Shown: positions 1 through 9,910 of the stretch, one piece after another
Position numbering within the stretch: the first letter of the stretch is position 1
How the letters are laid out: each line of letters begins with the position of its first letter
IMG/VR virus record: IMGVR_UViG_2713896897_000004
Coordinates: 1 to 9,910 of that record
Strand: one strand, 5' to 3'
Length of the DNA stretch: 9,910 bases
Origin: a virus
Taxonomy: Duplodnaviria > Heunggongvirae > Uroviricota > Caudoviricetes
Translations under genes and position numbers: made by a program
Notes under the pieces: model-generated
Database searches by the model: none
The model's input: only the letters and a program-made list of their open reading frames with translations
What the model was told of the DNA's origin: nothing

Positions 1-196
1 CTGTTACTGGTCGATTTAAGTCAACCTTTACCGCTGATTCGTGGAACAGATACTCTCTTCCATCCTTAACCGGAGGAGGGAATATCCTGCACTCGCGTAC
101 CCATCGACGAACTGTTTCAAGGCTTCTTGGGCGTCGCTGGCGTGCGTTCCACTCCTGAAGTGTCAAGTACATCGCAAAGTCTCCGCAATTACACGC

Positions 197-219
197 AAGA
201 AAAGCCGCATTGATGCGGC
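197..219 (-). terminator. Putative rho-independent terminator after the 114-aa gene
   Basis: Plus strand aagaaaa-GCCGCA-ttga-TGCGGC: a 6-bp GC-rich stem with 4-nt loop. On the minus strand the hairpin is followed by TTTTCTT, about 56 nt downstream of the stop at 278. Confidence 0.5.
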
Positions 220-277
220 AATGGTAGGTCTGGATATCTTGAGAAATGAACAGGCCTCATTGAGTGTGAGGCTGTGG

Positions 278-622
278 TTAGTCCTTGCGTAGCTCGCTAA
301 TTCTTCTGTAAGTCTCTGGTGCTTTGTTTCCGTGTATCTTCATTTCAGACTTCAACAGAGCGACGAGGGAATCCCATTCGTTGAGGATGCCTTTGAATGC
401 CGGAACGCGCTTTGCAACCTTGTCGAATGAATCTCTGATTTCTGGAATCTGCTCAACAAGTGCAACGCATCGCCGGAAGTCTGCTGCGTCATGTGGAGCG
501 CCGAAGTGATGACCATAGATATTCTTTTTCAGTCCACATGCGATTGAGGCAAGAGTTGCGCTACTGATGCCAACATCGCCAGTCGATTGCCATTTCAAAA
601 CCTTCATAGCCAAATCTGACAT
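278..622 (-). CDS. Hypothetical protein (114 aa), distal pL-operon accessory gene
   Basis: ATG at 622 with GGAGA 7 nt upstream; intact ORF followed by the terminator hairpin. No family recognised. Confidence 0.55.
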   Translation of the reverse strand: MSDLAMKVLKWQSTGDVGISSATLASIACGLKKNIYGHHFGAPHDAADFRRCVALVEQIPEIRDSFDKVAKRVPAFKGILNEWDSLVALLKSEMKIHGNKAPETYRRISELRKD

Positions 623-780
623 TTCTTGTCTCCATAAAACAAAACCCGCCGTAGCGAGTTCAGATAAAAGAAATCCCCGCGAGTGCGAGGATTGTTATTG
701 TCTTTTCTTCGTGCATTTGTCGCACTTTCGGCACCATCCAGATAGGCACATCCGTCCGCAATTAACACATATAGGCCACA

Positions 781-1059
781 TCATTTTTCCTCTTTTGGTT
801 TATGAATCTGAATGGTCATGCCGCTTTGAGTGGTGACTACAATGACAGAACCAGGCTGAAGACTGTTAAGATTGAATGCTTCGTAAAACGAATCCAAGGC
901 CAGCGTTTTTTTATTCTTTCGGTTCCACCAACGCCATCCCTTGCTACAGGCTACACTGACAATCCACTGCCCACTCCTGTAAGCCATATAAAACCAGATG
1001 AGCAAAACCTGAAGGAAGGCCATCCAGTCAATAATCGTATATTTCGCGAAGGAGTCCAT
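781..1059 (-). CDS. Small predicted membrane protein (92 aa)
   Basis: ATG at 1059 overlaps the upstream gene's TGA (TGATG); AGGAGGTG 5 nt upstream. N-terminal hydrophobic segment IIDWMAFLQVLLIWFYMAY followed by a basic stretch. The ORF track's longer 141-aa version starts inside the upstream gene and is rejected. Confidence 0.55.
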   Translation of the reverse strand: MDSFAKYTIIDWMAFLQVLLIWFYMAYRSGQWIVSVACSKGWRWWNRKNKKTLALDSFYEAFNLNSLQPGSVIVVTTQSGMTIQIHKPKEEK

Positions 1060-1838
1060 CAATTCACCTCCTGCGGCGGTTCTGGTAGCGGCATCCAGAA
1101 CAAGACGTTCCCTAACCACGATAAAGTGCCGTCGCTCAACTCCACGTATTCCCCTTGTACCTGTCCTGCCATATACTCGCCGTGCTTTGAATAAATTAAA
1201 ACCCAATCGTCTTGAGCGGGAATTCGCTCACTACAGCTTATCCAACTATCCGGAGTTACCGGAGTTGGTCCATCGAATTCGGGCATGTCAGGACCTTTTC
1301 TGATAGCTTTAGCCAGCTCCAGCGGGTCATCGTAAAGCCAGTCGCCAGTTTGTGGGTGATTTGCTTCTGCAAGCTGCGCAGCCCATTCAAGACCATCTTT
1401 TTGACCTTGGAGATAATCAAGCGGCAACTCTTCATGATTACTTGCAGGTTCGGCACTATGAAGCATGGCGGCGCGGCAGGCGTTCCAGCCAGCTGTTCGC
1501 CCAAGCGCGTAAACTTCAGATGGATCAAGATAATCAATGTCATGCCCGTCCTCATCGTCGTTCTCAGGTAATGCAGCAGGTACTACTGGTACTGGAGGGG
1601 CGGCATAAACAGGAATAACGTCCGATTGATCTTTATTGCTTTCATCCGTCAAAGCCCAGAATAATTTTCCGGCCGGATGTTTGAAAATATAAGCAACTGG
1701 CTCTGCTTCCAGTGATGCCAGTGCAATTCGTGCCAGTTCTTCCGCTTCTTCTGCTGGCAGTACAACGTTGCTACCAGGTCCGTATGTTTCGCGCCACTGC
1801 TGGATTGTCAGCAGGCGTTCTTTGGTAATAGTGGTCAT
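1059..1838 (-). CDS. Phage accessory protein with C-terminal DUF551-like domain (259 aa)
   Basis: ATG at 1838 with AAGGTGA 8 nt upstream. The C-terminal W/P-rich segment (DSWISCSERIP...WVLIY...WLGNVLFWMPLPEPP) resembles the phage DUF551 domain as I recall it. Confidence 0.65.
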   Translation of the reverse strand: MTTITKERLLTIQQWRETYGPGSNVVLPAEEAEELARIALASLEAEPVAYIFKHPAGKLFWALTDESNKDQSDVIPVYAAPPVPVVPAALPENDDEDGHDIDYLDPSEVYALGRTAGWNACRAAMLHSAEPASNHEELPLDYLQGQKDGLEWAAQLAEANHPQTGDWLYDDPLELAKAIRKGPDMPEFDGPTPVTPDSWISCSERIPAQDDWVLIYSKHGEYMAGQVQGEYVELSDGTLSWLGNVLFWMPLPEPPQEVN

Positions 1839-1840
1839 AG

Positions 1841-2032
1841 CTATTTCACCTTAATCTCAACATTTCGCAGCTTTAGCTCTACTGGCAGGTCTGACTTTCC
1901 GGTTAATGCTAATGCGAGATTTTCTGGAGTAATGAGAGCAGTTATTGTTTTCCCCCTCGCCAGACGAATAATCATTCGTATCTCGCAATCGTCACATGCT
2001 CCCGGTCGAACAATTGAGATTTGTCCGTTCAT
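1841..2032 (-). CDS. Hypothetical small protein (63 aa)
   Basis: ATG at 2032 lies 1 nt after the upstream TGA, with AAGGAG 6-7 nt upstream. The track's 90-aa version begins inside the upstream gene. Confidence 0.5.
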   Translation of the reverse strand: MNGQISIVRPGACDDCEIRMIIRLARGKTITALITPENLALALTGKSDLPVELKLRNVEIKVK

Positions 2033-2033
2033 C

Positions 2034-2702
2034 TCACTCTCCTTTGATGCGAATGCCTGCGGCGCGTGGCACATTAACTTCCACGATGCGCACTGTTGGT
2101 TTGTACATCTCAATCGCTGTCAACCAGTCAGCTCCTGTCATGCGCTTTTCCGCATCGCCATTAGTCCACTGAACCGGTACACCAATAGCCTTCATCGCGA
2201 TTTCTATTTCCCCGGCAATGGCGCTTTTTCCGCAACCAGTAAAACCAGAAACAACGACAAGAACTTCACCTTTGGCTGGTTTTATTTCCCGTGCTTCCAG
2301 TTCTGCAATGCGCTTACTTCCATCCGAGATAACACCTTCGTAATACTCACGCTGCTCGTTGAGTTTTGATTTTGCTGCTTCAAGCTCAACGCGCAGCTTC
2401 CCAACCGTAAGCGCAATATCCTCGTTCTCCTGGTCGCGGCGTTTGATGTATTGCTGGTTTCTTTCCAGCTCATCCAGCAGCGCCTGCACTACTTCAGGGT
2501 TGAAAGCTGCGATATAACGAGCGTTGTTCTCTGCGTTTTTCTGTCCATCAAAGCCGGTCCATTTGATAACGTCTTCACATCGTTTATCACCAGGTGTATG
2601 CACCGCATATGTACCAGTACCAGACGAAATAAATGCGACCCATTCACCCTGTGTTGCCTTTTCTGCCGCATCACGCAGTGCCTGATAGTCAATTTTGCTC
2701 AT
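2034..2702 (-). CDS. Ead/Ea22-like phage accessory protein (222 aa)
   Basis: ATG at 2702 overlaps the upstream stop (ATGA). The N-terminus MSKIDYQALRDAAEKATQGEW matches my recollection of the Ead/Ea22-like N-terminal signature; the central region is coiled-coil-like. Confidence 0.55.
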   Translation of the reverse strand: MSKIDYQALRDAAEKATQGEWVAFISSGTGTYAVHTPGDKRCEDVIKWTGFDGQKNAENNARYIAAFNPEVVQALLDELERNQQYIKRRDQENEDIALTVGKLRVELEAAKSKLNEQREYYEGVISDGSKRIAELEAREIKPAKGEVLVVVSGFTGCGKSAIAGEIEIAMKAIGVPVQWTNGDAEKRMTGADWLTAIEMYKPTVRIVEVNVPRAAGIRIKGE

Positions 2703-2932
2703 TGTGCCTCCTCGATTTCGTCCCATTCCACCCAGGCATTCTCTCCATCAGCATCGATTTCACCTTTGTGACCGCATTTGGAACAGACAGCCTCATCACC
2801 CGCCCACAAAGAATCTTTGGTTACCGACCATCCTGTTACCTTGGCTTTGCCGTGCTGGCACTTAGGGCAATCATCAAGCCATTCGACTTCGACTGTTGAA
2901 GGACCAAATCCATGTTCAGTTCGGATGCTCAT
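2699..2932 (-). CDS. Small zinc-ribbon protein (77 aa)
   Basis: ATG at 2932 overlaps the upstream TGA (ATGA). Two Cys pairs, CPKC and CSKC, give a CxxC...CxxC zinc-ribbon pattern. Confidence 0.55.
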   Translation of the reverse strand: MSIRTEHGFGPSTVEVEWLDDCPKCQHGKAKVTGWSVTKDSLWAGDEAVCSKCGHKGEIDADGENAWVEWDEIEEAQ

Positions 2933-3474
2933 AACTGAACTCCTTTGCGAAGCTGCTCCGCACAATGCAGCAGGGCGTCCGTCGCTTCTTTCACCGTAAC
3001 GATGTCGCCATCGTCCAGCCTGGCAACCGTCGCGTCCTTAACGAACACCGAGCAAAGGTCATTAAACGCCTGCGCCCGTACTTCAGCCAAGAAAGCGTCG
3101 GTGGCTGTGGTTTCGATATCGTTAATTTCAGGAAGAATCTCTTCCCATGTAGCGATATCGCCATTCAAATGCCATCCGGCAATTCCACTGGAGTTATCCG
3201 CAACACTCCGAACGGCTTCAATAGTTTCATGCATTGCCGCATTCTCCGCAGCCAGCACCGAAAACTTCTCGTGTGCCAACTTAACAGCCGCATCAGCCTG
3301 CTTAATTGACTCAATCGCTTTCTGGTGGTCTTCGGACAGAGCCGAAATCTTGGCCTCCGCTGCAGCAAATTTACGCACCAGATATTCAGCGTTTGTTTCG
3401 TTAAGCTTTAAATCTCGTGGGATGCATTTACCTTTCAGGAATCCATCCATCTCAATTAGTGACATTTGTTTCAT
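2929..3474 (-). CDS. Hypothetical protein (181 aa)
   Basis: ATG at 3474 (second in-frame ATG at 3465), with the stop overlapping the next start. No family recognised. Confidence 0.55.
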
Positions 3475-3651
3475 TTCTTCCCACTCCGCAACATCGCATT
3501 CAGATATTTGTTTTGATTCACTGATGGAAAAGAATTTCTCTTAAGCAATTCCTCTCTCGATGGCATTGGCTTTACGCGTTAGAGAATAATCATTTCTGCC
3601 GGAAGAATGCCGGGATTGTATGCAAGTCCTCTCATGGTAAATTCCTCTTTG

Positions 3652-3966
3652 TTAATTTATTCGTATGCCTGCTCTTTCTTCATCGAGTTTTTTTAGCTTG
3701 TATCGCATAGCTCTTACTGAATAAATTGAGCGGCAGGTTGCAATTGCTATTTCTTCCGCGGTGAACTTACCGAAAAGTGATACTTCGGCTCTTGTCCATC
3801 GTCTTCCACGAAGTCGGCTAACAATGTCAGCGCCAATCCTTGTTGCTTTCGCCATAACTGCTTTTTCAGTCCTTTCCAGTTTTTCAGCGATAACTTCAAC
3901 TGGCATTGTCGCCGCTACTTCGCGCAAGAAATCGACTTCCCATTTCTCCCATGGAGTCTTTTTCAT
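3652..3966 (-). CDS. Hypothetical protein (104 aa), possible DNA-binding protein with two W-x3-E-V-x2-L repeats
   Basis: ATG at 3966, 11 nt after the Gp157-like stop. Internal repeat WEKWEVDFLREV / RRWTRAEVSLFGKF resembles tandem Myb/SANT-like helices. Weak SD. Confidence 0.5.
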   Translation of the reverse strand: MKKTPWEKWEVDFLREVAATMPVEVIAEKLERTEKAVMAKATRIGADIVSRLRGRRWTRAEVSLFGKFTAEEIAIATCRSIYSVRAMRYKLKKLDEERAGIRIN

Positions 3967-3977
3967 AGGCGATACCG

Positions 3978-4460
3978 TTATTTGATAAGAAGTGAAGGTT
4001 TCCCAACTTTGAGTTGAGCGCCGGGGATATTTATTCCTGCTTTTAGTTGGTGTTTGATTGCCAACTTGTCGGCTTTAATTGTTGTTTCAAACTCAACGTA
4101 TTCAGGAGGAAGGGCGCTTGAGTCGATGATTTCTACAGTTTCTGACGGTTTGCGGATTGTTACCTGGTGAATACCTGCTCGCATCTTTTTCTTGCCAACC
4201 ATTTCAAGCGATGACGCTATATATGATTTGATGCTGTCAATCTTATTTTGAATTACTGCGGCTCGTTCATTCAGTGACTTTGCCTCTTCCTTGAGGCGTT
4301 CAGCATAACCAGATTCATTTTTAATAATGGCGAGAAGTTGCTCTATTTTATCGGTAAATTCTCCTTCCATGCCTTCTATTGTGTCAGCAATCATCTCTGG
4401 TTCTAAATCTGAATCCATCAATTTTGCGTATTCATTGGCTATTTCATATAGTTTGCTCAC
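3978..4460 (-). CDS. Sipho_Gp157-like coiled-coil protein (RecT-associated)
   Basis: Likely start is GTG at 4460 with GGAGG 6 nt upstream; the track's start at 4466 is a TTG. N-terminal LYEIANEYAKL...IADTIEGMEGE...LKEEAKSLNERAA resembles the Gp157 family pattern. Confidence 0.6.
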   Translation of the reverse strand: MSKLYEIANEYAKLMDSDLEPEMIADTIEGMEGEFTDKIEQLLAIIKNESGYAERLKEEAKSLNERAAVIQNKIDSIKSYIASSLEMVGKKKMRAGIHQVTIRKPSETVEIIDSSALPPEYVEFETTIKADKLAIKHQLKAGINIPGAQLKVGKPSLLIK

Positions 4461-5355
4461 TGGCAACCTCCAGTTTCGCTTTGCATTCCATGTAAATGGC
4501 TTGTACGTTCTGCTGCAATTTCATTCCAGATGTCAGGCGATATGCTTCTGCAAAATATCGCTTCAAATCATCCATGTTTTCTGCCTGAGCCATTTCATCA
4601 CAAAGAAGTTGTGCTTTATCCATTATTTCCTGCTGGTGTTTCCGTTCATCTTCGCGGATATCTTCCTCTGATTTGTGCGGCATAACTGGTTCAGTCCACA
4701 CACCTTCTTCTTCGTTTAGTACGTGAATAGCACTATCAAGACGTAATGCCTTAGGCCAATACTTGCTTGCACGCTTTACGACCGTCTTTCGCGCCATCTC
4801 ATTCCAGTGATTTACCCATGGTCCTTTATCGCTGAATGCTGCCTTGCTTGTTTTCCTTACAGCCTCAATTTCAGCCAGACTCATCTCTTCCGTTAGATAA
4901 TCACCTGCTGGCGTCTTAACTGTGCAGTAAACGCCAACGATATCACCACGATCACCGAAGGCGGTGTATTTATGGGTTGGTGCTTTATCAAGCCCGTTTG
5001 ACTCATAGGTATCGTTAGCATGAACAAGTTTTGCCTGACCCCATGAGATAACACCAGACTCCATTGCAATATGGAGCAATCCCATATAGCTGATATCAAG
5101 GCAAACCATGCCATCGCGCGGAACCAGATAAGCCAGTTTGCTTGCAGGGTTTAAAGTGATGCCGATCGCCGCAACGTTGATGATAGCGTTCTGTGCGCTG
5201 GTTGGATTTGCCAGTGCTGTTTTAGCCAGGTAATCGTTTTTCTGGAAATACTGAATTGCAAACTGGCTTTCCTTAGCCCATGTCACCGTCTGTTCAGTCA
5301 ATACTCCGCAGAATAACTGCTCTTGCTGTTTAACGAATTCAACGATATTGCTCAT
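4444..5355 (-). CDS. recT: RecT-family single-strand annealing recombinase (303 aa)
   Basis: Motif GPWVNHWNEMARKTVVKRASKYWP matches the RecT core (GPWVTHWEEMAKKTAIRRLFKYLP in Rac RecT, as recalled). ATG at 5355 with GGAGAA 6 nt upstream; ATGA overlap with the upstream gene. Confidence 0.85.
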   Translation of the reverse strand: MSNIVEFVKQQEQLFCGVLTEQTVTWAKESQFAIQYFQKNDYLAKTALANPTSAQNAIINVAAIGITLNPASKLAYLVPRDGMVCLDISYMGLLHIAMESGVISWGQAKLVHANDTYESNGLDKAPTHKYTAFGDRGDIVGVYCTVKTPAGDYLTEEMSLAEIEAVRKTSKAAFSDKGPWVNHWNEMARKTVVKRASKYWPKALRLDSAIHVLNEEEGVWTEPVMPHKSEEDIREDERKHQQEIMDKAQLLCDEMAQAENMDDLKRYFAEAYRLTSGMKLQQNVQAIYMECKAKLEVASEQTI

Positions 5356-5663
5356 GCAGCTTCTCCATAAATATGTCTGCGTTTGAATATTGCGAAGGCA
5401 TATTCAGCCTTAACTCTTTCGGTTATTGCATCCCAGAACCATTCAGCGGCTTTTTCCTGATAGTTACAGTCATCATCTTCCAGCCAGTCGATAGCGTCCT
5501 TAGTGTGTTCATCTGGTTTATATGAGCGAAGCATTTCGCTTATTGGGTCGCAACGTTTGCAGAGGCGATCAACTTCACTGTTGATTCGCTCGTAATCTTC
5601 ATCAGTAAAACTTGCGATTATTTGCGATATTTCACGCTTATCATTCAGAGTCAGAATCATCAT
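5352..5663 (-). CDS. Hypothetical acidic protein (103 aa) in the gam-equivalent slot
   Basis: ATG at 5663 with AGGAG upstream. About 24 Asp/Glu against 15 Lys/Arg. Sits immediately upstream of recT. Confidence 0.6.
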   Translation of the reverse strand: MMILTLNDKREISQIIASFTDEDYERINSEVDRLCKRCDPISEMLRSYKPDEHTKDAIDWLEDDDCNYQEKAAEWFWDAITERVKAEYAFAIFKRRHIYGEAA

Positions 5664-5744
5664 CTTTCTCCTGTTCTTTGTGCTGATTGAGCATTTTGTT
5701 CATCTGACGAATGAATTCTTCGTCTTACCAGTTATCTGTAAAAC

Positions 5745-5897
5745 TCATTTCCTGCGATACCACGGAAGGTTGATAGCTGATTTCATCGCTTTATTTGCTT
5801 CAAGCCACATTTTGGAATCACCAATAAATCTGGCTATTACTGCTTTGTTTTGTGCTGCACGAAGCATCTGGTGATTGATGGCTATTTCATTGCGCAT
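5745..5897 (-). CDS. Kil-like small protein (50 aa), candidate host cell-division inhibitor
   Basis: Not in the ORF track; found by hand translation: MRNEIAINHQMLRAAQNKAVIARFIGDSKMWLEANKAMKSAINLPWYRRK. ATG at 5897 with GGAGG 4 nt upstream. It overlaps the cIII 3' end by 16 nt in another frame, the arrangement I recall for cIII/kil in lambda. Confidence 0.4.
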   Translation of the reverse strand: MRNEIAINHQMLRAAQNKAVIARFIGDSKMWLEANKAMKSAINLPWYRRK

Positions 5898-6016
5898 AAC
5901 GCCTCCAGTTGTTTCTTTGCTGCTCTGATTAATTGTTTAACTCGGCGTGATAATTCAGATTCGTGCGGGTAGAAAGCGGACATGACGCCGCTACCCGCGA
6001 GCTGAAAGTGCATCAT
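5882..6016 (-). CDS. cIII: cIII-like protein (44 aa), FtsH (HflB) protease inhibitor
   Basis: ATG-ATG at 6016/6013 with AAGGAG 6 nt upstream. PHESELSRRVKQLIRAAKKQLEAL aligns with the lambda CIII core PSESLLERITRKLRDGWKRLIDIL. The track's 79-aa version starts upstream of a terminator hairpin. Confidence 0.6.
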   Translation of the reverse strand: MMHFQLAGSGVMSAFYPHESELSRRVKQLIRAAKKQLEALCAMK

Positions 6017-6082
6017 GGGTAACTCCTTATATTTGATTGCATAACGAAAACGCCTCGAGTGAAGCGTTATTGGTATGCATAT

Positions 6083-6106
6083 AAAAAAGCCCTCACACTG
6101 GAGGGC
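6083..6106 (-). terminator. Rho-independent terminator (tL-type) just upstream of cIII
   Basis: Plus strand aaaaaa-GCCCTC-acactg-GAGGGC: on the minus strand a 6-bp GC stem is followed by TTTTTTAT. Confidence 0.5.
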
Positions 6107-6168
6107 AAAGAAGATTTCCAATAATCAGAACAAGTCGGCTCCTGTTTAGTTACGAGCGACATTGCTCC

Positions 6169-6196
6169 GTGTATTCACTCGTTGGAATGAATACAC
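6169..6196. repeat. Inverted repeat with 9-bp arms (GTGTATTCA-N10-TGAATACAC)
   Basis: Perfect 9-bp arms read directly from the sequence; followed on the plus strand by a T-rich tract. Function unknown. Confidence 0.4.
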
Positions 6197-6223
6197 AGTG
6201 CTGTGTTTATTCTGTTGTTTATG

Positions 6224-6251
6224 CCAAAAATAAAGGCCGACTATGCGGCCT
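6224..6251 (-). terminator. Rho-independent terminator (tL1-like) after the membrane-protein gene
   Basis: Plus strand ccaaaaataaa-AGGCCG-actatg-CGGCCT: on the minus strand a 6-bp stem is followed by TTTATTTTTGG, right after the TAA at 6256. Confidence 0.55.
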
Positions 6252-6255
6252 GAAA

Positions 6256-6705
6256 TTACTTAACCAATGATGCTGCATATTCGATAAGGTAAAGCTTTGG
6301 GGCCAGCAAAATTTTTAACCATGTCATATTGGTTACTACAGCAATAATAAAGCTTACCCACAGAACAAAAACTGCAGCTAATGGTAAGATTAGAAAACTA
6401 ATCTCACCGTTACTTTCCCAAATCATAGTCGGTTTGTATTTAGTCTTCCCCTTATCCCATGACCATCCTTCATCATCGAACTTACCAATTTCAACTTTTT
6501 GGTACTGTTTCTTCATAAACCAGAAAACCAGCGGGATTGTTAAAATGGCTATTAATGTTTTAATCAGACTGTCAACCATATTCCATAGCAGCAACTGATG
6601 AACAACATCAGGAATCTGTGCCTGGCTAAATGAGACAGCTGTGTCTATTCCATTACTGGCTTTTTGCAATAGTTCTATGAGAATCTTATTTGCCTGTTCT
6701 TCCAT
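6256..6705 (-). CDS. Two-TM inner-membrane protein (149 aa), putative superinfection-exclusion protein
   Basis: ATG at 6705 with GAGGTGA 5 nt upstream, overlapping the N stop. Two hydrophobic helices (LIKTLIAILTIPLVFWFM and ISFLILPLAAVFVLWVSFIIAVV). It sits immediately downstream of N, as sieB does in lambda and P22; the assignment is by position and topology only. Confidence 0.65.
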   Translation of the reverse strand: MEEQANKILIELLQKASNGIDTAVSFSQAQIPDVVHQLLLWNMVDSLIKTLIAILTIPLVFWFMKKQYQKVEIGKFDDEGWSWDKGKTKYKPTMIWESNGEISFLILPLAAVFVLWVSFIIAVVTNMTWLKILLAPKLYLIEYAASLVK

Positions 6706-6713
6706 ATATCACC

Positions 6714-7049
6714 TCAAATAAGTGGTTTGCTGCCTAATTTCATTTTCTGGCGACCAACACAAGTCACCCCCATTTCACTGCGTGGCTTGCGGTAGTAAAT
6801 ACGGTTCTGTTTACGCTCGACTTCTTCTGCCTTCTTGCAGCGAAGGCTTCCGAGTGATATTGCTTTTTCAGAAAGGCTTAAACGCTTTCTTGGGGCCTCC
6901 TGAACAGGTTCCTCACTGTCTGTGCCGAAGATAGAATCAATGATGTTACAGATAGCATCACGCTCAATAGCAAGCTTTCTGCGCCGCTCATGACGGCGAG
7001 TTTTGGCATTTCCTGCAAATGTTGATTTTCCGTACACGATTACCGTCAT
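6714..7049 (-). CDS. N: N-type transcription antitermination protein (111 aa)
   Basis: From ATG 7049 (GAGGA 8 nt upstream), residues 13-30 read GNAKTRRHERRRKLAIER, matching the P22 N arginine-rich motif as I recall it. The C-terminus YYRKPRSEMGVTCVGRQKMKLGSKPLI parallels lambda N's WYSKPGERGITCSGRQKIKGKSIPLI. The track's 139-aa ORF begins at a GTG at 7133 in the leader. Confidence 0.85.
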   Translation of the reverse strand: MTVIVYGKSTFAGNAKTRRHERRRKLAIERDAICNIIDSIFGTDSEEPVQEAPRKRLSLSEKAISLGSLRCKKAEEVERKQNRIYYRKPRSEMGVTCVGRQKMKLGSKPLI

Positions 7050-7140
7050 GATGTTTTCCTCATGTGAAATGGCTTTGGTGGTGATGCGCCAGATGCTGAT
7101 CTTCTGGTTGCTGTCGTTGCAGCTGCAATTCACATCACCG

Positions 7141-7159
7141 CCAAACCCATCTCGTTTGG
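7141..7159 (-). promoter_or_regulatory. Hairpin in the N leader (CCAAAC-N7-GTTTGG)
   Basis: A 6-bp inverted repeat between boxB and the N start; it could structure the leader, as the RNase III site does in the lambda N leader. Confidence 0.3.
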
Positions 7160-7168
7160 TATCTGTTT

Positions 7169-7202
7169 GCGCTTTGTCAGCGCCCCATCGAAGTTAAAGA
7201 GC
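7169..7202 (-). promoter_or_regulatory. nutL site: boxA plus boxB hairpin
   Basis: On the minus strand, GCTCTTTAAC (boxA consensus CGCTCTTTA) is followed after 9 nt by GCGCTGACAAAGCGC, a 5-bp stem with GACAA pentaloop, identical to the P22 boxB as I recall it. Confidence 0.7.
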
Positions 7203-7248
7203 CTGCCAATCTGTTCCGTTTAGCTTCCAGCTTCCTGCTGACGTGACA

Positions 7249-7294
7249 ATAATGAACCAATAGTTCGATATTATCAAGAACTATTGGTACGAAA
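7249..7294 (-). promoter_or_regulatory. Putative pL promoter with overlapping operator-like inverted repeat (OL)
   Basis: Minus-strand -35 TTGATA (7277..7272) and -10 CATTAT (7254..7249) with a 17-nt spacer, about 40 nt upstream of boxA. A perfect 10-bp inverted repeat CCAATAGTTC-N11-GAACTATTGG (7257-7287) overlaps the -35. GAACTATTGGTACGAAA (7278-7294) partly resembles the OR site. Confidence 0.35.
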
Positions 7295-7457
7295 TTTTTG
7301 TGATTTATTAATGCAGCGAGATATAATTTTGATATATAAGGAAATTTATTTTTGTAAATGCTGCAGATTGGTCTGTAGTTGGAGGGGGTATTGCTGGTGA
7401 GTTGGTTCGCGGTTTACCACATTTGCGGCTATTAAATATGGGAGGGCGATCGTGAGG

Positions 7458-7487
7458 CAAAGAAAACCCGGCTCGGTGGCCGGGTTT
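7458..7487 (-). terminator. Rho-independent terminator (tImm-like) after the 348-aa gene
   Basis: Plus strand AAACCCGGC-tcggtg-GCCGGGTTT: on the minus strand a 9-bp stem is followed by TTTTCTTTG, 9 nt after the stop at 7496. Confidence 0.7.
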
Positions 7488-7495
7488 GGAGTGCA

Positions 7496-8542
7496 TCACT
7501 CTGGTTCGCTGGGGAATATATTTATCAATTGCCCTGTTGAAATGTGTCCATTTTCTACAACCTCTAGGTATGAAATTTCAACAGTTGATTCTTTGGCTAC
7601 AGCATTCAAAAACTCAAGAAGCTCATCAGTAGATGTTATGTCGGCTGAGGTTTTTATGGTGAAAGATTCACCATTTGAAACCCTTGTGACGTCAATATTT
7701 ATGTCCTGATTTGTTTCTCCCGAGCGACGAACGCCCGTGACATAAAAGTTATCTCTTCTAGTTTCCTTTTTTCGATCAATTGATTGCCTTTGGTTTAAGG
7801 TATTCAACTGTTCTCTATTTACCACTCTCTGACCAATTGTTACCTTCTCAACTGACGAGTCTTGAGCAAGCTTTTTAAGCAACTTGCTTTTACCATCCTC
7901 GCCGTGAGCCAGAACCTCTCTGCTAATGTTTGTTTGACCGCTAATCAACAACTTGAGCACATTGTCTTGTGCTTCGTTTACCGCTTTGGTGCTTTTTTCC
8001 ACCAATTGCACCTGAGAATCTTGGTCATGTCGCTGTGTTTCGTAGTACTCATTGATCCACTTATAGCCTACCGTGCTGGCAGCTAAGACGATAGCGGCGA
8101 CGGCGCATAGTGCTTGCCTTCCTGTCATTTTGCCTATCGCTTGAGTTAACACTGTCACCACTCCGTTTACAATCGGATCTGAGTCACCATCCGCTTGGCT
8201 TGAGCCTTCGCTTATTCGGTAGACAATATCCAGCAAACCTTTCTCTGCATCTTTTAGCTTCTGCCGATTATGAGTGCTGTGACTGACTACCGTAAATGCT
8301 TTTTGTATTTCATGCGTAAGCTCTGCCATACCAAAAAGCATTGACGCAGTCAATGAAGAATTATATCTATTTGGATCGCCTTTTACATTAATATTGATCT
8401 TTGGCCATCCACTGAAAACTACGCTAGGGAATGTGAAGTCGCTTGAGTCGATATCCTTCCTTCCGAGCATTTCTGTTACAAAAGATACAAAGTCGTCTTC
8501 TGACTTGATAACATATTGTGCAGGTTGATCAATCACTGACAT
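7496..8542 (-). CDS. Uncharacterised 348-aa single-pass membrane protein in the rexAB-equivalent slot; candidate prophage exclusion or abortive-infection protein
   Basis: ATG at 8542 with AAGGA 7 nt upstream, 76 nt after the cI stop with no terminator between. One central hydrophobic helix (ALCAVAAIVLAASTVGYKWI) flanked by soluble domains of about 140 and 185 aa. Hand-counted GC is about 35-40% against about 48-50% in cI and recT. No motif I can assign. Confidence 0.8.
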   Translation of the reverse strand: MSVIDQPAQYVIKSEDDFVSFVTEMLGRKDIDSSDFTFPSVVFSGWPKININVKGDPNRYNSSLTASMLFGMAELTHEIQKAFTVVSHSTHNRQKLKDAEKGLLDIVYRISEGSSQADGDSDPIVNGVVTVLTQAIGKMTGRQALCAVAAIVLAASTVGYKWINEYYETQRHDQDSQVQLVEKSTKAVNEAQDNVLKLLISGQTNISREVLAHGEDGKSKLLKKLAQDSSVEKVTIGQRVVNREQLNTLNQRQSIDRKKETRRDNFYVTGVRRSGETNQDINIDVTRVSNGESFTIKTSADITSTDELLEFLNAVAKESTVEISYLEVVENGHISTGQLINIFPSEPE

Positions 8543-8618
8543 TCTTAATCCTTAACATCCATTCCTATCACCCAAACGTCTCTTTAGGCCACTGACTATC
8601 AGCTATGTGACGATGAAG

Positions 8619-9326
8619 TCACGAATTTTTCAGCCACTCCCTTGCCTCGATGTCATCCAGATGGCGAGATTGCTTCAGAATACCAGCCACATACTCCACC
8701 TTTGCTACTTGATGATAAGGCAACGTTATAGGTCTGTGGTCCTGGTTAATGCTTGTAAATTGGTATTCTCCATCTCTGTCATAGCCAAGAACCTTAATCA
8801 TGTTGTGTCCTTCAACGGTTCTGACAAACACCTCATCACCCGGGAATACTTTGGTGTTAGGCTCAATGAGTACATATTCTCCTGATTTTATTCTGGGCCA
8901 CATGCTGTCTCCTTTCACACGAAGACCAAAGGCATCTGGATCATCGCTATAAATTTTGAGCCACCCATCGCGCTCTTCGGTCATCTCGATGGCACCATCA
9001 ACACCAAGAATTGCCTCACCAACCACGCGCACTAACCCTTTTTTTAATTTGCCAACAAATGAAAGAGTATCTTCATCATTCGCTCCATTTAACGAAGTGC
9101 CGTGCTGAAGCCAAACAACATCAACGTTTAGAAATTTCGCAAGCGCATTCATTTTTTCCTGACGCGGTAAAGACTCAGCATTAAACCATTTGCTAACGCC
9201 TTTGGACGAAAGAGAAAGGGCACGGGCTATAGCCATCCCCCTACCATGTTCATCAAGACCAGCTTCTTTACAGGCTTGCGCTAGCCGCTGGGCGAATTCT
9301 TTGCGCACTTTTTCATTCTGAACCAT
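8619..9326 (-). CDS. cI: CI-type prophage repressor (HTH plus S24 LexA-like peptidase domain), 235 aa
   Basis: N-terminal HTH (RGMAIARALSLSSKGVSKWFN) and C-terminal S24 motifs (GDSMWP serine, MIKVL lysine). Divergent from cro across an operator region; the ATG at 9326 abuts an operator palindrome. Confidence 0.9.
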   Translation of the reverse strand: MVQNEKVRKEFAQRLAQACKEAGLDEHGRGMAIARALSLSSKGVSKWFNAESLPRQEKMNALAKFLNVDVVWLQHGTSLNGANDEDTLSFVGKLKKGLVRVVGEAILGVDGAIEMTEERDGWLKIYSDDPDAFGLRVKGDSMWPRIKSGEYVLIEPNTKVFPGDEVFVRTVEGHNMIKVLGYDRDGEYQFTSINQDHRPITLPYHQVAKVEYVAGILKQSRHLDDIEAREWLKNS

Positions 9327-9404
9327 GAGTACGATACTAAAGCACTTGCAAAAACTTTCAGTTCAACCATAATACGTACTGAAAGTACGAAAAAGGATAT
9401 TCCT
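9327..9404. promoter_or_regulatory. OR region: divergent PRM/PR with three palindromic operator-like sites
   Basis: Sites AGTACGATACT (9328-9338), AACTTTCAGTT (9353-9363) and CGTACTGAAAGTACG (9375-9389). Candidate PR is -35 TTGCAA (9346-9351) and -10 CATAAT (9368-9373) with a 16-nt spacer; the cro SD AAGGA is at 9393-9397. Confidence 0.65.
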
Positions 9405-9632
9405 ATGCAAAATCTTGATGAGCCGATTAAAGGTGTCGGCATCCCTGAAGTTGCGAAGGCTTGTGGAGTTAGCGAAAGGGCTGTCTATAAGTGGCTCAAA
9501 AACGGCTTCCTCCCTAAGACTGAGTTTTTTGGGAAAACTAAATACGCATCAAAAATCGAAGAGATTTCTGGTGGCAAATATCAAGCAAGCGAAATGCTTG
9601 AAATAAGCAAAAAGAACCTTCTGGCTGCATAA
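9405..9632 (+). CDS. cro: Cro-type repressor (75 aa)
   Basis: Small HTH protein (GIPEVAKACGVSERAVYKWLKNG) divergent from cI, with SD AAGGA 7 nt upstream. Confidence 0.85.
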   Translation: MQNLDEPIKGVGIPEVAKACGVSERAVYKWLKNGFLPKTEFFGKTKYASKIEEISGGKYQASEMLEISKKNLLAA

Positions 9633-9639
9633 GTAACAC

Positions 9640-9674
9640 CGCTCTTTATCAATCTGCACCGCCGACAACGCGGT
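9640..9674 (+). promoter_or_regulatory. nutR-like site: boxA plus boxB-like hairpin
   Basis: CGCTCTTTA (9640-9648) is followed after 9 nt by ACCGC-CGACAAC-GCGGT (9658-9674), a 5-bp stem whose loop contains GACAA, between cro and cII. Confidence 0.55.
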
Positions 9675-9738
9675 AACTAATTAAGCTCTCATCGAAAGAT
9701 GGGGATTAGTGATTATTTACCTATGGAAATAGTAAGAA

Positions 9739-9910
9739 ATGGAACAAACAAGTTACAGCAAACTATCACAGCGCGACGTTGATCGCGCAGAAACAGATTT
9801 ACTCATCAACCTGTCAACGCTTACACAGCGCGGTCTGGCAAAGATGATTGGCTGTCATGAATCGAAGATAAGCAGAACGGACTGGAGATTTATTGCTTCG
9901 GTCTTGTGTG
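9739..9910 (+). CDS. cII: CII-like transcriptional activator (partial, runs off the window end)
   Basis: Hand translation from ATG 9739 gives MEQTSYSKLSQRDVDRAETDLLINLSTLTQRGLAKMIGCHESKISRTDWRFIASVLC..., whose HTH region parallels lambda CII (ESALLNKIAMLGTEKTAEAVGVDKSQISRW). Absent from the ORF track because there is no stop in the window. Confidence 0.7.
   Translation, partial: MEQTSYSKLSQRDVDRAETDLLINLSTLTQRGLAKMIGCHESKISRTDWRFIASVLC

Follow-up and report, generated by a model that had tools for sequence, protein, structure and literature searches.

The Red module of lambda (gam-bet-exo) and the RecET pair of Rac both combine a single-strand annealing protein with a 5′-3′ exonuclease. In lambda, the C-terminal domain of Red-beta docks onto Exo and SSB (PMC6393309). 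Not all lambdoid recombination (Rec) modules are built in this way. Zheng, Casjens, Davidson, Amundsen and Smith (Genome Res 2025) surveyed 325 lambdoid phages and found that 84 of 246 Rec modules lack a nuclease gene; those of P22 and HK620 encode no nuclease, and a P22 functional type comprising anti-RecBCD plus annealase only accounts for 46 phages (PMC12315714). The module of HK140 is described in the same survey as SAP-4 plus a MuGam anti-RecBCD, with no nuclease and no SSB (PMC12315714).

Here we analysed a 9,910-nt stretch of viral DNA (positions 1 to 9,910 of IMG/VR record IMGVR_UViG_2713896897_000004), hereafter the window. A preliminary description had placed recT followed by a Gp157-like gene at 3978-5355 and, finding no RecE or lambda-Exo-like gene in the operon, set the pair against the canonical modules as an apparent anomaly. 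The range does contain exactly two minus-strand ORFs, matching PF03837 and PF05565. There is no anomaly, because nuclease-free modules are frequent and published, and the HK140 module is essentially identical to that of the window. The module is therefore a known, catalogued and common nuclease-free lambdoid type.

Layout of the early-left operon

ORF listing and HMM scans of the window revealed a lambda-type immunity region and an early-left (pL) operon on the minus strand, in which the genes run cI, N, cIII, kil, 103-aa gene, recT, gp157, 104-aa gene and ea genes. The features are as follows:

9405-9632, plus strand: Cro-like gene, divergent from cI (Cro-like HTH matches)
8619-9326, minus strand: cI-type repressor, HTH plus S24 peptidase (PF00717, E 4.4e-16; PF01381)
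7496-8542: 348-aa gene with no assigned function
6714-7133, minus strand: N antiterminator (PF25694 N_peptide, E 3.6e-26)
6256-6705: 149-aa gene with no assigned function
5882-6121, minus strand: cIII (PF08134, E 7.8e-30 at ORF residues 37-73), the true start probably being internal to this ORF
5745-5897, minus strand: kil (PF06301 Lambda_Kil, E 1.7e-20)
5352-5663, minus strand: 103-aa gene (phrog_3486, a PHROG of unknown function, E 1.7e-59)
4444-5355, minus strand: recT, single-strand annealing protein of 303 aa (PF03837, phrog_148, TIGR00616)
4669-4710, minus strand: low-confidence linker of RecT, residues ~216-229 (AF2)
4453-4668, minus strand: C-terminal three-helix tail of RecT, residues ~230-301 (AF2)
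3978-4460, minus strand: Sipho_Gp157-family gene, 160 aa from the probable GTG start at 4460 (PF05565, phrog_253)
3652-3966, minus strand: 104-aa tandem-HTH gene (phrog_323, E 1.3e-20)
Beyond these, a run of ea-type genes: 181-aa EaE-like, 88-aa zinc ribbon, Ead/Ea22, 90-aa, DUF551, DUF4752 and 114-aa

The N gene marks the operon as an N-dependent pL operon, and no terminator-like site was found on the minus strand from kil to the ea genes. The recT and gp157 genes are transcribed from pL under N antitermination; the far left end of their operon lies outside the window. No Chi sites were found in the window against 0.27 expected, a count that is uninformative.

RecT exceeds the thresholds of its family HMMs, scoring 112.3 bits against PF03837 (cut-off 24; E 2.8e-32, residues 31-217) and 83.7 bits against TIGR00616 (cut-off 52.65; E 1.6e-23), and it matches phrog_148 with an E value of 1.3e-90. 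The solved RecT 7ub2 gave a weak match (E 0.0038, residues 34-213). The AF2 model of the core is poor, reflecting a shallow alignment, and therefore nothing is claimed here about core structure.

The downstream ORF spans 3978-4466 on the minus strand and is a full-length member of PF05565 (Sipho_Gp157), with residues 5-162 aligning to profile positions 1-162 at 129.6 bits (cut-off 28.6; E 1.4e-37). Translation probably begins at the GTG at 4460, since homologues are 160 aa long and begin VSKLYEI, and a GGAG motif lies 8 nt upstream. Given this start, the end of recT and the start of gp157 overlap by 17 nt and the two genes are therefore probably translationally coupled. At the other end of recT, the stop of the 103-aa gene overlaps the recT start (ATGA).

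The recT-gp157 block, together with the neighbouring 103-aa and 104-aa genes, is ~97% identical to the corresponding region of HK140, mEpX1, Kapi1, Gally and others. In these four phages the gene order and overlaps are the same as in the window, and the differences are confined to the surrounding mosaic (immunity region and ea genes). Phage records with the ~97% block carry the annotations 'RecT' and 'Mu Gam-like end protection', to which the Gally record adds 'Anti-RecBCD protein 1, similar to P22 Abc1'. Moreover, 266 of 5,426 complete E. coli genomes carry these four genes as an intact block. The full 9.9 kb of the window was not found as a single unit in any phage record or in any of the complete E. 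coli genomes.

With RecT and Gp157 but no nuclease or SSB, the module falls into the P22 functional type of Zheng et al., its anti-RecBCD activity being predicted. P22 itself (arf-erf-abc1-abc2) likewise combines an annealase and an anti-RecBCD function without a phage exonuclease, has its Rec module at the same operon position, after kil, and shares an Abc1-family gene with the window. However, the P22 annealase is Erf whereas that of the window is RecT, and the anti-RecBCD protein of P22 is Abc2, which binds RecC, whereas that of the window is a predicted Gam-like end binder. No homologue of Abc2 or Arf was found in the window. Lambda Red and Rac RecET occupy the same operon position and serve the same overall task, but the gene that follows the annealase in the window is gp157 and not exo.

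The search for an exonuclease and the genes flanking the pair

The preliminary description had proposed HMM searches of the neighbouring ORFs for YqaJ, lambda Exo and RecE. Searching all 18 plausible window ORFs against Pfam, PHROGs and NCBIfam, we found none of these, nor any match to DUF3799, PD-(D/E)XK, DnaQ or HNH families. A PADLOC scan of the same 18 ORFs gave no match, PDB sequence searches with the 181-aa and 103-aa proteins found nothing, and no SSB or OB-fold match was found in the window. Positive controls were detected by the same scans: DUF3799/ExoVIII in Salmonella phage SEN22, and a YqaJ gene beside recT in both Stx phage VT2phi_272 and Vibrio phage 1.198.B. Since nucleases of related phages are within reach of these scans, the lack of an exonuclease in the window is confirmed. 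Moreover, the intergenic gaps are too short for a hidden nuclease gene, and in Gally and mEpX1 the operon continues to xis/int with no annotated nuclease. No exonuclease gene thus adjoins the annealase gene as it does in a two-component recombinase. The claim that the module has no partner exonuclease stands in so far as none was found; what it misses is that Gp157 is itself a partner, of a different functional class.

The preliminary description would fall if one of the hypothetical neighbours (the 103-aa, 104-aa, 181-aa EaE-like or 88-aa zinc ribbon protein) were a highly divergent exonuclease, which would turn the locus into a canonical two-component module. Several of these neighbours have no assigned function, and one, the 103-aa gene, shows translational coupling to recT. 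However, four HMM libraries and the PDB sequence searches yielded no nuclease-family match, and neither the 103-aa nor the 104-aa protein is large enough to hold a YqaJ or RecE fold, the latter protein being a tandem HTH. The AF3-based inspection in which Zheng et al. found no nuclease in HK140 points the same way (PMC12315714). We found no support for a divergent exonuclease and consider it very improbable.

The distribution of the two small genes also bears on this. Among ~17 independent RecT-Gp157 cassettes, the 103-aa gene is present in 7 and the 104-aa gene follows Gp157 in 5; both are therefore optional and missing from most cassettes. In SEN22 they flank a RecE-type nuclease and a 189-aa protein at the place where recT-gp157 would stand, with the 103-aa gene upstream of the RecE-like nuclease. 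This is a clean cassette swap, and genes that flank a real RecE-type nuclease are not its replacement. Neither of the two small genes is a hidden nuclease, and neither is an obligatory component of the module.

The 103-aa protein has no match in Pfam, NCBIfam or the PDB. The 104-aa protein shares phrog_323 with P22 Abc1 (E 1.3e-23) and Mu gp9 (E 5.2e-29). By BLASTP it aligns to Mu gp9 weakly and in a repeat-like manner (E 5e-5) and gives no alignment to P22 Abc1. The 'Abc1' label for this gene is not reproduced by BLASTP and holds at the level of a shared PHROG only.

Identity of the Gp157-family protein

The preliminary description had called the Gp157-like product a coiled-coil protein. Its AF2 model (pLDDT 83.7) does contain one long helix of 67 residues (23-89) and, after it, a small beta domain, but the label undersells what is probably a Mu Gam-like end-protection protein. 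The PHROG to which it belongs is phrog_253, 'Mu Gam-like end protection' (E 1.3e-53).

Mu Gam, a Ku-like bacterial end-binding protein (PF07352), and Gp157 belong to different Pfam families and show no direct HMM or BLAST match. Scanned with Pfam, Gp157 reported PF05565 alone at E ≤ 0.1 and not Phage_Mu_Gam, whilst Mu Gam itself, as a positive control, matched PF07352 with an E value of 4e-42. BLASTP between the two proteins was not significant, and nor was a shallow profile comparison; a signal was obtained with a deep Gp157 profile only. A whole-library HMM search identified 12,985 representatives of the Gp157 family, and the deep profile was built from 144 diverse representatives (Neff 5.2). 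Aligned with hhalign, this profile matched Mu Gam with a probability of 85.8% and an E value of 5.4e-6, a result of moderate strength that is not decisive. The alignment is co-linear over 99 columns (Gp157 57-159 to Mu Gam 54-163) and its signal is carried by the C-terminal beta domain alone (E 7.2e-5) and not by the coiled coil (E 0.07).

In control alignments, the E values were at least 0.063 for one reversed and 20 shuffled Mu Gam profiles, and the best of a further 30 shuffled profiles gave 0.11, such that none of the 50 shuffled and one reversed controls did better than 0.063. Enlarging the Mu Gam profile, with the crystallised Desulfovibrio Gam 2p2u among the additions, left the outcome unchanged (85.1%, E 6.2e-6), and a deeper Mu Gam alignment from a protein database added almost no extra diversity and gave the same hhalign result. 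Fold searches with Gp157 did not recover Gam (2p2u) or Ku. As a separate observation, Foldseek returned marginal matches to phage PD-(D/E)XK / RecB-like exonucleases of 300-400 aa (E 0.013-1.1), which we did not count as evidence.

The two proteins are also alike in architecture and setting. Mu Gam is 174 aa and Gp157 160 aa long, and both have an N-terminal long helix and a C-terminal beta domain. Both genes adjoin a phrog_323 (gp9/Abc1-like) gene; members of this PHROG lie beside abc2 in P22 (Abc1), gam in Mu (gp9) and gp157 in the window (the 104-aa gene). They differ in their association with annealases: Gp157 almost always has one as a partner, and Mu Gam does not. In Firmicutes phages, mu gam-like and gp157-like genes share one slot beside erf and sak4, which according to the authors 'implies their analogous function' (PMC8093625). 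Mu Gam dimers bind DNA ends and block the loading of RecBCD (PMC12407980). From the profile similarity and the gene neighbourhoods we consider it likely that Gp157 is Mu Gam-like; it is then a probable dsDNA-end-binding, anti-RecBCD protein.

An alternative is that Gp157 is a recombination accessory rather than an end protector, for example a loader of RecT onto SSB-coated DNA or a recruiter of a host nuclease or helicase (RecJ, RecQ or modified RecBCD). That its relatives accompany four annealase families as well as RecE-like proteins is what a general cofactor would show, the linkage between Gp157 and the RecT tail described below fits any direct partner of RecT, and the hijack of a host nuclease by Abc2 of P22 is a precedent for this as a real strategy. 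The failure of the fold searches to recover Gam or Ku also fits an accessory factor. Against this, the beta-domain-specific similarity to the Mu Gam profile beats all controls, the length and architecture are those of Mu Gam, and mu gam-like and gp157-like genes can take each other's position. Moreover, the MuGam label was reached independently by PHROGs and by Zheng et al. An accessory role thus appears unlikely, and we retain the reading of Gp157 as a probable Gam-like end binder.

The RecT tail and a possible mode of action

The last part of RecT is separated from the core by the linker (pLDDT ~30) and is predicted by AF2 to form three helices, at residues 230-256, 261-274 and 280-301 (pLDDT 82-91 over residues 241-290). 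This tail lies outside the Pfam RecT domain and is the most confident part of the model. Red-beta likewise has a small C-terminal helical domain that is separate from the annealing core. Just 36 phage records match the full RecT (at least 80% of its length). The core (residues 1 to ~220) is shared, at 59-77% identity, by Stx phages, phi80 and phages of Vibrio and Aeromonas; the final ~80 residues are not. Searching with the tail alone retrieved 24 phage records, the very same 24 that hold the closest Gp157 (at least 56% identity). RecT cores that are 65-76% identical but carry unrelated tails are followed by YqaJ exonucleases.

This association extends to other contigs. In bacterial contigs, sampled at one genome per species, RecT with the tail abuts a close Gp157 in 17 of 19 assessable loci, the two exceptions being one IS insertion and one truncated RecT. 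A first scan of viral contigs gave only near-identical copies and was re-ranked around the tail of Pantoea phage PdC23; Gp157 follows every distinct tail-bearing protein recovered (87/87), one of which is fused to it. Over 159 loci, the identity of the tail tracks that of Gp157 (r = 0.96) more closely than that of the core to which it is attached (r = 0.73).

The PdC23 tail is 56.5% identical to that of the window over 46 residues (BLASTP E 5.7e-18) and belongs to an annealase of the Erf family (PF04404, E 6e-44); Gp157 comes after this annealase, with an HNH homing endonuclease in between. This is the only case of independent tail transfer. As the tail-coding DNA abuts gp157, linkage or co-inheritance alone could produce most of the pattern between tail and Gp157. 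No tail was detected on a Sak-family annealase beside a 54%-identical Gp157.

Two further candidates were rejected. One was an in-frame RecT-Gp157 fusion (L166) considered as 'Rosetta stone' evidence. A change of 1 nt in the overlap suffices to create it and its RecT is N-terminally truncated, and it is probably an artefact or pseudogene. The other was Sak of Vibrio phage 1.148.O, considered as a third tailed annealase family on the grounds of a BLASTP E value of 0.057 and a likeness by eye, but the tail HMM gave an E value of 0.62.

The genomic association suggests that the tail may dock RecT onto Gp157. A stronger version, in which the tail is a dedicated and portable Gp157-docking module that defines an exonuclease-free 'end-tethered annealase', moves between RecT and Erf, and is replaced when the same core pairs with YqaJ, is a tentative proposal that we hold slightly more doubtful than probable. 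In the literature we found no report of a connection between an annealase tail and a Gam-like partner.

These data bear on two further readings of the locus. In the first, RecT needs no partner and acts on the single strands of replication forks, in the manner of oligonucleotide recombineering, and Gp157 serves a separate purpose such as superinfection exclusion or 'phage resistance', following the historical Pfam description. Modules made up of an annealase only do exist, for instance the EhrS_49 type, and some database records name members of the family 'resistance protein', a label which we take to stem from a cloned Sfi21 origin fragment and not from the protein. However, gp157 overlaps recT, co-diverges with the RecT tail and adjoins a RecT, Erf, Sak or Sak4 annealase gene in every phage locus inspected or seen annotated, and PADLOC gave no defence match. 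We regard independent action of the two proteins as quite improbable.

In the second, the pair is what remains of a RecET or Red module that has decayed, lost its exonuclease and ceased to function. The prophage-like mosaic setting would suit decay, and some copies are degraded, with a truncated RecT (L033), a frameshift (L166) or IS insertions (L023 and L044). However, the recT and gp157 ORFs of the window are intact with a tight, conserved junction, and the pair is conserved at 53% to 99% identity in Enterobacterales, Aeromonas and Pseudomonas phages. Moreover, the plaque-forming phages HK140, mEpX1, Kapi1 and Gally carry the module, and what distinguishes the relatives paired with an exonuclease is a domain swap, not a deletion. 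We give decay hardly any credence.

On balance we favour the reading of this locus as the Rec module of a lambdoid prophage, of the nuclease-free P22 functional type, acting through end protection, annealing and tail docking. By family membership, RecT would bind ssDNA and anneal complementary strands. Dimeric Gp157, judged by its remote homology to Mu Gam and its positional equivalence, would bind dsDNA ends and keep host RecBCD off linear phage DNA. The single strands for RecT would come from the host, either through RecJ/RecQ-type resection or from replication forks and gaps. The three-helix tail may then dock RecT onto end-bound Gp157, a step suggested by genomic association, and would thereby concentrate the annealase at protected ends, in a manner comparable to the docking of the Red-beta C-terminal domain on lambda Exo. 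The weakest link of this scheme is resection at a capped end.

In summary, the lack of a nuclease is routine, the same module being present in sequenced and annotated phages and in the 2025 survey, and the association between the tail and Gp157 suggests a modest addition to a known module. For recombineering, RecT is usually cloned with its 'native exonuclease'; the present class has none, and its RecT may need Gp157 for double-stranded substrates. The Gabija preprint leads to the prediction that Gp157-type end binders would sensitise a phage to Gabija defence, an effect reported for Mu Gam. If confirmed, the tail-partner pattern would help to explain how one annealase core comes to work with different partners, a question left open by Zheng et al. 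(PMC12315714), and if true it would provide a sequence rule that predicts the partner of an annealase. Docking, if true, would extend the principle of the Red-beta C-terminal domain and Exo to a Gam-like partner.

The cassette and its flanking genes

Between the shared 103-aa and 104-aa genes, the window carries recT-gp157, whereas in Salmonella phage SEN22 the same two genes enclose a RecE-type DUF3799 nuclease and a 189-aa phrog_11517 protein. This is a clean cassette swap (window 3652-5663; SEN22, compared locus L003, 3196-5208). The 104-aa protein belongs with P22 Abc1 and Mu gp9 to phrog_323 (tandem HTH), and each of these three genes directly adjoins an anti-RecBCD or end-protection gene. 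The pairing recurs in P22, Mu and the window:

Window, 3652-3966: gene of the 104-aa protein, beside gp157
P22 (locus L004), region 26630-27254: Abc1 gene beside abc2
Mu (locus L005), region 5482-6325: gp9 gene beside Mu gam

Insertions seem to have recurred at the junction between annealase and gp157. In PdC23 (locus L011) a Pfam-verified HNH_3 homing endonuclease gene (2540-3004) lies exactly between the two genes, phage Louie has, by annotation, a homing endonuclease gene there also, and a 155-aa ORF occupies the same position in locus L017 (3037-3504). A single-base difference within the recT-gp157 overlap has given rise to an in-frame RecT-Gp157 fusion in L166 (IMG/VR contig 2713896732_000004, 2015-3136), in which ...KAKLEVT is followed directly by VSKLYEI.... 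The RecT of this contig is also truncated at its N-terminus, and a prophage in decay or a faulty assembly is therefore the probable source of the fusion.

Gp157 relatives and exonuclease-like proteins

A Foldseek search with the Gp157 model returned marginal matches (E 0.013-1.1) to 300-400-aa phage proteins named as PD-(D/E)XK, RecB-like or COG5377 exonucleases. Such matches could mean that some phage exonucleases carry a fused Gp157-like domain, or could stem simply from the long helix of Gp157.

A distant Gp157 subfamily (30-35% identity) is found directly after a 600-760-aa protein in loci L035-L052 and L056 (for example L038, 1303-3980), which come from Serratia, Proteus, Xenorhabdus, Morganella, Pantoea and other prophages. 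The larger protein matches phrog_2489, labelled 'exonuclease', and more weakly the RecE-type phrog_607; in these loci it carries no Pfam domain, and RecT was not evident nearby. Zheng et al. (PMC12315714) describe 'RecE-2' proteins without a nuclease domain, and the 600-760-aa proteins may be of this type.

The enterobacterial-type recT-gp157 cassette was also found on three very short contigs (2-5 kb) labelled Actinomycetes MAG, Micromonospora and Streptomyces (L018, L022 and L030), with Gp157 69-71% identical to that of the window. Contamination of actinobacterial assemblies is the most likely explanation.

Genes from cIII to cI

5882-6121, minus strand: cIII, mechanical ORF
6256-6705, minus strand: 149-aa gene between N and cIII, phrog_3054 match (family without a function label)
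6714-7133, minus strand: N, mechanical ORF
7496-8542, minus strand: 348-aa gene between the cI repressor and N, phrog_6191 match (family without a function label)

Both mechanical ORFs exceed their Pfam domains, which cover residues 37-73 of the cIII ORF and 29-104 (the N peptide) of the N ORF. Translation of both genes probably begins at ATGs inside these ORFs, and the overlap that cIII and kil seem to show is genuine at the 3′ end only. The 149-aa protein, for which Pfam and PADLOC gave no match, looks hydrophobic and membrane-like from its sequence. Searches of Pfam, NCBIfam and PADLOC likewise returned no match for the 348-aa gene. In lambda, the slot between cI and N is occupied by rexAB. 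The 348-aa gene could be an exclusion or defence gene expressed in the lysogen.

What the first reader, a model, noticed from the sequence alone, without database searches (positions are those of the whole stretch)
5745..5897. Kil-like 50-aa ORF overlapping the cIII 3' end, missed by the ORF track
A 51-codon ORF with GGAGG 4 nt upstream of its ATG overlaps the end of cIII by 16 nt in another frame and ends 81 nt before the next gene. This mirrors the lambda cIII/kil arrangement. The sequence contains ARFIGDSKMW, which resembles my uncertain recollection of lambda Kil (IATFIGDEKMF).
Basis: partly seen in the sequence, partly recalled or inferred. Interest (0 to 1): 0.45.

Follow-up and report, generated by a model that had tools for sequence, protein, structure and literature searches.

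The report
Known phage kil gene (HK022 type)
The 50-codon reading frame is a real gene, but an ordinary one: it encodes the Kil peptide of HK022/HK97-type lambdoid phages, a small host cell-division inhibitor annotated since 1989 and identical here to the database entry.

Summary
There is a 50-aa ORF on the minus strand at 5745-5897. GGAGG lies 4 nt before its ATG. It overlaps cIII (5882-6016) by 16 nt and ends 81 nt before the next ATG.

The ORF scores 72.6 bits on Pfam Lambda_Kil (cut-off 27.6) and matches PHROG 2055 "Kil" end to end. BLASTP against lambda Kil gives 17/30 identities (E 3e-9). The protein is 100% identical to the annotated Kil of HK022 (UniProt VKIL_BPHK0), HK97, Sf6 and CUS-3. 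It is also on at least 1000 public contigs under the NCBI name "host cell division inhibitory peptide Kil".

The frame is under strong purifying selection (dN/dS about 0.01-0.17). It is the only stop-free frame, and all 66 sampled alleles are intact. AlphaFold predicts helix 9-25, a G26-D27 turn and helix 28-41, which matches the helix-turn-helix core shown to be essential in lambda Kil.

P22 Kil is not a relative; it falls in Pfam DUF5444.

The most likely function is ZipA-dependent disruption of FtsZ-ring assembly. This is inferred by homology, and I found no direct test of the HK022-type peptide.

Verdict: already known, low interest. One side note: the 81-nt "gap" holds a conserved 35-codon ORF that a rare nonsense codon breaks in this window.

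The parts
5745..5897 (-). kil coding sequence (50 aa plus TGA), HK022/HK97-type Kil peptide
   Evidence: Pfam PF06301 at 72.6 bits against a cut-off of 27.6. PHROG 2055 matched 1-50/50, E 1.2e-35. 100% identical to the annotated Kil of HK022, HK97, Sf6 and CUS-3 and to UniProt VKIL_BPHK0. dN/dS 0.01-0.17, and the only stop-free frame.
5902..5906 (-). Shine-Dalgarno GGAGG of kil, 4 nt before the ATG, lying inside the cIII coding sequence
   Evidence: Sequence read. The same CTGGAGGCG(T/C)T-ATG arrangement occurs in the 65-76% identical homologues L006, L007 and L012. X16093 annotates a putative ribosome binding site at the equivalent HK022 position.
5882..6016 (-). cIII (44 aa). Its last 16 nt overlap the start of kil in another frame.
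   Evidence: Pfam PF08134 cIII at 104.7 bits, E 2e-30. PHROG 550. The 16-nt overlap recurs in L005, L006, L007, L012 and L014; it is 22 nt in ENT47670, 28 nt in Flyfo Tbat2_3 and 32 nt in lambda.
6049..6106 (-). two terminator-like hairpins (6106-6089 followed by TTTTTT; 6068-6049) just upstream of cIII and kil. A third lies at 6251-6234.
   Evidence: Consensus scan: 7 sites found against 2.6 expected. HK97, HK106 and HK75 records annotate a terminator at the equivalent place. That transcripts reaching kil need antitermination is inferred.
6714..7133 (-). N-like antiterminator ORF. The true start is probably internal, near 7052.
   Evidence: Pfam PF25694 N_peptide at 92 bits, matching from residue 29. 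PHROG 271.
5641..5748 (-). remnant of a 35-codon ORF coupled to kil through ATGA. It fills the 81-nt 'gap' and is broken here by TAA at 5727-5725.
   Evidence: Window translation MSFTDNW*DEEFIRQMNKMLNQHKEQEKDDDSDSE*, against the intact Kapi1_014. The TAA allele is on 2 IMG/VR contigs and the TCA allele on at least 120.
5352..5663 (-). next gene downstream, a 103-aa protein of unknown function, followed by RecT (4444-5355)
   Evidence: PHROG 3486, E 1.7e-59. RecT matches Pfam PF03837 and PHROG 148.

Best explanation
Window 5745-5897 (minus strand) is the kil gene of a mosaic lambdoid prophage or phage, in its HK022/HK97 allele. It lies in the leftward early operon, in this order on the minus strand: cI, a 348-aa cargo gene, N, a 149-aa ORF, terminators, cIII, kil, a small ORF, a 103-aa ORF, RecT and a Gp157/Gam-like gene.

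The following steps are inferred. kil is probably transcribed only after the repressor is lost, and only when N lets RNA polymerase read through the terminators upstream of cIII. Its ribosome binding site and start codon lie inside the last 16 nt of cIII, so its translation is probably coupled to cIII translation.

The product is a 50-residue peptide predicted to fold as a helical hairpin: helix 9-25, a Gly26-Asp27 turn, then helix 28-41. By homology with lambda Kil, it most likely binds FtsZ and disrupts FtsZ protofilaments and their bundling, in a way that depends on ZipA in vivo. The Z ring then fails to form and the host filaments during prophage induction or early infection.

Shown here: the gene is real, conserved, under purifying selection, a member of the Lambda_Kil family, and has the predicted fold. 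Inferred: the transcriptional control, the translational coupling and the molecular target.
For: Family membership: Pfam Lambda_Kil at 72.6 bits against a cut-off of 27.6. PHROG 2055 'Kil protein for bacterial septation inhibition' matched 1-50/50, E 1.2e-35. BLASTP against lambda Kil gives 17/30 identical, E 3e-9.

Identity to known proteins: 100% identical to annotated Kil in HK022 (X16093, 'kil gene product AA 1-50'), HK97, HK106, CUS-3 and Sf6 gp31. The exact sequence is UniProt VKIL_BPHK0 and NCBI 'host cell division inhibitory peptide Kil', on at least 1000 contigs.

Selection: window against homologues at 63-76% protein identity gives pN/pS 0.18-0.28, with no stop codon only in this frame. 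L006 against L007 differ at 1, 1 and 19 sites at codon positions 1, 2 and 3. All 66 alleles from IMG/VR are intact, and 16 of 23 polymorphic sites outside the cIII overlap fall at the third codon position.

Synteny: the cIII-kil overlap is conserved across HK022-type, Flyfo and lambda loci.

Fold: the AlphaFold2 model has mean pLDDT 83 (core above 92), with helix 9-25, turn and helix 28-41. The G26-D27 turn aligns with the G19-D20 turn of lambda Kil. Lambda's helix 4-18, turn and helix 21-38 are each required for activity (PMC11762379).

Mechanism in lambda: filamentation, loss of Z rings, a requirement for ZipA, and inhibition of FtsZ bundling in vitro (PMC3961180).
Against: I found no experiment on the HK022-type peptide itself in the searched literature. 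Identity to lambda Kil is confined to the roughly 30-residue core. The window peptide has an 8-residue N-terminal extension. Its C-terminal tail (NLPWYRRK) is unlike lambda's (ILILKLRSSKSIH). It lacks the RSK/RSSK motif that Naha et al. report in nearly all lambda-type homologues and suspect to matter for function, although it does end in a basic RRK. The terminator and promoter calls are consensus matches only. The 4-nt spacing between the Shine-Dalgarno sequence and the ATG is on the short side.
Confidence: 0.9

Rival explanations
1. It is a genuine Kil-family peptide, but the HK022-type subfamily acts differently from lambda Kil. For example, it may not depend on ZipA, may have another divisome partner, or may have weakened toxicity, because its termini differ.
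For: The window peptide falls in PHROG 2055, while lambda Kil falls in PHROG 3924. Each matches the other's profile only weakly, at about E 2e-6. The C-terminal RSK/RSSK motif is absent. No functional test of this subfamily was found. Unrelated phage 'Kil' proteins such as Rac KilR do have additional targets (PMC12482147).
Against: The helix-turn-helix core, which is the part shown to be essential in lambda Kil, is conserved in sequence and in predicted structure. In lambda Kil, removing the N-terminal 5 or the C-terminal 11 residues on their own leaves activity. The peptide still ends in a basic cluster (RRK). Its position next to cIII is the same as in lambda.
Confidence: 0.08
2. The ORF is a chance open frame in the 3' untranslated region of cIII and is not translated.
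For: Short ORFs are common: one search lists 94 of at least 30 aa in 9.9 kb. The spacing between the Shine-Dalgarno sequence and the ATG is only 4 nt.
Against: The curated family HMM is passed by 45 bits. dN/dS is far below 1, with a strong third-position bias. The ORF, its start codon and its Shine-Dalgarno sequence persist in homologues whose synonymous sites are saturated. All 66 sampled alleles are intact.
Confidence: 0.01
3. The real gene here is the antisense 64-aa ORF on the plus strand (5680-5874), and the kil frame merely mirrors it.
For: One antisense frame also shows a low pN/pS of 0.31-0.35.
Against: That is the expected echo of the frame whose third codon positions coincide with those of kil. 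The antisense frames carry stops in the window segment and in the homologues. The plus-strand ORF was not scanned against protein family libraries. Every public annotation places kil on the minus strand.
Confidence: 0.01

Closest known systems
Kil of phages HK022 and HK97 (UniProt VKIL_BPHK0; GenBank CAA34219 in X16093; HK97 gp43)
   Same: Identical 50-aa sequence, the same 16-nt overlap with a 44-aa cIII, the same ribosome binding site, and about 98-99% nucleotide identity over 5700-6140.
   Different: Nothing in the gene itself differs. Only the flanks are mosaic: here a 103-aa ORF and RecT follow, where HK97 has gp42 and Erf.
Bacteriophage lambda Kil (47 aa; Pfam PF06301; PHROG 3924)
   Same: Same Pfam family. 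57% identity over the 30-residue core, including FIGDxKM. The same predicted helix, Gly-Asp turn and helix. The same position overlapping the 3' end of cIII in the leftward early operon, upstream of the recombination genes.
   Different: The window peptide has 8 extra N-terminal residues. Its C-terminal tail is unrelated and lacks the RSSK motif. The cIII overlap is 16 nt rather than 32 nt. Lambda kil also overlaps gam, whereas here a small ORF follows. Function has been shown experimentally only for lambda Kil and HK629 Kil'.
P22 Kil (62 aa; Pfam PF17519 DUF5444; PHROG 2394)
   Same: Same gene name, the same position overlapping the 3' end of c3 (by 20 nt), and the same annotated role.
   Different: No detectable sequence relationship: BLASTP E 0.22 and a different Pfam family. 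It is an analogue by position and not a homologue.
Rac prophage KilR, and other phage FtsZ inhibitors such as DicB and T7 gp0.4
   Same: Small phage- or prophage-encoded proteins that block Z-ring function and cause filamentation (PMC12482147; the others from general knowledge).
   Different: The authors state that KilR is unrelated to lambda Kil. It also acts independently of ZipA and perturbs MreB as well. I did not compare its sequence here.

Membership tests
Lambda_Kil (Pfam PF06301) | Sequence match to the family profile above the curated gathering score | tested here: met
   72.6 bits against a cut-off of 27.6, E 1.7e-20, profile positions 1-31 of 31. Lambda Kil itself scores 72.3 bits.
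Lambda_Kil (Pfam PF06301) | Short peptide (about 40-60 aa) whose core is helix, Gly-Asp turn, helix | tested here: met
   50 aa. The AlphaFold2 model has helix 9-25, G26-D27 and helix 28-41, with core pLDDT above 92. The turn aligns with G19-D20 of lambda Kil (PMC11762379). This is a prediction, not a solved structure; no relative exists in the PDB.
Lambda_Kil (Pfam PF06301) | Located in the leftward early operon immediately after cIII and overlapping its 3' end | tested here: met
   16-nt overlap with cIII. The same arrangement is seen in lambda (32 nt) and in 8 other loci. A few family members lack cIII upstream (Serratia Eta, Proteus Pm34), so this feature is typical rather than strictly defining.
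Lambda_Kil (Pfam PF06301) | Expression causes filamentation through ZipA-dependent inhibition of FtsZ-ring assembly | not testable with these tools
   Shown for lambda Kil and HK629 Kil' only (PMC3961180, PMC11762379). I found no report for the HK022-type peptide.
HK022-type Kil subfamily (PHROG 2055) | Full-length match to the subfamily profile, or identity to its founding member | tested here: met
   Matched 1-50/50, E 1.2e-35. 100% identical to HK022 Kil.
Lambda-type Kil subfamily (PHROG 3924) | Full-length match including the C-terminal RSK/RSSK motif | tested here: not met
   Only the core matches (residues 10-40, E 1.7e-6). The C-terminus is NLPWYRRK, with no RSK or RSSK.
P22-type Kil (Pfam PF17519 DUF5444; PHROG 2394) | Sequence match to the family profile | tested here: not met
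   The window peptide does not hit PF17519 or PHROG 2394. BLASTP against P22 Kil gives E 0.22.

The most novel reading that the evidence does not exclude
The HK022/HK97-type Kil subfamily has apparently never been tested directly. It has an 8-residue N-terminal extension and a PWYRRK tail in place of the RSSK tail of lambda Kil. It might therefore engage the divisome differently from lambda Kil, for instance without needing ZipA or through a second partner. About 44% of sampled loci that share the downstream module lack kil altogether, so its benefit may also depend on conditions.
Probability: 0.1. Interest if true: 0.3.

Novelty: already known. Interest (0 to 1): 0.07.

Why it matters
It matters little beyond correct annotation. 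The window carries an intact copy of a well-known phage cell-division inhibitor that ORF callers with a length threshold skip. In practice, small genes of the lambdoid early-left operon (cIII, kil and the 35-codon ORF after kil) need homology-aware annotation. The HK022-type Kil, present on at least 1000 public contigs, is a natural second sequence for structure-function work on how Kil peptides inhibit FtsZ and ZipA.

Tried and rejected
- **P22 Kil as a relative:** rejected, because it belongs to a different Pfam family and BLASTP gives E 0.22.
- **NCBIfam scan:** no model hit for the window Kil, lambda Kil, P22 Kil or cIII. The NCBI name seen must therefore come from another rule.
- **Rfam scan of the whole window:** no family reached its gathering score, so no known RNA element lies at or near kil.
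- **PDB sequence search with the family profile:** only chance hits with E above 0.2. No fold search was run, because a 50-residue helical hairpin would match non-specifically.
- **PADLOC:** no hit for Kil or its neighbours.
- **Literature on the HK022/HK97 peptide:** searches by name and by exact sequence found no experimental work on it.
- **GTDB representative genomes:** the scan gave only 4 loci. The IMG/VR pattern scans were far more informative.
- **Source of the window:** no phage record or complete E. coli genome covers 80% or more of the window, so it is a new mosaic of known modules.
- **Antisense ORF as the real gene:** rejected.

Full report
**1. The observation**

Read on the minus strand, the window has an ATG at 5897-5895 and a TGA at 5747-5745. 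Between them lie 50 sense codons: MRNEIAINHQMLRAAQNKAVIARFIGDSKMWLEANKAMKSAINLPWYRRK. GGAGG occupies 5906-5902 and is separated from the ATG by CGTT. The upstream ORF (ATG 6016, TAG 5884-5882, 44 aa) overlaps the new ORF by 16 nt in another frame. The next ATG downstream is at 5663, which is 81 nt after the stop.

A 50-codon ORF alone is not evidence of a gene, since one search lists 94 ORFs of at least 30 aa in this window. The case has to rest on homology and conservation.

**2. What it is**

The peptide scores 72.6 bits on Pfam Lambda_Kil (PF06301; cut-off 27.6; E 1.7e-20), covering the whole 31-position profile. It matches PHROG 2055, 'Kil protein for bacterial septation inhibition', over 1-50 of 50 positions at E 1.2e-35.

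The upstream ORF is cIII (PF08134, 104.7 bits). The surrounding minus-strand genes are an N-like antiterminator, RecT and a Gp157/Gam-like protein. A cI-type repressor (S24 peptidase plus HTH) and a divergent cro-like gene lie at the right end. This is the early-left operon of a lambdoid phage.

A tblastn search of 50,697 phage records finds the peptide at 100% identity in HK022, HK97, HK106, HK633, HK75, HK446, CUS-3, Sf6 (gene 31) and others. Nearly all of these records annotate it as Kil. They include the 1989 HK022 entry X16093, which reads 'kil gene product (AA 1-50)' next to 'cIII gene product (AA 1-44)' and marks a putative ribosome binding site at the same place. The exact sequence is UniProt VKIL_BPHK0 and carries the NCBI name 'host cell division inhibitory peptide Kil'. 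It was seen on at least 1000 contigs.

The DNA of 5700-6140 is 98-99% identical to HK106, HK97 and HK022. The window as a whole is a mosaic that no phage record or complete E. coli genome covers to 80%.

**3. Direct comparison with the named Kil proteins**

Lambda Kil, translated from NC_001416, is MDQTLMAIQTKFTIATFIGDEKMFREAVDAYKKWILILKLRSSKSIH. BLASTP gives 17/30 identities at E 3e-9, aligning window residues 10-39 with lambda residues 3-32.

P22 Kil, in contrast, belongs to a different Pfam family (PF17519, DUF5444) and a different PHROG (2394). It shows no significant similarity to the window peptide (E 0.22). It is a positional analogue, not a homologue. Rac KilR is stated by its investigators to be unrelated to lambda Kil (PMC12482147).

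Within the Lambda_Kil family, the window peptide belongs to the HK022-type subfamily (PHROG 2055) rather than the lambda-type one (PHROG 3924). Each matches the other's profile only through the core, at about E 2e-6.

**4. Is the frame really coding?**

I collected homologous DNA from several sources:
- Cedecea and Enterobacter genomes (L006, L007)
- Cronobacter phage ENT47670 (L011)
- coliphages Dewey and mEp234 (L012, L014)
- 118 IMG/VR contigs

Outside the cIII overlap, window against divergent homologues gives pN/pS of 0.18-0.28 while synonymous sites are near saturation. L006 and L007 differ at 1, 1 and 19 sites at codon positions 1, 2 and 3, giving dN/dS of about 0.01. The kil frame is the only one of six without stop codons. 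One antisense frame also shows a low ratio, but that is the usual echo of shared third positions, and that frame carries stops.

Among 66 IMG/VR loci with this kil, every allele is an intact ORF and 49 are identical in protein to the window. Of 23 polymorphic sites outside the overlap, 16 fall at the third codon position.

The start codon, a Shine-Dalgarno sequence and the overlap with cIII are retained in the divergent loci. The overlap is 16 nt in most, 22 nt in ENT47670, 28 nt in Flyfo Tbat2_3 and 32 nt in lambda. It is clearly not met.

**5. Structure and mechanism**

An AlphaFold2 model built from 13 family sequences has mean pLDDT 83, rising above 92 for residues 11-40. It shows helix 9-25, a turn at G26-D27 and helix 28-41.

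In lambda Kil, AlphaFold 3 predicts helix 4-18, a G19-D20 turn and helix 21-38. Deleting either helix or the turn abolishes activity, while removing the first 5 or the last 11 residues singly does not (PMC11762379). The two Gly-Asp turns coincide in the BLASTP alignment.

Lambda Kil causes filamentation by rapidly dispersing Z rings. [quoted passage not shown]

I therefore infer the same mechanism here. It is an inference. I found no experiment on the HK022-type peptide, and its termini differ from lambda's: it has an 8-residue N-terminal extension and a PWYRRK tail without the RSK/RSSK motif noted in lambda-type homologues.

**6. Expression context (inferred)**

Three terminator-like hairpins lie on the minus strand between the 149-aa ORF and cIII, at 6251-6234, 6106-6089 followed by T6, and 6068-6049. 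The scan found 7 sites against 2.6 expected. HK97-type records annotate a terminator at the equivalent place.

With an N-like gene upstream, kil should be expressed only from derepressed, N-antiterminated leftward transcripts, as in lambda. Because the kil ribosome binding site and ATG lie inside the end of cIII, translational coupling is likely. No Rfam family matches anywhere in the window.

**7. Things seen in passing**

The 81-nt 'gap' after kil is not empty in relatives. An ATG that overlaps the kil stop (ATGA, window 5748-5745) opens a 35-codon ORF. It is annotated in phage Kapi1 as Kapi1_014 (MSFTDNWSDEEFIRQMNKMLNQHKEQEKDDDSDSE), and its first 16 residues are shared with the N-terminus of HK97 gp42.

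In the window, codon 8 of this ORF is TAA (5727-5725) instead of TCA. Exact-pattern scans of IMG/VR find the TAA allele on 2 contigs with different flanks, and the TCA allele on at least 120.

Of the 118 IMG/VR loci sharing this downstream module, 52 have no kil. In those, a 56-aa cIII variant (PHROG 550) abuts the small ORF directly. kil is therefore a facultative mosaic module.

The 348-aa ORF between cI and N, in the rex position, has no Pfam or PADLOC match.

**8. Verdict**

The gene is already known, sequence-identical to a Swiss-Prot entry and routinely annotated. It was 'missed' only because it is shorter than a typical ORF-length threshold. Interest is low.

Noticed in passing
window 5641-5748 (- strand); nonsense codon at 5727-5725: The 81-nt 'intergenic' gap after kil corresponds to a 35-codon ORF that starts at an ATGA overlap with the kil stop. 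It is Kapi1_014 in phage Kapi1, and its first 16 residues match the N-terminus of HK97 gp42. In this window a TAA replaces TCA at codon 8. The TAA allele is rare: 2 IMG/VR contigs against at least 120 with TCA.
   Followed up: partly
IMG/VR loci L019-L138 (for example L101:12414-12584, - strand): 52 of 118 loci that share the module downstream of kil have no kil at all. A 56-aa cIII variant (MQQFAIAGAASVRPF...KQQGRP, PHROG 550) directly abuts the small ORF, so kil is a facultative mosaic cassette.
   Followed up: partly
window 7496-8542 (- strand): A 348-aa ORF sits between the cI repressor and the N-like gene, the position of rexAB in lambda. It has no Pfam or PADLOC hit and matches only PHROG 6191 (unknown function). 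It may be a lysogen-expressed cargo or exclusion gene.
   Followed up: partly
window 6256-6705 (- strand): A 149-aa ORF lies between N and the terminators. By eye it has hydrophobic stretches suggesting a membrane protein. It matches PHROG 3054 (unknown function) and has no Pfam or PADLOC hit. It occupies the region where lambdoid phages carry sieB or ral-type accessory genes.
   Followed up: no
window 6714-7133 (- strand): The mechanical N-like ORF starts at a GTG, but the Pfam N_peptide match begins at residue 29 (MTVIVYGK...). The true start is therefore probably the internal ATG near 7052.
   Followed up: no
L008 (phage P22) 4002-4190 compared with window 5745-5897: The genes called 'kil' in P22 and in lambda or HK022 occupy the same slot overlapping the end of cIII/c3, yet belong to unrelated protein families (DUF5444 against Lambda_Kil). 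This is a case of positional analogy under a shared name.
   Followed up: yes

Follow-up and report, generated by a model that had tools for sequence, protein, structure and literature searches.

The question raised by this locus is whether an N antiterminator gene and a nutL site that recall phage P22, lying beside a repressor of another kind, form a uniform module or a mosaic. The locus was analysed within a stretch of 9,910 nucleotides (hereafter, the window), which comprises the immunity region and the early-left genes of an E. coli lambdoid phage or prophage and is highly mosaic: each of its segments has relatives of 90-99% identity among Escherichia and Salmonella lambdoid phages, and none of the phage records and complete E. 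coli genomes searched covers 80% of it. The reading favoured here, to which a probability of about 0.9 is assigned, is that the locus represents the control module lying next to pL in a lambdoid E. coli prophage, with an N protein that joins a P22-type head to a tail of the phage 21/lambda type. The module may come from a cryptic prophage that no longer uses it.

Organization of the region and the head of N

The features of the window to which the following analysis refers are these:

9640-9674, plus strand: nutR, P22-type by direct reading (boxA CGCUCUUUA at 9640-9648, boxB ACCGCCGACAACGCGGU at 9658-9674)
9405-9632, plus strand: cro, 933W/phi24B type, with nutR and then a cII-like gene downstream
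within 9320-9392: OR3, OR2 and OR1, phi24B operator sequences read exactly in the window
9326-8619, minus strand: cI repressor, 933W/phi24B type, with HTH_3 and Peptidase_S24 domains
8542-7496, minus strand: 348-aa ORF between cI and pL
7452-7499, minus side of the gene order: inverted repeat resembling the lambda tIMM terminator, between the 348-aa ORF and OL2
7253-7291: OL1 (TGAACCAATAGTTCG, 7253-7267) and OL2 (AGAACTATTGGTACG, 7277-7291), 933W/phi24B type, overlapping pL
7249-7277, minus strand: pL promoter from a consensus scan (-35 TTGATA at 7277-7272, -10 CATTAT at 7254-7249, 17-nt spacer)
7203-7169, minus strand: nutL, from boxA to boxB
7194-7203, minus strand: nutL boxA GGCUCUUUAA (in P22, CGCUCUUUAA), by direct reading and comparison with P22 nutL
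7169-7183, minus strand: nutL boxB GCGCUGACAAAGCGC, a 5-bp stem with a GACAA pentaloop, by exact match and fold
between nutL and N, minus strand: leader of 120 nt
7066-7153, minus strand: predicted long hairpin of the N leader, after boxB and before the ribosome-binding site of N
7047-7064, minus strand: small predicted hairpin covering the Shine-Dalgarno sequence (SD) and the ATG
6714-7049, minus strand: N antiterminator gene, 111 aa plus stop, from translation, Pfam, phrog and alignments
6960-7013, minus strand: arginine-rich motif (ARM) GNAKTRRHERRRKLAIER, codons 13-30, the putative boxB-binding helix
6822-6880, minus strand: putative recombination joint inside N, codons about 57-76 (...SLSEKAISLGSLRCKK), from sliding identity and BLAST segments
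6717-6821, minus strand: C-terminal tail of N VERKQNRIYYRKPRSEMGVTCVGRQKMKLGSKPLI, codons 77-111, phage 21/lambda type, putative RNA polymerase-binding region
6705-6256, minus strand: 149-aa ORF, next after N
6251-6234, minus strand: terminator-like hairpin just past the 149-aa ORF
beyond the 149-aa ORF, minus strand: cIII, kil, recT and others

N is the first gene of the pL operon and adjoins the immunity region, in the order pL/OL (7249-7291), nutL and N (7049-6714); the gene for P22 gp24 is likewise the first of its pL operon. The translation begins MTVIVYGKSTFAGNAKTRRHERRRKLAIERDA, from an ATG at 7049 with GAGGA 9 nt upstream, and this start corresponds to M1 of P22 gp24. A longer ORF of 139 aa starting at a GTG (6714-7133), produced by a mechanical listing, is regarded as an overcall, the homologues all starting at the equivalent of ATG 7049; its extra upstream part overlaps the leader hairpin, which also counts against a longer N. 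The 348-aa ORF, equal in length to the stk gene of 933W, was considered as its homologue and rejected, having neither a sequence match to it nor a kinase domain. An Rfam scan of the whole window (E <= 1) matched no family at threshold.

The Pfam family N_peptide (PF25694) recognizes residues 1-76 of the protein with 92.9 bits (cut-off 27.9), the alignment reaching only positions 1-76 of the 100 in the profile; its stop at residue 76 suggests that the P22-type family ends where the tail of N begins. The phrog_271 profile (anti-termination protein N-like) extends over residues 1-110 (E 2.3e-46), and no NCBIfam model matched N. The head shares 45 of 59 residues with P22 gp24 and, as the preliminary description had proposed, its ARM is that of P22 N residues 13-30, being identical to gp24 G13-R30. 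The N peptide of PDB entry 1A4T, NAKTRRHERRRKLAIERDT, differs from the protein encoded here in its last residue only (A32 here); this entry is the structure of a P22 N peptide with a 15-mer boxB RNA (PMC11480772). In its profile match, its ARM, its nut sites and its gene position, the protein belongs to the lambdoid N family, and Nus-dependent processive antitermination would be expected of it.

The nut sites and the immunity cassette

Judging by homology to P22, in which the pL +1 is annotated, the transcript of pL would start at about 7242. P22 homology opens at 7241 of the window (L001 1276), one base past the annotated 5' nucleotide of the P22 early-left RNA, and includes boxA, the spacer and the ends of the leader. 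The boxA of nutL (GGCTCTTTAA) spans 7203-7194, and a feature end placed at 7202 cuts off its first base. This base is a G, in place of the C of the consensus and of P22; since all the E. coli relatives examined carry the G variant, it is probably tolerated. The boxB sequence, GCGCTGACAAAGCGC, has one exact occurrence in the window, against a chance expectation of about 2e-5 for an exact 15-mer in 2 x 9.9 kb, and is the same 15-mer as P22 nutL boxB (L001 1330-1344) and the RNA of 1A4T, in agreement with the identity first ascribed to it. The folding that had been suggested as a check returned the GACAA pentaloop hairpin on a 5-bp stem: the isolated hairpin has a free energy of -8.5 kcal/mol, accounts for 95% of the ensemble and has a z of -3.35, whereas a 66-nt fold around boxB gives z = 0, the isolated hairpin being the relevant test.

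Downstream of nutL, the leader is strongly structured in prediction (7035-7241, minus strand; -69.3 kcal/mol, z -4.41), and 0 of 200 shuffled sequences fold as well. The base of the hairpin stem is conserved in P22 and in relatives; a covariation analysis of the hairpin over six relatives found not a single compensatory pair, and the leader of P22 cannot be aligned in its inner part. The predicted leader hairpin resembles the structured N leader of lambda.

A cognate nut site lies past each of the two early promoters, nutL (7169-7203, minus strand) past pL and nutR (9640-9674, plus strand) past pR. The core of the nutR boxB, CCGCCGACAACGCGG, is identical to the annotated P22 nutR core; in its predicted fold a 5-bp stem carries a CGACAAC loop, a C-C mismatch closing what becomes a 7-nt loop, and the same occurs in P22 nutR. 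With GACAA-loop boxB elements as in P22 nutL and nutR, and the ARM of P22, the set belongs to the P22-type nut specificity class.

The segment between the two nut sites has another origin. The cI protein is 99.6% identical to that of phi24B, whose record carries the annotation "immunity region; similar to bacteriophage 933W", the DNA from 8570 to 9632 is 99.2% identical to phi24B, and OL1 and OL2, which form a perfect 11-nt inverted repeat (I3), are exact matches to features annotated in phi24B (EF517298). Compared with P22, cI shows 25% identity to C2 over 156 residues, the match of Cro is confined to a 15-residue HTH stretch, and no P22 DNA homology was found between 7241 and 9624. The repressor, cro and operators had been described as clearly not of the P22 c2 type; this can now be made more specific, since cI, cro, OR1-3 and OL1-2 are of the 933W/phi24B immunity type and not of the P22 immC type. 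In 933W itself the same immunity type is paired with an H-19B-type N.

P22 homology thus runs from 7241 to 6924 and is resumed from 9624 to 9676, that is, from the end of cro through nutR, and its edges place the boundaries of the immunity cassette at about 7242 and about 9620, with P22-type nut sites on both flanks. Where a single mosaic junction at the immunity region had been supposed, three are found, namely inside N (at codons 60-76; 6822-6880), at the start of the pL transcript (about 7241-7242) and at the end of cro (about 9620-9624). The foreign immunity cassette is thus flanked by the members of a matched N/nutL/nutR set. A P22-head N occurs together with this nutL/nutR pair in Stx2_EH1965, in Stx1_JNE110649, in the prophages of E. 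coli D1 and STEC346 and in 1H12, and these carriers span at least three different immunity cassettes. This is the expected outcome if N has to agree in specificity with both nut sites, whereas cI, cro and the operators can be exchanged.

The tail of N and the joint within the gene

The C-terminal 35 residues of N (77-111) tell a different story from the head. They share 33/35 positions with phage 21 N and 34/35 with CUS-3 N, and the DNA from 6697 to 6869 is 96.5% identical to the genes of these two phages; to lambda N the identity is 20/35, including the pattern ERK..R..Y.KP..E.G.TC.GRQK.K..S.PLI. The lambda-like C-terminus that had been noticed at the outset is therefore real, and the tail is, more precisely, of the phage 21/CUS-3 type. 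No credible match was found between it and the tails of P22 and 1H12: P22 gp24 ends in ...GSVLLPGVALYAAGHRKSKQITAR, its C-terminal 35 residues are unrelated to those of the window N, and a global alignment to P22 (end ...LYAAGHRKSKQITAR) yields a scattered 11/35 over 31 aligned positions. With 45/59 identical residues in the head and an unrelated tail, N is not a full-length orthologue of P22 gp24. The alignment to P22 gene 24 and lambda N that had been suggested as a check accordingly gives a protein that is uniform with neither, P22-like in the head and lambda/21-like in the tail, with ARM and boxB unchanged from P22.

The heads give the reverse picture. Phage 21 N and CUS-3 N have only 16 and 12 of the 59 head residues in common with the window N, so that their ARM and boxB specificity differ, and a sliding comparison of the phage 21 boxB region with the window gives about 33% identity. 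Lambda N (chain N of 6GOV) has the same layout of ARM, NusA-binding middle and RNA polymerase-binding tail, and aligns over residues 14-111 (E 7.6e-7) with the highest confidence in the tail; its head is identical at 12/59 positions, and its ARM and boxB loop differ from those of the window, the lambda loops being GAAGA and GAAAA and that of the window GACAA. In P22-type N proteins, the segment that binds NusA is not known to have been defined by experiment. Lazinski, Grzadzielska and Das (1989) reportedly constructed N hybrids in the laboratory, in which the amino-terminal ARM set the nut specificity.

The change from one type to the other falls in a linker, KAISLGSLRCKK, which contains the crossover codons and is identical at 15/17 positions to 1H12, 14/17 to phage 21 and 8/17 to P22; the codons of the joint (...SEKAISLGSLRCKK) are a stretch common to both parental types. 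In sliding DNA comparisons, the identity to 1H12 is 86-100% from 7300 to about 6821 and then 23-40% in the remaining full bins. The identity to phage 21/CUS-3 ranges over 16-93% at positions higher than about 6880, with 16-60% in the head of N (7090-6881), and climbs to 93-100% from about 6880-6850 down to about 6697-6701. Taken together, the module is probably a three-way mosaic of a P22-type specificity set, a phage 21-type N tail and a 933W-type immunity cassette.

Several known systems share part of this architecture. Stx2a-converting phages (e.g., LC616032) and the E. coli D1 and STEC346 prophages possess the same N architecture, with 92-100% identity, and share nutL and nutR with the window; the 933W-type cI and cro of the window are present as well in Stx2_EH1965 and the D1 prophage, whereas STEC346 and Stx1_JNE110649 combine the N/nutL/nutR set with other immunity cassettes. 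The Stx2a phages, D1 and STEC346 differ from the window in the genes that separate cI from pL and in those that follow N. A published mosaic N is the gp24 of phage L / ST64T: in its first 75 residues the L protein has 96% identity to P22 gp24, its C-terminus is unrelated, the boxB sites of the two phages are identical, and each protein can reportedly replace the other (PMC8022706). The L tail (...KNRIYYRDVNPLGNKIHAVQKQRGKSIPAYYD) belongs to a different and more distant lambda-like subtype than the tail of the window. The closest comparison is offered by 1H12, which has 98% identity in cI, the same nutL and nutR, and 57/59 head and 15/17 linker residues in common with the window, but an N tail (...VCLPNVAIYAAGYRKSKQLTAR) of the P22/933W type. 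By these sequence comparisons, 1H12 is a natural tail-swap sibling of the window.

The assignment of the nut set to P22 has to be weighed against a possible 933W origin. Since the nutL of 933W contains the same 15-mer, GCGCTGACAAAGCGC, boxB was rejected as a P22-specific marker, and because it is not diagnostic alone, the P22 assignment rests on the ARM, on boxA with the flanks and spacer, and on nutR. The notion that the nut sites are functionally those of a 933W/H-19B-type N system would also find room in the GACAA loop of 933W nutR, in the likeness of the 933W ARM (GNSRSRRRERLKAKALA) to that of P22 and in the 933W-type immunity of the window. Yet the window N has the exact P22 ARM and only 12/59 head residues in common with 933W N, the nutL of 933W lacks the P22-like boxA and spacer, the nutR of the window has the P22 sequence and not that of 933W, and homology to 933W ends at 7230, upstream of the nut site. 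The sequence already contradicts a 933W/H-19B-type nut system, which is regarded as extremely improbable. Only slightly more credit, and still very little, is given to the idea that recombination has left a decaying prophage with a hybrid N that does not function, as might be imagined from the lack of any record matching at least 80% of the window and from the frequent PGAP label "hypothetical protein". The reading frame of N is intact and has a good SD, a matched nutL and nutR are kept, the tail sequence is nearly invariant over diverged heads, and hybrids of 92-96% identity occur in dozens of complete Stx-converting phage genomes and in 64 complete E. coli genomes, all of which speaks against decay.

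A more serious objection, possible although judged unlikely, is that the protein looks hybrid through reference bias: the combination of a P22 head with a lambda/21-like tail may be common and possibly ancestral, the P22/933W tail being the derived one, and no recent recombination would be needed. Lambda-like tails of several subtypes are indeed carried by P22-head N proteins, with an overall identity of 60-70%, in Escherichia, Salmonella, Cronobacter and Yokenella, and in the Salmonella protein P0057 the tail matches lambda N at all aligned positions but one. Moreover, a remnant of a 21-type tail, out of frame but 100% identical along about 57 nt, lies right after the N stop of 933W, which suggests that a P22/933W-type tail displaced a 21-type tail there. 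However, the DNA identity to phage 21/CUS-3 is about 16-53% over most of the N head and 93-100% near 6880-6850, and a rise so sharp points to a recent exchange of tail segments between lineages, in either direction; the sibling 1H12, with everything else in common but another tail, likewise argues for such an exchange. A tail exchange producing the P22-head, 21/lambda-tail protein thus remains the preferred explanation, with the qualification that, among P22-head N proteins, a lambda-like tail may be the more frequent or the older state, the P22/933W tail then being the newcomer.

A further idea, which is offered as speculation and is more doubtful than the reference-bias reading, is that the linker KAISLGSLRCKK may be a conserved joint at which two polymerase-engaging tails are routinely swapped behind the same boxB-reading head. 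The two would be the lambda/21-type and the P22/H-19B/933W-type tails, which this idea takes to be mechanistically different; the fossil of the 21-type tail behind the 933W N stop and the existence of 1H12 as a sibling with the other tail would fit it. Were the choice of tail adaptive, e.g., through dependence on host Nus factors or RNA polymerase, or through escape from Nun-like exclusion, the window and 1H12 would form a near-isogenic pair for studying the action of the uncharacterised P22/H-19B tail.

Proposed function, distribution and significance

The analysis documents the sequence identities, the fold of the hairpin, the positions of the breakpoints and how widely the arrangement is distributed; RNA binding, Nus recruitment, polymerase engagement and antitermination would be expected by analogy with the P22 and lambda systems. 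Once the 933W-type cI is off OL1 and OL2, transcription from pL would start at the predicted position and proceed leftward across nutL, where the nascent boxA, GGCUCUUUAA, would recruit NusB and NusE. The ARM helix (residues 13-30) would bind the GACAA boxB hairpin as in 1A4T, the middle of N would tether NusA, and the C-terminal 35 residues of phage 21/lambda type would contact RNA polymerase in the same way as the tail of lambda N in its antitermination complex, presumably in the hybrid cavity and RNA exit channel (PMC8632103). Hairpin-dependent pausing and termination would then be suppressed, as described for lambda N (PMC8632103), so that transcription would continue past terminators to cIII, kil, recT and further early-left genes; the hairpin at 6251-6234 (minus strand) is a candidate for the first terminator overridden. 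The P22-type nutR beyond cro would be served by the same N.

The arrangement is already known, being an ordinary, widespread and sequenced example of lambdoid mosaicism. Hybrid N proteins of 92-96% identity, with at least 80% of the protein covered, are present in 88 phage records, mainly of Stx2a- and Stx1a-converting phages, and the gene is found over at least 80% of its DNA in 64 of 5,426 complete E. coli genomes, with a 100% identical copy in STEC346; the same search gave roughly 1,600 E. coli N loci. In Salmonella, Cronobacter and Yokenella, too, P22 heads are found with lambda-like tails of several subtypes. Among the clusters of the hybrid N in the protein collection, one has 283 member sequences; some of the clusters bear the name "transcriptional antitermination N peptide", and many are called "hypothetical protein". 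The same holds for PGAP, in which many such genes are called "hypothetical protein" or are lengthened to 139-141 aa from an upstream GTG. For annotation, such genes can safely be named N antiterminators with the boxB specificity of P22.

The role of the lambda N tail has been described, and the divergent C-termini of other N proteins have been flagged as unexplored (PMC8632103); the window and 1H12, as a tail-swap pair, could serve structural work on them. A speculative side possibility, given that the nutL boxB of 933W is identical to that of the window, is that the P22-type N of a co-resident prophage could cross-activate the early transcription of Stx phages. As for the lambdoid family, the locus is a clean illustration that the RNA-specificity head and the polymerase-engaging tail of N recombine independently, and that the N/nutL/nutR specificity set moves independently of the cI/cro/operator cassette that it brackets.

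The N/nut set beside a different repressor

In E. coli STEC346 (NZ_CP091044; 5600-7340 of L013, the STEC346 comparison locus), the N gene is 100% identical to that of the window, and nutL and nutR are also the same. The repressor is a different one, a 231-aa protein of the LexA family, and cro differs too. Since an identical N/nut set stands beside another repressor and another cro, it is therefore a set that moves independently of the immunity cassette.

The start of N and its leader

Several database entries for this N protein begin at an upstream start and are about 28-30 residues longer (P0001, P0008, P0010 and P0021 (141 aa)); the counterpart of this start in the window is a GTG at 7133 (ORF 6714-7133). 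The product name given to the N gene by PGAP is often "hypothetical protein". The longer entries and these names look like a systematic mis-annotation of the start codon and of the product name.

The boxA of nutL in the window (7194-7203, minus strand) reads GGCTCTTTAA, whose first base is G, as it is in all the E. coli relatives examined (6/6), whereas P22 and phage L have CGCTCTTTAA in their nutL; the boxA of nutR, in contrast to the G-variant of nutL, is retained as CGCTCTTTA. Two hairpins are predicted in the leader:

7066-7153, minus strand: long hairpin in the N leader
7047-7064, minus strand: small hairpin spanning the SD and ATG of N

The predicted fold of the leader (7035-7241) has an energy of -69.3 kcal/mol (z -4.41). 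The base of the stem of the predicted leader hairpin is kept in P22 and in the relatives; no compensatory changes were seen when these sequences were compared.

Genes and signals on either side of N

The following features are located downstream of N and in the last part of the cI operon:

6256-6705, minus strand: 149-aa ORF, starting 9 nt past the N stop
6234-6251, minus strand: GC-rich hairpin and T-run, directly after the 149-aa ORF
7496-8542, minus strand: 348-aa ORF, between cI and the tIMM-like terminator
within 7444-7499: inverted repeat where the cI operon ends, minus-strand sequence AACCCGGC...GCCGGGTT and then TTCTTT

The product of the 149-aa ORF contains apparent hydrophobic segments and matches phrog_3054, a family of unknown function, with no match in Pfam, NCBIfam or PADLOC; a hypothetical gene of CUS-3 shares 91% DNA identity with the part encoding its N-terminus. 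The hairpin and T-run that follow are a candidate for the first early-left terminator.

The 348-aa ORF occupies the same position as rexAB in lambda and stk in 933W, both of which are expressed in the lysogen. Its product, with a hydrophobic stretch at the centre, has no match in Pfam or PADLOC and belongs to phrog_6191 by similarity, again a family of unknown function. Among 50,697 phage records, phi458 is the sole carrier of the ORF (98.6%), apart from proteins of PhiR12 phages that are annotated as "T2SS GspM containing" (about 25% identity) and a short partial match in mEp332 (34% identity over 19% of the query). The ORF is a candidate gene for exclusion or defence by the prophage.

The lambda DNA just 3' of rexB is 93% identical to positions 7444-7486, and the same segment is common to 933W, phi24B, 1H12 and Stx phages; the adjoining genes differ. 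The inverted repeat was not among the calls of a simple terminator scan of the window; its behaviour is that of a boundary or terminator sequence that has been conserved.

N tails of 1H12 and 933W

Phage 1H12 (NC_049947) resembles the window in its 933W-type cI (231/235), in having the same nutL and nutR and in the head of N (57/59), but differs from it in the N tail, which is of the P22/933W type; the two are natural siblings with swapped tails.

An apparent trace of the other tail is found in 933W:

NC_000924 record 9007-9064 (1008-1065 of L012, the 933W comparison locus): 21-type tail relic, after the 933W N stop

Immediately past this stop, 933W is 100% identical to the last ~57 nt of the phage 21-type tail of the window, a segment that encodes VTCVGRQKMKLGSKPLI and the stop in the window and is out of frame in 933W. 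The relic looks like a fossil of a 21-type tail that was displaced there by a P22/H-19B-type tail. The tail of the 933W N protein is of the P22 type, and its arginine-rich motif (GNSRSRRRERLKAKALA) resembles that of P22. The boxB 15-mer of the 933W nutL (GCGCTGACAAAGCGC, L012 1615-1629) is identical to that of the window, and the loop of its nutR is GACAA too. It seems possible that P22-type and 933W-type N/nut systems cross-recognise each other in polylysogens.

Follow-up and report, generated by a model that had tools for sequence, protein, structure and literature searches.

Among the phage proteins that act at the bacterial envelope, HK97 gp15, P22 SieA and T4 Imm are proteins of the inner membrane, expressed early or in the lysogen, that keep phage genomes from entering, and lambda RexB is a multi-pass membrane protein. 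RexB and the cytoplasmic RexA make up an abortive infection and exclusion pair whose genes are transcribed with cI. RexB, a protein separate from RexA, reportedly forms an ion channel in the membrane that RexA triggers (PMC8585504). The rexAB genes share their site with bstA, and the region between cI and N is known for its mosaic diversity, of which it is a hotspot (PMC8585504). BstA, the abortive infection protein of Salmonella prophage BTP1, is reported to be highly expressed in lysogeny from a gene that has its own Rho-independent terminator, and to localize to sites of phage DNA replication (PMC8585504). SNIPE, or PD-lambda-1, is a membrane-anchored nuclease that acts during genome injection; it has an N-terminal anchor and, on the cytoplasmic side, DUF4041 together with a GIY-YIG nuclease (PMC13190303).

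Here we analyze an open reading frame (ORF) of 348 amino acids that follows the cI-type repressor of a lambdoid prophage, within a window (the whole stretch of DNA that was analyzed) of 9,910 nt. The best overall explanation, to which we give a probability of roughly 45%, is that the ORF is rex-slot cargo and encodes a lysogen-expressed envelope protein that would act in exclusion of, or defense against, superinfecting phages; it is drawn from position and association only. The features of the locus are these:

9405-9632, divergent from cI: cro gene.
8619-9326, minus strand: cI-type repressor, 235 aa, with HTH_3 (PF01381, E 1.2e-5) and Peptidase_S24 (PF00717, E 4.4e-16).
8568-8594, minus strand: upstream slot linker, 27 nt, CAGTGGCCTAAAGAGACGTTTGGGTGA (QWPKETFG*), a fossil of a lambda-type cI 3' end.
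8549-8553, minus strand: ribosome-binding site AAGGA, read from the sequence.
7496-8542, minus strand: the 348-aa ORF, a PHROG 6191 member (translated-ORF list and profile match).
7458-7487, minus strand: downstream slot linker, an intrinsic terminator and the counterpart of the lambda post-rexB hairpin.
7456-8594, minus strand: mobile cassette of 52-nt leader with ribosome-binding site, ORF and terminator.
7249-7277, minus strand: pL-like promoter TTGATA-17-CATTAT, a consensus match only, 3' of the terminator and 5' of N.
6714-7049, minus strand: antiterminator N gene, 111 aa when the listed ORF is read from its Met29 (PF25694, E 3.6e-26).

A first-pass annotation had placed the gene and its signals by eye, and this placement held. 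The ORF list bears out 348 codons at these coordinates, the spacer from the cI stop (TGA, 8619-8621) to the start codon (ATG, 8540-8542) is 76 nt as claimed, and the Shine-Dalgarno sequence that the gene was said to own lies 6 nt 5' of the ATG. The spacer had been described as lacking a terminator; on the gene strand it has no terminator-like site, as it folds about like its shuffles (z -0.56) and a U-tract is absent. No consensus promoter was found within it either. The strong terminator seen 3' of the ORF and before pL consists of a 9-bp stem (AAACCCGGC/GCCGGGUUU), a loop of 6 nt and the tail UUCUUUG, with a folding dG of -17.9 kcal/mol (z -3.6). The ORF is under purifying selection (dN/dS 0.04, compared with an 87%-identical copy), and in public assemblies the exact 348-aa protein turns up in 233 index blocks.

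The same annotation had put the ORF where lambda carries rexA/rexB, and both flanks are indeed homologous to lambda. The upstream linker sits past the true stop of the 235-aa repressor, in a region that matches lambda 37214-37257, where cI ends, at 87% identity, and is kept in all compared loci, whatever the repressor or the cargo. On the other side, window positions 7444-7486 are 93% identical to lambda 35784-35826, the hairpin immediately after rexB; as the same hairpin terminates every alternative cargo, the terminator is common to the slot and not private to the ORF. The N gene, called as 111 aa in sister prophages, forms the far edge of the slot. Flanked by a fossil of the lambda cI 3' end and by the counterpart of the post-rexB terminator, the ORF therefore replaces rexA-rexB. 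Given this placement by homology and the analogy with lambda, the ORF would most naturally be read as co-transcribed with cI. In a lysogen, the shared transcript would start at PRM, and at PRE while lysogeny is being established, and would end at the slot hairpin; the PRM transcript that reads into the ORF presumably comes from the 235-aa cI gene.

The likeness to RexA/RexB thus lies in an identical slot with the same two flanks, presumably in PRM/PRE transcription and lysogen expression, and in the presence of a membrane component. The difference is that lambda has two genes, encoding a cytoplasmic and a separate membrane protein, whereas here a single ORF with one hydrophobic segment encodes one predicted helix between two domains. 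The first-pass annotation had considered the product unlike either Rex protein, and no sequence or profile similarity was found: hhalign gave probabilities of 0.08% for RexA and 0.38% for RexB, and the PADLOC RexA/RexB models match the lambda proteins (E 9e-110 and 8.6e-61) but not the ORF. With BstA the ORF shares its standing as a single-gene cargo after a prophage repressor; BstA is reported at phage DNA replication sites, whereas the 348-aa protein is predicted to be anchored in the membrane and drew no match from PADLOC or Pfam.

One proposed check was whether homologues recur beside unrelated repressors, and they do. In phage phi458, and likewise in 18 complete E. coli genomes, the cassette is 98.8-98.9% identical over exactly its length, and outside it the sequence is unrelated. 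At least four repressor types precede the approximately 99%-identical cassette: the 235-aa cI of the window, WP_001299796, WP_096216393 and a PhiR12-type cI. A cI that is 70% divergent stands before an 89%-identical copy of the ORF, and homologues at 43-63% identity lie behind additional repressor types. Relatives of about 25% identity are found directly 3' of cI in phages mEp332 and PhiR12_1 to PhiR12_5, and a Pantoea relative is located between cI and N. Judged by these alignments, the cassette travels as a unit among prophages whose repressors differ, and the ORF is shown, at the level of sequence comparison, to be a single-gene cargo that is exchanged horizontally and here occupies the rexAB slot in a lambdoid prophage.

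The first-pass annotation had also suggested a separately acquired moron, based on a GC content of 35-40% in the ORF against 48-50% in cI and recT. This contrast was overstated: we measured 41.9% in the ORF against 45.3% in cI and 45.1% in recT. The window as a whole has 44.8% GC, and 300-nt windows within the ORF range from 38.7% to 48.0%, so that the dip is only about 3 points and composition alone is weak evidence of foreign origin. Separate acquisition is proven instead by the mosaic boundaries. The ORF has some features of a moron: it is present or absent between conserved flanks, has sharp mosaic boundaries and is followed by a terminator, this being the shared one of the slot.

The other occupants of the slot bear on what its cargo may do. 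In 68 sampled slots there were 17 cargo architectures and one empty slot. A kinase, found in eight of the 68, matches PD-T4-6 (E 1e-37); we take this Ser/Thr-kinase cargo to be 933W Stk-like. It lies in the same linker-bounded slot in other prophages, and differs from the 348-aa ORF in being a kinase domain protein to which the ORF has no similarity. The cargo of two slots matches the PADLOC candidate PDC-M63B (E 7.5e-45), a protein of a different cargo (three slots) matches PDC-M63A (E 2e-10), and the commonest cargo, present in 16 slots, has only weak matches to PDC-M24 (E 3e-4 and 6e-7). As far as such profile matches tell, the slot is enriched in cargo matching known or candidate defense models. 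By its position, the ORF is a good candidate anti-phage gene.

Prophage accessory genes also encode virulence, fitness and regulatory functions, and lambda bor and lom modify the envelope or host fitness. The ORF could likewise be a lysogeny-associated gene with no anti-phage role, either a modifier of the envelope or of host fitness, or a tuner of induction and the lysis-lysogeny switch. RexA/RexB themselves reportedly help lysogens to enter lytic growth (Thomason 2021, cited in PMC12315714), and the ORF matched none of the 5027 models of PADLOC-DB v2.0.0, which also fits a function outside defense. In addition, the predicted periplasmic OB-fold resembles CusF/SilF or toxin B-subunits and could serve to bind a small ligand or some component of the envelope. 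Among 80 family members, PADLOC gave scattered single matches only, with E above 1e-4. The enrichment of the slot in defense-like cargo stands against this alternative, as do the family members that have no repressor nearby, which lie in P2/Mu-like prophages and a satellite-like element and argue against a role tied to one switch. We regard a function outside defense as unlikely.

The first-pass annotation saw no catalytic motif in the protein, and our Pfam and NCBIfam searches likewise found no catalytic or known sensor domain. No characterized relative emerged from the Pfam, NCBIfam, PADLOC or PDB-sequence searches, and SieB (PF14163) gave no match to the ORF. The relatives in mEp332 and PhiR12 bear a label from GenBank depositors, 'T2SS GspM containing protein'. 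The C-terminal half does have a layout similar to that of GspM (a membrane helix, a periplasmic helical segment and a small alpha/beta domain). We nevertheless reject this identity, because GspM (PF04612) aligns to residues 278-330 only at E 0.075, with 13.7 bits against a cut-off of 27.8, the labelled relatives have no match, and the modelled C-terminal domain is an OB-fold. A MotB-like stator was also rejected: the match to a C. jejuni MotB profile (E 6e-4) covers the end of the helix and a K/E-rich linker and is a composition effect, the helix lacks the Asp, and a MotA-like partner gene is absent. Matches to DUF6495, BrxC, an HP1 holin family, a PriA equivalog and others were noise, below cut-offs and inconsistent among members, and HepS and GiPD474 are unrelated proteins. 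In the literature, WP_001272876 and the searched PV3405xx accessions were mentioned in no paper, and Orf11 is not discussed in the phi458 paper.

A structure model of medium quality (pLDDT 64, pTM 0.47), together with the family alignment, divides the protein into four parts:

8123-8542, minus strand: N-terminal domain, residues 1-140, the best-conserved part, probably cytoplasmic.
8057-8116, minus strand: single hydrophobic helix, residues about 143-162, QALCAVAAIVLAASTVGYKW, a probable membrane anchor.
7778-8056, minus strand: helical stalk or linker, residues 163-255, predicted with low confidence.
7514-7777, minus strand: C-terminal OB-fold, residues about 256-343, in the order b1-b2-b3-helix-b4-b5, acidic.

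The N-terminal domain, which is more conserved across the family than the C-terminal half, is marked by the motifs F-x-GWP-x3-INVKG-x3-RY-x-SSLT-x-SMLFGM and LDIVY-x-ISEGSS, and no fold match was found for its predicted model. In the stalk, helices are modelled at residues 160-171, 186-201 and 205-226, with a pLDDT of 32-37 over residues 161-190 and of 56-72 thereafter. The C-terminal domain has the five-stranded barrel order and the structural matches that assign it to the OB-fold class, on the basis of the predicted model. A search of BFVD returned a single full-length match, an uncharacterized protein of Leptospira phage LE1 (E 1.7e-4), and the other named matches were largely OB-folds or uncharacterized proteins. 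We scanned 39 members with divergent C-terminal halves for a swapped domain and found none; the consensus keeps the OB layout.

The first-pass annotation had given the protein one central transmembrane helix. A single central hydrophobic segment is present and there is no second one, which upholds the count; the segment itself is marginal, peaking at 1.72 on the Kyte-Doolittle scale (window of 19 residues, usual threshold 1.6), and the topology is predicted. The family resembles it, with a median peak of 1.73, a value of at least 1.6 in 56 of 80 members, a lower one in the other 24, and a second segment in none. Such marginal values would suit a soluble cytoplasmic protein, in which the helix is buried or oligomerizing and the OB-fold binds phage nucleic acid or a phage protein. 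Against this, the segment is hydrophobic in all subfamilies despite its varying sequence, and its surroundings are those typical of membrane interfaces. In 136 members, the net charge is +0.64 on the N-terminal flank and -0.42 on the C-terminal flank (82 against 44), a statistic drawn from related sequences, so that its p-value is inflated. W and Y residues gather on one side, at the C-terminal end of the helix (1.55 against 0.06). Furthermore, the net charge of the OB domain is -7 (family median -2), and this acidity argues against plain nucleic-acid binding. We consider a soluble protein very unlikely.

Counts of K and R alone leave the helix unoriented (35 against 30), whereas flank net charge and the W/Y belt appear to favor, weakly, an N-in/C-out orientation. 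From the model and these predictions we infer that the product would be a bitopic inner-membrane protein, with a cytoplasmic N-terminal domain, one helix, and a periplasmic stalk and acidic OB-fold.

In the mechanism that we prefer, the variable periplasmic stalk and OB module would meet the genome-delivery component of an incoming phage or, alternatively, a host inner-membrane factor used by that phage, and this contact would block phage entry. Such an entry block would resemble that of HK97 gp15, P22 SieA and T4 Imm; these proteins are set apart by their descriptions, being to our knowledge small, with no large cytoplasmic domain or OB-fold. SNIPE shares the concept of a single-pass inner-membrane protein stationed at the point of genome entry, but its domains are absent from the 348-aa protein and its orientation is likely the opposite one.

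Close behind the entry block comes an abortive response at the membrane, for which the conserved N-terminal domain would be the driver. Here the N-terminal domain would sense a phage product, and the helix and stalk would oligomerize and depolarize or permeabilize the inner membrane, making the ORF a one-protein analogue of RexA plus RexB. The slot shared with RexAB and its reported ion channel (PMC8585504) speaks for this, the small residues that abound in the helix (AVAAIVLAAS) suit helix-helix packing, and the stalk helices could drive oligomerization. A conserved N-terminal domain with a more variable remainder also fits a split between sensor and effector. However, each chain has a single marginal helix, the similarity to RexB is absent, and an OB domain across the membrane would have no obvious role; taken by itself, we think this mechanism unlikely.

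The missing PADLOC match, the lack of a catalytic or sensor domain and the marginal helix all count against a defense function in general. So does the decay of several copies, one interrupted by an IS and one frameshifted. A simple scan 5' of copies outside the cI slot, at prophage ends, gave no clear promoter, so that these copies may or may not be expressed in a lysogen. The relatives lie at several other accessory sites, namely between icd and int, past the tail-fibre genes by DinI, and next to smpB; the satellite-like element that carries one has int, AlpA, a primase-like gene, a small terminase, a protease and a capsid gene.

The first-pass annotation had called the gene a candidate novel one, and 'novel' is a word that needs care, since the family is already catalogued as PHROG 6191 (function unknown). 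The ORF matches phrog_6191 at E 6.5e-36 (residues 8-342, profile positions 6-331 of 338), and all 80 aligned family members match it as well (best E 1.2e-106). The family comprises 916 clusters at 50% identity, 541 of them at E 1e-10 or better, with a uniform length of about 320-350 aa, and none of the searched libraries annotates it. Its named members come from Gammaproteobacteria: Escherichia, Yersinia, Serratia, Xenorhabdus, Pantoea, Aeromonas, Shewanella, Pseudoalteromonas and a phage of Pasteurella. A word-indexed protein search with a broad family alignment gave almost only close relatives.

It is conceivable, though unlikely, that PHROG 6191 represents a new anti-phage family, widespread among temperate phages and satellites and encoded by a single gene, whose members are type-II bitopic inner-membrane proteins. 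Their fast-evolving periplasmic stalk and OB-fold would intercept the genome-delivery machinery or a host factor, while an N-terminal domain of undescribed fold would execute or anchor the block. If so, a mechanistically new class would be added to the classical cargo of the rex slot.

The repressor-adjacent site houses RexAB, BstA and a defense kinase, and its two conserved linkers show that it is a true cassette slot; they can serve as anchors for a systematic harvest of its cargo. Should the 348-aa protein be an exclusion protein, its build of a cytoplasmic domain, one helix and a periplasmic OB-fold would match no characterized system and would merit mechanistic work. Should it not be one, its gene would still rank among the more common ones that are unexplained and probably expressed constitutively in lysogens.

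Homology at both of its boundaries proves, at the level of sequence, that the ORF lies in the rex slot, the place held by rexA and rexB in lambda, as the first-pass annotation had claimed. The features of the region are as follows.

7496-8542, minus strand: the ORF, 348 residues (ORF listing)
8619-9326, minus strand: cI-type repressor with HTH_3 and Peptidase_S24 domains, upstream of the ORF (domain search)
9405-9632: cro gene, divergent to cI
downstream of the ORF: N antiterminator gene (domain search)
7249-7277: pL-like promoter, after the hairpin (promoter scan)

When prophages with the same ORF but another repressor were aligned with prophages having the same repressor but other cargo, two short sequences were common to all of them: an upstream linker at 8568-8594 (CAGTGGCCTAAAGAGACGTTTGGGTGA) and the terminator hairpin. 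In prophages with a lambda-like repressor, the upstream linker is the end of cI proper (…SQWPEETFG*). In the window the repressor is a different one, of 235 aa, and the linker sits past its true stop, a placement that marks the linker as a fossil of earlier recombination. Window positions 8554-8598 align to lambda 37214-37257, the 3' end of cI, and positions 7444-7486 align at 93% to lambda 35784-35826, the hairpin after rexB. Since both slot boundaries are homologous to lambda, the ORF replaces rexA-rexB.

The signals within the slot are largely those described from the sequence alone. The cI stop codon (8619-8621) is separated by 76 nt from the ATG of the ORF (8540-8542), which has its own ribosome-binding sequence, AAGGA, 6 nt ahead. 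No terminator was reported on the gene strand of this spacer, and folding found its structure no better than random and without a U-tract. Right after the ORF stop codon and ahead of the pL-like promoter is the strong terminator that had been proposed, a hairpin with a 9-bp G+C-rich stem, a 6-nt loop and a U-rich tail (-17.9 kcal/mol, z -3.6). By analogy with lambda, the PRM transcript of cI would run through the ORF and stop at the hairpin, and we infer that the ORF is expressed from PRM. Base composition is the one point to be corrected: hand counts had given 35-40% GC for the ORF against 48-50% in cI and recT, and the measured values are 41.9% for the ORF, 45.3% for cI, 45.1% for recT and 44.8% for the window overall. 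A short inverted repeat at 8606-8623 (GTGAC-N6-GTCAC) overlaps the stop codon of cI; it has no U-tract and is kept in every locus sharing the window's repressor.

Directly after N is a 149-aa ORF (6256-6705, minus strand). Its product has two hydrophobic segments, and the gene has, at 36.9%, the lowest GC of the window. The product matches PHROG 3054, of unknown function (E 2.3e-59), with no Pfam or PADLOC match, and in one sister prophage a SieB-family gene occupies its position on the opposite strand; the 149-aa ORF is a possible second cargo for lysogeny or exclusion. Three other sister prophages carry an IS3-family transposase between kil and recT (about 9160-10390) that the window lacks, and are otherwise collinear with it.

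The cassette itself is mobile. Leader, ORF and hairpin (7456-8594) recur at 98.8-98.9% identity in phage phi458 and 18 complete E. coli genomes, where they follow two other LexA-family repressors. In IMG/VR prophages a near-identical gene is also found behind a PhiR12-type repressor, and more diverged copies behind still other repressor types. An exactly identical protein occurs in 233 index blocks of public assemblies. With a dN/dS of 0.04, the ORF is under strong purifying selection.

Other cargo fills the same slot. In other genomes the window's own repressor is followed by a 126-aa protein, a P63C-domain protein, a DUF2335 protein, or a Clp-fold serine protease with a small ORF. The upstream linker was then used as a probe, giving 120 IMG/VR loci among the matches listed, and a slot was counted if the hairpin also lay within 7 kb, as it did in 68 of the 120. 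Among these listed matches, the 68 slots hold at least 17 distinct cargo architectures of 343-2089 bp; one is without any ORF of 50 aa or more, and the family of our ORF fills four. Representative cargo proteins were scanned with PADLOC, lambda RexA and RexB serving as positive controls. Again among the matches listed, a kinase cargo in 8 of 68 slots matches the validated defence family PD-T4-6 (E 1e-37), that of two slots matches candidate PDC-M63B (E 7.5e-45), and a protein of another cargo, in three, matches candidate PDC-M63A (E 2e-10). The commonest cargo, in 16 of the 68 slots from the listed matches, is a pair of genes (119-146 aa and 250-258 aa) with weak matches to candidate system PDC-M24 (E 3e-4 and 6e-7). 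Sampled slots also held a 340-aa ParA-like ATPase and a 285-aa protein of unknown function that weakly matches HEC-09 in PADLOC (E 2e-4). The BstA paper places bstA and rexAB at the same site and describes the stretch from cI to N as a known hotspot for mosaic diversity (PMC8585504).

By sequence, the ORF product is a member of PHROG 6191 (function unknown), which was matched by 80 of 80 aligned members. Its close homologues, at 36-98% identity, are from Enterobacterales and are all labelled 'hypothetical protein'. A profile search of 1.84 billion representatives gave 916 family clusters at E 1e-3 or better and 541 at 1e-10 or better, with full-length matches of about 300-400 residues, mostly 320-350; named members come from Yersinia, Aeromonas, Shewanella and Pseudoalteromonas, and one from a Pasteurella phage. 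Family members had no Pfam match above threshold, no NCBIfam model and no consistent PADLOC model, and PDB sequences matched by composition only. Direct tests bore out the view that the product is neither RexA nor RexB, and showed that it is not GspM, MotB or a member of any PADLOC family either. Some copies are decayed or mis-started (L050 1580-2416; L047 3060-4105; proteins P0005, P0006 and P0044). One is cut at about residue 68, adjoining an IS3-type transposase fragment, and another has a frameshift near its 3' end. In several database entries the protein is 279-281 aa long, starting at Met68.

Relatives recur at positions associated with expression in lysogeny, and the check proposed earlier, whether homologues turn up next to unrelated repressors, came out positive. 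Remote relatives (~25% identity) lie directly after cI in the E. coli temperate phages mEp332 and PhiR12_1 to _5, and another does so in Pantoea. Others sit at prophage edges, between icd and int/xis, past tail-fibre genes adjoining DinI, or beside smpB, and one is in an immI-like region. At locus L066 a member (3488-5005) lies in a P2/Mu-like baseplate cluster directly after a 112-aa ORF whose N-terminus, MIRPLLAVSLLISAQC, resembles a lipoprotein signal; the two may be a tandem pair of accessory genes directed to the envelope. A remote member of 21% identity (6001-7014 of L028, a Logan SRR23287145 contig) stands at the end of a small integrative element with int, an AlpA-like HTH, an AAA_25 primase-like gene, small terminase, S78 protease and major capsid; the element has the look of a phage satellite that forms capsids. 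The family gene stands alone in most of the contexts examined, with a small same-strand ORF behind it in a few. Beside the smpB attachment site, two homologues of 47% identity share a 114-aa ORF 52 nt downstream on the same strand (L053 2353-2697; L054 5057-5401), a possible partner gene in this subfamily; at L043 a HicB-like ORF takes its place. Such positions are where temperate elements keep accessory genes. The pattern speaks against a part for the family in lytic growth of the phage itself, and against its depending on any single repressor.

The AlphaFold2 model, built from a 23-sequence alignment, is of medium quality (pLDDT 64, pTM 0.47). Residues 1-140, the predicted N-domain, are best conserved, with a median identity to remote members of 27% against 15-16% for stalk and OB-fold, and contain the motifs F-x-GWP-x3-INVKG-x3-RY-x-SSLT-x-SMLFGM and LDIVY-x-ISEGSS; a separate model of this domain found no fold relative in a structure search. 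The single hydrophobic helix already proposed to link the two halves (KD 1.72) recurs in all subfamilies, with varying sequence and never with a second, and the product is probably membrane-anchored. Counts of K+R alone gave no orientation. Across 136 members, however, net charge is more positive at the N-flank (+0.64) than at the C-flank (-0.42; 82 against 44 members), Trp and Tyr cluster at the helix C-terminal end (1.55 against 0.06 per member), and a 140-residue N-domain without a signal peptide is expected to remain cytoplasmic. Together these favour a predicted N-in/C-out topology, with stalk and OB-fold periplasmic. Because the OB-fold domain is acidic (net charge -7; family median -2), plain nucleic-acid binding is less likely than protein or ligand binding.

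Other cargo of the slot includes known and candidate defence genes, and a defence role for the ORF, suggested by position and association, is reasonable and better motivated than before. As a lysogen-expressed envelope protein, the product would exclude superinfecting phages, its variable periplasmic module meeting diverse phage or host-entry components and so blocking entry. We rank this entry block ahead of an abortive response at the membrane, on the grounds that a conserved cytoplasmic domain is joined to a more variable periplasmic module. A lysogeny function outside defence is a serious rival, and work cited in PMC12315714 links RexA/RexB themselves to switch behaviour. SNIPE (PMC13190303) shows that phages can indeed be countered by a single-pass protein stationed where they inject. 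The domains of SNIPE are absent from the ORF product, whose build is unlike that of the characterised exclusion and defence proteins among those compared. In kind, the ORF adds one more cargo to a hotspot already known from RexAB and BstA, and the two conserved linkers, which bound every cargo seen, can be used as anchors for a census of the slot.
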